Made by a program: the position numbers and the translations under genes
The notes under the pieces: generated by a model
The model's database searches: none
Told to the model about the DNA's origin: nothing
The model's input: the letters and a program-made list of their open reading frames with translations, nothing else
In this document: in pieces, positions 1-64,000 of the stretch
Layout of the letters: every line of letters begins with the position of its first letter
Numbering within the stretch: position 1 is the first letter of the stretch
Origin: Candidatus Culexmicrobium cathedralense
GTDB lineage: Archaea > Thermoproteota > Methanomethylicia > Culexarchaeales > Culexmicrobiaceae
Assembly (NCBI GenBank): GCA_025061115.1
Contig: JANZKC010000002.1
Location: 256,001 to 320,000 of the forward strand
DNA: 64,000 nt
Reading direction: 5' to 3'

Positions 1-400
1 AAGAGCTGGAACGCCAAGTCTAACGGCCCTTAATACAATTTCACTAGTTAATCTACTGGTGCAAGCCATGATCAGCCTACTGAAAACAGCGCCACCAAAT
101 AGTGCAGCTCCAACAGCCTTATCAACAGCATTATGCCTACCAATATCCTCAGCAAATCCAGCAACCCTCATGTCAAGATCGATCAGTATATCCGCATGAA
201 CACCTCCAGTTCTCCTATAAATCTCAGAGCGCGCTAATTAAGTAGTTTTATAGCTTCAAGTGCATGATCAACCTCAAATTTAACCTTTGAAGAAACCTTA
301 AATTTAGCCACACTATCAAGAAGCTTCAAGTGATCATCAGTAGTTTGCGGAAAATAGTGAGAAACAAAGTTTATGTCAGAAAAACTTGCTGCGTAAACAA
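1..400 (-). pseudogene. fdhD: FdhD (formate dehydrogenase accessory sulfurtransferase) remnant, running off the window edge
   Basis: Manual minus-strand translation gives RTGGVHA...EDIGRHNAVDKAVG...TSRLTSEIV...LGVP. There is a stop and frameshift near 231-240 and no room for the N-terminal domain before larE. Confidence 0.75.
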
Positions 401-519
401 ACTATATGTTTTCTGCTCAGAAAAGTGTCGACAAAAGTGGGTTAGATCTTGGCTTAAAAGACAAATTTAAAATGAAACATAAGACACGGCCTAAGTCGAT
501 TGAAATCTTCATTCTGACA

Positions 520-1338
520 TTATGTAGAGCGTTCACTGCTTAACACGAGCTTATCTAAGCTTCCGGAAACGTAGCCTTCAAGCTCCATTGCCACATACAA
601 ATATCCTAACTCCTTAAGTTTCTTGGAAATCTCGTCCAGAATTCTTTCATCAAATAGTTTTTCACGTTCATCCCTGCCCACTTCTATCCTAGCAATTATT
701 CCATGATCCCTAACCCTGACCAACTTCACTCCAGCTATCTTCTTAATAATTAGCTCTGCTTCTCCAACTCTCCTCACAGCCTCTGGAGTTATCCTAACTC
801 CATATGGAAATCTGGAAGCTAAACAGGTCATTGGAGGCTTGTCGGCCGTGGGGAGCTTAAGCATTCTGGAAATAGCTCTAACATCAGCCTTTGTTAATCC
901 AACTTCAGCTAATGGGCTTCTAATACCCAGTTCCTTCAAAGCCCTTATTCCAGGCCTATAGCTCTTCATGTCATCTGCATTGGTTCCGTCAACAACTACA
1001 CTTAAATTATGATGCCTCGCTATCTCAAGAAGCTTAGCCATCAACTCAAGTTTACAGTAGTAGCATCTGTTAGGTGGATTTCTGGCTAAATGCTCATTTT
1101 CAAGCTCATTTACATCGATAACCAAATGCCTAATACCTATAAAATTAGCTATTTTCTTAGCTTCTTCAAGCTCTCCAGGAGGCAGAAGGGGTGAATTGGC
1201 TGTGACGGCTAAAGCTTTATCTCCCAAAATCTGTTTAGCAGCATAAGCCACAAGTGTACTATCAACTCCTCCTGAAAATGCTACTAAAACTCCATCCTTA
1301 TCCTTAAACCAGTTCAAGAGCGCTTGATACTTCTCCAA
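520..1338 (-). CDS. larE: ATP-dependent sacrificial sulfur transferase LarE (PP-loop)
   Basis: SGGVDS PP-loop, RCYYCK, DGTNADD, CLASRFPYG and VRVRDHG motifs. Confidence 0.9.
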   Translation of the reverse strand: MEKYQALLNWFKDKDGVLVAFSGGVDSTLVAYAAKQILGDKALAVTANSPLLPPGELEEAKKIANFIGIRHLVIDVNELENEHLARNPPNRCYYCKLELMAKLLEIARHHNLSVVVDGTNADDMKSYRPGIRALKELGIRSPLAEVGLTKADVRAISRMLKLPTADKPPMTCLASRFPYGVRITPEAVRRVGEAELIIKKIAGVKLVRVRDHGIIARIEVGRDEREKLFDERILDEISKKLKELGYLYVAMELEGYVSGSLDKLVLSSERST

Positions 1339-1362
1339 ATTCCCACCTAACAGCGCCGCGCA

Positions 1363-2574
1363 TTAGTTTGGGCCTTGATCACTAAAACATATTGCTGTGA
1401 TCTCTTTTAAGCTCTCAATGCTCTTTTCAAGCAGCCCATCAATATCCAATTTAGACTCTATCTCTAATACATCTTCAAGCTCAGCTCTTGTTACTGGTTT
1501 AGAAGGTCTAGCCCAGCAACCCTTAATTGGCGTGCAGCCAGAAGTAACTCTCATGCATGAAGCTTCGTAAGTTCCAATCCTTTTAGCTAGAGCTATGCTC
1601 TCATCCTTATCGAAACCTATTAGAGGCCTTAAAACAGGTAGCTCCGAAGCTTGATCTATAACTCTCAAGTTATCCAGAGTTTGAGAAGCCACTTGAGCTA
1701 AATTCTCACCAGTAACAATAGCTTTAGCACCAACTCTCTTAGCTAGCTCATTAGCAACTCTATACATCATCCTTCTACACAATACGCAAGTGTGCTTCAA
1801 AGCCGCTTTTCTAAAGGCAATTAAGTTATGCTCATGCCTGAAAACATAAACTGGCATTTCCTCTCCAACATGCCACTTCCTAAGTATTCTAACCACTTTA
1901 ATGAAGCGCCTCAAATCCGACTCATCACCTCCACGTGGAAAGTAAGCGAATAGAGGAATAACGCTGCATCCCCTCTTCATCATAAGCCATGAAGCAACTG
2001 GAGAATCTATGCCGCCAGAAATTAGGCATACAACCTTCCCCGCAGTTCCAAGAGGCAGTCCTCCTGGGCAAGGAACCCTCACATTATAAATATAGCACTC
2101 TTCATCTCTAACTTCAACATAAATTACCCTCTCAGGATTGTCCAAGCACACTTTAACTTTCGTTTCCTCCTTAACTATAGCTCCCAAGCGATTTTCCAAG
2201 TCTTTACTAGTAAATGAATGCGAGCCGGTCCTCCTAACCCTCACCGAAAATGATTTTGCATCTCCAATCAGCAAATGCGAAGCATCCCTAATGAACGCGC
2301 TTAAATCACTTAATTTAACAAACTTAAATGGCGCAGCAAAAACTAAGCCAAAAACTCGCTTGAGCAAATCTAGAGCCCCATTAACATCTTCAACTTCTAT
2401 GAGCAATCTAGACCACTTATGACGAACTCTACCTCTCAAGCCGATCTCCTTAAGCCCATCAATGATATTTTGAGCTAACTTCCTAACAAATCGCCTTCTC
2501 ACACTATTGGATTTTATAGCTATTTCACCATATGCAGCTAAAATTCCATCCCACTCAATGCTTGTTGACTGCAT
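1363..2574 (-). CDS. thiI: tRNA 4-thiouridine synthase ThiI (THUMP + PP-loop)
   Basis: YGEIAIKS, a THUMP domain, GGLPLGT, SGGIDSPVA, CxxCRR and GENLAQVASQTL. Confidence 0.93.
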   Translation of the reverse strand: MQSTSIEWDGILAAYGEIAIKSNSVRRRFVRKLAQNIIDGLKEIGLRGRVRHKWSRLLIEVEDVNGALDLLKRVFGLVFAAPFKFVKLSDLSAFIRDASHLLIGDAKSFSVRVRRTGSHSFTSKDLENRLGAIVKEETKVKVCLDNPERVIYVEVRDEECYIYNVRVPCPGGLPLGTAGKVVCLISGGIDSPVASWLMMKRGCSVIPLFAYFPRGGDESDLRRFIKVVRILRKWHVGEEMPVYVFRHEHNLIAFRKAALKHTCVLCRRMMYRVANELAKRVGAKAIVTGENLAQVASQTLDNLRVIDQASELPVLRPLIGFDKDESIALAKRIGTYEASCMRVTSGCTPIKGCWARPSKPVTRAELEDVLEIESKLDIDGLLEKSIESLKEITAICFSDQGPN

Positions 2575-2747
2575 TTCAATAAAGTTCAGAAAAACATGCT
2601 GATAAATCTCTCTATCTACAGCCTAAATTGCCGAAATCTCATAAATAAATCCAAATTGCAGCTGAAAGTTGAAGGGAATGATCCTACATGATCTTGAGCA
2701 GAATTTAAATGCAAGTAATTTAAGTTCGAGCATTAATATTGAATTAA

Positions 2748-2812
2748 TGGGCGATGATGCATCTTTAGCGGTTGCTGCCAATTGATGGCAGAACCCGGCA
2801 AGGCTGAGCCCA
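2748..2812 (+). ncRNA. C/D box guide sRNA, predicted to target 23S rRNA G1945 (E. coli numbering)
   Basis: Terminal stem TGGGC/GCCCA, box C ATGATGC, C'-like TTGATGG, box D CTGA (2804-2807), D guide ACCCGGCAAGG, and TTTAAG about 29 nt upstream. Confidence 0.75.
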
Positions 2813-2890
2813 AACCCCCGAAGCAAATAAATACCACACAAGCAAAAATACTAATGAAAGCCGGGGTAGCTCAGCCTGGGAGAGCGTCCG

Positions 2891-3527
2891 TGAAAACCCG
2901 TGCTAGGAGCCTTACCGCTCTCCACAATTTTTTATTAACTCAACAGTTTATGGAATTCTATGGTATAATGGTAGGTGATGGAACGCTCTACCATAAGCAT
3001 AATTGCAAATATTTTTTTCACAATATCCGAAGGATACAAAGATTATGCACAACATATTGCAGGGCTAGTGTATCTACTTATAGGCAGGTATCCACGGATC
3101 AAATATAGATCAAAGGCTTTTCAGAATAGAGTTTAAGTCAAAAAGACTCTTCAACGCATTCATAAATTTAGGCTTTCCTTTAGGCAAGAAAAGTTCCAAC
3201 ATTTCCATTCCCACAATAATTTTATCACATGATAATGTTAATTGGCTAATACGTGGAATATTTGATACTGACGGATCTATTTTCTTTAGTAAAAAGCCTG
3301 GCATAGTAAACTACCCTACCGTTGAAATTACTAGTAAAAGCTTTACCTTACTTAAACAGATCAAGAACGCTTTACGAGAAAAGTATGGCATTTTAGCGCA
3401 TATACGCAGATCCAAAGGTGTACATGAATTGGCAGTATATGGTTCGAAAGAAATAAGTAAGTGGGTAAAGTTTATAGGGAGCAGCCATAAAATTAAATCT
3501 CGGCTCCTAGCACGGGTTTTCGGCGAA
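2891..3527 (+). mobile_element. 637-nt BHB-type tRNA intron carrying a homing endonuclease gene
   Basis: BHB motif: central helix CGTC(2885-2888)/GGCG(3522-3525), bulges CG^T and AA^G, outer pairing AG/CT, and a 20-bp inner stem. Confidence 0.9.
2891..3527 (+). pseudogene. Two-motif LAGLIDADG homing endonuclease with two apparent +1 frameshifts
   Basis: Motif 1 FMEFYGIMVGDG (~2947-2982) and motif 2 LIRGIFDTDG (~3246-3275). The frame breaks at about the T7 run (3012-3018) and the T4 run (3118-3121). The last frame is stop-free from 3084 through the 3' splice site. Confidence 0.88.
2892..3521. repeat. Perfect 20-bp inverted repeat closing the intron (2892-2911 / 3502-3521)
   Basis: GAAAACCCGTGCTAGGAGCC is the exact reverse complement of GGCTCCTAGCACGGGTTTTC. 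Confidence 0.97.
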
Positions 3528-3551
3528 GCTGAAGACCGGATTGTCGAGGGT

Positions 3552-4622
3552 TCAAGTCCCTCCCCCGGCACTAAAATTATTAAGTAATTCCTTTACGAAC
3601 GAACCGAATTCCGTAACATCATATTCCCAATTTTTCAGCATGCTGGGATCCCATACTGGATGAAAAACCCAAGCAGTCCAACCAGCAACCCTATCCTCCA
3701 TGTAGGAGATTAAGGGCTCCCCAAAACAGCTTCTACTCCCCTTTAAAAACTCATAATCCACCTCTTCCTCATAACCCCACTCAGTTACAAAGACGGGATA
3801 ATGCTCAGCGACCCGCCCCCAATAATAATCCCATTCCTTCATAGGCCTACCAGGATAAACATGAACTGCATAAGCTATGTTTTCACCTGAAATGGGATCA
3901 CTTAAAACTCCTCTTAAATCGTAAGCCCAATCTACACCTCCGACAATTATTATAACATCCGCATCCTTACCCCTAATTAAACGGATAATCTCCTCGGCCA
4001 AAGGCTTCCAATCTTCCCACTCAATCCATGCTGGCTCATTAAAAATTTCATAAAGAACATTGCTCCTACCCCTAAATCGCTCTGCAACTCTACTCCAGAA
4101 ATTTACAGCTAAAGTGAAGTTTGGATCATAAATATTCTCCCCATTCCAAGGTTCCTCATACATCCAACTAAAGTTTTCAGGCGTTTCAGTCTCACCCGTA
4201 ATGGGATTTCCAATCGCATGCCAATCAATTATTACATAAATACCTCTCTCCTCACACCATTCAACCACCCTATCAAGGTACCTCTCAAGGTAATCGAAAT
4301 ACCTCTTCCAAAACACTGGGTGAACTGGCACTCTAACGACATTTACATTCCACATCTTAATCACATCGAAAAGCTCCTCACCAAACTTCCCCTCCCAATC
4401 TAGATAAGCTGGATCTGCTATCCCCACACCCCTCAAAATCACCTCCTTTCCACTAGCAAGAAGCTCATTTCCAACAATCTCCAATTTAGGCAAACCTTCA
4501 CGTTTAAACCTGAAAATGCAAAGCTGATTGAGAAAACAAATGCACAAGCCCATAATCAAGCAAGCAACAATGAAAACCCCAAATCTCGACGGCCAACCTC
4601 TAAAAGCCAGCGTTTTGACCAT
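3552..4622 (-). CDS. Secreted or membrane-anchored glycoside hydrolase family 5 (cellulase-like)
   Basis: IIDWH, YEIFNEP (acid/base Glu), AVHVY and VFVTEWG (nucleophile), with an N-terminal hydrophobic segment. ATG 4622 follows a GGAGGTG Shine-Dalgarno (SD). Confidence 0.88.
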   Translation of the reverse strand: MVKTLAFRGWPSRFGVFIVACLIMGLCICFLNQLCIFRFKREGLPKLEIVGNELLASGKEVILRGVGIADPAYLDWEGKFGEELFDVIKMWNVNVVRVPVHPVFWKRYFDYLERYLDRVVEWCEERGIYVIIDWHAIGNPITGETETPENFSWMYEEPWNGENIYDPNFTLAVNFWSRVAERFRGRSNVLYEIFNEPAWIEWEDWKPLAEEIIRLIRGKDADVIIIVGGVDWAYDLRGVLSDPISGENIAYAVHVYPGRPMKEWDYYWGRVAEHYPVFVTEWGYEEEVDYEFLKGSRSCFGEPLISYMEDRVAGWTAWVFHPVWDPSMLKNWEYDVTEFGSFVKELLNNFSAGGGT

Positions 4623-4857
4623 AACACCTCCACCCAACCCATACGAAAATTCACTAGTTAAATGTACTCCAGCATAATGCTAAATCAATAAACCCCAATC
4701 ACCTTCATTAAATTTAGCCGAAACTAACTTGCAGCCAACAGCCTTCACATAACTTCGCGATGCTCTGGTAACTGTTTCAATTTGAAGGCAAGTTAAATAC
4801 TCAAAACAAACTAAGTTGAAAAGCGCAAAATTTTATCCAGCCCACGCGAAATAGAGT

Positions 4858-4920
4858 TAGGGCGATGACTGATCAGAGTTAAGTTGACCTGATGATAGAA
4901 AGGCATTAGGAGGAGCCCTA
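4858..4920 (+). ncRNA. Candidate K-turn / atypical C/D box sRNA
   Basis: Stem TAGGGC/GCCCTA, GAT bulge with tandem GA, internal CTGA-TGAT, and a TATA-like TTTTAT at 4831. Box D is non-canonical (AGGA). Confidence 0.5.
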
Positions 4921-4963
4921 TAATCACAAACAATTAAAAGCTGCACTCACATATCAACTGTAG

Positions 4964-5041
4964 GCGGCGGTCGTCTAGCCAGGACTAGGACACGGGCCTC
5001 CCGAGCCCGTTACCCGGGTTCAAATCCCGGCCGCCGCACCA
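4964..5041 (+). tRNA. tRNA-Gly(CCC) with encoded CCA
   Basis: Acceptor GCGGCGG/CCGCCGC, anticodon arm CGGGC CTCCCGA GCCCG, T arm CCGGG TTCAAAT CCCGG. Confidence 0.96.
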
Positions 5042-5144
5042 AACTCAAATTCAATTTAAGATTCATTGCACTTGAAATGCAAAGTCAAATTATCCATAAA
5101 TTAAGTCACGTAAAAAATTGAGAGTTAAGGGGAATATACGTAAT

Positions 5145-6326
5145 TTAATAGCTGTTCTTGACGAGCACTTCTTGGGCTGCTCGAACACCGCTTCCCAACT
5201 CTATTTCAAAGCCGAGGTCGTACAATGTTCTTTCGATAGCTGCTATAATTGCAATTACATCATTAGCATTTACAGGACCCATATGACCCACTCTGAAATA
5301 CCTATCCCTTATTTCTGGATAAAGTCCACCTGCAACCACAACTTTTCTCTCCAGCATTCCCTTAAGAAAGCTGCTTAATTGAACCTTTTCCGGCAGGTAT
5401 ACTGCAGTTACAGTTGAAGCAGCAATATCCTCCTTTTTAGCCATAACTTTTAAGCCAATTTCAGCCATTGCTTCCCTAAATGACTTTGCAAGAATTTTAT
5501 GTCGCTTAAATCTATTCTCCAAACCCTCCTTAAATATTAGCTCTAAGCTCTCATGAAGCCCAACTATCAAGTTAACTGCTGGAGTCGCGAAGTATTTTGG
5601 CTTCAAATTCTCATAGGAGCCCATTATGTCAAGCCACTTGCATAAGTTCATGTAATAAGGAGCATAACTCCCCTTAGTTTTATCAAGTTTTTTAATCGCC
5701 TTAGGAGATAGCCAAAGAATAGCTAAGCCTGGAGGGACTCCAATAGCCTTCTGACTTCCAGTTAACACCACATCTACACCCCAATCCTTCATTCTTATTT
5801 CCTCACCCGCAACGCTGCAAACTCCATCAACCACCAGAAGTGTTTCCTTATCCTTAAGGAAAGCTCCAAGCTCCTCAACTGGATGTCTAACGCCAGTACT
5901 CGTATCCACATGAGTTACCGTCACTAAATCATAATCCACTTCACTTACCTTGTTCAATATCTTCTCGCTCGAAACAACCTCTCCAGGCTCACCAGCCTTT
6001 AAGACATCAACTTCAACTGGATATCGATATAAAAGCTCCGCGAATCTATCCCCAAAAACTCCATTGGAAACTACAAGCACTCTATCCCCCTTCTCAATGA
6101 AATTCGAAACGCTTGCCTCCATAGCTAAAGTTCCTGAGCCGGCAAGCACCGCTACCTTATAGTCATTATCAACAAAAAGCAATTTCCTAAGGTCCTCCAG
6201 CGCTTCAGCGAATAGCCGAACGAACTCGCTGGACATGTGGCTTAAATGACCTATACTCAGGCTCCTAAGCACGTGAGGCTCAAAAGTAATTGGTCCAGGT
6301 ATAGCTAGAATCCTTCTCTCACTCAC
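5145..6326 (-). CDS. Class V PLP aminotransferase (serine-pyruvate/alanine-glyoxylate type)
   Basis: IPGP, GSGTLAME, HVDTSTG, VDGVCS, GSQKAIGVPPG and FRVGHMG. Likely GTG start at 6326. Confidence 0.9.
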   Translation of the reverse strand: MSERRILAIPGPITFEPHVLRSLSIGHLSHMSSEFVRLFAEALEDLRKLLFVDNDYKVAVLAGSGTLAMEASVSNFIEKGDRVLVVSNGVFGDRFAELLYRYPVEVDVLKAGEPGEVVSSEKILNKVSEVDYDLVTVTHVDTSTGVRHPVEELGAFLKDKETLLVVDGVCSVAGEEIRMKDWGVDVVLTGSQKAIGVPPGLAILWLSPKAIKKLDKTKGSYAPYYMNLCKWLDIMGSYENLKPKYFATPAVNLIVGLHESLELIFKEGLENRFKRHKILAKSFREAMAEIGLKVMAKKEDIAASTVTAVYLPEKVQLSSFLKGMLERKVVVAGGLYPEIRDRYFRVGHMGPVNANDVIAIIAAIERTLYDLGFEIELGSGVRAAQEVLVKNSY

Positions 6327-6711
6327 ATCAACCACCAACAAACATAAGCAAATAACTACCAATTTATCTCTAACGCTATTTTCCAAAATTCAACACACTA
6401 GATATTCGATGAGAGAAATGCATTAGGATAATTCCTTCCTCACTACTTATTTCAAGGCTTCAAATTCCAGCATCAAGCTTAACTTCCTAAATTCTAATAC
6501 AATAGGTACCTAACATGCACTCAAGCACGTAAGTACACAAAAATAAGAAAGTAGTCGTTTTTCATAGTTGGTAGCATTAAATATTCTGACTAGCATTTCA
6601 TGAAAGTTCAATTACAGCTCGTAGCTAAGTAAGATAGATATTCAACAACAATAACCATAATTTTGCGATTAATTTATTAGTTCGTATAGAGTTGATGCCG
6701 ATGGTGAGAGT

Positions 6712-7140
6712 TTGAGCAGTAAAGCTAGCGGAGAAGATTTTGCAAGTAGGATTGAAAGAATGGTGGGCTCACTTATAAGAGTCCACCTAATTGATGGAAG
6801 AGTAATTATTGGCAAGCTAGTCAGCGTAGATCCCGATTACCTGAATATGATAGTTGAAGAATTAACTGGCAGCGAGAATGAAACTGCATTAACGCTTATT
6901 CCAGGCACCTCCATCGGATATGCAAGATTCATTAAGCCAAAACTCGTCAAAGAGCCAAGCATCGAAGAAAAAATTTTAAGTTTACTTGAAAGAGAGCCAA
7001 ACTTAACGGTTAGGGAGATAGCTAAGATATTAAATCTTGAGCCAAATAGAGTTAGAAGCGCTCTGAGAAGATTGAAGAGGAAGGGTTTAATTAAAAGTGG
7101 AGATGAAACTTCTAAGCGCACCGGCAGGACTAAACCTTGA
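6712..7140 (+). CDS. Sm/Lsm-fold domain fused to a C-terminal winged HTH
   Basis: Sm1-like VHLIDGRVIIGKLVSVD..LN followed by HTH-like EEKILSLL...LTVREIAKILNL...VRSALRRLKRKGLI. Confidence 0.7.
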   Translation: MSSKASGEDFASRIERMVGSLIRVHLIDGRVIIGKLVSVDPDYLNMIVEELTGSENETALTLIPGTSIGYARFIKPKLVKEPSIEEKILSLLEREPNLTVREIAKILNLEPNRVRSALRRLKRKGLIKSGDETSKRTGRTKP

Positions 7141-8111
7141 AGTTGAAAATTAAACCCATAGCTTTTGAAAGCTTAGGCGTCAGATCCATGTGCACTTACA
7201 TCGAAACACCAGACATAAGTATATTACTAGATCCGGGAGTTTCACTTGGAAAAAGATTCAGCAAAATACCTCACCCAAGAGAGTACATAGCCCTTAAAAG
7301 CGCACGTAAAAGACTACTTGAAATCTCACGCAAAGCTGACATCATAATCATAAGCCACTACCACTTCGACCACTACACCCCACTAGGATACACCGACTAC
7401 ACTTGGACTTGGAGCATACCCGATGAAAGTGCATCAATCTATGAAGGCAAACTACTATTCGTCAAAGACTTTAGAGATAAGATCAACTTCAGCCAAAGAA
7501 AAAGAGGATGGATATTCAACAAAATGGTGAATGAAATAGCCTACAAAGTTGAAATTGCCGACGGAAAGACGTTCAAGATAGGAGATACCCTAGTAAAGAT
7601 AAGTGAGCCAGTTTGGCACGGCGAAGCAGACACACCCCTCGGCTGGGTTTTAATGACAACAATCAAACATGAGGATGAGACAATACTATTTGCATCAGAC
7701 GTTCAAGGCCCAATAAACGAGGAGGCACTTCAAATAATTTTAAGCGAAAAGCCAAATCTAACAATAATCGGAGGGCCGCCGACATACCTACAAGAATACA
7801 AAACTAAAAGCGATAGCATAACCTCCGCAATAAAGCACTTAAGCAAAATAGCGCTAGAAAGCCAGATAGTCATACTAGACCACCACCTTCTAAGAGATGC
7901 GGAATGGAGGAAATACATCAAACTACCACTCGAAAACGCCAAAAGAAAGGGAAACAAACTAGTAACCGCAGCCGAATTCGAAAATAAGCAAAATCAGCTT
8001 TTAGAAGCATATAGAGACAAACTATATGAAGACGAGCCGCCAAGCGAAGAATTCATCAAGTGGAGCAAAATGCCAAAAGCCAAAAGGAAGAAAACACCCC
8101 CACCAATTTAG
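7137..8111 (+). CDS. Metallo-beta-lactamase-fold hydrolase (UPF0282-like)
   Basis: AFESLGVRSMC, SHYHFDH, ASDVQGP and DHHLLRD. Confidence 0.85.
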   Translation: MKLKIKPIAFESLGVRSMCTYIETPDISILLDPGVSLGKRFSKIPHPREYIALKSARKRLLEISRKADIIIISHYHFDHYTPLGYTDYTWTWSIPDESASIYEGKLLFVKDFRDKINFSQRKRGWIFNKMVNEIAYKVEIADGKTFKIGDTLVKISEPVWHGEADTPLGWVLMTTIKHEDETILFASDVQGPINEEALQIILSEKPNLTIIGGPPTYLQEYKTKSDSITSAIKHLSKIALESQIVILDHHLLRDAEWRKYIKLPLENAKRKGNKLVTAAEFENKQNQLLEAYRDKLYEDEPPSEEFIKWSKMPKAKRKKTPPPI

Positions 8112-8198
8112 AAGCCAAGCAAACATGAAATTAATTATCAACATGAAAGTGGAATACTTCCAATAAGAATATTTACCATTACATCGGGATTAATTAGT

Positions 8199-8259
8199 GG
8201 CGATGACGACTCTGGCCCCGAAGACCGAAAGGAATGAATAGGATCTTGAGTGCTGAGCC
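8199..8259 (+). ncRNA. C/D box guide sRNA, predicted to direct Cm34 of tRNA-Leu(CAA)
   Basis: Stem GGC/GCC, box C ATGACGA, D' CCGA, C' GAATGA, box D CTGA (8253-8256), D guide GGATCTTGAGT. Confidence 0.78.
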
Positions 8260-8859
8260 GTTTCTCATATCAATTGATGAATGTGATCTAATGCTACATC
8301 CAAGTAAATCCATAGGAAGCACCAAGACACGTATTTGTACTAATTTTTTGAGTTGCCTCTCGATAGAGCGAGTTAAATTAAAATCTCTTAATGATAGTTT
8401 GAAAACGAGGTTTGGTATGGCTGAAGGTAACTGCCACAAGTAGAATACTCGAAGCATACATATGTATCCTAGGGCACAAATACGCTGTATGAATTGCTTA
8501 AAACAGGTATCAGAACTCATTGGTTTGCTTTGGTACTTGAAGTCAAGTACTAGTACTATTTGGTACTATTTTGTACCTAAAAAATTTTAAGTACTATAGC
8601 AATCTTGACACTTTCGAGAAAACATAACACTTTTCATACATTCCCATCGCAGCCTTCTAGCCAGAAAAATCTCTACGCATAGGAATGCGGTATATAATAA
8701 TTTTTAAGGTATAAAAGGTTAGCCTGACAAGCAGCCTCATGCACTTTAAAGAGCTTGACGGCCAGCTCAAGTCCTCTAACCTTCACGCGCCTCCTAATTG
8801 CGGAATAAAAGCCATCAATAAAAACTACAACTAGCTTCTTGTTGCACCAAGCAACATGA

Positions 8860-9165
8860 AGCGCAATTTTGACTGCACATTGATTTTTGTTATTTCAATG
8901 TCATCCCAACAGTTTAACTTGCCTCAACTTGATCAGCAATCTTATGCATGGAATTGTTACAGACTACATCTATCATCATTGAGGCAAGCTCACCCTACTT
9001 TCCCTCATGTAGATGCTTTTCAATTACTTCAAAGTCTAAGGAGCAGATTATGCATTTGGCTGAACGTGAGCCGCCAAGTCATTCCTTGACGATATCATTA
9101 ATTACACTGTGGTATTCAATTGTTGATTTTCAGCTCATACCACCTATTAAGCCAATGGTCTTCGT
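8860..9165 (-). pseudogene. Aspartate/glutamate racemase (RacX/YgeA family) pseudogene
   Basis: Manual translation (T)KTIGLIGGMS*KSTIEYHSVINDIVKE*LGGSRSAKCIICSLDFEVIEK...K*GELA. The start is ACG, there are three in-frame stops and an apparent internal deletion. Confidence 0.8.
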
Positions 9166-9413
9166 GAATTCTACCAATTAGTGATTATGCTATCTTGTAT
9201 TAAGGTTATTATAAGGTAGGTTGACCCAAAATATTTTAAATTCTTAATGAACTATTTATTTTCATAAAATAAAAATACTTCACATAAATACAGGGTGTTT
9301 ATAAATTAAACTTTCAAGAAGTTATCATCATTATAAAATGTTTTATAGACAAGCATATTACAGGTTATGATGCATCGTAGAAATGAAGCTTTTAACGATA
9401 AATAATGGAGAAG

Positions 9414-10163
9414 TTAAATTTTTAATAGCTTCTTTACATTCTCGCCCATAATAAGTCTCTTGTAGGATTCATCTAATCCAGTGAACTCAATGGTTTTCAA
9501 TTCCAATTCAACGTGTCCAAAGGGTGTTTGAGTGCTAAATATGAGTCTATTGGGGTCCATGGTTTCAGGCATGTGTTTTAGGAACCTATCTACCCCTTGA
9601 TGTCCACCCTTCAGTGGGAAGGTTTCTAGGAATAGGTTTTGTAGATTTTGAGCCATAGGTGATCTATTCAAGAGCATTGCGGCTATGGAGGATTTACCGG
9701 TGATGAATTTAACATTTGGATTCATATATGCTAGGAATACGACGCCCTCAGGAGAATAAAATCTTGATTGCGCACTTTTAATGTATAATGGTACATCTAG
9801 TTTTTCGGCCAAATCAATTACTGGTTTAACTACTGGTGAAGTTATTGAGAAAGACTCGTTTTGTGGATCAATATATAATGCTTTGAAACCCCACTCTGAT
9901 ATGGCTTTCTTAGCCTTCTCCAATTCGGAATCTCCAAACCATGGATTTAAACGGTAAACTCCTATCAATCTATCATGCTTTCTAGTAGCTTCATAAACAT
10001 ACTTATTACCATTATCATAGTATGGTCCTGGCGGAGGTGCAACCACAACAGCCATATCCACGCCATTCTTATCCATAATGTTCAACAAATCCTCACTGGT
10101 AAACTTCTTCCTCCTGAAGTAAATGCTTTCACCAATAAATGTATGGGCATCGATGACTACCAT
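9414..10163 (-). CDS. Amidohydrolase_2-fold protein with degenerate metal ligands
   Basis: IDAHTFIG start and TIM-barrel amidohydrolase pattern, but most His/Asp ligands are replaced. Confidence 0.8.
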   Translation of the reverse strand: MVVIDAHTFIGESIYFRRKKFTSEDLLNIMDKNGVDMAVVVAPPPGPYYDNGNKYVYEATRKHDRLIGVYRLNPWFGDSELEKAKKAISEWGFKALYIDPQNESFSITSPVVKPVIDLAEKLDVPLYIKSAQSRFYSPEGVVFLAYMNPNVKFITGKSSIAAMLLNRSPMAQNLQNLFLETFPLKGGHQGVDRFLKHMPETMDPNRLIFSTQTPFGHVELELKTIEFTGLDESYKRLIMGENVKKLLKI

Positions 10164-10165
10164 CG

Positions 10166-10927
10166 CTACCCCCTCCTCCTTCTAATATCATCCAAAATAT
10201 TCTTAATATTCAACCCAAGAATCATTTCCCTATCCCTATCCGATATATCTGCAAGCTTAATCTTCAACGTTTCAAGTTCAATAGAACCTTGTGGAAAATC
10301 GGATGCATACAAAACCTTCTCTGGACCTGCAAGGTCCACTGCCTTTTCGATGGCTTCTACGCCATGGCATAAAGCCGTATCCACGTATACGTTGTCGAAC
10401 CATCTAGCCACAAGTATTGCATCCATATAGAAGGATTTCCCAAGATGACCTATTACTATGGGGACCTCTGGAAAGTTTTCAGCTAAATAACCCACTGCTG
10501 TAGGATGCGAGTAATCAGCTTCACCAGTATGCAATAGTAGTAGACCGCCATACTCCTGAAGTTTCTCAACGATGGGAAAAACGAGATCTCTATTATCTGG
10601 TGAGACAGCTTCGTTCCTCAAATGTATCTTTATGCCCCAAAAGCCATTCTTTAAAGCCCATTCGGCTTCCTCCACAGCCCTTCTCCTAAGATGTGGATTA
10701 ACCCTAGCGACGCAGTAAAACCTCTTAGGATACTTCCTCTGAACCTCTAGTAGGAATAGATTTGCCTCACTATAACTTCTATCCCTAGATATTGATGAAT
10801 ATGGCGGCGTTGTCACCATGGCATCCATTCCAAGACTGTTCATAAGCTTAATACGCTCTTCAGGGGTTGCTGGCGGCAAACCTTTTCCGGGAGGACCAAA
10901 ATGAGTATGGGCATCAATATAAGTCAA
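10166..10927 (-). CDS. Amidohydrolase_2 family metallohydrolase
   Basis: IDAHTH, GIKIH, HTGE, IGHLG and YASDFP. Likely TTG start at 10927 after GAGGTG. Confidence 0.88.
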   Translation of the reverse strand: MTYIDAHTHFGPPGKGLPPATPEERIKLMNSLGMDAMVTTPPYSSISRDRSYSEANLFLLEVQRKYPKRFYCVARVNPHLRRRAVEEAEWALKNGFWGIKIHLRNEAVSPDNRDLVFPIVEKLQEYGGLLLLHTGEADYSHPTAVGYLAENFPEVPIVIGHLGKSFYMDAILVARWFDNVYVDTALCHGVEAIEKAVDLAGPEKVLYASDFPQGSIELETLKIKLADISDRDREMILGLNIKNILDDIRRRRG

Positions 10928-11275
10928 TTCAACCACCTCTCCAAGCCTTAAATGCCTCCTCAAAAACATATGTGGAAGTGAATTAAAAGCTTAAGTATTC
11001 AATAAATTTGCAAAGCAAGTCCACGAGCTCACCCTTAAATCTCACATTTAAATCAGCATTAATCTTTGAGTGGTTATTGTTGGTAAGGTATTGGGAATAA
11101 ACATTAACGAAGCCGCTAAAAACAAGTGCACGGAAAATGGTATAAGGGAAGCACTTCGAATGCTCAATCACGTAGAAGCTAGAAGATAAATATGAGAATA
11201 GAAATATTGCGAAGTATGCTACCGGCCTAAAGCTTTGGACTTAATTAAGTCTAGGAAGCTTAGTGGAGCTGATTC

Positions 11276-11542
11276 TCAAGTACCATGGCGTTCATCATGG
11301 AGAAATCGTAGTTTTCGTCTTAGCTTTTTAACTCCTAGCCTAAATGCTTTGTCTTCATCGATTTCGCCGAGTTTAGAGGAATAAAGCTCTATAGGGTCTA
11401 TTAGTCCACGCGGCGTTAATAATATACTGCCTTCCTTAACGGTTATTATTAGCTCATCTCCCACTTTGATGCCTGCCTTATGCCTAATACTTGCCGGAAG
11501 CTTAAGTATTCCGCCTTTATATACCTTAACTACCTCATGCAT
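11276..11542 (-). CDS. AbrB/MazE/SpoVT-family antitoxin or regulator
   Basis: KVYKGGILKLPASIRHKAGIKVGDELIITV....ILLTP signature. Confidence 0.85.
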   Translation of the reverse strand: MHEVVKVYKGGILKLPASIRHKAGIKVGDELIITVKEGSILLTPRGLIDPIELYSSKLGEIDEDKAFRLGVKKLRRKLRFLHDERHGT

Positions 11543-11545
11543 AGC

Positions 11546-11590
11546 AGTAACCTTTATTACTAATAGTAACTTAAGGTAATAAAGATTACT
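11546..11590. promoter_or_regulatory. 15-bp inverted repeat (1 mismatch) filling the divergent intergenic region; putative operator
   Basis: AGTAACCTTTATTAC-N15-GTAATAAAGATTACT. Confidence 0.65.
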
Positions 11591-12043
11591 ATGAGAAGAT
11601 CTGCACTTTGCGATACAATATGCGTTTGGGCATTCTACTTCAAAGATTCAGCTTATCGTGAACATATGCTTAAGTTAAGGTCAAATTATTTGCTCATCAT
11701 ACCAGATATATGCTTTTTAGAGGCATCTTACCCAATATATGAAGCCAAAGGACTTAAGGAGCTAGAGAAATACTCAAAGTTTGTTGAAAACATATTCCTA
11801 GCCCGCAATATTAAGGTATTATTAACATCCCTAGATGACTTAGTTAAAGCCTTAAACCTAGCTACAAGTGAACCAGAAACCTTCATAGATGACGAAGGTA
11901 ACTTATGCTTATTTGATGCGCTAATCGCCTCAACGTGGATGAAGGCCAATATCCCTCTCATTACATCGAATAGTAGGCTCATGAAGTTCGGCGCAAGTAG
12001 AAATCTAAAGATAATAAAGTTGCGGAAGACTAAGAGAGAATAA
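11591..12043 (+). CDS. PIN-domain (VapC-like) ribonuclease
   Basis: LCDT, CFLEA, FDALIAS and LITSN follow the PIN acidic-residue pattern. Confidence 0.75.
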   Translation: MRRSALCDTICVWAFYFKDSAYREHMLKLRSNYLLIIPDICFLEASYPIYEAKGLKELEKYSKFVENIFLARNIKVLLTSLDDLVKALNLATSEPETFIDDEGNLCLFDALIASTWMKANIPLITSNSRLMKFGASRNLKIIKLRKTKRE

Positions 12044-12169
12044 CTGTAATAAATAGTAATAGTGCGAACACTTTTCTAGAAGAATTATAATAATAAATAA
12101 TTTCAAAAGTAATTAATATTGAATTTCATTAAAAATTTAAATGTTTGAATTTGAATGATGGTGAGTTTG

Positions 12170-12601
12170 GTGGTGTAATTTGCTTTTAGTTTTGAGTGGA
12201 GATGTTAAGTCTAGGTGTTGTTTTTAGACTAGGAGATGGAATTTTTAGCGGTATCAGTGATTGTAGGTTTTTAATCATTCCTTGGGCTTCAAGAGATTTA
12301 AGGAAAGAGAATTTTATGGAACTTTGTCGGAGAATTATTTTAGAGATTTGAATGTTAATTTAGTAATGTTTCTTGAGAGGAATGATTATTATCTAATATT
12401 GTGGAGAATTTTAGTGTTGTTAATGTTATTTATCTTCCTGGTGGCAATCCATTTATTTTTCTTGATGAATTTAGCAGAAGAGGTTTTGATGGGTTTATTG
12501 GGGATTTTAATGGTATTATTATTGGTAATAGTGCTGGTGCACTATTTTATCTAAACATTTTGTTAGTAATAGGAATTTTAATAGGATTTGTAGTGGTTTA
12601 G
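12170..12601 (+). pseudogene. Peptidase E (S51, class I glutamine amidotransferase-like) remnant
   Basis: Fragment VIYLPGGNP...IIIGNSAGA embedded in broken frames; boundaries approximate. Confidence 0.6.
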
Positions 12602-12616
12602 GTTTGTTTGGTTTTG

Positions 12617-13681
12617 TCAGGTGCGATTTCTTACAGTTAGAAGGTATATCGCGCTTATTGTTAGAGCTATGACTGTTAATGCAATTCCTAAAGTCATTAA
12701 ATCAGATTGATTGGGTGCGTGACTTACTTTACTGTATACTCCTAAGACACTTGAAGTTCTTAATTCGCCCGTATCTGCCCAGAACGATGCTGCATAGCCG
12801 TATATACCATTTGGTAGTGTTTCCTTAAAGTATACGCATATTTGCCAAGCAGGATGTAATGTGCCTTCTTCACGGCTAGCATAAAACATTCTTGATTCAA
12901 CATCCTTAACTAAGTCTTCGAGATTTCTGCCGCATAATTCTTCGGGGTGTTTGCTGAAATATTCCCTCATTAGCATGATAGTACTATTAACTGCTTCTTC
13001 CTCTGTAAATACAATTTTGTAGCTGGCTATCTTGGTGAATTTATATTTGTCATAGAATCCTATGCTAGCCCAATTCCCGCCGGATTCAAATAATCTGCTT
13101 GGGTTAGGCAGCCATAAACCAAAAAGTCGTGGTGTTGCGACATTACCAACCAATAATCTACAATAAATACTTACACTAAGATTGCTAACATAAACTTCGA
13201 CAAGGACATTATCCTCAACAATCGTTTGTCTATCATTCAGTACTTTCAGCTTATCTATCGCTCTCACAATTTCATCGTAAAATATAGATGAAGCATTAAA
13301 GAATTCCCTATACCTCCTTATGAAATTCGAAATGTATCTTTTAAAACCTTCAATATTATTAATCGATTTAATCTCGTCAGTTCTTAAAATCAATGAATCC
13401 CCATTAAAATATGTGTCGACCCAGTATAATTCACCATTCTTAAAGTAGCCATAAACCTTAAGCCCACCATCAACCTCATCGTTCCTAAGAACAAAACTAC
13501 ATTCATCGTTCAATATTCTAACGTCACTTACAGCATATTTATCAATATCAATAGCAAAAACATCTTCCAAGAACTCGCAAACCTTATCAATCTTAACATT
13601 CTGAAACTCAAAGCAAAGCATTGAAGTAGCTGATAATGCTCCTATGAGAAGCATAAATACAATGAATGGAACTGCACGCAT
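12617..13681 (-). CDS. Hypothetical secreted protein with C-terminal membrane anchor
   Basis: 354-aa ORF with an N-terminal signal-like segment and a C-terminal TM helix plus basic tail. Confidence 0.7.
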   Translation of the reverse strand: MRAVPFIVFMLLIGALSATSMLCFEFQNVKIDKVCEFLEDVFAIDIDKYAVSDVRILNDECSFVLRNDEVDGGLKVYGYFKNGELYWVDTYFNGDSLILRTDEIKSINNIEGFKRYISNFIRRYREFFNASSIFYDEIVRAIDKLKVLNDRQTIVEDNVLVEVYVSNLSVSIYCRLLVGNVATPRLFGLWLPNPSRLFESGGNWASIGFYDKYKFTKIASYKIVFTEEEAVNSTIMLMREYFSKHPEELCGRNLEDLVKDVESRMFYASREEGTLHPAWQICVYFKETLPNGIYGYAASFWADTGELRTSSVLGVYSKVSHAPNQSDLMTLGIALTVIALTISAIYLLTVRNRT

Positions 13682-13687
13682 GCAAAA

Positions 13688-14245
13688 TCACCCCGTTGGC
13701 AAAAGGAGATTTCCATCTCCATAAACTACCATACTTGACTCCTCACCCGCTGCAATATATCCAGTGTATAATACGCAATCACTAAATTTTACACCCCAAA
13801 CTGTAATTGAGGCAAATTCCAAAGATTCACGCACATTACGCTGTGCAGCGTAATAGCCAAAAAGTGCACTATAGAATTCCACTGCAAAACTACATAGTGG
13901 ATATGCAAAATCTGAACCTTCAGTAAACTGCGGATCCGTATTAATAAGGAAAGGCGCTAATCCGTGAAAGCCTATAAAAGCATAGCCACTTCCATCAGGA
14001 TTTGCATAACCATCATTGCTTAAATCGGTTGTATCAGCGCCATATAAATCATAGGTTTTATATCCTGCTAAGGAAGCGGCTGTAACTATGAAATTCGCAA
14101 GAGATTCATCGGAAGATTGCTCATCTGCAGGTACTTCCAATCTAGATCCCACAGCTATTGTAGTCTTGGCAAGTACAGCAGAATATGCAAGAATTACATT
14201 AGCGAACATTATAACCATGCAAATGGAAACTATGGCACGTCTCAC
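13688..14245 (-). CDS. Hypothetical secreted protein
   Basis: 185-aa ORF with a signal peptide and GGTGA SD, apparently co-transcribed with the downstream gene. Confidence 0.65.
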   Translation of the reverse strand: MRRAIVSICMVIMFANVILAYSAVLAKTTIAVGSRLEVPADEQSSDESLANFIVTAASLAGYKTYDLYGADTTDLSNDGYANPDGSGYAFIGFHGLAPFLINTDPQFTEGSDFAYPLCSFAVEFYSALFGYYAAQRNVRESLEFASITVWGVKFSDCVLYTGYIAAGEESSMVVYGDGNLLLPTG

Positions 14246-14436
14246 AGTGATATCACCAAAGATTTAAATAAATAAAATAATTATATATTTTTCGGTATAT
14301 CTACATAAAAAAGTATTTTATATCAATTTGAATTATTAATAATAAATTGCTAATAATTAAGTAATTTTGAATTTCTTCTTAAGATTTAATTAAGTTGGAC
14401 TTAAATGAAATTCTTCAAGTACTTGTAGGATGGTCA

Positions 14437-15120
14437 TTAGATTAATTTACTAAGCAATTCTCTGCCTCCAATGCTCACCACTTTACCTCCCTCCATTAAC
14501 ACGATATTATTAGCCAATTTATCAGCAAGTAAATTATCATGAGTAGCTATAATCACTTTAGATCCTCTTGATAACTGATTTTTAATCAATTTAATTATTA
14601 ATTTACGTTTATCAGCATCTAAATTAGCTGTTGGTTCATCAATTAATAAGTACCTTGGGTTTAAAACTATAGCCCTAATTATGGAAATTAATTGGGCCTC
14701 GCCTGCTGATAGCTCCTTAGATTTCTTAAATGCTAGGTAATCGAGACCTAACTTTCTAAGAACTGCCATTACCGTATTAAATGCATTATCCTTAGAAAAG
14801 CCACGTATTAGCAGTCCATACATTAAATTGCTAACTACATTACCCTTAATGAGCAAGGGTTTTTCATGGACATAGACAATCTCTCTCCTGATGCGCAGCC
14901 TCTCATTTTCATGCTTTAACCTCCAGAAGTTAACTCCATTAACTATTACCTCACCTTTGAATGGCTTATAGATGAGCCCTAAGACCTTAAGAAGTGTTGT
15001 CTTACCAGCTGCATTGGGCCCTAAAACAGCGGTTACACCATTACCTAAGCTTAAGTTAACATCATTAAGTGCTAAAACACCATTAGGATACCTAAAGGAT
15101 ACGTTTCTAAGCTCTATCAT
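14437..15120 (-). CDS. tupC: Tungstate ABC transporter ATPase
   Basis: Walker A GPNAAGKT, LSAGE, IDEPTANLD; operon context. Confidence 0.8.
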   Translation of the reverse strand: MIELRNVSFRYPNGVLALNDVNLSLGNGVTAVLGPNAAGKTTLLKVLGLIYKPFKGEVIVNGVNFWRLKHENERLRIRREIVYVHEKPLLIKGNVVSNLMYGLLIRGFSKDNAFNTVMAVLRKLGLDYLAFKKSKELSAGEAQLISIIRAIVLNPRYLLIDEPTANLDADKRKLIIKLIKNQLSRGSKVIIATHDNLLADKLANNIVLMEGGKVVSIGGRELLSKLI

Positions 15121-15761
15121 TGCAGATATGCCCTCAAAGCTCTAACTATTATGACTATTGACAATACTATAGTTAGGAGTATTAGACCTAAACTTAATGC
15201 CTTCTCAAATTCACCTTTAGTGACCTCAAGAGCTATTGAGGTTGTTAAGACCCTCGTATAACCCCTTATATTACCTCCAATCAAAAGCGCAACACCCAAC
15301 TCACCAATAGCTCTAGCAAAACCGATTAGTGATGATGTTATTAATTGAGGCAATGACTCACGAATAACTAGTAATGCTGCCTGCTTTGATGAAGCTCCCA
15401 ATGAAATAGCTAACTCCCAAAACCTTAACCTATGCTCATGAAAAACCTCATAAAGTAGCGATATAAGTAAAGGAGTTATCAGTACAGCTTCACCTAACAT
15501 TATTCCCTGAGGTGTGTACAGTAGGTTGATAATGCCTAGGGGACCTGTACGGCTAAAAAGCATGTAAAATACTAAGCCAACAAGCACCGTTGGTAAACCT
15601 ACTAAGGCATTACTGATGCTGATTGCTCCGTGAGCTAACTTACTTTGAGAGCCAGCTATAAGGTAAGCTATTATCATACTCCATGTAAGAGCTATTAACG
15701 TAGCATTCAAGGATATGATTAAAGACCTTAATGTTATTTCAATGACCTCAGGATCTATCAT
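15117..15761 (-). CDS. tupB: Tungstate ABC transporter permease
   Basis: GLPTVLVGL, GPLG..LLYT, FARAIGELG and GGNIRGYTRVLTT. Confidence 0.88.
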   Translation of the reverse strand: MIDPEVIEITLRSLIISLNATLIALTWSMIIAYLIAGSQSKLAHGAISISNALVGLPTVLVGLVFYMLFSRTGPLGIINLLYTPQGIMLGEAVLITPLLISLLYEVFHEHRLRFWELAISLGASSKQAALLVIRESLPQLITSSLIGFARAIGELGVALLIGGNIRGYTRVLTTSIALEVTKGEFEKALSLGLILLTIVLSIVIIVRALRAYLQ

Positions 15762-15790
15762 TTATACACCCCAAAATAATCATAACTAAA

Positions 15791-16696
15791 TTACGACTTA
15801 CTTAACTCTACCCAAATCATCTCAAGCTCACCATACTTATCCTTAGCTGGTAGGAAGAGCGATTGACCATACGTACTAACACCATAACTACCTATCAACT
15901 TCTGACCTTCATCAGACGTTACAAAGTCCTTAAACATCTTCGCAACTTCGTAATTTACACCACGAAATTTGCATGGATTAACTATGTATACACTATAGAT
16001 GTTTATGAGCAGGTCATCTTTACTAACTAGTGGCTCAAGATCTATTCTACCATCAGTTCTCAACTTAAGGTAAGTACCAATATCACTTAATGTGTATGCT
16101 CTCAACTCATTAGCTATTAGCAAGGTTTCGCTCATTCCAGAACCTGATTCCACATACCATTCGTTACCATGCGGGCTTAAATTAGCTAATTTCCAAATAT
16201 ATAATTCCCTAACGTGAGTCCCTGAATTATCACCTCTACTAACAAATACCGCTGAACCTTCCTCACCAGCTTTGTAGATCTTTTTAAATGCTTCAATAGG
16301 GTCTAAACCTTTAATTCCAGCAGGATCTTCATGGGGGCCTACAATTATAAAGTAATTGTAGGCTACGATATTACCGTTAATTAAGGTACTGTCATTAATG
16401 TATTTGATCTCAAGCAATGGTGCGTGAACAAAAACCATATCAACATCACCTTTAGCAGCCCTTCTTAATGCCTCACCACTGCCCACAGGTATGAACTGTA
16501 TTATCACATCGGGATGCTTCTCCTCAAATTTCTCAGCTAGATATTCCAACAAACCCGTGGCATATAAGCTGGTAGTTGTTGATATTCTTAAAGTAATTTC
16601 ATGCGGTGTTAGTGAGTTATATAGCACTACTGAAGCAATTATTAGAACTAAAGCCATGGCTATGTAGATTAAATGTTTAGAATTCAGTTCAATCAC
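15791..16696 (-). CDS. tupA: Tungstate ABC transporter substrate-binding protein
   Basis: TTTS motif, GSGEAL, VHAP, SRGDNSGTH and YTLSD. Confidence 0.9.
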   Translation of the reverse strand: MIELNSKHLIYIAMALVLIIASVVLYNSLTPHEITLRISTTTSLYATGLLEYLAEKFEEKHPDVIIQFIPVGSGEALRRAAKGDVDMVFVHAPLLEIKYINDSTLINGNIVAYNYFIIVGPHEDPAGIKGLDPIEAFKKIYKAGEEGSAVFVSRGDNSGTHVRELYIWKLANLSPHGNEWYVESGSGMSETLLIANELRAYTLSDIGTYLKLRTDGRIDLEPLVSKDDLLINIYSVYIVNPCKFRGVNYEVAKMFKDFVTSDEGQKLIGSYGVSTYGQSLFLPAKDKYGELEMIWVELSKS

Positions 16697-16720
16697 CGTT
16701 ATTAGATAACGGATAACGGT
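16695..16720. promoter_or_regulatory. ModE-like palindromic operator at the tupA start
   Basis: ACCGTTAT-N10-ATAACGGT between the TATA-like TTTTAAAA and the start codon. Confidence 0.6.
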
Positions 16721-17909
16721 TTTAAAAACTTACGACTAAAACGACTCAGCAAGGTAAGTAGTAAGAGTGTTGAGGAGCTAATCCCCAAGTTAACCAAGTA
16801 AGGTGGAGGTTATTCTGAATAAAACGATAATTGAATTACCAGGGGTTTATAGATTCTTATGAATCTAATGCAGCCTGCTCAATAACACGAGAAATAGATG
16901 CATTGATTAAAGCTTTCTTCGCAAAACTTATGTTAAAAATTAAAGCGCTAAACCTGCTCATCCTCTTACGGGATTTTCTTTATCTCTATTTTTACTGGTC
17001 TTCTATCAGCTAAGTCTTTTATGCAATTTCGGAGAGTTCTATCGCTGACCTTATACTCCATAAAGTTAGAATGCTCACTTAGGCCACTAAGAGGCTTGTA
17101 AATGACAAATTTAATGCCAATAGAATGCAGCTCTGCAATCCTAGTCTTAATCTTCTCCATCTCATAGAGGAAGTCCAAATGATATACGTCACGCACCAAT
17201 GTAACTCTAATAGGATAGCAGCCAAAAGCACCAGGCCCAGCAATTTCAACAGCATGAAATCTCAGCTCATGAAAGATGCTTTGAGAATCCGAAAATCAGC
17301 TTGAACATTTGCCTTCAATTTAGCATAACCCATAATAGGAGCCCCTACAACAGGAGCTATTGTAGATAATAGAATAACAACTAGGATCATGAAACTAATC
17401 CTCATAACTACGCATCCGCCGAAATATACAGTAATAACTTTTCTTTATATAAATTGTTATAATCTCTAAATTTGAAACATTTTTAAACTTAAAAAATATT
17501 AATAAAAAATATAAAATAGAAGTAACAAGCAGCTACTAGAATGTTTCAAAATATAGAACAAAAATATACAAGCATTTAACAAAACCAAAGCAATAATACA
17601 ATAATAACTATAATGATAATCGAGATTTTAATTTACGCATCGTCATATTTCAATAGGTGCAATGAAGGATATTGGCATTCGCAGCTGGACGTACTTGGAA
17701 AGTAGAGTATTAAGGCATAGTGGAGGCTTGCTGACGTATCTGAACGCGGTAAACTCACTGAAATAGGCTAAGTAACAGACTTTAGTAATAGATAACTTTC
17801 AGGCCAAGATGTGCTGGCTCTCGAAAGCTGATTTTTAGAACCCTACACGCCTCATAGTGTTGAGCATCCACTTTACTAGTCCAATGGTAGGCTTGTTCAA
17901 TACTAATAC

Positions 17910-18434
17910 TTAGGTGGATTTATTCTCGCTTCTTGGTGCCCGTACGTACCTTGGGGTTCTCAATTTATAAGCTAAATATTCCTTCCCAAACACCCGTTCA
18001 AGATAGGGCTCCTCCGCCTTTACAATATAGTAGTGGCAGCAAATGATGGCTATCGCCGCTAGAAAGAGCGCATAACCCGAGCGGCCGAGTAATGATATTC
18101 CCAGTAGTGCGAGGTAAAAATCTAGAAACTGCGGATTCCTACTCCAGCTATATACGCCCGTAGTTATGAGTATTGATACCTCCATTCCAAATACTCTACG
18201 TATTGGGCGAAACTCAATAATTCCATCCAGCGTTAAAGCGCTACCTATTACTAGCAAAACTAAACCGCTTATAAGAGCAGCCGTCCTTTCAATTGGAAGC
18301 AGCCAAACATTGTAAAGTGATGATGAAGCCACGAGAAATGTCCAAGCTGCATCTGTTACCCACCAGCAAATAGAAAGCCATAGCGGCAATGTTCTTACTT
18401 GTTCATAAATCCTTTTGTCTTGAGGAAAACGCAT
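17910..18434 (-). CDS. Isoprenylcysteine carboxyl methyltransferase/PEMT family membrane protein, possibly 5'-frameshifted
   Basis: LITTGVYSWSRNPQ and EEPYLERVFGKEY..YK..TPRY. Confidence 0.75.
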   Translation of the reverse strand: MRFPQDKRIYEQVRTLPLWLSICWWVTDAAWTFLVASSSLYNVWLLPIERTAALISGLVLLVIGSALTLDGIIEFRPIRRVFGMEVSILITTGVYSWSRNPQFLDFYLALLGISLLGRSGYALFLAAIAIICCHYYIVKAEEPYLERVFGKEYLAYKLRTPRYVRAPRSENKST

Positions 18435-18783
18435 ATTGCGAATGTAGCGAAGACCACAGTAGCTACATAAAGTATAATGGCACCTTACCCCATTCTAAGG
18501 CTATATTTTCTAATCTTTAGTTTATTAAGACTATGGATTGAATTGTTCTCACCGATATTGTCATGATCAACTTTGAAATACAGCTTATTTTCCAGTACTT
18601 ATAGAAGGACCTACAGGCTGATTTACCGCATAATTAGTGACCATCATTAATGCCAACAACACATATGGATATAAACATCGCTAAAACTCAAATTTGCAAC
18701 ATAAAAATAAACTATAACCTATTGAAAAAATGAAAGATTATTCTAAACAGTGAAAAACTTAAATTTTGAAGTGAGCTCAAAAG

Positions 18784-18811
18784 GTGTTACTAAAGAAAAA
18801 TTTAATAATAC
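18784..18811. promoter_or_regulatory. NikR-like operator upstream of the fmdE-like gene
   Basis: GTGTTA-N16-TAATAC. Confidence 0.5.
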
Positions 18812-18831
18812 TTTACGAAGACATAGTCACC

Positions 18832-19545
18832 ATGATGCAGGGTAAAGAGAAGGTAGGTTCGCTCAGAAAGGAAATTGAGAGATTAATTGAAGAGGGAGAT
18901 CTTAAGGGACTACTTTATAAGGCCGGAGAATTGCACGGGCATCTTTGTCCATACCTCGCTTACGGCGTAATGGCAGGCTATATAGCGGTACGCGAGTTAA
19001 AAATACGGAGTACAGGCATGGAGGAAGTAATAGCAATTGTCGAGACAAATAATTGCTTTTGCGACGGCATTCAAATAGTGACTGGATGCACGTTTGGCAA
19101 CAGCGCTCTAATATTTAGGGATTTAGGCAAAACAGCCGTAACTCTAGCGAAGAGGGATGGTTCGGCAATAAGGATTGCCCTTGATCCCGATTTTGTGGAG
19201 TCAGTTAGGGAGAGATATTCTGAAGCATATAAGCTATGGGATAAAATTGTGGTTAAAAGGGAGAAAGCAACAGAAGAGGAACAAAGGAGATTAATGGAAC
19301 TCTTCGCAGAAATTGCCATTAACGAATTAGATCAACCTCCTGAAAAAATATTCAGAATTAAGCGCATGAAAATCAAGGTTCCTGAATACGCTCCAATTTA
19401 CGCATCAGTGAGATGCTCAATCTGCGGAGAGAAAGTCATGGAGACCAAAGCGAGAGTGAAGAATGGTAAACCCGTATGCATTGACTGTGCAAAAGGAGAA
19501 TATTACATTGTAGATGGAAGAGGTGTTTCAATGATTAGAGAATAA
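18832..19545 (+). CDS. FmdE-family protein with C-terminal Zn finger
   Basis: LHGHLCP, ETNNCFCDGIQIVTGCTFGN and CSICGE...CIDC. ATG 18832 preferred as start. Confidence 0.88.
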   Translation: MMQGKEKVGSLRKEIERLIEEGDLKGLLYKAGELHGHLCPYLAYGVMAGYIAVRELKIRSTGMEEVIAIVETNNCFCDGIQIVTGCTFGNSALIFRDLGKTAVTLAKRDGSAIRIALDPDFVESVRERYSEAYKLWDKIVVKREKATEEEQRRLMELFAEIAINELDQPPEKIFRIKRMKIKVPEYAPIYASVRCSICGEKVMETKARVKNGKPVCIDCAKGEYYIVDGRGVSMIRE

Positions 19546-19575
19546 GATGAATTCTGCCATGGAGTTGAATCCAAC

Positions 19576-20130
19576 TTGAAAGAACCATACTTTTCATCTA
19601 AAGATCTAGCTCTAATGTCCATCTTCGGGTGCCTATCATCCCTAAGTACTTTAACAACCGCTTTCATACCTGCCCCACTACCAGGACTATATGCATTAAT
19701 ATCGATACCAGTAGGCACAATTCTCGTGTTGACAGCTAGAACGGTTATTGGCAAAATTGGCGCAGCAACCTTAACCCAATTCATTAGCGGACTCATATCA
19801 ACATTCTTGCCTGGAGGCCCGCCGGTAAAGTGGATTATTGTTCCAGCATGGGCTGTAGGAGGAATAGTCATTGATACCTACTTCCAAATACTCAGTTACA
19901 CGAGAAAATCAAGATCATTCTACGCAATCATCGGATCAATCTACATTGTGCCTGGCGATTTCATTATTTACTGGGCTTTCAGCACATTTCTAGGTTGGAC
20001 ATGGCCAATACTCTTCTTCCTCTACGGATTTGTTGCCATACACGCCATCCTAGGAGGATTAACTGGCTTCTTCCTACCTGACATACTTGAAAGAATAAAA
20101 CCAGAGATCAAGAGAATAAGCAATGAATAG
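19576..20130 (+). CDS. ECF-type S-component-like membrane protein
   Basis: 184 aa with about 5-6 TM segments, an N-terminal FSSKDLALMSIF and KIGAATL. Confidence 0.6.
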   Translation: MKEPYFSSKDLALMSIFGCLSSLSTLTTAFIPAPLPGLYALISIPVGTILVLTARTVIGKIGAATLTQFISGLISTFLPGGPPVKWIIVPAWAVGGIVIDTYFQILSYTRKSRSFYAIIGSIYIVPGDFIIYWAFSTFLGWTWPILFFLYGFVAIHAILGGLTGFFLPDILERIKPEIKRISNE

Positions 20131-20345
20131 AAGCGCTCTCCCCTACACAGGAAGCTTAAAACAATACTGATAACGCTAATCCAACACGTATTATGCAGAG
20201 TTTACGAGTTACTACTCCTATACTCGGAGCAAATTGCACATTATTATGAATTACATAGGAGCTGCCAAAACGCATAGACATGTACAGCTAAATCTTGATG
20301 CAGCATGCAAAGCACTAAATAAGGCTTAATATTAAGATACAAAAT

Positions 20346-20948
20346 ATGGAAGGTGTGGTCCTAAAACTAGCAAGGCAGAGGAAGTCTATTAGGCATTACA
20401 TGGATAGGAACTTCAGCATTTCCAAGATCCTATATGCAATTAAAGCTGCCATGCAGGCACCTTCAGGCGCAAATCAACAGCCATGGTACTTCATAATAAT
20501 AGATGATCCAGAAATTAAGGCTAATATCAGAACGGCATGCGAAAAAGGAGAAAAGAAGTTTTATGAAAATGTTAGGGGAGAATTAAGGGATTGGCTAATG
20601 GAAAGGAAAATGAGCTGGAGAAAACCCTTCCTAACCGAAGCACCATACATCATAGCAGTTTTCTCAGAGCTAGGTAAACCCTACACAGTGCAAAGCACAT
20701 GGTTAGCGATAGGATATCTGCTACTGGCATTAGAAGAAGTTGGTTTAGCTTCCTTGACATACACTCCGCCAAATCCTAAAGAGGTTGCAAAGATATTAGG
20801 GGCATCCAGCAAATTTATACTACAAACACTAATACCTGTAGGATTTCCGCGAACTGATAAGCTGAAGGAACCTAGGAAAAAATTGCATGAAACAACGTTC
20901 TATAATCAATGGGGAACACCTCTTAGCAGTATGGAGAAAAGCGAATAG
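20346..20948 (+). CDS. Nitroreductase family flavoprotein (iodotyrosine deiodinase-like)
   Basis: RKSIRHY, APSGANQQPW, FLTEAP and LTYTP. Confidence 0.85.
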   Translation: MEGVVLKLARQRKSIRHYMDRNFSISKILYAIKAAMQAPSGANQQPWYFIIIDDPEIKANIRTACEKGEKKFYENVRGELRDWLMERKMSWRKPFLTEAPYIIAVFSELGKPYTVQSTWLAIGYLLLALEEVGLASLTYTPPNPKEVAKILGASSKFILQTLIPVGFPRTDKLKEPRKKLHETTFYNQWGTPLSSMEKSE

Positions 20949-21048
20949 CATTAAACCCATTCACTATTTCCTTTAAATTTTACCTATCCCACTTAATCTT
21001 GAGGATTATAGTGAACTATGAGGAAAGCCAATTAGACCTAATCAATCA

Positions 21049-24000
21049 TTACGATGCCAGATCTTCTAGCAGCCCCTCGATTTCTTGATACTTCTTCTCA
21101 AGTTCTTTTAAAATGCCGTCTGGCGCTCTCCAATATCCCCTTGCATTAGCTTCTAAAAGTCTTCTAACTATCTTTTGTAATGCCCATGGATTTTCCTTTT
21201 TGATTATATTCGATATATCTCTGTTAAGTACAATTTTCTTTGCAACATTGGTCCACATCCAGTTTTCAACATGCCCCACAGTTGCAGCTAGTCCCAGTAG
21301 ATACTCCACCCTATCTGCAATCTTAGTGGCGCCACAATGTCCATGCTCCAACATTCCTTCAATCCACTTGGGATTTAGAAGACGTGTAACTACACCTCTT
21401 TTTATTGCTTCATCAACTCCCTCAACTTTAATTCTCTCCCTAGAGGTATCTGCTACTAGAACCATTGGCTTCACACCCCTAACGTTTTCCACGCTCTTCG
21501 ACAATCCTCCCAGAAACTCATAGTAGTGGTCTAAGTCCGTAATTTCATATTCAATAGTATCCCTAATCTGGGCCACTAAATCAACTTTTGATAAAAGAGT
21601 GTTGAAGACTTCATGGGCCTCGCAGCCTCTAACATCTTCGCCGTATGCATATCGCATGCTTTCTAAGTATGCATTCACAAGCTCTGACTCGCTATTCCAC
21701 ACACCGCTTTCAACTAAATTTGTTAGGGAAGTAGCGTACTCACCTTCAGGCGGGCCGAATATTCTAAGTATGGATTCCTCTCCAAGCTTATCTTTCTCTG
21801 ATAAAACATTCGCCTTAACATAATTCCATGTAGGAGGCTCATCCAGGCTCGCGACGAGTTTAAATGCCTTGTCCAGCAGCTCAACAATATTGTAAAAGGT
21901 ATCCCTAAATATTCCGCATATAGTTACTAGTACATCTATTCGTGGTCTTCTTAACTCTTCCAGGGGGATCACTTCCAAATCGCGAATATAAATCGACTTC
22001 CAAACAGGCTTAACACCTAGCAACCTGAATATGACGGCGATTGTTTCGCCGCCAGTTTTCATTGTTTCAAAGCCCCAGAGCACAACGCTCACAGTCCTAG
22101 GGTATCTTCCATGCTTTTCGTAATACCTTCTAACATACTCTTCTGCTATCCTTGCACCTCTCTCCATAGCTAAATCAGTGGGTATGTTGGTTGGGTCAAG
22201 CTGGTAGATATTGCGCCCTGTTGGAAAAACTTCCGGAGATCTTACGGGATCTCCTCCCGGGCCCGGATCGACATACTCTCCATTAAGCGCTCGGAGAACG
22301 CCCTCAATTTCACTTGAAGCCATCAAATTTTCCTTCACGCACCTAAGGTAGCTTAGAGAGGCGGACAGCTCACCTAAATTGATGCCCTTAATCTTAATTT
22401 TATTCAAAACATCCAGTAAATTCCTGTTCTCCACTACATGTAATTTTACAATCTCCTTAGCTACCCTCTCTATTTCCTCCAAAGCCTCAGAGTACCTTGC
22501 CCCATTATTTGCAATCTTTGAAGGTTTTTCCAGTAGATCATCATACTTTAAGCCCATAGACTCAGCAATAATGCGGTGAAGACTCTTGATCTTCCCTCTA
22601 TCATATCTCGCAATAAAGGTAAGATAATCTGCCAACTCATCATTAGATGGAAGAGCTCCTAGGATGTGAAGCCCCTTAGGAACAAGAGACCACTTATACT
22701 CGTAAATTCTGTCATGGATCTCATCTATGTTCTTTCCAAGCCCATGCTCGCTAGCTAAATCCACTATCTTCTTCAATAGCTCAGACGCTCTTTCCCTATC
22801 GTACTGCAATGCATCATAGTACTGACTTATGAGGCGCTCTAATTCCATAATGAAATCATGTGCACCGCCGACCATTAGAGTGGGACTCCTATGACCTACA
22901 ATAACTGCATAGCTCCTATGCTTTGCAATAGCAGCTTCAGAGGAATTTACAACATGATAAATGTAAATGTTGGGCAAGTAACTTACCAGGACATCTGGAA
23001 AGCAACTGCCCGAAAGACCTGCATCCTTACCCGGCAGGAACTCCAATGTTCCATGAGTCCCAAAATGCACTATTGCATCTGCCCTGAATTCCTTCTCCAA
23101 CCACTTGTAAAACGCTATATATTGATGATGAGGCGGCAAATCCCGCTTATGGTAAATTTTGGAGGGATCTTCATGCACTCCTCTTGAAGGCTGCACACCT
23201 ATAAACACATTACCTACCACTATTCCAGGAATCAATAATGAGTCATGATAGACCATTATATTTCCTGGGGGAGCCCCCCACCTCTCAATCACCCTCCTTT
23301 GCAGTTCCTCGGGAAGCTCTGCAAACCAATCCAAGTACTCATGCAAACTTACTTTGGGCATCTTGACAATGACATCTGCAGTGAGCACCCACTCCCCAGA
23401 ATTCACAGCTCCACTTCTTAAGAGCAGTTCCTTCAATTCTCTTCCATCAGGCACTCTGTCGATCAGATATCCTCTCTCCCTCATTTGAAAAAGAAGACGA
23501 GAAATACTTGCAAATACATCTAGGTAAGCAACTTTCCCCAAGTTTTCCTCTCCAGGCGGATAATCGTATATTATTATGGCAATCCTCTTCTTGCTGCTCG
23601 GCTTAAGCCGAAGATTCACCCAACCCAAAACTCTTCTTGCAAGTTTCCTAATTCTATCATTAATTGCAACGTATTCCTCTAGCCTCACACCCTCCTTTTC
23701 ATAGCGCTTTAAGCCATGAGTAACATGAGGCTCTATTCTGCCATCAAGCTCAGGCAGTATTACCGTAGTTACCATCTCTACTGGAGGAACACCAGCTCTC
23801 GACCTTTCCCACTCCTCCACCGTTATCGATGAAAGATGTATTCCATGAAGGATTGGGACATTCAGCTTTCTTAGAATTTCAAGCGCAACATCATGATTCC
23901 CTCCAACAGGCCCACCAGCAAACCTAAACCACAGCAGGTCAACCATGGCTTGAATGATGGGCTTGCCATTCTTCAAAAAGAACTTTTCGATGGCAAGATA

Positions 24001-24819
24001 ATACCTAAGGTCAGAACAGAATACTGGAACAACTCCAAGCCCAAGTTTTTCAAGCTCATTAGCGAGGGCCTTTGCTGCTGGAAGAGATTGATCATAATGG
24101 TGTCCACCATAAAACAGTATCCCTACAAGCGGTCTACCGCCATGCTCATAAGATTCTAAGTATTCATCCACGGACTTGAAAATCCTTCCAGATTTTAGGT
24201 CCTGCACGCCCATGCTAGGCATTACTTTCGGCTCGGGAATCTCCACTTTAAGCTTCAATTTCCCATATTCCTTAATCAGCAGTAATAGCATGGCAAAGTA
24301 ATTCTCCTCCGACGGATTTTCATGGCATTTAAGCACAAATGCATAGTTTCTAGCATGCCTAAAAATTCCAAGAGGAATTTTAGAGCCCAATTTCTCGAAT
24401 TTCTCCCTCATATCAACTATTTTGCCATAATCAATAGGCTTTTTCCTAAATAACCACCGAAGTACCGGCTTCTCCCGTAAAGCTGTAAATTTAGCTAATG
24501 AAAAGCTCCCCATCCTAGTTAGATTTATGAGATCATGTGAGCCGCCTATGAGCGTAACAACAGTCTTCTCATAATCATCCTTTAGAGCGTCAACGATAAG
24601 CTTACTAACAGTGTCTCCGCCTCGCACGTCGATCAACACAATATCAGCTTTATTCAAAGCGGCAACGAACTCGCCCGCGGAAATTCTACCTCTATCAACA
24701 TCATATGCATTGTAGAAAGTAAATTCAAGAGCATTATTAGTAACTTGATTCACCTTTTCAATTGCACGCAGCAGGGAGGGGCGATACTGGTAACCTATCA
24801 TTAAGACCTTTACCACCAA
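21049..24819 (-). CDS. CobN/ChlH-family chelatase large subunit
   Basis: [44 protein letters not shown] and [12 protein letters not shown]. Likely TTG start at 24819 after GGTGA. Confidence 0.92.
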
Positions 24820-24849
24820 GATCACCGCGCCCTCAGCAAATAAAAATAA

Positions 24850-24877
24850 GTAACACTTATAAAACAATTTTTGTTAC
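24850..24877. promoter_or_regulatory. NikR-like perfect palindrome between the divergent chelatase genes
   Basis: GTAACA-N16-TGTTAC overlapping the TATA-like TTATAAAA. Confidence 0.6.
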
Positions 24878-24911
24878 CATACCAATTGCGGATAACTGCA
24901 GGGGATTTGAA

Positions 24912-26909
24912 ATGCCACATCACGTGAAGCGATATACCTTTCCATTCACCGCAATTGTCGGTCAAGAAAAAATGAAAAGAGCACTAATTCTCAACGCCAT
25001 AAATCCTAGAATAGGGGGAGTTTTGATAAAGGGGCAAAAGGGAACAGCAAAATCCACTGCAGTCAGAGCACTCGCAGAGCTTCTACCTGAAATTTACGTA
25101 GTAAAAAATTGTCCATTCAACTGCAATCCCTTCGACCCAACCGAGATGTGCGATATCTGCTATGACAAGTATGAAAAAGGGGAGAAGCTCCCTTCAATTA
25201 AAAGGAAAGTCAAGATAGTTAACCTACCTCTAAATGCAACCGTAGATCGAGTAGTCGGCACCATCGACATAAAAAGAGCAATTAAGGAGGGAATAAAGGC
25301 ACTTGAACCTGGACTCCTAGCAGATGCCAATCGAGGAATCCTATACATAGATGAGGTTAACTTGCTGGACGACTATGTAGCAGATGTCCTCCTAGATGCA
25401 GCTGCAAGCGGAGTAAATCTAGTAGAGCGAGAAGGCATTTCAGTAGCTCACCCAGCTAAATTTATTCTCATAGGAACCATGAACCCGGAAGAGGGAGAAC
25501 TGCGACCACAGCTCCTTGATAGGTTCGGCCTTCAAGTAGAAGTTGAGGAAATAAGAGACCCAAAGCAAAGAGCTGAAATAGTGAGAAGAGTTGAGGAGTT
25601 TGAAAGTGATCCAATAAGCTTCATAAAAAGGTACGAGAATAAGCAGAGTGAGTTAAGAAGAAGGATTGAAAGAGCGCGTGAACTAATAAAGAGCGTAGAG
25701 ATAAGCGATGAACTCCTCCTATCCATCGGAAAAATATGCACGAAACTCAACGTAGCAAGCCATAGAGCCGAAATCACCATAGCAAGAACAGCGAAAACCA
25801 TTGCAGCATTTGATGCCAGAACCAAAGTTCATGAAGATGACATAATTGAAGCACTAGAATACGCGCTTCCACACAGGCTTAGGAAAAAACCATTTGAAAA
25901 ACCGCAGTTGCGGCAAGAGGACCTCAAAAAGCTAGTAGAAGATATCTTCGGAAAGCAAGGAAAGCCCTGCACGAATTCCAATAAAGAAAATGTAAAATTT
26001 TCCAATCAATCCGAAAAATTTCAAAGCAAGGAGAATTACGCTAGATTCGATGTTGGCGAAGTCGACCCCATGAACTTGCCATTAAGCATATTTGAAAGAA
26101 AACCCTTCCGCACGTGGAGATCAGGTAAAAGAGTTAAGTTAAAAGGTAAAGGGAAAAGAGGCATGTACATTAGCTACACAATCCCAAAAAATAGAGCAGC
26201 TGAGGACGTAGCAATAGATGCAACGATAAGAGCAGCAGCCCTCCAAAGTCATAAAAGGCGAAAACCCCATGCGGGCATAGCTATAGTTGTGGAAGATGAA
26301 GATATAAGGGAAAAGGTGAGGCATCAAAAACAACAATCGCTAATCACTATAGTTGTGGATGCAAGCGGCTCAATGGCAGCTCAACGGAGAATGGAGGCAG
26401 CAAAAGGCGCAGTAATGGCTATCCTTAAGGACGCCTACATACACAGAGATAAAGTTTGCTTCATAGCATTCCACGGATTAGATGCAGAAATCTTACTACC
26501 CCCAACTGACAACCTGGAATTAGCAGCTGAACTACTAAAAGAACTACCAACAGGCGGCAGAACTCCACTATCAGCAGGACTTGCAAAAGCCATAAAGATA
26601 ATCGAATTAGAAAAGAGGAGGAATCAATGTAAGCCGGTAGTAATCATAATAACAGACGGAAAAGCCAACGTACCCCTAAATAATCACTCGAACATTAACT
26701 ACGAAATAGCGCTCCTCGCAAGAAAATTAAGGAAACTCGATGCAACAACTATAGTCATAGACACATTGCCTGAACATATGAAAATGTCTGGAATCCCAAG
26801 ATGTATAAATGAAATTGTAAGCAATGCTGCAGCCCAATTAATAAAGTTGCCCGAACCCTCCGAAAAAACGCTTTACAACATCATAATTGAAGCATCCAGG
26901 AATGCTTAG
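24912..26909 (+). CDS. ChlI/ChlD-type AAA+ ATPase with vWA domain (chelatase ATPase subunit)
   Basis: [40 protein letters not shown], and MIDAS motif DASGSM...TDG. Confidence 0.92.
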
Positions 26910-26984
26910 AGGAGAAACCAAAGTCGAGGAAAGTTCTAATAGTTATAAGGTCAACCCAAAATTCAACCCAGCGATAAATAGCTA

Positions 26985-27284
26985 CTAACCATGAGGAACT
27001 ATGTTGAAGACAAGCCCAGATATTAAGCTCACCATCATAGTCACGAAGACAAATAGCGATATAAGAAGTAATTTGTGATCCCTATTCATGAAGGAAACCA
27101 AGGAAATTGCTAAAACCCTCGTATAGGGAGTTGCTATCAGAATACCTACCCCAAAGAAAGCCAGTATAATGGCTAAGCTCTTCAAGTTCAGTAAAGTACT
27201 CAATATCAAACTAGATATTAATAAGATTTCACTTAAGATCATCCCTATAAAAAGCACCCAGTATGCAACTCTATTCACATCCAC
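26985..27284 (-). CDS. Small membrane protein (DUF1634-like, TSUP partner)
   Basis: GILIATPYTRV motif, adjacent to a TauE/SafE gene. Confidence 0.7.
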   Translation of the reverse strand: MDVNRVAYWVLFIGMILSEILLISSLILSTLLNLKSLAIILAFFGVGILIATPYTRVLAISLVSFMNRDHKLLLISLFVFVTMMVSLISGLVFNIVPHG

Positions 27285-27297
27285 CGCTCAACCACCC

Positions 27298-28311
27298 CTA
27301 GGGCAACTGAATGCCAAATATCAAGTATAGGCCTTTACGCAGCATTGCATATGCCAGGTAAAACGTTAAAATCGAAAATGTAGCTTTAAGCCATTTGACC
27401 TTTAATTTATTCATAACCCTTGTTCCTACGGTAGCACCTAGAGCAGTTCCAACTGCTATAGGCGCTACCACATCTAGCCTTATAGCTCCATGAATGTAGT
27501 ATACAACTGCGCTCGTTGCAGCGGTAACACCTATCATGAACTTGCTTGTCGCAATTGCAACTTTAACTGGAACATTCATCAAAATATTCATAGCTGAAAC
27601 TTTCAGGAAACCACCACCAATACCCAGCATGCCAGAACCCACTCCAGCTAGGAAAGACGCTAGCCAGCCCAACTTAGACCCACTAACAACATACTCCACA
27701 TTGACGTTCTCCCCCTCATCAAAATAATTCCCAGAAAGGTTCAGTTGCCTAGAAACAAAGTCAGGTTCAATTTGCTTGAAGCCCTGAGCACTCATCTTCC
27801 TCAACTCACCTTTCACAGAGTAAAGCTGCGAAAAGCCCATGTACAAAGCAAATGCAGAGAAGATTATGAAGAGATATTTTCCAGGCATGATTAAGGCTAG
27901 AAGTGCACCAATTAATGCACCTAGAGTAGTCGAGGTTTCAAGAAACATTGCAAGCCTGATATTGGTTATTCTTTGATCCACATAGGCAGATCCTCCTGAA
28001 ATGCTAGTTGCGACAACCGAAACTATACTAATCGCTATTGCCTCATGTATGGGCAAATTAAATACCGTTGAAAGAGTTGGAACAATTATCACTCCACCAC
28101 CAATACCCATAATAGCTCCAATAAAGCCAGCAAAGGTAGCAAAAGCTAGCAGCTCCAAATTCAAAATTGGATTAACAACATACTTCCCTTCATACGCTTC
28201 CCCAAGATAGGCAATTTCATTGTAAAATAAGACAATCAGCAAAATACTTATCAATGCAAAGACGCCAATCAATGCGATCTTCTTGCGCTCCACAGTTTCT
28301 AGTAAATCCAT
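27298..28311 (-). CDS. TauE/SafE (TSUP) family permease
   Basis: Duplicated GIGGG motifs and AIATSKFMIGVTAA. Confidence 0.88.
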   Translation of the reverse strand: MDLLETVERKKIALIGVFALISILLIVLFYNEIAYLGEAYEGKYVVNPILNLELLAFATFAGFIGAIMGIGGGVIIVPTLSTVFNLPIHEAIAISIVSVVATSISGGSAYVDQRITNIRLAMFLETSTTLGALIGALLALIMPGKYLFIIFSAFALYMGFSQLYSVKGELRKMSAQGFKQIEPDFVSRQLNLSGNYFDEGENVNVEYVVSGSKLGWLASFLAGVGSGMLGIGGGFLKVSAMNILMNVPVKVAIATSKFMIGVTAATSAVVYYIHGAIRLDVVAPIAVGTALGATVGTRVMNKLKVKWLKATFSILTFYLAYAMLRKGLYLIFGIQLP

Positions 28312-28496
28312 TGCAAAGCACCCACAAGTTCAATTTACCTTGCTACATCGCACATGAACCCATCTTCAGCGCCAAAGTCTAAATACATTGATCATCTTTT
28401 AAACCTTGCCTACCATAAAATAACCAACATAACAATATGCCGAAGCAACTTTGAAATTAACGTATTTTCATAATAACTTAACGCATTAAAAGTAAA

Positions 28497-29039
28497 ATGG
28501 AGCGCAATGCCTTGGCGGAAAGAGTAGCTGTTGCAACCGTAGAAGCCTTCAAAGAGGAAAGAGCAGGCATAGAGCTCATGGACTGCATTTTCCCCTATGA
28601 CCCCCAGGTTAGCTTTGAAACCACCAAATACCCTGGAGTTATAATTTTACGCTCACGCTTAAGCCCATTTGAGATTATTAGCATTTTAAGAAAATGCTTC
28701 GTCAGCTTAACTCATAAAGTTGTTCCCATCCAGAAGTGGGCTAAAGCCTCAATTGAAGAAATTGTCGAAGCATGTATCGAGATAGCAAAAATCAGCATCC
28801 CAAAAAATTCAACATTTAAAGTTGAGTGCGGCAAAAGAGGGAGGATTATAAAATCTCGCTCTGCAATTGAGCGAGCGGTTGGCAGGAAAATCATCGAGGA
28901 AATTGGATGCAAAGTTTCTATGGAAAATCCAGAATACATAGTTGCAATAGAAGTCATTGGAAAAATTGCAGGGGTATGCATTGCCCCAAAAAGCATGATA
29001 TGGAGAAGGGAAAATCACTTTCGGTTACCTCTTTACTAA
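28497..29039 (+). CDS. THUMP-domain RNA-binding protein
   Basis: TFKVECGKRG and VSMENPEYIVAIEVIG. Confidence 0.8.
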   Translation: MERNALAERVAVATVEAFKEERAGIELMDCIFPYDPQVSFETTKYPGVIILRSRLSPFEIISILRKCFVSLTHKVVPIQKWAKASIEEIVEACIEIAKISIPKNSTFKVECGKRGRIIKSRSAIERAVGRKIIEEIGCKVSMENPEYIVAIEVIGKIAGVCIAPKSMIWRRENHFRLPLY

Positions 29040-29104
29040 AAATATGTTTGAATTCAAGAAATGTTTAAATTATTTCATATAATTAGAGTAGAATGGTGAA
29101 ATAA

Positions 29105-30325
29105 TTGTCTGAAGTAATTGAAAGAGCGCTCGCCAAGCCATCAATATTCAAGGATGAAAGCAAGCTTTCAATAGACTACGTCCCAGAAAATTTACCCCAT
29201 AGAGAAGATGAACTTGAAACTCTTACAAGCTACTTTAGATTTATGATTGAAAAGCCTGGAGGTTTATGTCAAAAAGTTTTAATAGTTGGACCCGTTGGAA
29301 CCGGAAAAACGGCAACATCAAAGCTTTTTGGAAAAGTTTTTTCAAATCTCGCTGAAAAGAAAGGAGTAAAATTGAAGTACTTTCACGTAAATTGCCATAA
29401 AGACAGGACGCTCTACATGGTTTTAAAGCGCGTAATTAAGGGGCTCATGCCCAACTTCCCTGAAAGAGGACTCTCAGCTCAAGAGATGCTTCAAGCCATT
29501 TGGGATTATCTTGAAAGCGAAGATTCCTATGCCCTATTAACTCTAGATGAATTAGATTACTTCATTAGAACTGCTGGCGAAACAGCCCTATATGATTTAA
29601 TTAGAATGTCCGATGAGCTCTTAAATCTACCTCAGCGCTTTAGCTTCATATTTATTGCTAGGAGCCAAGTCTTCCTTCCAGCTCTTGATAAAAGCACGAG
29701 AAGCACACTTATGCACAACATAATTAGATTCAAACCCTATACCGCCAGCCAGCTGAAGGACATCCTAAAAGCGAGGGTTGAAGAAGCCTTTTTCGAGGGC
29801 GCCATTAGTGATGAAATCATATCTATAATAGCTGACATAGCATCCGAAACAGGAGATGCTAGGTACGCCCTTGAGTTGCTATGGAGAGCAGCTAAGTACG
29901 CTGAAGTAGAGGAGAGCAGAAGAGTAAAGCTTGAGCATGTAAGAAAAGCAGCTTCAGACATGCATCCATTCATGAGAGTTGAAGTTCTAGAAAACTTACT
30001 CCTTCACGAAAAGATTCTGCTACTAGCCATCGCTAGGACTTTAAAAACGGCAGATACAGCTTACGTCACCATGGGAGAGATCGAAGAGACATACAAGCTA
30101 ATATGCGAGGAACTAAATGAAAGGCCCAGAAAGCACACCCAACTATGGGAATACGTTCAAAACCTGAAAAATTTAGGGCTAATCAAAGCGAATGTAACCA
30201 ATGTCAAGCGTAAAGGCAGAAGCACCAAAATAGGCTTGGTTGAAGTCCCCATTGAAACTATTGAAAAAGAAGTATTAGCTCTAATTTGGAGGGAAAAAAG
30301 TGGAAGAGCAAAGCAGCATACTTGA
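29105..30325 (+). CDS. cdc6: Cdc6/Orc1 replication initiator
   Basis: YVPENLPHRE, GPVGTGKT, LDELD, GDARYAL and a C-terminal wHTH. Confidence 0.95.
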   Translation: MSEVIERALAKPSIFKDESKLSIDYVPENLPHREDELETLTSYFRFMIEKPGGLCQKVLIVGPVGTGKTATSKLFGKVFSNLAEKKGVKLKYFHVNCHKDRTLYMVLKRVIKGLMPNFPERGLSAQEMLQAIWDYLESEDSYALLTLDELDYFIRTAGETALYDLIRMSDELLNLPQRFSFIFIARSQVFLPALDKSTRSTLMHNIIRFKPYTASQLKDILKARVEEAFFEGAISDEIISIIADIASETGDARYALELLWRAAKYAEVEESRRVKLEHVRKAASDMHPFMRVEVLENLLLHEKILLLAIARTLKTADTAYVTMGEIEETYKLICEELNERPRKHTQLWEYVQNLKNLGLIKANVTNVKRKGRSTKIGLVEVPIETIEKEVLALIWREKSGRAKQHT

Positions 30326-30572
30326 AGAAGTATTCTCCTCCAGAGGAAGAGTAAAAGTGCTTCGAGTCCTAGTGAAGTTTAAAGAGCTAAATATATCTGA
30401 AGTAGCTAGAAAAGCTAACTTAAGCCACACAGCAGTTGAAAGACACCTAGAAAAGCTTAAGCAACTTAAATTAGTTACGGAGAAAAAATTTGGAAGGATA
30501 CGCATATTTAGGTTTAATAGCAAAAACCCCATTGCAGAAGCAATAAAAGATTTATTTGAAAAATTTGGTTAA
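30300..30572 (+). CDS. Small winged-HTH (ArsR-like) protein
   Basis: LNISEVARKANLSHTAVERHLEKL..L.LV.EK.FGR. Confidence 0.85.
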   Translation: MEEQSSILEEVFSSRGRVKVLRVLVKFKELNISEVARKANLSHTAVERHLEKLKQLKLVTEKKFGRIRIFRFNSKNPIAEAIKDLFEKFG

Positions 30573-30584
30573 GTGGAGATCATC

Positions 30585-31028
30585 ATGAGTGGAAACGTGA
30601 AAATGATAGATATAACAGCCAAAAAAGTTCAAAAAAGAATAGCTGTTGCTAAAGGTAAAATCAAGCTGAAGCCGGAAACCATAAAAAAGATCGTCGAAGG
30701 CGAAATAGAGAAGGGAAACGTAATTGCAGCAGCAAAGCTGGCTGCAATATTAGCAGCAAAAAGAACGCCCACAATAATACCGCTCTGCCACCCAATTCCA
30801 CTGACAGGAGTCAACGTAGAAATATCAGCGAGAAAAGAGGAAATTGAAGTTAAAGTTGAGGTCAAAGCTGAGGCGAAAACTGGAGTTGAAATTGAAGCAC
30901 TTACGGCAGTTGCAATAGCACTGATAACCATATGGGACATGGTGAAGAAGCATGAGAAGGACGAGAAAGGACAATATCCAACAACCAAAATAGAAAATAT
31001 TAAAGTGGAATTGAAACTTAAGGAGTAA
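30585..31028 (+). CDS. moaC: Cyclic pyranopterin monophosphate synthase
   Basis: MIDITAK, IPLCHPIPL, KTGVEIEAL and WDMVK. Confidence 0.93.
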   Translation: MSGNVKMIDITAKKVQKRIAVAKGKIKLKPETIKKIVEGEIEKGNVIAAAKLAAILAAKRTPTIIPLCHPIPLTGVNVEISARKEEIEVKVEVKAEAKTGVEIEALTAVAIALITIWDMVKKHEKDEKGQYPTTKIENIKVELKLKE

Positions 31029-31032
31029 CTCG

Positions 31033-31809
31033 ATGAGAATTTACTGCGTAGTTGGAGCTCGGAGAAGCGTTGGAAAAACAAGCCTAGTAGAGGAGTTAGT
31101 GAAGTATTTAGTCAAAGAAGGAGTAAAAGTATCAACTGTAAAACACGCTTCAAAAAGCATTGACATACCTGAAAAGGACACCTATAGGCACCTTCAATCT
31201 GGAGCTCAAATAACACTAGCAGTTGCTCCAACAGGGTCTGCCATATTTTTAAAAGAGAACGACCTAACAAAGCTCTTAGAAAAATACTTGCCTAAAAGCG
31301 GCATAATATTAATTGAGGGATTTAGGAAAACAAAATTTCCAAAAATAGTTGTAGCAACAGAATGTGGAGATCTAGAAATTGAAGGGCTAAATGGCCAGGT
31401 AATAGCAGTAGTTTGCGGAAGTGAGAATGCAAAGAAAGAGGCTGAAAGAAAATTTCCAAACGCACTAATATGCAATTTTAAAGACATAAGTAAATTAGCT
31501 GAGAAAATCATTAATGAAGCAATAATCAGCGAACACGATAAGCTAGCTAAAGCAAACTGCAAATTATGCGGTTATGAAAGCTGTTTAGAGTATGCAAGGG
31601 CAATAGTCTACGGATTAGATGAGCCAGGTAAATGCGCACTAGAACTTAGAGTTAAAGTGAAAATCGACAATCAAGACTTAAAGTTAAAGCCATTCGTTGA
31701 AAGTGCATTTGGAAAAGCGCTCTATGGGTTTTTAAGCTCACTAAAAGGTTTTAACTTAAACTTCAAAAATATCGTGGTGGAGGTCAAGCGTGAACAAAGT
31801 GCTTTATGA
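31033..31809 (+). CDS. mobB: MobB with C-terminal Fe-S domain
   Basis: GKTSLVE, VKHA, KDTYRH, IEGFRK and CKLCGYESC...C. Confidence 0.85.
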   Translation: MRIYCVVGARRSVGKTSLVEELVKYLVKEGVKVSTVKHASKSIDIPEKDTYRHLQSGAQITLAVAPTGSAIFLKENDLTKLLEKYLPKSGIILIEGFRKTKFPKIVVATECGDLEIEGLNGQVIAVVCGSENAKKEAERKFPNALICNFKDISKLAEKIINEAIISEHDKLAKANCKLCGYESCLEYARAIVYGLDEPGKCALELRVKVKIDNQDLKLKPFVESAFGKALYGFLSSLKGFNLNFKNIVVEVKREQSAL

Positions 31810-32749
31810 CAGCTACGGAAGGCCCCTCCTAGGATTAAGAATAACGGTAACTCACAAATGCAATTTTAATTGCATATACTGCCACAGGGAAGGCGAAAAC
31901 CCGAGCGAGAGAGAGATGGCCCCCAATGAAATAGGGAAGATAGTTGAAATAGCAGCAAAATATGGCGTTTATAAAATCAAGCTGACTGGAGGAGAACCAC
32001 TAGTCAGAGAAGACATCATCGAAATCGTCAAAACAATATCTAAAGTGAAAGGAATAAGCGATTTAGCAATGACCACCAACGGATCACTACTAAGAGAATA
32101 CGCCAAAGAATTGGCTAAGGCAGGATTAAAGAGGGTAAATGTGAATTTACCTTCATTAAACGCTGAAACCTACATGAAAATAACTAGAAGCAAGTACACT
32201 CCAAATGAAATTATCAAGGGAATAGAGGAAGCACTAGGCGCTGGACTAAATCCAGTTAAAATTAACGTAGTAATTTTAAAGGGATTAAATGAGAATGAAA
32301 TTGAAAAAATGATACAATTTGCAGAGAAACATAAAGTCATACTGCAGCTGATAGAGCTTGAGCCAGTTGGAGTAGACCCAAAGATCTTTAATCAACTCCA
32401 CCTAGATTTAGCTCCAATCGAAGAAAAGCTACGAAGCAGAGCTCTGCGAATTACAGTTAGAAGGGATATGCAAAATAGAAGAAAATATCTACTTCCCGGT
32501 GGAGCGGAAATAGAGATTGTGAAGCCCATTGAAAATGGGAGCTTCTGCGCCGCTTGCACAAGAATAAGACTAACTGCAGATGGAAAGCTTAAACCATGCT
32601 TGATGAGAAACGATAATTTAGTAGACATCCTATCTGAAATGAGGAAAGGGGCGCCTCCAGAGGAAATTGAAAAGCTATTCGTGATGGCTGCAAAGAGGAG
32701 AGAGCCCTATTGGAAAACAAGAGATATGCAGTTAAAGTGTTCTATCTAG
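31790..32749 (+). CDS. moaA: GTP 3',8-cyclase (radical SAM)
   Basis: CNFNCIYCH, TGGEPL and FCAACTRIRLTADGKLKPCL. Confidence 0.95.
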   Translation: MNKVLYDSYGRPLLGLRITVTHKCNFNCIYCHREGENPSEREMAPNEIGKIVEIAAKYGVYKIKLTGGEPLVREDIIEIVKTISKVKGISDLAMTTNGSLLREYAKELAKAGLKRVNVNLPSLNAETYMKITRSKYTPNEIIKGIEEALGAGLNPVKINVVILKGLNENEIEKMIQFAEKHKVILQLIELEPVGVDPKIFNQLHLDLAPIEEKLRSRALRITVRRDMQNRRKYLLPGGAEIEIVKPIENGSFCAACTRIRLTADGKLKPCLMRNDNLVDILSEMRKGAPPEEIEKLFVMAAKRREPYWKTRDMQLKCSI

Positions 32750-33597
32750 GATATAGATACTACGGATTTCAAAGGCAGCCCGACGTCCCAACAGTTGAGG
32801 GAGAAATAATCAAGACCTTGAAAAGCCTAAAGATGATGAGCGAAGAGCCAAGATATACCGCAGCAAGTAGAACCGATAGAGGAGCACATGCAATCGGCCA
32901 GACAATAGCATTTAATGCCACTAGAGAACTGGACTTAACTGAAATTAATGAGAAACTCCCATCAGACATAATTTTTTGGGCTTATTCATTAGCGCCAAAC
33001 GACTTCAATGCAAGGAAAAAAGCGCTTTATAGGCATTACAAGTACATAGCGGAAAACCCAGGAATAGATTTGGATAAGGTCAACGAAGCGCTAAAGCACA
33101 TAATCGGCGTACACAACTTCAAAAATCTATGCTACAAGGCTAGCAGGTCGACTATAAGGAGAATTTATCTAGCTAAAGCCAGCTTAATTGACAGCAATTA
33201 TATAGAATTCGACTTTTATGGAGCTAGCTTCGCTAGGGGACTAATAAGAAAAACCGTAACAGCATGCCTCAAAGTTGGGTTAGGCGAAATGAGCTTAAGC
33301 GAATTCAAGCAACTCCTAAATCCCACATACGCCTACGCTAGAGGAATTAGGCCCGCACCTCCAGAAGGGCTTTTCCTCGTCGACGCATTTTATCCAATAG
33401 CTTTCACCATAGACGCCATATCTGCAGAAAAAGTGGAGAAAGCCCTAACGAATGAAATTTCCCGTGAAAATTTAAGCCGCAAAGTTGCTGAAATAATGTT
33501 AGCAGAATTCAGGAAATTGCGCGAGGAAATTGAGGAGCAAGCCCAAGAAATTTCTAGGTGGACCTTCTCCTCTTCATTAAGGAGATTATCTCATTAG
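32710..33597 (+). CDS. truA: tRNA pseudouridine(38-40) synthase
   Basis: GFQRQPD, ASRTDRGAHA and APPEGL. Confidence 0.92.
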   Translation: MENKRYAVKVFYLGYRYYGFQRQPDVPTVEGEIIKTLKSLKMMSEEPRYTAASRTDRGAHAIGQTIAFNATRELDLTEINEKLPSDIIFWAYSLAPNDFNARKKALYRHYKYIAENPGIDLDKVNEALKHIIGVHNFKNLCYKASRSTIRRIYLAKASLIDSNYIEFDFYGASFARGLIRKTVTACLKVGLGEMSLSEFKQLLNPTYAYARGIRPAPPEGLFLVDAFYPIAFTIDAISAEKVEKALTNEISRENLSRKVAEIMLAEFRKLREEIEEQAQEISRWTFSSSLRRLSH

Positions 33598-34834
33598 CCT
33601 TATCAAAGCTTCCTGCCAGAAAAGCTATCATGCTTTCGTCTAGCTTTAGCCATCTTGCAATGCCCGCAGCCATTTCGGTGTTAGATTCAAAAATAATCCT
33701 TAAGAACGGCAAATACTCAAATGCAGCACCCTTAATTGAAATGTGGCACTTTTCAGCTATAGCAGCGCAGATGCCAGTCATGATTGCACGAACATCCTTA
33801 GTTTGACTCAAAATTTTAATGCGCTGAGGAAACTGATACTTAGTAAACCTGTATCTCCCCTTCTTAACCATCGAAACACCAGCAGTCATCATATCCAGAG
33901 CATAGCTCAAAAGCGTCCAAGCCTGAGTGCGCTTAGTCCTCCCCAAAAATACGTCAGCCCTTGATAAAGCTTCATAAGCTTCAGCAAGCTCTTCAGCTGA
34001 AGTATATTGAAGGGGGAGATTCTCATGAATCCACTGGAATATCATATTGTAATCCAGCAGCGAAGAAGCTAAAGCGGCTTTAGCTCCTCTGCAAGTTTTA
34101 GCAGAGAAAATGTTTTTTAACACATCAAATGCTCCGTACTGCCTATCCCTAAAGGCTAACCATTGAACATCACTAAGTGTGAGCCTCCTCCTACCTTGAG
34201 CCAATGCTTGAAGATCATTGACGGCAGACCTAACATCGCCATTACATCTTTGAGCTATAAATCTCAAAGCGCTATCATCAGCAATTATTCCCTCAGCTGT
34301 GCAAATTCGCTTTAAATAAGATGCAAGAGTTGTAACTCTAATCCTATCATACTTGATCATCTTGCAAAGATCTCTAAGCGGCCTAAACTTAGGATCCCAA
34401 GGATCATTAGCCGTCAACACGACTGGAAACCTGGACTGCTGAATAAGCTCAATAACAGCTGCAAGCCCACCTCTATCCTCTGTTCCGCTCATTCCATCAA
34501 CTTCATCCACAAGAATAATTTTCCTCCTACCACCAACGAGAGATAGATATTGAGAAGCCATTCCAAGAATCCTCTTAATTCTCAAGCGAGATCTAGCATT
34601 ACTGGCATTCATCTGAATTAGCTCAAGATTATACTCGATAGCTGCAACTTCAACAGTTAAAGTCTTACCAACGCCAGGGGGACCCCAAAGGAAAGCAGCG
34701 TTCTCTACATTAGCACCTTTAAGCCTCTTCTCCAGCCACGTTCTAAACTCCAAAATAGCAGCCTTATTTCCAATAATTTCGGAGAAGCGTCTAGGCTTAT
34801 ACTTCACTACCCATAAAGTAGCAACTGCACTCAT
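33554..34834 (-). CDS. rfcL: Replication factor C large subunit
   Basis: WVVKYKP, GPPGVGKT, DEVDG and WIHEN. Confidence 0.93.
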   Translation of the reverse strand: MSAVATLWVVKYKPRRFSEIIGNKAAILEFRTWLEKRLKGANVENAAFLWGPPGVGKTLTVEVAAIEYNLELIQMNASNARSRLRIKRILGMASQYLSLVGGRRKIILVDEVDGMSGTEDRGGLAAVIELIQQSRFPVVLTANDPWDPKFRPLRDLCKMIKYDRIRVTTLASYLKRICTAEGIIADDSALRFIAQRCNGDVRSAVNDLQALAQGRRRLTLSDVQWLAFRDRQYGAFDVLKNIFSAKTCRGAKAALASSLLDYNMIFQWIHENLPLQYTSAEELAEAYEALSRADVFLGRTKRTQAWTLLSYALDMMTAGVSMVKKGRYRFTKYQFPQRIKILSQTKDVRAIMTGICAAIAEKCHISIKGAAFEYLPFLRIIFESNTEMAAGIARWLKLDESMIAFLAGSFDKANEIISLMKRRRST

Positions 34835-35811
34835 TAACTACCCCTCAGCTTCTCGCCGAAAAGCGCAAAGTATGCTAGAAGTGCGCTAAGTTGCACCTCT
34901 TCATCTGCTCCCTCAACCATTCTAAAGTTTATCTCTCCAATTCTATCTGCAAGCTTAACCTTAGCTTCTTCCGGAATCTTTAAGGCAAATACTTCTCTAT
35001 GTATCTGTCTCACTAAATCAACCCCTGAAAGGCCATAAGCAATCATAAGCTCCCTCAGCTTCTCCCTAGCCTTGATGAAATTACCGCTTAAAGCAAGATG
35101 CAGCATCTCCCTAATTTCAACTGGACTTGCCCTCCCAACAACTCTAAACACTGCCTTTTCATCTACAACTCCGAGAGCAGCTGCAGCTTGGAGAGAATTT
35201 ATAGCGCGCCTCAAATCGCCTTCAGCCACGTACAATATTGCTTTAAGCCCATCCTCCCTCAAGTCAACGCCTTCCTTCTCAGCGATAAACCTAATTCTTG
35301 CGGCAATATCCTCATCACTTAAGGGCTGGAACCTAAATATAGCACACCTAGACTGAATAGGCTCAATTATCTTGCTCGAGTAATTCGCAATCAATATGAA
35401 GCGACAAGTCCTAGTGTAAAGCTCCATGGTTCTCCTCAGCGCTTGCTGAGCATCCGCAGTCATGTTGTCAGCCTCGTCGAGAATTATTATCTTGAAGGGC
35501 ACATCTCCAATGGCCATTGTTCGAGCATAGTCCTTAACTCGCTCCCTAACAATCTGAATACCCCTCTCGTCAGAAGCGTTCAGCTCCAAGACGTTTTGTC
35601 TCCAATTTTCACCATAAAGCTCATGGGATAATGCTAGAGCAACAGTCGTCTTACCAGTTCCAGGAGGTCCTGCGAAAAGCATATGCGGAATATTTCTAGT
35701 TTTAACGAACTGCTTGACCCTCTCAACGACATCCTTCTGATTAACGACCTCATCCAGATACTTCGGCCTGTACTTCTCAGTCCAAAGCAACATCGTTGCG
35801 TCAACTGACAC
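34834..35811 (-). CDS. rfcS: Replication factor C small subunit
   Basis: [28 protein letters not shown] and QSRC; no intein. Confidence 0.96.
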
Positions 35812-35927
35812 AGCTAAATCACCAACTTAACATTGACATTCAACATTCATATTAAATTAACCCGACAACCACAAAAAATGAGAGTGAGAAAACTTAATAC
35901 TCAGCAGAAAGTAAATGAAAATGCACG

Positions 35928-36491
35928 GTGTTTCAAATGTTCAATCAAGTAGTTAAAGCATCTAAAGTGAACTACAATACAAGCTTAATTAAAGTCACAG
36001 TTAGAAATGCTAGACCTCCAATTGAGATTGGAGGTGCAAGAATAGATTTAGGAGCTGAAGGAATGGAAATTCAGCTCCCAAGGTGGGTAGCCCTCAAGCT
36101 TGCCGAGCTAGGCATAGTTGAAATAAAAAGCACCGATGAAATAAGCTTGAGAGACCTTTTAAGGATACTTTGGCGCGAAACCCGTGAAATAAATTTAACT
36201 GAAATTGACCCGAACTTTTATCCTAAACTTCAAAACCGCTTGAAGAAGCTGAGGGAGGAAGCAAATAAAAGCCCTCTGCCCGAGCTTATTCAAGATTTAA
36301 GGAGATTCGAAGTTACCGCTCAAGACATAATTAACTGTAGAGTGCAAAAAATAGTTCAAGCAGCAATATGCGAGTCCCTGCCGATTAATGTCCTCGAAGC
36401 AATGACAATAGAAGAGAAAGCACTTCTACGTGAAATATCACGGTTGGTTGAAAGGTGGAAAAGGCAGATGCTAGCTTTAGAGGAGGAGTAG
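35928..36491 (+). CDS. GINS subunit (Gins23/Psf2-like)
   Basis: LPRWVA..L, LTEIDPNFY and MTIEEK, directly upstream of mcm. Confidence 0.85.
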   Translation: MFQMFNQVVKASKVNYNTSLIKVTVRNARPPIEIGGARIDLGAEGMEIQLPRWVALKLAELGIVEIKSTDEISLRDLLRILWRETREINLTEIDPNFYPKLQNRLKKLREEANKSPLPELIQDLRRFEVTAQDIINCRVQKIVQAAICESLPINVLEAMTIEEKALLREISRLVERWKRQMLALEEE

Positions 36492-36493
36492 GC

Positions 36494-38563
36494 ATGGTAA
36501 TCGAGCTCATCGAGCAAGACCCTAGGGAGCGATTCGCAAACTTCTTCAAATCCTATCAAACCCCAGATGGCGAGTACAAATATAGGAAAAGGCTTAGCCA
36601 AATGGCAATAACTGGACAGAAATCGTTGACAGTAGATTTTGAAGATCTAATGCAATTCGACCACGAGCTAGCCGAGCTACTCATAGAAAAACCGACGAGA
36701 TACCTGGAGGCCGCATCATACGCAGTTGGAGACGTAATGAGAATAGTCAACTTGAACTACGCAATGAAAGTCAGAGAATTCAAAGCCAGATTCAGACGGC
36801 TACCAGGACTAACTCCACTACGAAAAATTCGAGCCGAACACCTAGGAAAGCTAATAATGATTGAAGGAATATTGACGAGAGCATCTTCAGTAAAACAGCA
36901 ATTGGTTAAAGGAGTATTTGAATGCCCAAAATGCGGCACGAAAATGCAAATTGAAAGCAAGGGAGAAGGGGAGAGAGTATCTCCACCAGATAGGTGCTCA
37001 AACCCAGACTGCAGAAGTAGGGGGCCATTCAAGCTCTTACTAGAAGAATCATCGTTCATAGACTGGCAAAGACTCACCATCCAAGAAAAGCCAGAGGAAC
37101 TCCCTCCGGGCCAGCTGCCAAGATCCATAGATGCAATAGCAAGAGGAGATATTGTAGACGTAGCTAGGCCAGGAGATAGAGTAATAGTTGTTGGAGTACT
37201 CAAACCTAGACCAGAATATTCGCCTAGAGGAAGATTAACAACCTACAGACCAATACTCGAAATAAACTCGATAGACGTATCCGAAAAAGGCCTTGAAGAA
37301 ATAGAAATAACCCCCGAAGACGAGGAAAAAATTAAAGAGCTGGCTAAAGACCCCTTCATCCACCAAAAGATCATCCAATCAATAGCCCCATCAATATACG
37401 GCTACGAGGAAATCAAAGAAGGAATAGCATACCTACTCTTCGGCGGAGTCCCCAAACAACTACCAGATGGAGTGAGAATTAGAGGAGACATAAATATACT
37501 GCTAGTAGGAGATCCAGGAACAGCCAAAAGCCAACTCCTCCAATACGTAGCCAGAATTGCGCCCAGAGGAATATACACTTCAGGTAAAGGCTCAACTGCA
37601 GCAGGACTAACAGCAGCAGTGGTTAGAGATAAAGTGACTGGCGACTGGTACCTAGAAGCAGGAGCACTAGTGCTAGCAGACGGAGGAGTAGCATGCATAG
37701 ACGAAATAGACAAAATGAGAAGCGAAGACAGAGTAGCAATGCACGAGGCCATGGAGCAGCAGACAGTAAGCATAGCTAAAGCTGGAATAGTTGCAACACT
37801 AAATGCAAGAACAGCAATTCTAGCAGCGGCAAATCCAGCTTTAGGTAGATTCGTACAGCAAAAATCAGTAGCCGAGAACGTAAATCTGCCAGTAACCATA
37901 CTCTCCAGATTCGACCTAATATTCCCCATAATAGACAGGCCAAGCCCAACAATAGATGAAAAAATGTCAGATCACATACTAAAGCTACACCAGACAAGAG
38001 GCTACGTCGGTGCACCACCAATTCCACCAGACCTTCTCAAGAAGTACATAAGCTATGCAAGAAAATACGTAGTTCCAAGATTAACTCCAGAAGCTGCTGA
38101 AAGAATAAAGAAATTCTACATAGAAATGAGAGGCAAAGGATCTGTGGGAGAAAAGGAAAGCATACCAATAACTCCAAGGCAGCTTGAAGCATTGGTAAGA
38201 ATGGCTGAAGCAAGAGCTAAAATGGCATTGAGAGACGAAGTCACAGTTGAAGATGCTGAAGCAGCAATAAGCCTAATGACCTACGTACTAGAAAGAACAG
38301 CATACGATAGAGAAGCAGGAATAATAGACATAGACATGATAATGACAGGAAAGCCCAGATCCCAGCGCGAAAAGCTGATGAAGCTAATGGACATCATCAG
38401 AGAGAAAGTAAGGGAAATAGGAGGAGCAGTAAGCCGAGAGGAAATAGTAAACGCAGCAGTTGAGGAAGGATTGGATAGAAAATTCGTGGAAACGTCAATA
38501 GATAGAATGCTTAGAGAAGGACTACTATATGAGCAGAGGCCAGGATACATAATGCCCACATAG
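36494..38563 (+). CDS. mcm: MCM replicative helicase
   Basis: Zn finger, GDPGTAKSQ, IDEIDKM and SRFD; ATG 36494 after GGAGG; no intein. Confidence 0.97.
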   Translation: MVIELIEQDPRERFANFFKSYQTPDGEYKYRKRLSQMAITGQKSLTVDFEDLMQFDHELAELLIEKPTRYLEAASYAVGDVMRIVNLNYAMKVREFKARFRRLPGLTPLRKIRAEHLGKLIMIEGILTRASSVKQQLVKGVFECPKCGTKMQIESKGEGERVSPPDRCSNPDCRSRGPFKLLLEESSFIDWQRLTIQEKPEELPPGQLPRSIDAIARGDIVDVARPGDRVIVVGVLKPRPEYSPRGRLTTYRPILEINSIDVSEKGLEEIEITPEDEEKIKELAKDPFIHQKIIQSIAPSIYGYEEIKEGIAYLLFGGVPKQLPDGVRIRGDINILLVGDPGTAKSQLLQYVARIAPRGIYTSGKGSTAAGLTAAVVRDKVTGDWYLEAGALVLADGGVACIDEIDKMRSEDRVAMHEAMEQQTVSIAKAGIVATLNARTAILAAANPALGRFVQQKSVAENVNLPVTILSRFDLIFPIIDRPSPTIDEKMSDHILKLHQTRGYVGAPPIPPDLLKKYISYARKYVVPRLTPEAAERIKKFYIEMRGKGSVGEKESIPITPRQLEALVRMAEARAKMALRDEVTVEDAEAAISLMTYVLERTAYDREAGIIDIDMIMTGKPRSQREKLMKLMDIIREKVREIGGAVSREEIVNAAVEEGLDRKFVETSIDRMLREGLLYEQRPGYIMPT

Positions 38564-38577
38564 CGGAGGGTCAATAA

Positions 38578-40809
38578 ATACTAGTTGAAGAACTCCCAAT
38601 ACCCAAGGTGATCAAAACAATACTGAAAAACCAAGGAATAGAAAGGCTATATCCACCACAAGAAGAAGCAGTTAAGGCAGGAGCCTTAAATGGAGCCAAC
38701 TTGGTACTAGCCATACCAACAGCAGCAGGCAAAACTCTCGTCGCAGAGCTAGCAATGACAAAGCAAATACTTGAAAAAGGAGGAAAAGCACTATACCTCG
38801 TCCCACTAAGAGCATTAGCTGCAGAGAAATATGAAGAATTCAAAAAGTACGAGGAAGCAGGAATAAAAGTTGCTATCAGCACTGGGGACTACGACAGTAG
38901 CGACCCTTGGCTGGCAAACTACGACATTATAGTAGTCACAAATGAAAAGGCAGACAGCCTACTTAGACACAGGGCACCATGGATAGAAGATATTACGATA
39001 GTAGTTGCAGATGAAATACACTTAATAAACGACCCATCAAGAGGACCAACCCTAGAAATGGTTCTTGCAAGACTAAGTCAGGTAAATCCTGAAGCTCAAA
39101 TAATAGCTTTAAGCGCAACAATAAGAAATGCAGAGGAAATCGCGGAGTGGCTCAATGCAAAGCTCATAAAAAGCGAGTGGAGGCCAATACCCCTCAAAAA
39201 GGGAGTATACTGTAGAGGAACAATAATATTCGACGACGGGACAATTGCAGAGCTGAAAAAGGCTACAAAGGAGCCTTGCGAGATCATCACCATGGACACC
39301 TTGGAAAATGGAGGTCAAGTGCTAGTATTCACAAACACGAGGCAGAACGCCATGAAAATGGCGCTTAAACTCGCGCCAGTAGTTTCAAGGTACCTGAATA
39401 GGCGTGAAAAAGTAGAGCTCAGGGAAATTGCTGAAGAAGTGCTGAGGAGAGGGGAAGTCACGAGAATAAGCGAGCAGCTAGCAACCTGCATAATGAATGG
39501 AACGGCATTCCACCATGCAGGCCTAATTTATGACCATAGAAAAATAGTTGAAGATGCATTCAGGAACTTCAAAATCAAAGTAGTATGCGCCACACCCACA
39601 CTAGCAGCCGGAGTAAATCTACCAGCTAGAAGAGTTGTCATAAGGCACTATTATAGGTACGACTTCAGCTTCGGCCACCGCCCCATACCAGTACTTGAAT
39701 TTCATCAAATGGCAGGCAGAGCAGGCCGGCCAAAATACGACAAATATGGTGAAGCAATTTTAATTGCAAAAACGCCAGATGAAAGAAACTTTCTCCTCGA
39801 AAACTACATTAAAGCATCGCCTGAAATGATATGGTCGAAGCTAGCTGCAGAGCCAGCTCTGAGGTCACACATACTTGCAATCATAGCTACTGAATTCGCC
39901 AAGACTGATAAAGGCTTACTTGAATTCCTAAGCCATACCTTCTACTACTACCAGTATGGAGGAAGCAGCTACATAAACACGGTCATAAGGAGAGTGCTCA
40001 GCTTCCTAGAGTCAAATGAAATGATCACTGAAGATGGCGAATACTTGAATGCAACCAAACTAGGCAAAAGGGTGTCCGAACTTTACATAGATCCGCTAAC
40101 CGCAGTTTACATAAGGAAGGGACTTGAAAGCAAATCTACTTCAACCCCACTAGGATACTTACACCTAATAGCATACACGCCGGACATGCCGAAGCTCTTT
40201 CTACGAAGAGGAGATAGGAGGAAGCTCACTGAAATAGTGATTGCTAGAAGCAACGAATTCCTAATCAAACCACCCGACATGTACGAAGAACCAGACGAGT
40301 ATGAGTACTTCCTAGCTGCCCTTAAAGGAGCTCTAGCACTCATCGATTGGATAAATGAAGAGCGGGAAGACGCAATTATAGAGAAATACGATGTTGGGTC
40401 TGGAGACATATACGCATTAGCTTCCACAGCCAGATGGCTACTGTACTCCGCAGCAGAACTCAGCAGCCTACTTAAACTACAAAGCCACGTGAAAAAACTG
40501 AAAAAGCTCATGCTAAGAGTGGAATATGGATGCAAAGAAGAGTTGCTGCAAATAGTGCAACTCAAAGGGGTAGGCAGAGTTAGAGCTAGAATGCTCTACA
40601 ACGCAGGTTATAGAACAATCGAAGACCTAAAGAGAGCAACACCAGAAGAGCTCCTAAGAGTGCCATCTATAGGAGTTCAAATCGTGAAGAGAATAAAGGA
40701 GCAGCTTGGAGAGCCAATAAGCGAATCAGAGGAGAAAAAACTCAGAAGCAGGGAGAAAGAGCAAAAGCGTATAATAGACTATCTCAACTACAATTTGAAT
40801 AGAAGGTGA
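38578..40809 (+). CDS. hel308: Hel308/Hjm Ski2-like DEAD/H helicase, probable ATA start
   Basis: LYPPQ, PTAAGKT, DEIH, HHAGL, QMAGRAGRP and a C-terminal HhH. The reading frame extends upstream to ATA 38578. Confidence 0.92.
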   Translation: MLVEELPIPKVIKTILKNQGIERLYPPQEEAVKAGALNGANLVLAIPTAAGKTLVAELAMTKQILEKGGKALYLVPLRALAAEKYEEFKKYEEAGIKVAISTGDYDSSDPWLANYDIIVVTNEKADSLLRHRAPWIEDITIVVADEIHLINDPSRGPTLEMVLARLSQVNPEAQIIALSATIRNAEEIAEWLNAKLIKSEWRPIPLKKGVYCRGTIIFDDGTIAELKKATKEPCEIITMDTLENGGQVLVFTNTRQNAMKMALKLAPVVSRYLNRREKVELREIAEEVLRRGEVTRISEQLATCIMNGTAFHHAGLIYDHRKIVEDAFRNFKIKVVCATPTLAAGVNLPARRVVIRHYYRYDFSFGHRPIPVLEFHQMAGRAGRPKYDKYGEAILIAKTPDERNFLLENYIKASPEMIWSKLAAEPALRSHILAIIATEFAKTDKGLLEFLSHTFYYYQYGGSSYINTVIRRVLSFLESNEMITEDGEYLNATKLGKRVSELYIDPLTAVYIRKGLESKSTSTPLGYLHLIAYTPDMPKLFLRRGDRRKLTEIVIARSNEFLIKPPDMYEEPDEYEYFLAALKGALALIDWINEEREDAIIEKYDVGSGDIYALASTARWLLYSAAELSSLLKLQSHVKKLKKLMLRVEYGCKEELLQIVQLKGVGRVRARMLYNAGYRTIEDLKRATPEELLRVPSIGVQIVKRIKEQLGEPISESEEKKLRSREKEQKRIIDYLNYNLNRR

Positions 40810-40815
40810 TAATGT

Positions 40816-41577
40816 TTGAGCATGAGAAAAGACATGGAAATGCAATTCGTGGAGTACGAGAAAAAGGAATTCAAAAATCCAATAATAATCGCAGGACTGC
40901 CAGACGTAGGACTCGTAGGAGCAATAGCGACAGTACACCTAGTTAGAGAGCTAAAGCTTAAAGAGCACGGCTACGCATACTACGACCTAATACCACCAGT
41001 AATGCTACTACACAACGGCGAAATAAAAGCTCCAATACGCATATATGCCAACGAAAGCATCATAGCATTAATCTCAGAAATAGCATTACCAACCCAAACA
41101 ATAATAGCACTATCAAAGAAAATCGTCGAGTGGGCCAAAGAGAAAAACGGGAAATACGTAATCATGCTAAGCGGACTAGGAGTACCAAATAGAGTTGACA
41201 TCGAAGAGCCGAAAGTATATGGAGTAGCAACAACAAACGAAGTTAAGAAGCTACTCGAAGAACACGGCATAGAATCCCTACAGGAGGGCTTCATAGCAGG
41301 AGCAAACGCCCTAATCCTAAGAGAGTGCATTAAGCTTAAAATCCCAGGAATACTGCTACTCGCAGAATCATTCATGGAATTCCCAGACCCCGCAGCAGCA
41401 GCTTCAACACTAAAAGCATTTAGCAAAATTTCAGGCATAGATGTAAACGTCGAAAAACTCATGGAGAAAGCCGAGGAAATAAGATTGAAGGCAAGAGAGC
41501 TAATGAGGAGAACTCAAAGCCAACTAAAAGCCATGAAAAAGCTCCAGGAAAGCGAGGTCCCCCTCATGTATACGTAG
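40816..41577 (+). CDS. PAC2-family proteasome assembly chaperone
   Basis: GLPDVGLVG, PDPAAA and a C-terminal HbYX-type MYT. Confidence 0.88.
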   Translation: MSMRKDMEMQFVEYEKKEFKNPIIIAGLPDVGLVGAIATVHLVRELKLKEHGYAYYDLIPPVMLLHNGEIKAPIRIYANESIIALISEIALPTQTIIALSKKIVEWAKEKNGKYVIMLSGLGVPNRVDIEEPKVYGVATTNEVKKLLEEHGIESLQEGFIAGANALILRECIKLKIPGILLLAESFMEFPDPAAAASTLKAFSKISGIDVNVEKLMEKAEEIRLKARELMRRTQSQLKAMKKLQESEVPLMYT

Positions 41578-41589
41578 GAGGATGAAAAA

Positions 41590-42015
41590 ATGTGGAAGAT
41601 ATTTGACGAATTCGAAAAAATGCGAAGGAGACTCGAGAGATTATTCGAGGAATTCTACGAAGAATTTGAAAAACCAATGTGGGATTACCAATCAAAGTGC
41701 TTAGAACCACTAGTTAGCGTAAAAGAAATTGAAGACAAAGTTGTCGTAACGATCGACCTGCCATGCGTAGATAAAAACAACATAAAAATATACGCAACCG
41801 AAGACACCCTAACTGTAGAAGCAACCCTGAAAGAGGCATATAGGTTCGAAAGGCTGGGAGTGGTTAGAAAAGAGACATCATTCGAATACTTTAAGAAAGT
41901 AATAAGATTACCAGCTCCAGTCATACCTGAAAAGGCTAAAGCAAGATTTAAGAGAGGAATACTTGAAGTAGTCCTACCAAAGAAAATAACTGGCGTAGAA
42001 ATCAAGGTCGAGTAG
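41590..42015 (+). CDS. Small heat shock protein Hsp20
   Basis: Alpha-crystallin domain AKARFKRGILEVVLPK and C-terminal IKVE. Confidence 0.92.
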   Translation: MWKIFDEFEKMRRRLERLFEEFYEEFEKPMWDYQSKCLEPLVSVKEIEDKVVVTIDLPCVDKNNIKIYATEDTLTVEATLKEAYRFERLGVVRKETSFEYFKKVIRLPAPVIPEKAKARFKRGILEVVLPKKITGVEIKVE

Positions 42016-42451
42016 AATTCGCCCTACAACCTACAATACTAATAACAACAGCTCCATTGCACCTCTCAGCAACAATCCAAATTAATGGCTCAGAAACATA
42101 AACCAAAGAGTGGCGAAAGGACACATCCATAGTCTTAGGAACCATGACATAGAAGGTTTTTCCGCCCAACTCAAGTCTTAAGACGCCATTATCAAGTAGT
42201 TCAACCGCACCGCCAACAGCAAGTCTCGGAAGTCTCAAAGCAATTGCAATGTAAGACAACTCGCCAATAGTGCGAGCCGAACTCTCAGCAGCTAATATAG
42301 ATTCCAATATCAAGTTAATGCAAGCTTCAGCCGAGAAGCGGAATGGCAAGTGGGAATTCACGAAACTCTCAATACCAACTAAATAAGCCGACAAAGAAGC
42401 AATTAGGGCGCAAATCAAAATTACATGCGAAACTACAGCCCTCAAAATCAA
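42002..42451 (-). CDS. Hypothetical pilus-locus protein with N-terminal hydrophobic helix
   Basis: Last gene of a tightly overlapping operon. Confidence 0.55.
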   Translation of the reverse strand: MILRAVVSHVILICALIASLSAYLVGIESFVNSHLPFRFSAEACINLILESILAAESSARTIGELSYIAIALRLPRLAVGGAVELLDNGVLRLELGGKTFYVMVPKTMDVSFRHSLVYVSEPLIWIVAERCNGAVVISIVGCRANSTRP

Positions 42452-43116
42452 CCCTCCACAACAACTTTAACAACCTTAACCGAAACTACGCTAGGGTTAA
42501 GCGCAGAAGCATTAAAGAGGAAAAGCTTCGAAAAAGCACCGCAAACCACTCTCAGCTCAAAATCAGTGGTTTGCAAAGGAGCTAAACATCTCTCAAATAC
42601 GCTAACATCATAATTTAACTTCAAAGATGAACCTGAGAGCTTGATGCTTTCAGGTTCAAAAACAACGCATGTCACTGTTATTAAACTGCCATTGATTTGA
42701 ACCTTAGGATAGAAGTACAACTTGATTTTACTTCCCAACCCCAACATCAAGCAAGAAAGCCCACTATGATTCCATTCCTCCAAAATCACTGGCTTTGACA
42801 TGGGATAAATTTGAAAATCACATTCATAAGTTAAAGCCATTAATTTAGATGCAAATAGCCGCTGACCACCAACTGCAACCGACAAAATGCCCTCATCCTC
42901 AAATTTTATGCACCCAAACTTGAATTCTATTGGAATAACCTTTAAGCCTCCACTCCGAATGTTCATTGCAATTGATCTAAAAAGTGTCTTTACAGCATTA
43001 ACCTCAGATTCCAAATGTGCATACCGATAAACCGCATAGTACGCTGAGAGCCCCACAGCTCCAATAACGAGGACTACACTTGTAACAACAACCAATGCAA
43101 TCACGGAAGAACTCAA
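42448..43116 (-). CDS. Pilin-like protein
   Basis: Pilin-like N-terminal helix SSVIALVVVTSVVLVI; operon context. Confidence 0.65.
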   Translation of the reverse strand: MSSSVIALVVVTSVVLVIGAVGLSAYYAVYRYAHLESEVNAVKTLFRSIAMNIRSGGLKVIPIEFKFGCIKFEDEGILSVAVGGQRLFASKLMALTYECDFQIYPMSKPVILEEWNHSGLSCLMLGLGSKIKLYFYPKVQINGSLITVTCVVFEPESIKLSGSSLKLNYDVSVFERCLAPLQTTDFELRVVCGAFSKLFLFNASALNPSVVSVKVVKVVVEG

Positions 43117-43117
43117 A

Positions 43118-43840
43118 TCACCTAACCTCCAACTTCAAGATTTCAAATAGAATAATTGCGCTCCCACTCCTCACGCGCATTGAAAGAGATCTTACCTCAT
43201 CGCTACTCACAAGAATTAACTTAAGCCTACCATGTGGGCATGGCACGTTATATATGGATTTAAGCGCCGAAGTGACCGCAATTCTTATTCGCCCACCTTC
43301 AAGAACCTTAGCACTCTCAATAGTGTAAACCCTAACGTAGAGGTGATTGCCAAATGAAGAAACTTGAACCCCAAATAACAGCTTAATCGCAAAATTGTAC
43401 TTCACAGCCGAAATGCAGGATCCATTAAGCGAGAAGTAATCGCAGCCTCCAAAGAGAACAGTATTATTTGCGGACATTGGAGTTGAAGTAAAGGCCACAA
43501 TTTCAAATCCCCTCCACTCCCCAATCAAAGCCCCATTAGCAAATAGCGTCAAATTTTCAGTATAAATAATGGAAATATAGGAAAAACCTGGAAGCTCAAG
43601 AAGCTTCGACTCACCTTTAAACTCAAGGCGCTCAATCGACTCAGCCAAGGCCAATATCGATTCATCAGCTAAAGCCTCAACACCCCTTCCAATCAAGCTC
43701 GAGGTATAAGGAACACTTAGCCCATAGACAATTAGCGTTAAAGACACTATGGTGAAGCTCACAATCACTCCCGCTAAAATCTCCGAAACACCACGCTTAG
43801 ACTTCAAATTCAATATATGTAACGATGCCACGCCAATCAC
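43118..43840 (-). CDS. Type IV pilin-like protein (class III signal peptide)
   Basis: KSKRG|VSEILAGVIV. Confidence 0.75.
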   Translation of the reverse strand: MIGVASLHILNLKSKRGVSEILAGVIVSFTIVSLTLIVYGLSVPYTSSLIGRGVEALADESILALAESIERLEFKGESKLLELPGFSYISIIYTENLTLFANGALIGEWRGFEIVAFTSTPMSANNTVLFGGCDYFSLNGSCISAVKYNFAIKLLFGVQVSSFGNHLYVRVYTIESAKVLEGGRIRIAVTSALKSIYNVPCPHGRLKLILVSSDEVRSLSMRVRSGSAIILFEILKLEVR

Positions 43841-44483
43841 CTACATACAACCTAACCTTAGAGGCAAGTGCTGGAATAACTGCGCGAATAATCCATATGC
43901 CAGTAGAATCAAGAACTACAATTGGGTCAATGGCAATCCAGAAGTTTCCATCATAATATTCTAAAGTGAAGTTCAATGAACTTATAGGCAAACCATATTC
44001 CTTAACCACTTTAACTTTAAGGGAAGTTGCTTTAAACGCAGGGGAAGGCGGAGGGAAGTCCCTCGATAACTCCAAGATAGTCAAATTCAACTCGGAAAGG
44101 CACCTTAAAATGTAGTGAGAATTGAATTTGAAGTCGCTAACAGCAAAAGCGGCTTCAGCCCTACAAAATCCTTCACGAACAAGCGCCGTGGAATTCAATA
44201 TTGTAATTACTATTGGGAGATTTAAAGCCAAATTGTTAACTGCCCTCTCAAGGTACCAATTAAAGTCGCCGCCAAGAGATTTCCACGCCAAGGAGCTGTC
44301 CAATGCCCTCTTAACCATTTTATTAATAGCTTTCAAATATGAAGTAGGAACATCAGTACAAGTTGAGCGCAGAGGTATTGAGTAAATTAACTGAATTAGC
44401 ATGGACAAGTAGATGAGGGCAAAGATTATAAGAACCTGCCCTCTATCACCACGACCCCTTAACCAATACAATACGAACATCAC
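43797..44483 (-). CDS. Minor pilin-like protein
   Basis: DRG|QVLIIFALI. Confidence 0.65.
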   Translation of the reverse strand: MMFVLYWLRGRGDRGQVLIIFALIYLSMLIQLIYSIPLRSTCTDVPTSYLKAINKMVKRALDSSLAWKSLGGDFNWYLERAVNNLALNLPIVITILNSTALVREGFCRAEAAFAVSDFKFNSHYILRCLSELNLTILELSRDFPPPSPAFKATSLKVKVVKEYGLPISSLNFTLEYYDGNFWIAIDPIVVLDSTGIWIIRAVIPALASKVRLYVGDWRGIVTYIEFEV

Positions 44484-44832
44484 CCCTAAAAGTCAAGACA
44501 TATACTGCAACTGCAACATCATTGTCTCCAATAGCTCCCCTAGAAAAACTTGAAATAACCCTCCCATTTCCATCGAGAACTTCCACTGCAAAATTAATTT
44601 CAGAGGGTAGAAGCCTTTCAATTGACTCGTATAATGCCCTCCACTCTCCACTATAAATCAATCTAGTTAATTCCCCATTTTCATCAGCTTCAACAAGCGC
44701 ATCAAATAGAATGCCTCTAAGTTCACCAACACACCTAGTCGCTCTAAAATGCCGAGGAATTAGAAGCGGCGTTATAATGATCATTAATGCTAGAAGCGCC
44801 TCAAAAATCCTAGAAAAACCAAGCTTATCCAC
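44446..44832 (-). CDS. Minor pilin-like protein
   Basis: KLG|FSRIFEALLALMIII. Confidence 0.7.
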   Translation of the reverse strand: MDKLGFSRIFEALLALMIIITPLLIPRHFRATRCVGELRGILFDALVEADENGELTRLIYSGEWRALYESIERLLPSEINFAVEVLDGNGRVISSFSRGAIGDNDVAVAVYVLTFRGDVRIVLVKGSW

Positions 44833-47143
44833 GCTGCTTCCCTCTCCCTACAACTAGCTTAACAACACATTCATGCCTAATCGAACTGCTTGACCCTAAA
44901 ATGGTTACCCAGTAAACCTTAGATGGAGTAAGCTTGCTCACGTAAATGATTAGAGTGCTATTGAATGGCGGCCTCCCTCTTGCCGGCCGGAGGAGAAAAA
45001 TCGAGAATGGCGGCAGATCATTGACTGTAACTTCGACTACATCATTGAAACCACCTATAGGAGTAATGAGAACTTTAAATAGCACAGCACCACTACGACT
45101 TATCTCAACTTCCTTGGGCAAGACAGTTAAATTGAAGTCTTTAACTTCACCCAAAACGAGAACTGTAAGTAGCGAGAAGCTTTCCATTCCATCATCGCCA
45201 ACACCCTTAATCAAAATTTTATACTCTCCCGAAGAAGCTGAAGATGTTTGTATGGTGCACGTCGAATTAAATGGTGGAATAGCCCTTTCCGGATTAAATG
45301 TAACGTTAAATCCAATTGGAACATTTTCCGCAGTAATTTCAACGGGATGTTGATAGTCATTAATGGGATTAATGTGAACTTCAATTTTCACTTCATCCAG
45401 TGAATCAACTTCAACTTTACTTGGAAAGAGTAAGATGCTAAAGCTTGAATTGGATTTTGGTAAGACATTTACCTCAACTTCACAATACGCCGTAAATCCA
45501 CCTTCACTAATGCCCTTCACATAAAATGCATACGTGCCGGGTGGAGCATGTTGATCAGCAATTATTGTAGCCATAATTGAAAATGGAGTTATTCCAGAAA
45601 TTTCGCTCAAATTAATGGATAAATACGGAAATGAGCTTGATGCATATAAACTAACATTGACTTCACGAAATTCACTGAAGCTCATAACATCTATTCTAAC
45701 TTGAGCCGATCCACCTGCAGTGACGTTTACACAATGAGGGTACGCTTTGATTGTAAAGGCATTCTCCTCAACTCTAACATCTAGGTTATATGGCCAAGTC
45801 CATAACTCAACAATGTAAAGGTAGCTGCCAATAAAAATTGACTTCAACATATGAAAAGCCTCACTTCGCACTCCACCATAAAGGCGCGGCAGTGGAGGAA
45901 CACTAGCTACGTAATATGAGGAGTTGTTCGATGAATAAGCAACCAAAATTAAAGGAAGAAAACTATAGTTTAACTTGAAAATTCCATCAACATGAAAGTC
46001 TTTAATGTAGCCAGCGCTTAATGCCCTAGATTCAATTGGGGATAAAGCATAGTAAGAGTAGTTGCCCAAGGGCAATTTGATGTAAATTCCACTATGAAAT
46101 ATGGGAAGGCTGCTTGGAAGAACTACCAGCGAAGGATATTGCTCCCCGCTGAAATGGAATTTAACGCTTCCAGACATCTTAACAATTTTTACGTAAATTC
46201 TATCTCCCTCAGATAGTTCGCATTCATCTACAAAATGCAATTTAATTGAGTAGCACTTAGCATCATGTGAACTCACATTAACAACATTGCTTACGAGAGA
46301 GCGGATTAAGTCAAGCCTTCTATTAGCAATTCCAATTTCAAGCCGAACTTGGCCGAAGCCTGAAAGAAACAACCTGGCTTCGCCAAATCCAGAATATAAT
46401 TGAAAAGTGCTATCAAAAGCTTGACTATAAAAGATAATTGGTGTGAACAGCACATTCTCAGTTCTAGCTCCCCCAGCTTTGCCCTCAGCTAAAAGATACT
46501 TTGAATAGCCGAGCGGAATGCTAGTAAAGAAGAGCGCACCATTAAAGGCAGCCGCCTCAACTTCTTTGAAAATACCAGTGTAATTAAACCCAAAAAATTC
46601 ACCATCAACCGCAAAAGCTACTACCAATTTAGGTTCAAATCCAAATTTATAGTAGCCACAACCACCGGCAGCTCGAATGCAAATCCTATCTACACGGCCA
46701 TTCTCATTAAATGCATATAGGAAGATGTCGGCAGAAAATGGAGCGGTAGTTATGGAGTTCACTACCGTGCAGTACAACTCTCTACCCTTTAACTGCAAAG
46801 AAACCTGGAGAGAAGGTTTTATTGTGAGAGTTAATCCATATCGAGTTACCCCAAGAAGCCTTTGCAGCTCATCATATGGCAAGTAGGAGCTTGAGCATAT
46901 AGACCTGCACTCTACGCTGAGCTTCTGGATGAAGTGAGAGCACGCTTTACCATTTGGAGCCAATATCGAAAGCAAATAGTGAGATAGGAAGCTTTGCAAT
47001 GAATTGTCATTAAGTTTCTGCAAGCTAAAATTAGCATATGAATTCAATCCAGCAAGACATGCTGTTAATAGCATGAACACCATCAATCCTGCAAATACAT
47101 ATTCGACTACGACTTCCACTCCTATCAGCCACCTACTTTGCAT
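44825..47143 (-). CDS. Large pilin-like surface protein with three C-terminal Ig-like repeats
   Basis: N-terminal hydrophobic helix and ~100-aa repeats of the form F.(I/L).V.P...PPFNST. Confidence 0.7.
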   Translation of the reverse strand: MQSRWLIGVEVVVEYVFAGLMVFMLLTACLAGLNSYANFSLQKLNDNSLQSFLSHYLLSILAPNGKACSHFIQKLSVECRSICSSSYLPYDELQRLLGVTRYGLTLTIKPSLQVSLQLKGRELYCTVVNSITTAPFSADIFLYAFNENGRVDRICIRAAGGCGYYKFGFEPKLVVAFAVDGEFFGFNYTGIFKEVEAAAFNGALFFTSIPLGYSKYLLAEGKAGGARTENVLFTPIIFYSQAFDSTFQLYSGFGEARLFLSGFGQVRLEIGIANRRLDLIRSLVSNVVNVSSHDAKCYSIKLHFVDECELSEGDRIYVKIVKMSGSVKFHFSGEQYPSLVVLPSSLPIFHSGIYIKLPLGNYSYYALSPIESRALSAGYIKDFHVDGIFKLNYSFLPLILVAYSSNNSSYYVASVPPLPRLYGGVRSEAFHMLKSIFIGSYLYIVELWTWPYNLDVRVEENAFTIKAYPHCVNVTAGGSAQVRIDVMSFSEFREVNVSLYASSSFPYLSINLSEISGITPFSIMATIIADQHAPPGTYAFYVKGISEGGFTAYCEVEVNVLPKSNSSFSILLFPSKVEVDSLDEVKIEVHINPINDYQHPVEITAENVPIGFNVTFNPERAIPPFNSTCTIQTSSASSGEYKILIKGVGDDGMESFSLLTVLVLGEVKDFNLTVLPKEVEISRSGAVLFKVLITPIGGFNDVVEVTVNDLPPFSIFLLRPARGRPPFNSTLIIYVSKLTPSKVYWVTILGSSSSIRHECVVKLVVGRGKQRG

Positions 47144-50100
47144 TTAGCTCTTCCAATTATCGCATTACCATAGGTAACTTCAACTTCAACATAATCGGCA
47201 TTAACATCCGCAATATTGATGGGCAGAACCTCTATCTCGCCATGCCTAATAGTTAAAGGCACGTCTAATACTAGCTGAGGCTGCATAGCATAGTCGTAAA
47301 TCGCTACATGGACACAGCAGCTCAAATCCATTAAGCCGCATAAGCTTGCCATCTCTATTGATAATGTGGATTCCATAACGCGAATTGAGATAATAGTGGA
47401 TAAATCTTCAAATGAAATGATGGTGTTAGCCCACTTGCAGCACGTAACCCACCTATCAGAACTGTCAAAACACATCAACTTGACTTCAAATGCCCTATTA
47501 AAGGGCAATTTAACTTCCAAATTCACAAGTCCGCGATCATCAGTCAAGCCCTCAACAGACGCTAGGAGGCTGCCATTCTTATCGAAAAACAGAAGGGTGG
47601 TCAGCACTCCACTAGCTGGCTCTAAAGTATAGCGATAGTAAATTTGAAATTCAACGTGATAGTTGAAGTCCGAGCAGTTGGATGACATTAAGTGCGCAGC
47701 GATACTTCTAAAGCGCACAAGGCACTCGGCCTTTGAAGTTGAGTTCTTGTAGACGCTTATTCCACTTCCAGCATAATAGAGTCTAGCTGGAAGATAGGCA
47801 TCAACATCTAATCTGGGAGCTTGCATAATTATGCTTCCATTACCAAGTATTGGAGAACTCCTTAGTGAGCTGTTATCTGGAAGAATAAGCTGAACCTCGA
47901 TTGTTCCATTCCTATTTTCAATCGCCTCTCCAGTTGAAGCCCAAGTTACATTAAAGAAAATCATGCTGTAGCTAAACCAGTTTTTAACAAAATATGAAAG
48001 AGAGGCTCCATCAACTTTGAAGGTAGCTCTCCCAATAATTTCTCCCCTAAAACTTCTAACAACAACATCATAAACTCCAAACGTATTGTTAGGTCCATTT
48101 AGAAGGAAAATAGCTGAAGCCAATCCGGATGAATTCGTGCGAACCTGAATTGAAGATGAATATGCTGGGTGAGAGATTTCTTGGGGAATTTCTATGATCA
48201 CAGGAGTATTTGGAGTATAATTAACTAAGACGCCTATAGCTTCATAAGGTAGGAATGCTTCTTCATCAACCCACCGCCCCGAAGGCCAGTGAACGTAGTA
48301 AAGATTAACTTTAGCAGGGTAATCAATTATTGTCGCTCCAAAAAAGTCCATTACGGAGCGATCTTCGCTTGAAGCCAAAATTGTAATATTGTGAAATCCC
48401 AAGACTGATTGTTCATCAGCTTCGAGCAAGAGCTCAATTAGCTCAGACTCATTTGGGCTTAAAGATACTAAATTTTTGCTTAGGGAAGCTCGAAGATATG
48501 GCGGAAGCTCGTCAACTTCCAGCAGCACATCGCCTTTAAAATTGTTTAAGCTGGTTAAATTCACCCAATACTTTGCAGATTCACCAACAATGATCGTCTG
48601 ATTTTTTGGGAATACCTCAACTTCAATAAGCGGCTTAGGAAGCTCTTCAACATTTAAGTAAAAAGTATTGCTTTCTCTTGATATCGAGCCGTCACTACCT
48701 TTAACTTTAAGTTCATAAATTCCAGGATTAGTGATTTCAGCAATGCTGATAGCAAGAGTAACTTCAGCAGCCGAATATGAAATTCGAACTGGATTGCTGG
48801 AAAAGCTTGCTGAAGCCTTTAAATTTGAAGCTACAAGTGACAGGTAAATTTTCCCAGAATACCCATTTAATGGCTTAATAGTCACATTGAAAATCGCAGT
48901 TCCTCCTTGAAATATGCTTTGCATAGTGGGGTTAACAGATATTTTAAATGAAGGTTTGAGGTAACCTGTTATCCGCACTTTAATGGATTTCTTTTGACCA
49001 TCAGCTCCCGTAGCTATCACTTCAACTCTAGCTGTACTAGGAATTTTAGGTGAGAATACCGCATAGCACTTGATTGTCGGCTTCCCCTCATTTATCCCCA
49101 CAAATCTAACGTTAAGCCATTTAGGAGCATTCTTTACCGTTACTTTAACCGGCTTATCATACCCGTTGGAGCTTACCACATAGACTGTAACGCTGTCAGA
49201 GCCGCCCACAGGAATTTTCAAAGAACTCGGCAACACGTATAGTGAGAAGCTTGGAATGACGATTTGCACATTCTTCTTAGAAGCTAGATAATTGTAGTCA
49301 CCTTCAAATTTAACTTCAAAATTCCTTATGCCAGTAGATGCTCCCTCTGGAATTTTATATTTGAACGAGAAAAAGCCATCTTTACTTGTAATTGTAGATG
49401 AAACGTATGTACCATCGAGGTAAAGCTTTACGATCTTCCAGGATAAAGGCGAACCTCTGCTAGAGGTTAACCTACCACTTATTAAAATGGTATTTCCCCA
49501 ATACGCCTTATTAGGTGAGGCTGTAGCTTTAATGGAGGTTGTCTCCTTATAGCGAATTTTAACTGATACTTTTGCTCCAAAACTTCCACTGTAAAAATCA
49601 GAGGTTGCAAATGCATAGTCTTCCAAAGCTCCATAGGCTCCAGCCTTGACGTAGAGAATAGCTCTTAACTGAATCTTCTTCCCCTTTGAAACTGTCATTT
49701 GAACCTTATATCGCTTAACCCGATTTACATAGGTGAAGTAGCGCTCTCTAAATCCCGGTCCATATAAATCTAGTGTAACGGACTCTAAAACAAGCCTATT
49801 GGAGCCGAACATTAGCGTAAGTTGAAGCTGCGCAGTGGCACTATGACTATATGGGTTTGATGAAGCTTGAACGCGCATATATCCTCTAAGTGAATATTTG
49901 ACCTCAATTTCAACGATTTTACCGCTGAAGCTTGGAATCCAATTTTTATTTAAAATAATAGTTATCTCGCTTTCGCTCATAAGCGAGCCGACGCCCTTCA
50001 TTGACTTGGCAAACGATTCAAGAGTGCCCAGTCCAAGCGAGTAATGATAAAGGGTTTGAGAATAATCACCCCTAGAATAGGCATATACATCACCGCTACT

Positions 50101-50220
50101 GAAGGGTGGAGCCAAAAACTCGGTGAGCTCCTCGGAAATAAGGTAACTAGGCTGAGCTATAACTTGAATTGGAAGTAATGTGAGTATTAAAATGCTAAGT
50201 AAGAATAATCTCTTCACCAA
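47125..50220 (-). CDS. Large secreted adhesin-like protein with Ig-like repeats
   Basis: Signal peptide and repeats FSLYVLP.., FKISVNP.., IEVEVFP.. each followed by NG(Y/F)-like motifs. Confidence 0.75.
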   Translation of the reverse strand: MVKRLFLLSILILTLLPIQVIAQPSYLISEELTEFLAPPFSSGDVYAYSRGDYSQTLYHYSLGLGTLESFAKSMKGVGSLMSESEITIILNKNWIPSFSGKIVEIEVKYSLRGYMRVQASSNPYSHSATAQLQLTLMFGSNRLVLESVTLDLYGPGFRERYFTYVNRVKRYKVQMTVSKGKKIQLRAILYVKAGAYGALEDYAFATSDFYSGSFGAKVSVKIRYKETTSIKATASPNKAYWGNTILISGRLTSSRGSPLSWKIVKLYLDGTYVSSTITSKDGFFSFKYKIPEGASTGIRNFEVKFEGDYNYLASKKNVQIVIPSFSLYVLPSSLKIPVGGSDSVTVYVVSSNGYDKPVKVTVKNAPKWLNVRFVGINEGKPTIKCYAVFSPKIPSTARVEVIATGADGQKKSIKVRITGYLKPSFKISVNPTMQSIFQGGTAIFNVTIKPLNGYSGKIYLSLVASNLKASASFSSNPVRISYSAAEVTLAISIAEITNPGIYELKVKGSDGSISRESNTFYLNVEELPKPLIEVEVFPKNQTIIVGESAKYWVNLTSLNNFKGDVLLEVDELPPYLRASLSKNLVSLSPNESELIELLLEADEQSVLGFHNITILASSEDRSVMDFFGATIIDYPAKVNLYYVHWPSGRWVDEEAFLPYEAIGVLVNYTPNTPVIIEIPQEISHPAYSSSIQVRTNSSGLASAIFLLNGPNNTFGVYDVVVRSFRGEIIGRATFKVDGASLSYFVKNWFSYSMIFFNVTWASTGEAIENRNGTIEVQLILPDNSSLRSSPILGNGSIIMQAPRLDVDAYLPARLYYAGSGISVYKNSTSKAECLVRFRSIAAHLMSSNCSDFNYHVEFQIYYRYTLEPASGVLTTLLFFDKNGSLLASVEGLTDDRGLVNLEVKLPFNRAFEVKLMCFDSSDRWVTCCKWANTIISFEDLSTIISIRVMESTLSIEMASLCGLMDLSCCVHVAIYDYAMQPQLVLDVPLTIRHGEIEVLPINIADVNADYVEVEVTYGNAIIGRAKCKVGG

Positions 50221-51908
50221 AAATAGCCAACCCCCTTAATTCCGATAAGCGCAATTAAAGTGCATATGGCAGAATGCTTGAAGCCGCCTATAATGGTTCC
50301 ACTTGTAATTTTACCTACAATCATTCCAATTAAGCAGGAAACTACAACTATTGTAGTGAAACTCGAGGAAATTATAAGGTAAAGCAGTTCCTTAGATATA
50401 GGTAGAAGATTTGAAACGTAAATTTCAGATAAGTCGCTTACAAGCTGAACTTGTGGAATAATTGCGTAGTTAATTAGCTGAACAACTACAAATAGAAGTA
50501 TTAAGGAAGTTACGTAGCCAATTACGCAGTAAGGCTTGAGCTCCTTAGAAATCCTACCCTTAACTTCAACATAGTCTTCTGAAAATTTTGCTAAAAGAGA
50601 GAAGGTCTCCGCAGAACCTCCTCCTGAAATTAAAGCTTCCTTAAAGAGCCAGAGCATAGCTTTGCTGAACCATGACTCAACTTCTTTAATTACTTTTTCA
50701 ATGGCTTGATCTATTGGGGTTAATGAGAATCGCAGCATGTGATCGATTTTATTGATTAAATTGTCAAGCGGCTCTCCATACGACTTTGACCTAGCTTCAC
50801 TAAGCGCTTTTTCAATACTCAATCCTACTTTTCTTGCTTCAGCAATATCCCTCAAAAATCTAGGCATAGTCCTTTCTATTTGAAGCTGCTTTCTGTAATC
50901 AATTTCATGCATGATTGCTGGAGGTAGAAAGCTAGCAAATACAATTAATGATAAACTCTCATACACCTCAAACTTATAGTAAGAATGAATTATAACTACG
51001 GCAGGCGCAAGCACTAAAGCGAACTTCAATGCGATTATCATGTACTTCATGTAGCTCTGAGGAAGTTTAAATTGCTCAGAATCTATTGCCACCAAGAGCC
51101 CCAAGGCAGATAGCGGTGCAACGATAAAGCTGTAAATTCTCATCATGAAAACACCTTGACTTGGAGCCATTATAGAGAAGATGCTGAAAATTCCCAGAGG
51201 GACGAATACGAAAAAGACAACCATCAAATCCCCATAAAGCCTAGCACTTTCAGCATACCTCTTCAATGCATTACGCATCCAATCAACAACTTTGACGCTG
51301 TAATCAAGTAGGAAATTTAGAGCGCTTCCACCAGTTCTTAAAATTCTCACGTAGGAGAGAAGGTAGTCTCTAAACTCCTTCGAAGGATGTCTGCTTGCCA
51401 CCAATTCTAAAGCTAGCGTTGGCTCCTTGGAAAAGAAGAGCTTCTCCTTAAGAATAAGCTTAGCCTCCAGGTTAGCTGCCCTAAACACGTTTTGATTTGA
51501 AAGCCTCTCAAAAGCATTATACAGCGATAGTCCAGCTAAACTCATCATTCCAGCGTAAGTTGCAATGAAAGGTAACTCCGCTAGCAGCGCCCTTCTTCTA
51601 GCGTCAGCTTTGAACTTAGGGTAAAGATTGAACAGAAGTAGACATATTAAAGGCGGAGCCAAAGTTACTGTTAACAAGAAGTAATTCTTCAATATAAGCG
51701 CCATAAATATGGCGAATGCGGAGGCAGGAACGCATATGACAATTAAGTAGAAAGCGAAGATAGATCCATATCCAATAGGGCTTATGGGAATGCCGGCTTG
51801 AACAATCTTTTCACTTAACTTAAACTTCTTAGACAATAGCTCTCCAATGCCTCCAAAATAATTGTAAGCTAATCCGGCTGGAACGCCAAAAAGGCGTTTA
51901 GACTTCAA
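50214..51908 (-). CDS. TadC/ArlJ-type (T2SS F) membrane platform protein
   Basis: Two T2SSF-like halves, ELPF, HPSKEF, PRFLRDIAE and GKITSG. Confidence 0.88.
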   Translation of the reverse strand: MKSKRLFGVPAGLAYNYFGGIGELLSKKFKLSEKIVQAGIPISPIGYGSIFAFYLIVICVPASAFAIFMALILKNYFLLTVTLAPPLICLLLFNLYPKFKADARRRALLAELPFIATYAGMMSLAGLSLYNAFERLSNQNVFRAANLEAKLILKEKLFFSKEPTLALELVASRHPSKEFRDYLLSYVRILRTGGSALNFLLDYSVKVVDWMRNALKRYAESARLYGDLMVVFFVFVPLGIFSIFSIMAPSQGVFMMRIYSFIVAPLSALGLLVAIDSEQFKLPQSYMKYMIIALKFALVLAPAVVIIHSYYKFEVYESLSLIVFASFLPPAIMHEIDYRKQLQIERTMPRFLRDIAEARKVGLSIEKALSEARSKSYGEPLDNLINKIDHMLRFSLTPIDQAIEKVIKEVESWFSKAMLWLFKEALISGGGSAETFSLLAKFSEDYVEVKGRISKELKPYCVIGYVTSLILLFVVVQLINYAIIPQVQLVSDLSEIYVSNLLPISKELLYLIISSSFTTIVVVSCLIGMIVGKITSGTIIGGFKHSAICTLIALIGIKGVGYFW

Positions 51909-53475
51909 TTTTAAACACCTCTTTAAAAGCGTAATTAGGCTTTTTGGAGTAGAAAGATCTCAGCTCCTTTACAAAATCCTCATATTCTCTAACACCGCGA
52001 TCATTAAGCTCCTGAAAGAAATTCACTCGACGCTTAATCTCCTCGCAGACTCTCCTCATACTCCAACCCCTTTCGATGCAAATTTGCCCAAGAATACGGC
52101 TTTCAGATACAATTGCCTCAACACTTTTAGGTTCAAAATCATTTATTGATGGAATCCAATTGAAGATCCTCCTGTACTTACCATAATCCTCGATTTCATA
52201 AACACCCACAACTTTCCTGTAAACACCACTTGTAAGCTCAACTCTGCGAACAATTACAGCGCAGTTCATTAAAGGAATATAGCTTGGAGAAACACTCATG
52301 GGTGGAGATGTAAGCCTTTTAATGGCAGCTTCCAGAGAGGCAGCATGCATAGTGCACATGCATCCATGCCCGGTTGCTGCTGCTTGAAATAAAACGTAAG
52401 CTTCCTCACCTCTAATTTCTCCAACAACAATGTAGTCAGGCCTTTTTCTCATTGCCACTTTAACTAAATCGAAAAGAGTTATCTCGCTGATCTTCTCTCC
52501 AACAGCATATGCATGCCTAGTCACAAGAGGCTCCCAACCCTTAACTGGAATCTTAAGTTCAGGAACATCTTCAATGGTTTCAACAGTCCAGTCAGGCTTA
52601 AACAGGGCTCCTAAAGCTGATAGCAATGTGGTCTTGCCAGTTGCAGTTCCACCAATAACAAATATGCTCTTCTTATTTTCAATAAGCATCCAGAAATATG
52701 CTGCCATCAGCGCGCTAAGAGTGTTGAAGTCGTAGATTAGGTGCATGACAGTATACGGCTTCTCCCTGAACTTCCTAATGCAAATGTTAGTCGATCTTTG
52801 ACTGACTTCCCTCCCATAGCATATCGACACTCTATGCTTATCCGGCAGAACAGCATCAACAATTGGAAAGGCTATTGAAACGTGCTTTCCAGCCATGTGC
52901 GCTAACTTGGAAGCCAAGGCATTCATCTCAGCCTCAGTTAAAATCACGTTAGTTGTAAGCCAATCAAGATGCCCAAAGCGCCTATGCCATACAATGAATG
53001 GAAAGCCCGGTCCAACGCACTTGATATCTTCAATATCAGGATCCCTCATTAAGGGCTCGATAGGCCCATACCCCAAATCCCTCTGAACGAAGTATATGAT
53101 GCGATCGATGCTCAGGTCATAGATCGCCTTAAACCCGTAGTCTGCAGCTATCCTTCTAGCTTGAGCTCTGATAAACCTCGCTAAATCAACTTCACATTCA
53201 GGTAGCTCCAACTCGAATCTAAGCAGATTTGACAACTTATGGTAAATTTCAACTTCTACATCTAGCAAGCTCGGCTCATTAATTAAATATAAGCCCTCGC
53301 CACCCCTCTCCGCAATCACAACTTGAACCTGATCATTGCAAACCTTATAGGAATCCAGCACCTCAACACCATCCGAAATGCAAGATCTGAAGACACGTAC
53401 CTCAACTGATGAGGACCGGTCACGCTTATAATCAACTTTTCTGCGAAATTTCAGCTTCAGCATGGAGCGCAGCAC
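51898..53475 (-). CDS. Type II/IV secretion ATPase (ArlI/TadA-like)
   Basis: GYGPIEPLMRDPDIEDI, GGTATGKTT, RPDYIVVGEIRG and TGHG..TMHA. Confidence 0.93.
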   Translation of the reverse strand: MLRSMLKLKFRRKVDYKRDRSSSVEVRVFRSCISDGVEVLDSYKVCNDQVQVVIAERGGEGLYLINEPSLLDVEVEIYHKLSNLLRFELELPECEVDLARFIRAQARRIAADYGFKAIYDLSIDRIIYFVQRDLGYGPIEPLMRDPDIEDIKCVGPGFPFIVWHRRFGHLDWLTTNVILTEAEMNALASKLAHMAGKHVSIAFPIVDAVLPDKHRVSICYGREVSQRSTNICIRKFREKPYTVMHLIYDFNTLSALMAAYFWMLIENKKSIFVIGGTATGKTTLLSALGALFKPDWTVETIEDVPELKIPVKGWEPLVTRHAYAVGEKISEITLFDLVKVAMRKRPDYIVVGEIRGEEAYVLFQAAATGHGCMCTMHAASLEAAIKRLTSPPMSVSPSYIPLMNCAVIVRRVELTSGVYRKVVGVYEIEDYGKYRRIFNWIPSINDFEPKSVEAIVSESRILGQICIERGWSMRRVCEEIKRRVNFFQELNDRGVREYEDFVKELRSFYSKKPNYAFKEVFKIEV

Positions 53476-53566
53476 CAGCCCAAAATCAGAAGCTTCACAA
53501 CGTATTTAAAGCCAACATGAAATGTGAATAGGGCTTTTATACCCAATTAAAATCGAAATTGAGGGC

Positions 53567-54700
53567 ATGATCAAGTCACAACACAAAGAATTAATTCCAA
53601 GAGTAGAGTGGATAGCTCAAAAGCTGCAAGCCTTAGACAGCAAAATAGAAGATCTCACATCAAGACTAACATCACTAGAAGCTGCAATCAGCAAAAGAGC
53701 TGAAATTAAAATTGACGACCTACTAAAAAGCTTAACTGAAACATGTAGCAAAATCGAGGCAGTCGGCAAGCACGTAGATTCGATAAGAAAAACCTCATCA
53801 ACCGCAACGGCATTGATAAGGCAACTCGCAGGCTACAGCTCACAAATAATCGAAGAGCACAGAAAAATACGCGAAATTGCGGCTAAGATTGAAGAGGAGC
53901 GTGAAAAAGCTAAGCTGGCAGCCGAGAAATCAGCCAGGATTAAAGCCTATGAGGAAGTTCTTGAGCTGGCTAAGGAAACTCTAGATAAAATTGAGCAAGT
54001 TAAGATCAACCTAGCTGAGAAACATGGAGCACTAGAAGCACTCCAAGGAGAGGTTTTAAAGAGCGTAGCATCTGTTAGAGAAATAGAGCTTAAAGCCTTA
54101 AACATATTATCAGAAATATCAATTAAAATTGATGAAGCAATTAAAACTGCAAGCAAGCTAGCTGCGCTAGAAGCCTCACAAAGAAAGAAAATTGAAGAAG
54201 AAAAGCTCAAGCTAAGGCAAGCAGAAAAAAGAATTAAGCAGATTCTAGCCGAAAAAGAAAGCCAGCTAAAAAGTTGGAGTGAAGAACTGGCTAAAAGAGA
54301 GGAAAAGATAAGCGAAAAGGAGGCTCTAATTAAAGCTAAGCAGAAGGAACTGGAACAAAAGGAGAAGGAAATTAAAAGGCGTGAAGAAATCATTCTAAAC
54401 TTCATGGAAGAGCTCACTAATAAAATAAAGGAGTATGAAAATGCAATTAAAGTAATCAACACAAGAGCAGCATACCTGGAGCAGATGGAAAGCAGAAAAA
54501 GCGAGCTGGAAAAAACCATTGAAGCTCTACGAGTTCAAAAGGAAGAAGTGGAAGGTGAAATTAACAAATTGAAAAGTGAAGCCGAAGAGCTAAAAATGGA
54601 AATTAAATCGCTGAACGTTAGAGCAGAAAAATTAAAGCAGTTGATAGCTAAAGCAAGGACGGAACTAACACTTGCTACCCCACCCCCAATTAGCTCTTAA
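53567..54700 (+). CDS. Long coiled-coil protein
   Basis: E/K-rich heptad pattern over most of 377 aa; no ATPase motif. Confidence 0.75.
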   Translation: MIKSQHKELIPRVEWIAQKLQALDSKIEDLTSRLTSLEAAISKRAEIKIDDLLKSLTETCSKIEAVGKHVDSIRKTSSTATALIRQLAGYSSQIIEEHRKIREIAAKIEEEREKAKLAAEKSARIKAYEEVLELAKETLDKIEQVKINLAEKHGALEALQGEVLKSVASVREIELKALNILSEISIKIDEAIKTASKLAALEASQRKKIEEEKLKLRQAEKRIKQILAEKESQLKSWSEELAKREEKISEKEALIKAKQKELEQKEKEIKRREEIILNFMEELTNKIKEYENAIKVINTRAAYLEQMESRKSELEKTIEALRVQKEEVEGEINKLKSEAEELKMEIKSLNVRAEKLKQLIAKARTELTLATPPPISS

Positions 54701-55409
54701 AGTCACAAAACTTTTGGCGGAAGAAGCTAAACGCTTAAAGCAAACCCTTAAAGGTAGATTCTACTTTGCCCCAAGGAAAATAGCATCAAGAATAGGCGAA
54801 AACGCCAACGCAAGAAAGATAGGAGCAATACTCCACAGGCTCAAAGAACTAAAAGCAATAAATTACGATAAAAAATTCAAGAAGTACTTCATCGAAGCAA
54901 GCAACATTACAGCACTAAAAGAAATGCTAAACAAACTAAGTAACACGTACCTTTTAGAGTACTATAAGCCTTTAAACCACATTGAGCCTCCAATACTCGT
55001 AATAAACATCAAGGAAAATAGCGGAAAGATGGTGGCACAAGCCAAGCGAGAAGGAATTCTCAAACCAGTGTACATCGTAAAAGGCGAAGCTGAATTCAAA
55101 ATAATATTCAAGCAGTTTAGACAGTCCGGATTCATAATCAAGAAAAATGGAGAGCAAATTTTTAGAGCAAAGCGAAGCGGAATATGCAGCCCACTCCAAG
55201 GAGAATATAATGGAGAAAAATTTCAAATAAAGCGCATTAAAGGCAGAGAGATAAGGCTCACATTTAAAAATGGCAAAAAAGTTGCGGCAACCCTCAAAAG
55301 CTGCGGATTCGAAAAGGCAATATTCTCATACGAGAAGGAAGTTGAAGAAATAGCAGTCCCACTTGCCATAGCAATGTTTGCAATCAAGCAGCTAGACGTC
55401 ATAATTTAA
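54672..55409 (+). CDS. Hypothetical protein (wHTH-like N-terminus, beta-rich C-terminus)
   Basis: PRKIASRI...RKIGAILHRLKELKAI; overlaps the end of the coiled-coil gene. Confidence 0.6.
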   Translation: MLPHPQLALKVTKLLAEEAKRLKQTLKGRFYFAPRKIASRIGENANARKIGAILHRLKELKAINYDKKFKKYFIEASNITALKEMLNKLSNTYLLEYYKPLNHIEPPILVINIKENSGKMVAQAKREGILKPVYIVKGEAEFKIIFKQFRQSGFIIKKNGEQIFRAKRSGICSPLQGEYNGEKFQIKRIKGREIRLTFKNGKKVAATLKSCGFEKAIFSYEKEVEEIAVPLAIAMFAIKQLDVII

Positions 55410-55487
55410 TCAAACGCATTTAAATCCTGCTGGCTGGCAACCAGCGCAATTTCCATACATTTATTCACAACCAAGTGAGGGTGCCAA

Positions 55488-56024
55488 ATGAAATTTAGAA
55501 AAAATCGAAAAGGAGTTAGTGCCATAATAGTCTCCCTACTAATACTCGCAGTATCGCTTGGAATGGCAGCAGCATACGCAGCCATGATGATGGGATGGTT
55601 CGGCGGAGCTAGCGCTGTAGTGAAAATAGACACCTCCGACACCAAAGTAATACTCCACCCATCAACAGGCTACACCAAATTCCAATTAGTAATAAGAAAC
55701 CTTGGAACAGTAACAATGAAAATAAAATTCATAGTAATAGACGTGAAAAGCGGGCAAGGCAACATCACGTTCACTTCACCAATGAAATTCAACTTAATTG
55801 TAAAAGGAATGCAAGTAATTTCAAGCGGAAAAATTTACGGATCATCCGCAGCAGTAGTAGTATCAACCGATGGGAAACTAATTATACCTCCAGGGCAAAG
55901 CGCAACACTATTTGGAGAAGCAGCAAATGGAAAGCCATACTGGGATATAAATGAAAACTACAGGGGCACAATATTCTTTGAGGGAGGAGCAATAGACTTC
56001 AAATATGCCGTTGAAAGCTATTAA
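55488..56024 (+). CDS. Archaeal type IV pilin
   Basis: Class III signal peptide RKNRKG|VSAIIVSLLILAV and IRNLGTV. Confidence 0.85.
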   Translation: MKFRKNRKGVSAIIVSLLILAVSLGMAAAYAAMMMGWFGGASAVVKIDTSDTKVILHPSTGYTKFQLVIRNLGTVTMKIKFIVIDVKSGQGNITFTSPMKFNLIVKGMQVISSGKIYGSSAAVVVSTDGKLIIPPGQSATLFGEAANGKPYWDINENYRGTIFFEGGAIDFKYAVESY

Positions 56025-56027
56025 AAG

Positions 56028-56297
56028 CTAGAATTTAAAATCGCCAAACTCCATCTTTTTCTGAGGTTTGCTCGCCAAGCATAAGCTTAAAAACTTATTC
56101 AAAAGAGCTTTTAAACTAGAAATTTCAAGCTTCATGTAGGTCAGATCCACAATTATGGAATCAATATCATCCCTACTTTCAAGCTTATCCATAATGGAGG
56201 AAACCATAGTTTTAATGGTTGAAACTTCAGCGCCAAGGTTGCTTATAGACTCCTGAATAATTGAAAGTCTCGAAAGTAACTTCTTATCCTTAACCAA
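56028..56297 (-). CDS. Small hypothetical coiled-coil protein
   Basis: 89-aa ORF with a GAGGGG SD. Confidence 0.5.
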   Translation of the reverse strand: MVKDKKLLSRLSIIQESISNLGAEVSTIKTMVSSIMDKLESRDDIDSIIVDLTYMKLEISSLKALLNKFLSLCLASKPQKKMEFGDFKF

Positions 56298-56476
56298 GCT
56301 CCCCTCAGCCTACTACGAAAAATGCAATTTAAATCCTCACTGGAACATGACAGCCATAGAATTCTCAATATTTAAGCCGACAGAAATGCTAAAACACTCA
56401 AGGTTAAGAAAAACTAAGAGAAATAGCAAAGTGAAACTGCTGGAAGCTTCCACATACCTAGCTTGAGGAGGTTAGC

Positions 56477-57532
56477 ATGTCAAGAGTGACGGTCATATAC
56501 TCGGAAAAATACCTAAAACATAGAACAGGAAATCACCCGGAATCACCAGCAAGACTGAAACGGGCCATAGCTACAATTAGGGAGTCAAAGCTCTCAATGC
56601 AAGGACATGTAGAAATCGTGCCGCCGGAAAAGGCAAGCTTAGAGGATGTTGCAAAAGTACATGACAGAAGCTTAATAAATGAAATAAAGGACCTAGCAGA
56701 GCGCGGAGGAGGATTAATCGCTCCAGACACCGTAGTCTCCCCTAATTCCTTTGAAGTAGCATTACTAGCTGCTGGAGGAGCGATCAAGGGAGTAAAGCTA
56801 GCTATAAGGGGAGGAAAAAATAGGATATTCGCTCTAATAAGACCTCCTGGACACCACGCAAGCCATGGCATAGCCAAAGGATTCTGCATCTTCAACAACA
56901 TTGCAATAGCAGCCCACAAAGCACTCGAATTAGGAGTGAAAAGAGTGCTCATTCTAGATTGGGATGCACACCATGGGGACGGGACCCAGAAGATATTTTA
57001 TGAAACGGACAAGGTGCTTTACATATCAACCCACCAAGATGGAAGAACCTTATACCCAGGAACAGGATTCATAAATGAAGTAGGAAGAGAAGAAGGAGAG
57101 GGCTACAACATCAACATACCACTACCCCCAGGGGCAACAGGCACCCAAGCAGTAAAAGCAATAGAGGAAATAGTTCTGCCAATAGTTGACGAGTACAAGC
57201 CAGAAATAGTAATGATATCTGCAGGATACGACGCCCACCACGCAGATATGATATCAGACCTAAAATTCACAACAAACACGTACTACAAGCTAGCTGAAAT
57301 TTCAACATCGATATCAAAGGCACATGCAAACAGCAGGATGATAGCCCTATTAGAGGGAGGATACCACCTAAAATACATGCCGCTATCAGTACTAAACACC
57401 CTATGCGCAATGGCAGAAAAGGAGCCCGAACACACCGAAAATGAGCATTACACTCATCCATCAATAGAAAGATACGTAGAACTTTTAATAAAGAAGATCA
57501 AAAGAGTTTTATCCAAATACTGGTCGCTCTAA
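56477..57532 (+). CDS. Histone deacetylase/AcuC-family Zn deacetylase
   Basis: HPESPAR, RPPGHHA, GFCIFNN, DWDAHHGDGTQ, SAGYDAH and LEGGY. Confidence 0.93.
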   Translation: MSRVTVIYSEKYLKHRTGNHPESPARLKRAIATIRESKLSMQGHVEIVPPEKASLEDVAKVHDRSLINEIKDLAERGGGLIAPDTVVSPNSFEVALLAAGGAIKGVKLAIRGGKNRIFALIRPPGHHASHGIAKGFCIFNNIAIAAHKALELGVKRVLILDWDAHHGDGTQKIFYETDKVLYISTHQDGRTLYPGTGFINEVGREEGEGYNINIPLPPGATGTQAVKAIEEIVLPIVDEYKPEIVMISAGYDAHHADMISDLKFTTNTYYKLAEISTSISKAHANSRMIALLEGGYHLKYMPLSVLNTLCAMAEKEPEHTENEHYTHPSIERYVELLIKKIKRVLSKYWSL

Positions 57533-57551
57533 CTTGAAAGCGGTGAAAGAA

Positions 57552-58742
57552 ATGAGGCGATTTCACATAGCCACCGAAAACGAAATAAAACGAGGAGAAA
57601 CGACCGACGTTTACTTTCAAAGAACAATAAAAATACTCAAATCAAAGGGACTTGACAAAGTTAGGGTAGCCGCAGAAATAACTTCAGGAAAATTGCCGAA
57701 AAACTGGGAGTGGGGAATTTTATGCGGAATTGAAGAAGAAGCCCACCTACTAGAAGGATATCCTGTAAATGTTTATGCAATGCCTGAAGGATCAATATTC
57801 TACCCAGAAAGCCACAATGGAGTTAGAGAGCCAGTCATGATCATCGAAGGACCATACGCTGCATTCGCCCACCTAGAAACAGCAATTTTAGGATTAATCT
57901 GCCAAGCCTCAGGAGTAGCAACAGCCGCAGCCAGAATAAAAAGAGCAGCAGGAGAAAAGCCAGTCTACGCATTTGGAATAAGGAGAATGCACCCAGCAAT
58001 AGCCCCAATGCTGGACAGAGCAGCATACATAGGAGGATTCGATGGAGTTTCGGGAGTCCTTGGAGCAAAACTAATGGGGATAAAGCCTGTAGGAACAATG
58101 CCCCACGCACTAATAATAGTTTTCGACGACCAAGTAAAAGCTTGGAAAGCATTCGACGAAGTAATGCCGCCGGAAGTTCCAAGAGTAGCACTAGTCGACA
58201 CGTACTACGACGAAAAAATCGAAGCACTAATGGCAGCAGAAGCACTAGGAGAAAAACTATTTGCAGTCAGACTAGACACCCCGAAGTCGAGGAGAGGAAA
58301 CTTCGCAGACATAATAAGAGAAGTGAGATGGGAGCTAAACGTCAGAGGATACAAGCACGTAAAAATAATGGTTTCAGGAGGTCTAAACGAAGAAGCAGTA
58401 AAGGCATTAAGCGAAGCAGGCGCAGACGCCTTCGGAGTAGGAACAAGCGTGTCAAACGCCCCAACAATAGACTTCGCAATGGACATAGTTGAAGTTGAAG
58501 GAAAACCAAAAGCAAAAAGAGGAAAAATGAGCGGCAAAAAACAAGTATGGAGATGCCAAAAATGCCTAATAGACATCGTACTCCCGGAAAAAGAGAATAA
58601 ACCTAAATGCCCGAAATGCAAAGAAGAAATGACTCCAATGCTAAAACCACTAATACTAAACGGAAAAATGGTAGCAAAACTCCCAAGTGCACAAGAAATA
58701 CGAGAATACGTCTTAAAGCAGCTACAAAAAATACAAGATTGA
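57552..58742 (+). CDS. pncB: Nicotinate phosphoribosyltransferase
   Basis: TDVYF, FGIRRMHP, GTMPHA, VRLDTP, SGGL and FGVGT. Confidence 0.92.
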   Translation: MRRFHIATENEIKRGETTDVYFQRTIKILKSKGLDKVRVAAEITSGKLPKNWEWGILCGIEEEAHLLEGYPVNVYAMPEGSIFYPESHNGVREPVMIIEGPYAAFAHLETAILGLICQASGVATAAARIKRAAGEKPVYAFGIRRMHPAIAPMLDRAAYIGGFDGVSGVLGAKLMGIKPVGTMPHALIIVFDDQVKAWKAFDEVMPPEVPRVALVDTYYDEKIEALMAAEALGEKLFAVRLDTPKSRRGNFADIIREVRWELNVRGYKHVKIMVSGGLNEEAVKALSEAGADAFGVGTSVSNAPTIDFAMDIVEVEGKPKAKRGKMSGKKQVWRCQKCLIDIVLPEKENKPKCPKCKEEMTPMLKPLILNGKMVAKLPSAQEIREYVLKQLQKIQD

Positions 58743-58831
58743 GCATACCACCAACTCTCAACCAAGTAAAAAGCAAAACAAATCAGCACGCAACATATTA
58801 TAATATAAGACTCCAATTAAACGGTAAATAA

Positions 58832-58910
58832 GGGGCCGTCGTCTAGCTTGGTCTAGGATGCCAGCCTGGGGCGCTGGTGGTCCCGGGTTCAAATCCCGGC
58901 GGCCCCACCA
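58832..58910 (+). tRNA. tRNA-Pro(GGG) with encoded CCA
   Basis: Acceptor GGGGCCG/CGGCCCC, anticodon arm CCAGC CTGGGGC GCTGG, T loop TTCAAAT. Confidence 0.96.
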
Positions 58911-59246
58911 ATTCTTAAACACGGGTATAACTGAAAAGGCGTTTAGCCTAACGTTTCGGTAAACGAAATAAATTGAATAATCACACCATGATGCCCATCA
59001 TAGTTCGATTAATGCACATCCAGAATAGTAGTCTTGTAGATGCCCCAATGATGGAAATGCACCAATTGGATAAAGTTGAAATGTAAAAATCATGCAACTT
59101 TAAGGCAATTAGGAAATGGCAGTTCCCGCTATGACTAGTCTTAAGTTATGTGATTGAGCTGTAAAAAGATTAGAAAAGCCTGGAGATCCGAAAATTGTAA
59201 ACGATAAATATGGATTTTTACACATCAAGTTGAGGAGGGTATTTAG

Positions 59247-60005
59247 ATGGTTTATATTGATGCTCACACCCACTTTGGTAAAAAGGGTAAGGGTTTGCCT
59301 CCCAATACCCCTGAGGAACGTATAAAGGTGATGGATGAAATAGGTATGGATGCTATGATTACCTGTCCACCTTATGCATCGATATCAAGAGATAGGACTT
59401 ATGATGATGCAAATAAATTCATATTGGATGTTATGAGGAAGTATCCTGGGAGATTTTTTGGTTTAGCTAGAATTAATCCGCATTTTAGGAAAAAGGCTGT
59501 AAAGAGGGCGGAAAGAGCGTTAAGGGAGGGTTTTTGGGGAATTAAATTTCATCCACGTAATGAAGCTTTCCCAATAAATAGTAGGGAGCTGGTATTTCCA
59601 ATAATGGAGAAGGTGGAGGAGTATGGGGGGCTTGTTTTGTTTCATACTGGGGAGATAGTGTATTCTCATCCGACGCTTGTTGGTGATGTGGCTGATCATT
59701 TTCCCGATATCCCCATTATAATTGGTCATTTGGGAGGAGCATTTTATGATGATGCAATTTTAGTTGCAAAGTGGTTTGATAATGTCTTTTTGGAGACATC
59801 CTTCTGTAAGGGTGTGCATGTCATTGAGAAGGCAGTTGAGGTTGCTGGAGCTGAGAAAGTCATATATGGATCAGACTATCCTCAAGGGTGCATTGAAGTG
59901 GAAACTTTGAAGATTGAATTAGCAAATATTTCAAAGCGAGATAAAGAACTTATTCTTGGAAGGAATATTCAGAGAATACTTGATGGTATTAGGAAAATGA
60001 GGTGA
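59247..60005 (+). CDS. Amidohydrolase_2 family metallohydrolase (paralog of 10166-10927)
   Basis: IDAHTH, GIKFH, HTGE, IGHLG and YGSDYP. Confidence 0.88.
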   Translation: MVYIDAHTHFGKKGKGLPPNTPEERIKVMDEIGMDAMITCPPYASISRDRTYDDANKFILDVMRKYPGRFFGLARINPHFRKKAVKRAERALREGFWGIKFHPRNEAFPINSRELVFPIMEKVEEYGGLVLFHTGEIVYSHPTLVGDVADHFPDIPIIIGHLGGAFYDDAILVAKWFDNVFLETSFCKGVHVIEKAVEVAGAEKVIYGSDYPQGCIEVETLKIELANISKRDKELILGRNIQRILDGIRKMR

Positions 60006-60814
60006 ATGGTGTGTTAGTTATAGATGCTTTAACTTACATTGGTGAGAGCATATATTTTAGGAGTAAGAAGTTTACTGCAGAAGACCTCATTAAAAAGATG
60101 GATAGAAACGGAATAGATTTAGCAATAGTGACGGCGCCTCCTCCAGGACCAAACTATCAAGAAGCCAATAAAACTGTCTATGAAGCAGTTAAAAAGTATC
60201 CTAATAGACTGATTGGCTTTTATAGAATTAATCCATGGTTTGGAAAAGTGGAATTAGAGAAAGCAGAAATTGCTGTTAGAGAGTGGAAGTTCAAGGGATT
60301 CATGCTTGATCCTAGAAATGAATCTTTCTACGTTATGAGCCCAGCAATAATAAGTATCTTTAGTGCTACAGCAGTGAGACGCCAAATAGTAGAGCCAGTG
60401 ATGGAGTTAGCTAGTAGGCTTAAAGTGCCCGTCTTCTTCAATTTGGATGATACCATGGATCTCGATTTCTGCACGCCAGAATCATTAGCTCTTTTGGCTG
60501 CTTCATATCCAGATGTGACTTTAATGATGAGACACACATACTTGGCCTTGAGTCTTGCTTTAAATCCTCGTCTTGCTGATGATTTAAAGAACATCGTCTT
60601 TGGAACATATCCACTTGTTGGAGGACACAAGGGAGTAGATAAATTCTTGAAGGCAATAGGAAGAGTCATAGACCCAAGTAGAGTGGTCTTCACAACCGAA
60701 ATGCCCTTCGGATGCCCCGAACTGGAACTAAAAATCATTGAATTGTCAAAGCTTGATGAAGAAATTAGAAAACGCATAATGGGAGAAAATATAAGAAGTA
60801 TTTTAAAGCTTTAA
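60002..60814 (+). CDS. Degenerate amidohydrolase-fold protein (paralog of 9414-10163)
   Basis: IDALTYIGESIYF; metal ligands absent. Confidence 0.8.
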   Translation: MNGVLVIDALTYIGESIYFRSKKFTAEDLIKKMDRNGIDLAIVTAPPPGPNYQEANKTVYEAVKKYPNRLIGFYRINPWFGKVELEKAEIAVREWKFKGFMLDPRNESFYVMSPAIISIFSATAVRRQIVEPVMELASRLKVPVFFNLDDTMDLDFCTPESLALLAASYPDVTLMMRHTYLALSLALNPRLADDLKNIVFGTYPLVGGHKGVDKFLKAIGRVIDPSRVVFTTEMPFGCPELELKIIELSKLDEEIRKRIMGENIRSILKL

Positions 60815-60870
60815 ATTCTATCAAATATATATTTGCGACAAGTCGGAATTCTCCCAGCCTTCAAAACCTA

Positions 60871-61935
60871 TCACTTCACATCAGCCCATAAGTGACATGC
60901 AAGATAATGATCATTTTTTACTTCAATCATCTCCGGCTCCTTCACTCTGCAAATCTCCTTTGCATATGGGCACCTAGGATGAAATCTACATCCTAATGGA
61001 GGATTTACTGGACTTGGAACTTCGCCCTTCAATAATATTCTCTTTCTCCTTGCTGTAGGGTCAGGCACTGGTATTGCTGAAATGAGGGCTTTGGTATAGG
61101 GATGAAGAGGGTTATTAAAAAGCTCTTTAGTTGACGCCAACTCAATTACCTTACCTAAATACATGACTGCAACTCTATCACTTATACATTCAACAACGCT
61201 TAAGTCATGGCTTATGAATAGATATGTTAGATTTAATTTTTCCTGTAAATCTTTGAAGAGCTCCAGCAATTTTGCCCTTACAGATACATCTACTGAGGAA
61301 GTGGGCTCATCCAGCACTACAAAATCTGGATGTGTTATTAATGCTCTTGCAATAGCTATTCTTTGCCTCTGACCACCGCTAAATTCATGAGGATATCTTC
61401 TTAAATGCATCTTTGTAAGGCCGACCATCTCCAGTATTTCCAACACTCTTTCTTCAATTTCACTTTTCTTGGCTAACTTATGTACGATTAATGGTTCAGC
61501 AACTATATCCTTAATGAACATTCTTGGATTTAATGATGTTCTTGGATCTTGAAAGACTATCTGCATTCTCCTTCTCAGATTTTTAAGCTTATGTTCCTTA
61601 AAAGTCGTTATATCATATTTGTTTAAGTATTCCCTAAGCTTTTCTCTTGCCTCCATACTATCATCATTCATGAGTTCATCAATTTCATCTAACACTTCAG
61701 GTGGAGCGTCGAAAAATATGTGTCCAGATGTTGGCTTTAAAAGCATCAGTATCGTTTTCCCAAGAGTTGTTTTCCCACATCCAGACTCCCCTACAAGCCC
61801 TAGGCATTCGCCCTTGAATATTGTTAAATTTACATCATCAACGGCTTTAACGTATTCCTTACTTTTTTTGATAATGCCTCCAGTAATGATTTCATAATAT
61901 TTTTTTAGGTTATATGTCTTTATTAGTGGCCTCAT
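60871..61935 (-). CDS. Oligo/dipeptide ABC transporter ATPase (OppF/DppF-like)
   Basis: GESGCGKT, FSGGQRQR, HPYT and GCRFHPRC. Confidence 0.92.
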   Translation of the reverse strand: MRPLIKTYNLKKYYEIITGGIIKKSKEYVKAVDDVNLTIFKGECLGLVGESGCGKTTLGKTILMLLKPTSGHIFFDAPPEVLDEIDELMNDDSMEAREKLREYLNKYDITTFKEHKLKNLRRRMQIVFQDPRTSLNPRMFIKDIVAEPLIVHKLAKKSEIEERVLEILEMVGLTKMHLRRYPHEFSGGQRQRIAIARALITHPDFVVLDEPTSSVDVSVRAKLLELFKDLQEKLNLTYLFISHDLSVVECISDRVAVMYLGKVIELASTKELFNNPLHPYTKALISAIPVPDPTARRKRILLKGEVPSPVNPPLGCRFHPRCPYAKEICRVKEPEMIEVKNDHYLACHLWADVK

Positions 61936-61939
61936 AAAT

Positions 61940-63097
61940 TCAGCCTCCCACCACATTATGACATGCAACGTAATGATTCTTTTTAACTTCAATTAATTCT
62001 GGAACTTCACGTCTACATTTTTCAGTTGCATAAGCACATCGAGGGTGAAAGCGGCAACCGCTTGGGGGATTTATTAGATTTGGAATAACTCCAGGTATTG
62101 ATTTAAATGGTTTGCCCGGTCTGGGTATCGATTCTAATAGGGCTCTTGTATATGGGTGCAATGGATTCTTAAATATTTCATGTACATCTGCAAGTTCACA
62201 AATATTTCCCGCATACATTACTGCTACTCGATCACATACCTCAGCAACCACACCAAAGTCATGCGTAATATAAATTATGGAGGACAACAACCTTTTTTGT
62301 AGCTCTTTAATTAGTTTAAGTATTTGCGCTTGAATTGTTACATCGAGATTTGTTGTCGGTTCATCTGCTATCATTATTTTTGGGTTACATGCTAGTGCCA
62401 TTGCAATTACTACGCGTTGCTTCATTCCACCGCTCAACTCGTGGGGATACATATTAATTATTCTCTCAGGATCAGGAAAACCCATCGATTTAAGTAGCAC
62501 CATCACATCCTTCTTAACCTCTTCTTCAACTAGCTTTTTAATTCTCTTTAATAATGGTAATTTTAGAATTATTGAAATGAAAAGTGAATTTGGATTTTTA
62601 ATTAGTTCATTAAGAATTTTCTTTTCAATATTTAGAAAATATTTCCTTAAAGATCCCTTTTCATCTTTAAGTTTATTCTCAACTATTCTTAATGCGTCCT
62701 TATAGTACTTCACCTTTCTATGGATGAGCAATGCTTCACTTATCTGCTCACCAATTTTATAAAGTGGATCTAATGCTGCTCCTGGCTCTTGAAATATTAT
62801 GGATATGTATCGCCCCCTTATTTTTTCTAGGTATTTTTCATCTTTCTCCATTAAGTTTACCATTCCATCGTCAGTTTTAAGATAAATTTTTCCATCCTCA
62901 ATTCTTCCTGGATGAGGCGTTAAGCGCATTACTGATAGAGCTGTGACACTTTTACCGCAACCTGTTTCTCCAACAACACCTAATATTTCTCCTTCTTTAA
63001 GAAATAGGCTTACTTTCTCAATTGCCTTTACTATTCCTTCGTAAGTATAGAATCTTACTTTTAAGTCTTCAACCTTCAGCACAATGTCGTTTTCCAC
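61940..63097 (-). CDS. Oligo/dipeptide ABC transporter ATPase (OppD/DppD-like)
   Basis: GETGCGKS, LSGGMKQR and DEPTT. Confidence 0.92.
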   Translation of the reverse strand: MENDIVLKVEDLKVRFYTYEGIVKAIEKVSLFLKEGEILGVVGETGCGKSVTALSVMRLTPHPGRIEDGKIYLKTDDGMVNLMEKDEKYLEKIRGRYISIIFQEPGAALDPLYKIGEQISEALLIHRKVKYYKDALRIVENKLKDEKGSLRKYFLNIEKKILNELIKNPNSLFISIILKLPLLKRIKKLVEEEVKKDVMVLLKSMGFPDPERIINMYPHELSGGMKQRVVIAMALACNPKIMIADEPTTNLDVTIQAQILKLIKELQKRLLSSIIYITHDFGVVAEVCDRVAVMYAGNICELADVHEIFKNPLHPYTRALLESIPRPGKPFKSIPGVIPNLINPPSGCRFHPRCAYATEKCRREVPELIEVKKNHYVACHNVVGG

Positions 63098-63099
63098 AT

Positions 63100-63981
63100 T
63101 TATCTCCTCCTAACTAGTGGATCTAACATGTCTCTAAATGCGTCTCCTAGAAGGTTCCATCCGAGAACAAATGTGAATATGAATAAGCCAGGTATCGTGT
63201 ACGTATACCAGAATGCCAATGGATTTCCCGGTAAGCCCAATATCCAGTTTCTTGATAACGATATCATTGCACCCCAATCAGCATATCCAGCCGGAGAACC
63301 GAGTCCTAAGAAACTTAGCGCCGAGGCAGCTAAAACCACATTTCCAATATTCATTGAAGCCATTATGATCACTGGGTAAATTGCGTTTGGAAGGACATGT
63401 TTAGCAATGATCCTTAAATTTGAGCACCCTATTGCTCTTGCTGCCTCTATATAATCTTCATTCTTTATTCTCATGACTTCAGCTCTCATAAGCCTTGCAT
63501 AAGTTGGCCAGCCAACAATTATCATGGCTTTAATTACATTGTCGAGTCCCACACCCAATAATACTACAATTGCCATTGCAAGTACAATTGTTGGTATTGC
63601 GTAGAACATGTCCGTTATTCTCATTATTATTTCATCAATTTTACCGCCATAGTATCCGGCAATGCTTCCAATAATTATTCCAATTATTAACGTGCCAATT
63701 GTCGTCAGTATACCCGTTCTAAAGGCAGTTCTAACACCCCAAATACATCCATAATATATGTCATATTGTCCTTCAGTTGTACCCCAAATTGCCTTTTCTG
63801 ACGGAGGCGAAGGCATTGGAGAAACTCCATAGCATGGCATTATGTATGGATCTCTACCCGGCTGAGGAGGAGCTAGGACGGGAGCCAGAATAGCTATAAC
63901 AGCATAAAAAAATATTATTGACATTCCAATTATGGACAATGGACTCTGCCTTATTCTTTTAAATGTAAATTTTATCTCCAT
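63100..63981 (-). CDS. Oligo/dipeptide ABC transporter permease (OppC/DppC-like)
   Basis: EAA motif YIEAARAIG, HVLPN and LLGDAFRD.LDP. Confidence 0.92.
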   Translation of the reverse strand: MEIKFTFKRIRQSPLSIIGMSIIFFYAVIAILAPVLAPPQPGRDPYIMPCYGVSPMPSPPSEKAIWGTTEGQYDIYYGCIWGVRTAFRTGILTTIGTLIIGIIIGSIAGYYGGKIDEIIMRITDMFYAIPTIVLAMAIVVLLGVGLDNVIKAMIIVGWPTYARLMRAEVMRIKNEDYIEAARAIGCSNLRIIAKHVLPNAIYPVIIMASMNIGNVVLAASALSFLGLGSPAGYADWGAMISLSRNWILGLPGNPLAFWYTYTIPGLFIFTFVLGWNLLGDAFRDMLDPLVRRR

Positions 63982-64000
63982 AATTAATGGTCCAAGTGAT

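Follow-up and report, generated by a model that had tools for sequence, protein, structure and literature searches.

A split tRNA-Phe gene and its intron

The window, as we call the whole 64,000-nt stretch of DNA that was analyzed, comes from the genome of the hydrothermal-vent archaeon Candidatus Culexmicrobium cathedralense, and in it the gene for tRNA-Phe(GAA) is split by an intron of 637 nt (2891-3527). The host genome assembly comprises 1.98 Mb in 25 contigs, with a completeness of 99.99% and a contamination of 7.65%. The features of the gene and of its intron are the following.

2825-2833, + strand: possible archaeal TATA box AAATAAATA, read from the sequence, preceding the tRNA 5' end by approximately 27-35 nt
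2860-2890, + strand: exon 1 of tRNA-Phe(GAA), 31 nt, tRNA positions 1-30, equal to the start of the intron-less tRNA-Phe gene in genome G032
2885-2888, + strand: 5' strand of the central BHB helix, CGTC, pairing with 3522-3525; all four pairs are 100% paired in 10 loci
2889-2891, + strand: 5' splice-site bulge CG^T (C2889 G2890^T2891), with the predicted cut at 2890/2891
2891-3527, + strand: BHB-type intron, 637 nt, at tRNA position 30/31, with no match to a ribozyme family
2892-2911, + strand: 5' arm of the closing stem, a perfect 20-bp stem with compensatory changes in relatives
3502-3521, + strand: 3' arm of the closing stem, 20/20 complementary to the 5' arm and also coding for the C-terminal LLARV of the protein
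3522-3525, + strand: 3' strand of the central BHB helix, GGCG, seen in the sequence, with pairing kept across loci
3526-3528, + strand: 3' splice-site bulge AA^G (A3526 A3527^G3528), with the predicted cut at 3527/3528
3528-3570, + strand: exon 2 of tRNA-Phe(GAA), tRNA positions 31-73, with A73 at 3570, equal to G032

The possible TATA box was called on the basis of archaeal promoter geometry. When joined, the two exons read as a 74-nt cloverleaf with the anticodon GAA, CCA not being encoded at the 3' end of exon 2. The joined exons are letter-identical to the intron-less tRNA-Phe of G032, a relative from the same class (locus L002), and thus carry no mutation relative to that working gene. 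In addition, ARAGORN with long introns allowed reports a tRNA-Phe(gaa) with i(33,637) at C2:258860-259571, that is, window positions 2860-3571. The split gene with its 637-nt intron, as proposed by a reading made earlier from the sequence only (the sequence-only reading), was therefore confirmed by the sequence itself, by ARAGORN and by the identity to the G032 gene. That reading had also expected standard tRNA finders to overlook the gene, and both default ARAGORN and the Rfam tRNA model at its gathering score did miss it. The check for another tRNA-Phe that it had suggested found none in the 1.98-Mb, 99.99%-complete genome, either with ARAGORN (introns up to 3000 nt) or by exon BLAST, for which the sole further match was a tRNA-Asn (82%). 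The split gene is again the sole full tRNA-Phe match in genomes G403-G405. A second long coding intron called by ARAGORN, in a tRNA-Ser(aga) with i(35,1895) at C4:125827-127817, was rejected as a false positive, as its stems are poor and it lies inside a 516-aa open frame.

We then focused our attention on the structure formed by the intron ends. The BHB core consists of two 3-nt bulges on opposite strands with the 4-bp helix CGTC/GGCG, one pair of which is G-U, between them, and the helix is paired in 10 of 10 loci. The same helix and bulges and the perfect 20-bp stem had been described before as a strict BHB motif; all of these elements stand, but the word "strict" does not. The flanking helix extends over 20 bp on the intron side but stops after 2 bp on the exon side (G2884-C3529 and A2883-T3530), the next pair being G-G, and the motif is consequently of the relaxed HBh' type, not the strict hBHBh' one. 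Symmetric cuts in both bulges are predicted to give exactly the intron-less tRNA-Phe of G032, which bears out the non-canonical position 30/31.

The pairing within the intron is more than chance. For the 26 pairs proposed, pairing reaches 98.8% over the 10 aligned loci, as compared to 28-40% in controls with the 3' partners displaced by 1-3 columns; compensatory double changes were found in three pairs (nine cells of the 10-locus alignment), and for four of five measures the observed values were attained in only 0-2 of 500 shuffles. Moreover, the whole 712-nt precursor folds with a z of -5.57, the closing stem lying within the minimum-energy structure. Protein coding by the stem arms could contribute to the conservation of the arms.

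A group I or group II intron was rejected, as no Rfam intron family was matched at gathering score in the whole window or at E up to 10 in 2700-3700. Since the intron holds no ribozyme, splicing must be performed by host proteins, and, with so short an exon-side helix (2 bp), cleavage would depend on a splicing endonuclease of broad specificity. Such an enzyme is predicted in the host from two tRNA_int_endo (PF01974) paralogues encoded in its own genome, at C1:462959-463216 and C2:433801-434061; the two matches score 110.7 and 81.6 bits and lie in open frames 188 and 180 aa long. The RtcB ligase is present there too, in one copy (601 bits).

The LAGLIDADG gene within the intron

The intron carries a gene whose features are listed below.

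2950-3587, + strand: two-motif LAGLIDADG homing-endonuclease gene, spread over three frames; homologues have 193-230 aa and 61-68% identity
2953-2982, + strand: LAGLIDADG motif 1, EFYGIMVGDG; base 2981 is A in runs X2-X4, which changes the last Gly to Glu
3012-3018, + strand: run of 7 T, first 1-nt frameshifting insertion; one base fewer in the X2, X3 and X4 contigs, and an extra column versus nine relatives
3118-3121, + strand: run of 4 T, second 1-nt frameshifting insertion; one base fewer in X2 and X4, not in X3, and an extra alignment column
3246-3275, + strand: LAGLIDADG motif 2, LIRGIFDTDG, inside the Pfam LAGLIDADG_3 match

Frame A runs from the ATG at 2950, frame B from approximately 3012, and frame C from approximately 3118 through exon 2 of the tRNA to the TAA at 3585-3587; being spread over three frames, the gene has two frameshifts. 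Both LAGLIDADG motifs announced by the sequence-only reading were located, ending in ...MVGDG and ...FDTDG with an acidic residue at the end of each, and the profile search that it had suggested matched LAGLIDADG_3 (PF14528) to the 148-aa frame-C piece (E 7.2e-10, 39.4 bits against a cut-off of 22.5). LAGLIDADG_3 and LAGLIDADG_2 (PF03161) match the intact homologues. An AF2 model of one of the homologues, P0002, which is 67% identical to the window piece, reached a pLDDT of 86.2, and it is through this homologue that a two-domain alpha-beta-beta-alpha-beta-beta-alpha fold is predicted. The best PDB fold match of the model is the archaeal intron-encoded I-Tsp061I (TM 0.73), with I-DmoI at TM 0.62-0.73, and the Foldseek probability is 1.00 for I-Tsp061I, PI-PfuI and I-DmoI; LAGLIDADG maturases (2ab5, 1p8k) are also among the fold matches. 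By sequence, a five-sequence family profile found no PDB relatives at E up to 0.01.

Contigs from other samples, belonging to near-identical strains, lack both extra bases (X2 and X4) or one of them (X3). When both are removed from the window copy, the frame is open over 211 codons and approximately 66% identical to the intact homologues. Uninterrupted frames are thus found in the X2 and X4 contigs and in loci L018, L020, L118 and L119, and not in the window copy, which, with two 1-nt insertions, cannot make the enzyme and is, judging from these comparisons, a very recent pseudogene. Accordingly, of the homing intron claimed earlier, the two-motif gene in a 30/31 intron stands, whereas the ability of this copy to make an enzyme does not. 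An open frame need not mean an active enzyme either, since the open-frame X2-X4 haplotype carries the Gly-to-Glu change in motif 1, and L119 keeps a full open frame with its motif 1 changed from GDG to GGE, without the usual Asp. Contigs from four runs of four studies cover parts of the intron; X1 (5604 nt, depth 76), possibly the source of the genome itself, is the only one to span all of it, and shows no difference to the window over 2500-3900. A chimeric assembly is unlikely.

Related loci and their distribution

All 10 of the other close loci, from three genomes and seven metagenome contigs, are tRNA-Phe(GAA) genes with an intron of 377-670 nt at the same site, and the family with endonuclease-type introns, window included, therefore counts 11 loci, all in tRNA-Phe and all at one site. 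The open reading frame is intact in the four loci named above, has one stop in L019 and its duplicate L120, one frameshift in L121, two in the window and several in L122 and L123, while an internal deletion in L124 has brought the intron down to 377 nt. In nine of the 10 aligned loci the frame ends with a TGA supplied by U33-G34-A35 of the tRNA, and the unspliced pre-tRNA may possibly serve as the messenger for the enzyme, with these anticodon-loop nucleotides as the stop codon. The window protein shares only 61-68% of its residues with the others, which leaves no recent donor among those sampled.

A survey of relatives for alleles with and without the intron, as suggested by the sequence-only reading, found both states in a patchy distribution. 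The window genome is the only one of 62 genomes of its class with the intron, its 3' junction being found in none of the 61 others, and 26 of 29 tRNA-Phe loci of relatives are intron-less with the target intact. In another lineage, the relatives of G403, 24 of 61 genomes have an intron at the tRNA-Phe 30/31 site: five are of the endonuclease type, a further two, at a contig edge, have a 3' end of that type, another 15 are short introns and two are unclassed. Short introns at 30/31 also occur in five of the 400 genomes of a phylum sample. They are hairpins of 21-84 nt that follow one plan (1 nt, the hairpin, then GGCGA and one variable base), and most have only the exon-dictated core in common with the long introns. 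The 43-nt intron of L130, on the other hand, shares 14/17 and 17/20 nt with the ends of the window intron, and the short intron of L132 retains the CACCCGTGC stem. The tRNA-Phe of G022 has two odd introns, and ARAGORN misses the gene.

Overall, intact, stop-bearing, frameshifted, internally deleted and ORF-less forms are all present at tRNA-Phe 30/31, and presence or absence of the intron is polymorphic at this one conserved site, with empty sites intact. An intron-less allele of the same strain was not seen among the contigs that join 2890 to 3528: all three differ at 3-5 of the 43 exon-2 positions and belong to other organisms. The patchy distribution could also result from vertical descent with losses.

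Outside the family of tRNA-Phe introns, the nearest relatives of the protein (30-36% identity) adjoin tRNA genes in DPANN archaea, where a tRNA starts within -40 to +150 nt of the end of the match in 59 of 77 loci. For these homologues ARAGORN gives whole tRNAs beside the genes, which do not lie inside a tRNA, and no flanking stems were found around them in the five loci checked. Moreover, the lineages with the tRNA-Phe introns also have rRNA introns with such endonucleases (L165, L168 and L170), the enzymes being 25-30% identical to the tRNA-Phe protein, and a scan of viral contigs returned only seven distant relatives (23-28% identity). In a 23-row protein tree of tRNA-Phe-intron, DPANN and rRNA-intron enzymes, 11 of 20 inner branches are unsupported and the branches leading to the three rRNA-intron rows measure 2.7-4.3 changes per column; as a comparison of sequences, the tree indicates solely that the DPANN enzymes are much closer to those of the tRNA-Phe introns than the rRNA-intron enzymes are, and gives no order of events.

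Splicing, homing and origin of the element

Based on these results, we consider it likely, with a probability of about 0.85, that the genome's single tRNA-Phe(GAA) gene is interrupted by a protein-spliced BHB intron whose apical loop is filled by a LAGLIDADG gene; for this non-canonical tRNA intron at least, endonuclease-driven homing is a plausible origin. In the proposed mechanism, the pre-tRNA would refold so that exon nucleotides C25-C28 pair with the GGCG near the 3' end of the intron, and the 20-bp stem would draw the two intron ends together. The two-paralogue (crenarchaeal-type) splicing endonuclease of the host would then cut both 3-nt bulges, and RtcB would ligate the exons into a normal tRNA-Phe, the intron probably being circularised. 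As for mobility, an intact enzyme would cleave the intron-less tRNA-Phe gene around the predicted site GAGAGCGYCCG^GCTGAAGACC, and the break would be repaired with an intron-bearing copy as the template, which would place the intron in the empty site (homing). As the intron would still be spliced by host enzymes, it could persist after the endonuclease has decayed. Splicing, cleavage of the intron-less allele and mobility are what we infer from the sequences compared here; likewise, the forms belonging to a cycle of invasion, endonuclease decay and loss are observed, and the direction of change among them is presumed.

In searches of the openly accessible literature, no report was found of a tRNA gene with a BHB intron that bears an endonuclease, in agreement with the sequence-only reading, which knew of none. 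The closest known systems are archaeal rRNA BHB introns such as those of I-DmoI and I-Tsp061I, which we take to be a Desulfurococcus mobilis 23S rRNA intron and a Thermoproteus rRNA intron, respectively. These are likewise protein-spliced and closed by a stem, with the gene of a monomeric two-motif LAGLIDADG enzyme inside. However, their host is an rRNA, whereas here the intron interrupts the anticodon stem of a tRNA at 30/31, the BHB is built partly from D-stem and anticodon-stem nucleotides, and the frame ends at the tRNA-derived TGA in nine of 10 cases. Free-standing endonuclease genes next to tRNA genes, presumably including that of phage T4 SegB, a homing endonuclease in a tRNA cluster, recall the nearest DPANN relatives, which lie directly against tRNA genes; unlike these, the gene described here is inside the tRNA-Phe.

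Short non-canonical tRNA BHB introns of Thermoproteales, together with "intron transposition", go back to Fujishima et al. 2010, as cited in PMC10714607 and in a 2026 Asgard preprint (10.64898/2026.10.13.758758). Such crenarchaeal introns share with the present one the non-canonical position, the relaxed BHB and, as predicted here, the need for a broad-specificity splicing endonuclease, but they are short and non-coding, whereas this intron holds its own DNA endonuclease gene. In the tRNA intron reviews PMC4090602 and PMC4033280, the words "homing" and "LAGLIDADG" are absent. Group I introns in bacterial and organellar tRNA genes, some with homing endonucleases, are described in PMC3984707 and PMC6125680; they too are mobile introns that interrupt the anticodon arm and can carry an endonuclease gene. 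In contrast, the present intron has no ribozyme, and approximately 600 of its 637 nt are open reading frame.

The wider proposal of the sequence-only reading, that homing spreads non-canonical tRNA introns, gains from the 11-locus family with frames ranging from intact to deleted, from the patchiness, from short introns at the same site and from the resemblance of the L130 ends to those of the window; on this evidence, either the short or the endonuclease-bearing introns could be ancestral. Tentatively, homing may be a route by which non-canonical introns enter archaeal tRNA genes, and the short 30/31 introns may be ORF-less relics of this element, with the enzyme belonging to a so far unrecognised tRNA-specialised LAGLIDADG clade of Thermoproteota and DPANN, placed inside tRNA-Phe in the former and against the ends of tRNA-Arg and tRNA-Thr in the latter.

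The endonuclease may, conversely, be a late passenger, a free-standing tRNA-associated LAGLIDADG gene having entered the loop of an old short 30/31 hairpin intron; the short introns would then be ancestors, not relics, and the intron position would not have been made by homing. We regard this as rather unlikely. Short introns outnumber long ones (they account for 15 of 24 carriers in the G403 lineage, and for the five of 400 in the phylum sample), most of them resemble the long introns in the exon-dictated core only, and the genes beside DPANN tRNAs would be a plausible free-standing source. Nevertheless, the 377-nt intron of L124 is a deletion intermediate, which means that decay from long to short occurs; the ends of L130 and the stem of L132 fit loss of the frame; and, as the 61 other genomes searched in the host class have no intron at this site, intron and gene most simply arrived together here.

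It is improbable that the window has an intact and active endonuclease gene, with both frameshifts brought into homopolymer runs by faulty sequencing or assembly. Both extra bases do lie in T-runs, and X2 and X4, without them, agree with the 211-codon frame that their removal opens; however, the independent X1 contig, even if it may stem from the same reads as the genome, agrees with the window, and X3, with one insertion of the two, fits real stepwise mutation in populations.

Very improbable is the idea that the protein is kept for a function in the host or the intron, for example that of an RNA chaperone which, similar to a maturase, acts on the refolded precursor, and not for DNA homing. 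The open frame of L119 despite its altered motif, frames that stay open across copies only approximately 65% identical, and the maturases among the fold matches would suit such a role. Nevertheless, broken frames are tolerated where the sole detectable tRNA-Phe has the intron (the window, L019 and L121-L124), and at least 15 genomes have splice-compatible short versions without any frame; as broken or absent frames are tolerated, the protein is dispensable for tRNA-Phe production.

Finally, it is scarcely credible that this is a dead, disrupted tRNA-Phe whose functional counterpart is unassembled or hidden by other introns: the 25 contigs, the contamination and the failure of ARAGORN on odd-intron tRNAs such as that of G022 would allow for it, but they stand against the near-complete genome with no second exon-like match, the mutation-free exons, the recurrence of the arrangement, its splice structure covarying, in 10 further loci, and the split gene being the sole full match in G403-G405 too.

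For the question of how archaeal tRNA introns are acquired, above all the non-canonical ones, a protein-spliced intron with its own homing-type gene offers a concrete, testable candidate mechanism. Its target is defined (the anticodon arm of tRNA-Phe), and nature provides enzymes with intact frames (the L018, L020 and L118 types), empty sites, and decay products down to hairpin introns of 21 nt. Moreover, annotation pipelines can call an essential tRNA missing when it is split by a coding intron of 0.4-0.7 kb, and there is practical interest in thermostable LAGLIDADG enzymes of new specificity as scaffolds for meganucleases.

A split tRNA-Phe gene and its splice structure

The single-copy tRNA-Phe gene of Candidatus Culexmicrobium cathedralense is split and otherwise perfect, with the following parts:

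2860-2890: exon 1 of tRNA-Phe(GAA)
2891-3527: bulge-helix-bulge (BHB)-type intron of 637 nt at tRNA position 30/31, carrying a LAGLIDADG gene
3528-3570: exon 2 of tRNA-Phe(GAA)

Once joined, the exons form a 74-nt cloverleaf with a 7-bp acceptor stem, D-stem GCTC/GAGC, anticodon stem TCCGG/CCGGA, loop CTGAAGA (anticodon GAA) and T-stem GAGGG/CCCTC, and they match exactly the tRNA-Phe gene (locus L002) that a same-class genome, G032, carries without interruption. This identity, together with the tRNA-Phe(gaa) and 637-nt intron called by ARAGORN in a genome-wide run that allowed introns of up to 3000 nt, bears out the gene that the sequence-only reading had assembled. Its expectation that standard finders would miss the gene was also correct, as both default ARAGORN and the Rfam tRNA model did so. 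Regarding another tRNA-Phe, none was present among the 47 ARAGORN calls in the 1.98-Mb genome (introns up to 3000 nt), and BLAST of the exons against this genome matched only the split locus and tRNA-Asn. One of these 47 calls from the long-intron scan, a 'tRNA-Ser(aga)' with a 1895-nt intron (G000:C4:125827-127817, same genome), was rejected as a false positive because its stems are weak and it lies inside a 516-aa open frame, a warning for such scans. Just upstream of tRNA-Phe, 2750-2809 showed slight similarity to C/D-box sRNA family sR22 (17.1 bits, gathering score 40; E 1.3), which is most likely due to chance.

At the intron boundaries, a central helix pairs CGTC (2885-2888) with GGCG (3522-3525), unpaired triplets lie on opposite strands (C2889 G2890 T2891 and A3526 A3527 G3528), and a closing stem (2892-2911/3502-3521) adds 20 perfectly paired bp; cutting after the second base of each bulge yields exactly the two exons. 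Helix, 3-nt bulges and stem are those described earlier from the sequence, but the motif is not strict, as had been claimed: its exon-side helix has only two pairs (G2884-C3529 and A2883-T3530), which makes it one of the relaxed kind. Motifs of this kind are ascribed to the crenarchaeal splicing endonuclease, a heterotetramer of broad specificity. The window's genome encodes two paralogues of the archaeal splicing endonuclease EndA (tRNA_int_endo) and the ligase RtcB, which would be expected to splice the intron.

The BHB-type fold is conserved and covarying. In a 10-locus alignment, the 26 proposed pairs were 98.8% paired, as opposed to 28-40% with slid partners, and three pairs showed changes on both sides (e.g., C-G to U-A in 5/10 loci). 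The 712-nt precursor is predicted to fold far more stably than shuffles (z = -5.57), its minimum-energy structure containing the long stem, and no Rfam ribozyme family matched the intron.

The LAGLIDADG gene and its decay

Both LAGLIDADG motifs previously reported (EFYGIMVGDG and LIRGIFDTDG) are encoded by the intron, in an ORF split over three frames, and the proposed profile search was positive, Pfam LAGLIDADG_3 matching the last 148 codons (E 7.2e-10). Thirteen relatives came up in a protein search. Six are 61-68% identical, namely five proteins of 193-230 aa and a 154-aa fragment, and their N-termini resemble translated tRNA exon plus stem. The AF2 model of one homologue, P0002 (pLDDT 86.2), has as its best fold match the archaeal intron endonuclease I-Tsp061I (TM 0.73), followed by intein endonucleases and I-DmoI, while the family profile matched none of the PDB sequences. 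The intron gene is a LAGLIDADG gene of homing-endonuclease fold. We regard the element as real and well supported, with a probability of about 0.85, as an archaeal endonuclease-bearing BHB intron, a known kind, here within a tRNA gene; its enzyme, when intact, would cleave the empty tRNA-Phe allele and so allow the intron to home.

Aligned with nine related introns, the window's intron has two extra bases that none of them shares, in a 7-T run (3012-3018) and a 4-T run (3118-3121), and its 3' stem arm is shorter than theirs by one base. Taking out both bases gives 211 open codons (ATG 2950 to TAA 3585-3587), whose product shares about 66% identity with intact homologues across 187-189 residues. 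We then compared window 2500-3900 with public metagenome contigs. A 5604-nt contig of run X1, which may be the source of the window's genome, is identical to the window. One base is absent at 3012 and another at 3118 in contigs of X2 (depth 81) and X4 (depth 23), whereas X3 lacks only the one at 3012. Given the open repaired frame and contigs free of one or both extra bases, the endonuclease gene therefore decayed very recently, in steps, inside a population. One qualification concerns the haplotypes with fewer or no frameshifts: at 2981 the X2, X3 and X4 contigs read A, not G, so that the final Gly of motif 1 becomes Glu.

In all three close genome loci (titled Desulfurococcales archaeon MAGs) and all seven metagenome loci, a tRNA-Phe(GAA) gene is interrupted at the same position as in the window, by an intron of 633-670 nt in nine and 377 nt in one. 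This one-site family shows all stages of ORF decay.

State of the ORF in related introns
Intact: L018, L020, L118, L119 (L119 with GGE instead of GDG)
One in-frame stop: L019 and its duplicate L120
One frameshift: L121
Several frameshifts: L122, L123
Internal deletion (a deletion intermediate): L124

After its last domain, the ORF of each of the nine relatives first meets a stop in exon 2, at the TGA made up of T33-G34-A35, and therefore crosses the 3' splice site. The window's 3' arm is shorter, which shifts the frame, and the ORF there would stop instead at a circularised-intron junction, GAA|TGA. The introns of L020 (654 nt), L118 (648 nt) and L119 (651 nt) are multiples of three without an in-frame stop, and their circles would therefore carry an endless reading frame, the junction A|TG creating an in-frame AUG in L020 and L119. 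The L018 intron (662 nt) departs from this pattern, which may be due to chance.

Long, short and empty sites

Intron-plus and intron-minus alleles, which the sequence-only reading had suggested surveying, both occur, in a patchy distribution with intact empty sites. Within the window's class, the intron is present in its genome alone (1/62 genomes). Among the tRNA-Phe loci of 29 relatives, 26 are intron-less, two have an 11-nt anticodon-loop intron, and one, in G022 of the same class (L007, G022:C2), has two short introns at other non-canonical sites in the D-loop and anticodon loop and is missed by ARAGORN even with introns allowed. Of 400 other genomes sampled from the phylum, five have the 3' junction, in each case with a short intron of 21-43 nt at the site of the window's intron. 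The junction is also present in 24/61 genomes of a set made up of G403, which holds L018, and relatives of G403. These 24 comprise five endonuclease-type introns, two more whose 3' end, at a contig edge, is of endonuclease type, 15 short introns (21-84 nt) and two of undetermined type.

All short introns share one plan, namely one base, a hairpin, and GGCGA plus one variable base, which places the endonuclease gene in the hairpin loop. In addition, the termini of the window's intron agree with the 43-nt L130 intron at 14/17 and 17/20 nt. The change may have run from long to short introns; on direction the main rival, that the gene invaded an older short intron, is a real possibility, though less likely than not.

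Related endonucleases and published tRNA introns

The lineage with the tRNA-Phe intron also has LAGLIDADG genes inside 23S and 16S rRNA genes (L165, L168 and L170, in G433, G450 and G404), which served as known-system comparison; the tRNA-Phe enzyme is just 26-30% identical to these classical genes. Outside the window, G000:C1:492621-496100 holds four LAGLIDADG_3 matches in one open frame of ~2100 aa, probably intein endonucleases in a large host protein.

Full-text searches of openly accessible papers turned up no endonuclease-bearing BHB intron in an archaeal tRNA gene; subscription-journal papers or supplements may hold an earlier description. In their accessible text, PMC4496867 places such endonuclease genes in rRNA introns and PMC6125680 in archaeal BHB introns at large, with no tRNA-gene case mentioned by either, and the words 'homing' and 'LAGLIDADG' are absent from that of the tRNA-intron reviews PMC4090602 and PMC4033280. 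How tRNA introns arrived, on which the tRNA-Phe intron bears directly, is stated as still open in a 2026 Asgard preprint.

Distant endonuclease homologues (30-36% identity; L021-L097, mostly DPANN archaea by record title) directly adjoin tRNA genes, with the start of the tRNA between -40 and +150 nt from the match end in 59/77 loci and an overlap in 47/60, all orientations counted. At all 15 tRNA-Arg(CCT) loci, the open frame extends 11-80 nt into the tRNA, where a D-loop TAG or an anticodon-loop TAA ends it. No flanking stems were seen in five loci checked, and these homologues may be free-standing tRNA-targeting endonucleases. Beside one of them, at L048:3637-3717, the 3' part of tRNA-Arg is duplicated (31 nt, 87% identical) 50 nt downstream of the gene, perhaps as a scar of integration or as a tandem tRNA.

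Follow-up and report, generated by a model that had tools for sequence, protein, structure and literature searches.

How can an open reading frame (ORF) be translated when it fills an intron up to both splice sites, and from which form of the RNA? The tRNA-Phe(GAA) gene of Candidatus Culexmicrobium cathedralense raises this question. We analysed a stretch of 64,000 nucleotides of its genome (contig JANZKC010000002.1, positions 256,001 to 320,000, hereafter the window, within which all positions are counted), where the gene occupies 2860-3570 of the forward strand and is interrupted at position 30/31 by a 637-nt bulge-helix-bulge (BHB) intron, 2891-3527. Default tRNA tools made no call for the split gene; ARAGORN, with introns allowed, reported tRNA-Phe(gaa) with a 637-nt intron at 2860-3571. 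It is the single tRNA-Phe gene among the 46 tRNA calls of a genome rated 99.99% complete, in which neither a second tRNA-Phe gene nor a second intron endonuclease was found. The remaining LAGLIDADG_3 matches of the genome all lie within one 2100-aa frame and are probably inteins.

Joining the end of exon 1 (...GCGUCCG) to the start of exon 2 (GCUGAAGACCGGA) re-forms an anticodon stem of 5 bp with the loop CUGAAGA, and removal of the intron is thus predicted to regenerate the host tRNA. In intron-less tRNA-Phe contigs of other organisms, present in three of the four metagenome runs, the equivalent of base 2890 is joined straight to that of 3528. Since the splice sites give an intron of 2891-3527, bases 2890 and 3528, both G, are the flanking exon bases. 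A preliminary description had recognised a BHB intron with a LAGLIDADG endonuclease ORF in a tRNA gene, and Pfam agrees (PF14528, E 6e-10); its bounds of 2890-3528 proved one base too wide at each end.

The splice sites read as an hBHBh' motif, with two 3-nt bulges on opposite strands (CG/U and AA/G, a slash marking a cleavage or ligation point), predicted cleavage after the second base of each, and between them a 4-bp central helix made of C2885-G3525, G2886-C3524, the single G.U pair U2887.G3523 and C2888-G3522. The outer helix has 2 bp only. The inner stem pairs its two arms perfectly over 20 bp, and the minimum free energy (MFE) fold contains this long intron stem (z = -4.2). The same layout was seen in all 13 homologous loci described below (as CGCC/GGCG) and also in 7 mini-introns. 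The distal 16 bp of the stem are fully paired (16/16) in 11 of 12 distinct introns, the window included, and a two-sided compensatory change at stem pair 14 gives T-A in six introns and C-G in six. Beside the bulges, the homologues carry GGAC opposite GAUCC, with one bulged base in the 3' arm, whereas the window has GAAA opposite UUUC and is unbulged. Because the endonuclease gene fills the whole intron, the 20-bp splice-site stem doubles as coding sequence. Coordinates are collected in Table 1.

Table 1. Features of the interrupted tRNA-Phe locus, in window positions.
Feature	Positions	Strand	Basis
ATG 6 nt upstream of the tRNA, in frame via exon 1 with ORF segment 1; possible primary-transcript start, unconserved in homologues	2854-2856	+	
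tRNA-Phe(GAA) exon 1, positions 1-30 (our numbering, one extra D-loop base)	2860-2890	+	ARAGORN, sequence reading
BHB 5' half: helix strand CGUC 2885-2888, bulge CG/U 2889-2891, predicted cleavage after 2890	2885-2891	+	sequence reading
ORF segment 1: start G/UG (precursor) or A3527/UG (circle), KTRARSL...FYGIMVGDG...CKYFF	2890-3018	+	frames, homologue alignment
BHB intron, 637 nt, anticodon stem 30/31	2891-3527	+	sequence reading, ARAGORN, intron-less contigs
Intron stem 5' arm, also coding N-terminal KTRARSL	2892-2911	+	sequence reading, MFE fold, homologue comparison
T7 run with one extra T, first +1 frameshift; T6 in X2, X3 and X4 contigs	3012-3018	+	metagenome contigs
ORF segment 2, frame +1: FTISEGYKDYAQHIAGLVYLLIGRYPRIKYRSKAF	3016-3121	+	frames, homologue alignment
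T4 run with one extra T, second +1 frameshift; T3 in X2 and X4, T4 in X3 and X1	3118-3121	+	metagenome contigs
ORF segment 3: RIEFKSK...LIRGIFDTDG...RLLARVFGE; stop-free, codon boundary at 3' splice site	3122-3527	+	frames, PF14528
Intron stem 3' arm, also coding ...RLLARVF; lacks the bulged base present in 11 of 11 homologous introns	3502-3521	+	sequence reading, homologue comparison
BHB 3' half: helix strand GGCG 3522-3525, bulge AA/G 3526-3528, predicted cleavage after 3527	3522-3528	+	sequence reading
tRNA-Phe exon 2: G31, loop CUGAAGA, T arm, acceptor 3' strand, discriminator A	3528-3570	+	sequence reading, ARAGORN
TAA, the in-frame stop that segment 3 first reaches on the unspliced precursor; adds 19 residues; 15 nt beyond tRNA 3' end	3585-3587	+	

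The two-motif LAGLIDADG ORF covers the entire intron, both stem arms included. Motif 1 (FYGIMVGDG, 2956-2982) and motif 2 (LIRGIFDTDG, 3246-3275) each contain an acidic residue, and the last 138 codons of the intron (3114-3527) match PF14528 LAGLIDADG_3 with an E-value of 6.3e-10 and 39.6 bits (cut-off 22.5). By its sequence, the element is a homing-type archaeal BHB intron with a gene for a single-chain, two-motif LAGLIDADG endonuclease. In the window the coding sequence is spread over three frames, and alignment with homologues places the two +1 shifts at ...CKYFF/TISEG... (T7 run) and ...RSKAF/RIEFK... (T4 run). An uninterrupted frame was found in natural alleles from two metagenome runs (X2 and X4) and in the homologous introns L007, L009, L010 and L003.

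We compared contigs of four public metagenome runs (X1-X4) over positions 2700-3700. The window probably comes from X1 (word depth 76), and an independent contig build of that run reproduced it exactly, with no other letter and no gap. X2 (depth 81) and X4 (depth 23) have one letter fewer both at 3012 and at 3118, which yields a frame-intact allele of 635 nt, and X3 has one letter fewer at 3012 only, an intermediate haplotype with T6 and T4. The exact match in X1 and the haplotypes of X2, X3 and X4 indicate that the frameshifts are real, recent and polymorphic rather than products of assembly. That both are assembly or sequencing errors in a gene that is really intact, as their position in homopolymer runs and the shorter runs of the other samples might suggest, is very improbable in view of the exact X1 contigs, the intermediate X3 haplotype and the linked single-nucleotide differences that also separate the alleles.

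The endonuclease gene of the window genome is a fresh pseudogene whose extra Ts are polymorphic in the natural population. Three single-nucleotide differences distinguish the alleles, all non-synonymous by codon reading: G2981A turns motif 1 from GDG into GDE in X2, X3 and X4, G3396A replaces Ala with Thr, and G3426A replaces Glu with Lys, the homologue state. None of the haplotypes observed is free of both the frameshifts and the motif-1 Gly-to-Glu change. Judged from these sequences, the pattern resembles that of a fixed homing endonuclease under relaxed selection, and 7 of 11 homologous introns are likewise broken. Such breakage belongs to the usual life cycle of homing endonucleases; the three T-run states show this decay under way in nature.

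An AlphaFold model of the intact homologue L007 (pLDDT 91, pTM 0.87) predicts the pseudo-dimeric alpha-beta-beta-alpha-beta-beta-alpha fold, which we attribute to this homologue and not to the broken gene of the window. Residues 1-16, encoded by the 5' arm and the linker, are disordered in the model, and the 3' arm codes for most of the C-terminal helix. Foldseek matched the model to I-Tsp061I, I-DmoI, PI-PfuI and I-SceI at E-values of 1e-7 to 1e-10, the best full-length matches being I-Tsp061I (PDB 2dch, E 1e-10, TMt 0.74) and I-DmoI (2vs8, TMt 0.76); a sequence search of the PDB with a profile of five homologues gave no match at E 0.01. I-Tsp061I, from an archaeal 16S rRNA intron, and other rRNA-intron LAGLIDADG genes of the phylum share the size class (approximately 200-220 aa) and the intron type. 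The I-DmoI intron of the Desulfurococcus mobilis 23S rRNA gene resembles the window intron as an archaeal BHB intron with a single-chain, two-motif enzyme of matching fold, but its host is an rRNA gene rather than a tRNA gene, and the window ORF differs in filling the whole intron without an internal start or stop. In 1993 Dalgaard reportedly ascribed the translation of I-DmoI to the excised or circular intron. According to the preliminary description, the I-DmoI ORF is completed across the junction of its circle. The passages that deal with this system go no further than a stable circular intron that encodes or yields the 194-aa endonuclease (PMC11724312, PMC5387670), and the circular intron RNA is reported to be stable and the source of the enzyme (PMC3326292).

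Among 31 candidates, a protein search found 13 proteins, of which eight, at 59-67% identity, all end in ...LLAR(V/A)(I/V)RRS. The clade of endonucleases is small, since a full HMMER scan returned only two clusters at E 1e-30 or better. DNA scans with an alignment of five homologues located six loci in genomes (MAGs labelled Desulfurococcales or Thermoprotei) and seven in metagenomes. All 13 lie in tRNA-Phe at the identical site and represent 11 distinct introns; ARAGORN confirmed the tRNA-Phe location for L003, L007, L009 and L010. The endonuclease was found in none of 40 related genomes, and the 3' junction pattern in none of 61 other genomes of the window's class. This absence among the window's relatives, together with the same insertion site amid different exon sequences, suggests that the intron family spread laterally by homing.

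The preliminary description had drawn attention to what would happen if the excised intron were ligated into a circle, and its arithmetic was correct throughout, while the interpretation built on it holds in part. The C-terminal frame is stop-free and reaches the 3' splice site with a complete codon (...RVFGE/), and the circle junction reads GAA/TGA, or GGCGAA/UGAAAACC in longer form, with an A/TG that overlaps the TGA and is in frame with KTRARSL...FYGIMVGDG; the termini of window-type introns are TGAA...UUCGGCGAA. With each run shortened by one T, the intron measures 635 nt (2 mod 3) and the circle holds 212 codons from A/UG to the overlapping UGA, including both stem arms. This arithmetic, proposed before any such allele was at hand, corresponds to the sequence found in X2 and X4; closure in one turn holds in silico for the natural 635-nt allele and fails for the 637-nt window sequence as it stands. 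The 212-codon ORF aligns with the homologues except in the lengths of the N-terminal linker and the C-terminus. Its N-terminus, Met-Lys-Thr-Arg, would be alike from G/UG on the precursor and from A/UG on the circle; its C-terminus would be ...RVFGE from the circle and ...RVFGEAEDRIVEGSSPSPGTKIIK from the precursor.

A check that it proposed, whether intact homologues keep the junction ATGA and a length of 2 mod 3, went largely against it. On a circle the homologues would join as GGCGAA/UGGAC, and their intron positions 1-3 are TGG in 10 of 11 and AGG in one, never TGA, TAA or TAG, so that the junction is A/TGG in ten and A/AGG in one. Intron lengths are 0 mod 3 in seven, 2 mod 3 in three and 1 mod 3 in one. 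The fully intact introns L007 (654 nt), L009 (648 nt) and L010 (651 nt) are all 0 mod 3, and their frames are thus endless on the circle. Given the TG...A ends of the family, we estimate that ATGA would arise by chance with a probability of about 0.1 (about 1/3 for 2 mod 3 and about 1/3 for A at intron position 3). At this value, one-turn closure by itself is not beyond the reach of chance, but the value is low enough that design keeps some probability. Recoding of TGA was considered and rejected, TGA terminating 11 of the 33 long ORFs of the window. The word that four-letter decoding would need also occurs in frame elsewhere in the ORF.

Seven short introns at the same tRNA-Phe site bear on the origin of the window's ATGA. 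These ORF-less BHB introns of 21-43 nt (L016-L022) occur at 30/31 in the same phylum: L022 has 43 nt, and six further genomes of 400 sampled have introns of 21-41 nt. They resemble the window intron in insertion site, GGCG helix strand and, mostly, the AA/G bulge, and differ in their length and lack of an ORF. Their first two bases vary (AC, AC, TG, AG, AG, AG and, in L022, TG); an AUG at the junction is thus not a property of the site. L022, from another family of the phylum, starts with TGA and has an unbulged stem with an arm sequence clearly related to that of the window, and TG...A termini without an ORF are found in L018 and L022. Termini able to make AUGA therefore need no ORF, as L022 illustrates. 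In the window, the C-terminal frame is shifted because the 3' arm has lost one bulged base, and the junction UGA arises because intron position 3 holds a U-paired A where the homologues have G. The A/UGA closure is real in sequence and specific to the window lineage; it more likely arose incidentally, as the stem of a decaying element re-paired, than as a conserved device for expression.

Which RNA is translated we infer from the start and stop signals of the family. All 11 homologous introns end in ...CGG CGA A/GC UGA (...RR followed by A/GC TGA in the DNA), which places the stop, on the unspliced precursor, at U33-G34-A35 of the anticodon loop in exon 2. At the other end, a G/UG across the 5' splice site is a possible precursor start in 10 of 11 homologues; the intact L009 has neither G/UG nor A/UG (its junction is A/AG), and its frame extends back without a stop to an ATG 9 nt before the tRNA. 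Between the 5' arm and motif 1, the linker stays in frame and lacks stops in 9 of 11 distinct homologous introns, though it differs in sequence and ranges in length from about 10 to 23 codons; translation thus probably begins no later than the 5' splice site. For unconstrained sequence of such composition, an in-frame, stop-free linker is expected at about 0.05-0.16 per independent lineage, a figure that is indicative only, the lineages being related. We rejected a leader ATG as the family start: among 12 loci, counting the window and two near-identical pairs, an in-frame ATG or GTG occurs in the 15 nt preceding the tRNA in six and is missing from the other six.

We consider the chances evenly balanced that the nascent precursor is translated ahead of stem formation, with the window AUGA as a by-product. 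The family ORF is complete on the unspliced precursor, from G/UG across the 5' splice site to U33-G34-A35; translation would be co-transcriptional, ahead of synthesis of the 3' arm and formation of the stem, and splicing and circularisation would then end expression of the endonuclease. From the sequences, we lean slightly towards the precursor over the circle, because the intact homologues are endless on a circle and exactly closed on the precursor, and because the 20-bp stem would persist in the circle. Several observations count against the precursor. An intact window-type allele would acquire a 19-residue tail and require a 3' trailer of at least 17 nt. The G/UG lies at the foot of the stem behind a merely weak GGAG, and L009 lacks it altogether. 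The motif GGUGAUC, which is complementary to the 16S 3' end of the window's genome (...GGAUCACCUCC), occurs in the 3' arm of 5 of 11 homologues, including the intact L007 and L010, 6 nt before an A/UG that is formed only by ligation. By analogy, the I-DmoI precedent, in so far as the passages mentioned above describe it, also points to the excised or circular intron as the template.

We consider it possible, though rather unlikely, that the intron serves as messenger after its excision and ligation into a circle, as the preliminary description inferred. Ligation would then create A/UG and, in the window lineage, the overlapping UGA, the endonuclease would be made only after splicing, and sister lineages would carry endless frames. 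The exact fit of the natural 635-nt allele (212 codons and a stop), the junction A/TG shared by the window and 10 of 11 homologues, the in-frame linkers and the Shine-Dalgarno-like (SD-like) GGUGAUC all speak for this, and circular archaeal rRNA introns are described as stable and as yielding homing endonucleases in the relevant passages of PMC3326292 and PMC5387670. Against it stand the absence of a junction stop from all 11 homologues, the frames of the three fully intact ones, which would never terminate on a circle, the A/AG of intact L009, the loss of the SD-like motif in the window lineage, which carries GGGUUUUC in its place, and the TG...A termini of the ORF-less L018 and L022. In addition, the AUG would sit at the end of the 20-bp stem that persists in the circle, and every window-type haplotype has a frameshift or the motif-1 Gly-to-Glu change.

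A wider version, to which we give somewhat less credence still, makes the circle the messenger throughout the family: ligation would build the A/UG and in several lineages set GGUGAUC, as a canonical ribosome-binding site, 6 nt upstream of it, with the window's AUGA ending translation after one turn and the sister circles being translated round and round. If true, this would amount to rolling-circle translation in an archaeon, with endonuclease output strictly gated by tRNA splicing, and one rare initiation on a highly structured RNA would give many endonuclease units. For eukaryotic circRNAs with infinite ORFs and the 220-nt satellite of rice yellow mottle virus, a review describes ORFs that use the closure point, have overlapping start and stop codons or are endless (PMC11724312). 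Those RNAs arise by backsplicing or rolling-circle replication, whereas the window RNA would arise by putative tRNA-splicing ligation in an archaeon.

Less probable again is a start at an internal codon past the 5' arm, such as the ATG before EFYGIM at 2950 or the internal ATG of L003, perhaps on a transcript of its own driven by an AT-rich promoter inside the intron, with termination at the first stop in exon 2, the trailer or the junction. The frame of L003 is intact only from its internal ATG, its linker being out of frame; gene callers picked internal starts for the proteins P0002 and P0006; and residues 1-16 of the L007 model, as noted, are disordered. The first start codon also lies 30-154 nt inside the intron in 16 of 16 rRNA-intron frames of at least 180 aa (boundaries approximate). 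However, the internal Met is unconserved, P0003, P0004 and P0005 having none before motif 1, and the linkers stay in frame and stop-free despite their changes in length, at the low expectation given above for unconstrained sequence.

Archaeal rRNA genes are known to harbour BHB introns with endonuclease genes. In a full-text search of the main texts of freely accessible papers, we found no description of a LAGLIDADG gene carried by a BHB intron of an archaeal tRNA gene, and the term 'homing endonuclease' is absent from the text of a tRNA-intron review (PMC4090602); an endonuclease-bearing archaeal tRNA intron may thus fill a gap in the published record. From this family one sees how introns at non-canonical tRNA positions can originate, spread by homing and then shrink, the last step being suggested by the 21-43-nt introns at the same site, one of which keeps the same stem. 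Its ORF is so compressed that start and stop come from splice junctions, and the different C-termini predicted from precursor and circle make it possible to test directly which form of an archaeal RNA is translated.

For comparison, rRNA introns of the phylum were located by BLAST against the rRNA operon of the window's own genome, with boundaries taken from BLAST breaks and perhaps off by a few bases. The 16 frames of at least 180 aa have their stop inside the intron in 12 cases and past the 3' splice site, in the exon, in four (boundaries approximate). Unlike the window family, none of the 16 is a whole-intron ORF. A frame that runs past the 3' splice site is not unique to the window family; an ORF that extends from the first to the last intron base is unique among the frames compared.

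The heptamer GGUGAUC lies within the final 15 nt of five of the homologous endonuclease introns found at the same tRNA-Phe site in other organisms (L003, L004, L007, L010 and L011), and it is complementary to the 3' end of 16S rRNA, the 16S sequence being that of the window's own genome. This Shine-Dalgarno-like motif stands 6 nt upstream of the AUG, a codon that would be created only by circularisation of the intron. The window's intron does not carry GGUGAUC.

Two of these introns (L004 and L011) have a whole-intron frame of 666 nt, which is open apart from a single in-frame stop that replaces the Gly of ...GIFDTDG, in the second LAGLIDADG motif. Their endonuclease genes have decayed by a different route from that of the window's intron, whose ORF is broken by frameshifts. 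The tRNA-Phe gene of L022, a locus of the same phylum, carries a short intron whose arms are clearly related to those of the endonuclease introns, with which it has the 30/31 site in common; it also shares with the window's intron both the TGA start and an unbulged stem. This short intron is probably a remnant left by loss of the endonuclease gene. Coordinates are listed in the table below.

Features at related loci, in the rest of the genome and beside the tRNA-Phe gene
Feature	Location	Strand	Remarks
tRNA-Phe, L022 (G295)	locus 1470-1585	minus	43-nt intron without ORF at 30/31
LAGLIDADG ORF, free-standing, ~216 aa	L030 1471-2121	plus	own start and stop
LAGLIDADG ORF, 226 aa	L044 (G191) 1341-2260	minus	own ATG and TAA
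Second intron of 16S rRNA gene	L042 ~1483-2142		boundaries from BLAST breaks only
Four LAGLIDADG_3 matches	G000 contig C1:492600-496100	minus	in one 2100-aa open frame
ORF, 361 aa	window 3552-4637	minus	

At L028 (G304) and L030 (G334), a LAGLIDADG ORF is flanked by a degenerate 5' part of tRNA-Phe and by a complete tRNA-Phe gene, the latter with a short intron at 30/31. This arrangement ties a second endonuclease lineage to the same tRNA gene, though at a place outside the intron. The L044 ORF has a 5' fragment of a tRNA on one side and a tRNA-Leu-like gene on the other, and the order of tRNA fragment, endonuclease and whole tRNA is common to L044 and L030.

An endonuclease frame without internal stop was also seen in two 16S rRNA introns (L032 and L042). 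With boundaries taken from BLAST breaks only, a stop would be available in either case: two codons beyond the splice site, in the 3' exon (ACT TAA), and two codons beyond the junction, in the intron's own start (TCC TAA).

In the window's genome (G000) as a whole, ARAGORN with introns allowed placed introns in 16 of the 46 tRNA genes, several of them away from the canonical 37/38 position. The LAGLIDADG_3 matches on contig C1 are probably inteins of a large protein. Beside the tRNA-Phe gene itself, the 3' end of the 361-aa ORF overlaps the final 19 nt of the gene on the opposite strand.
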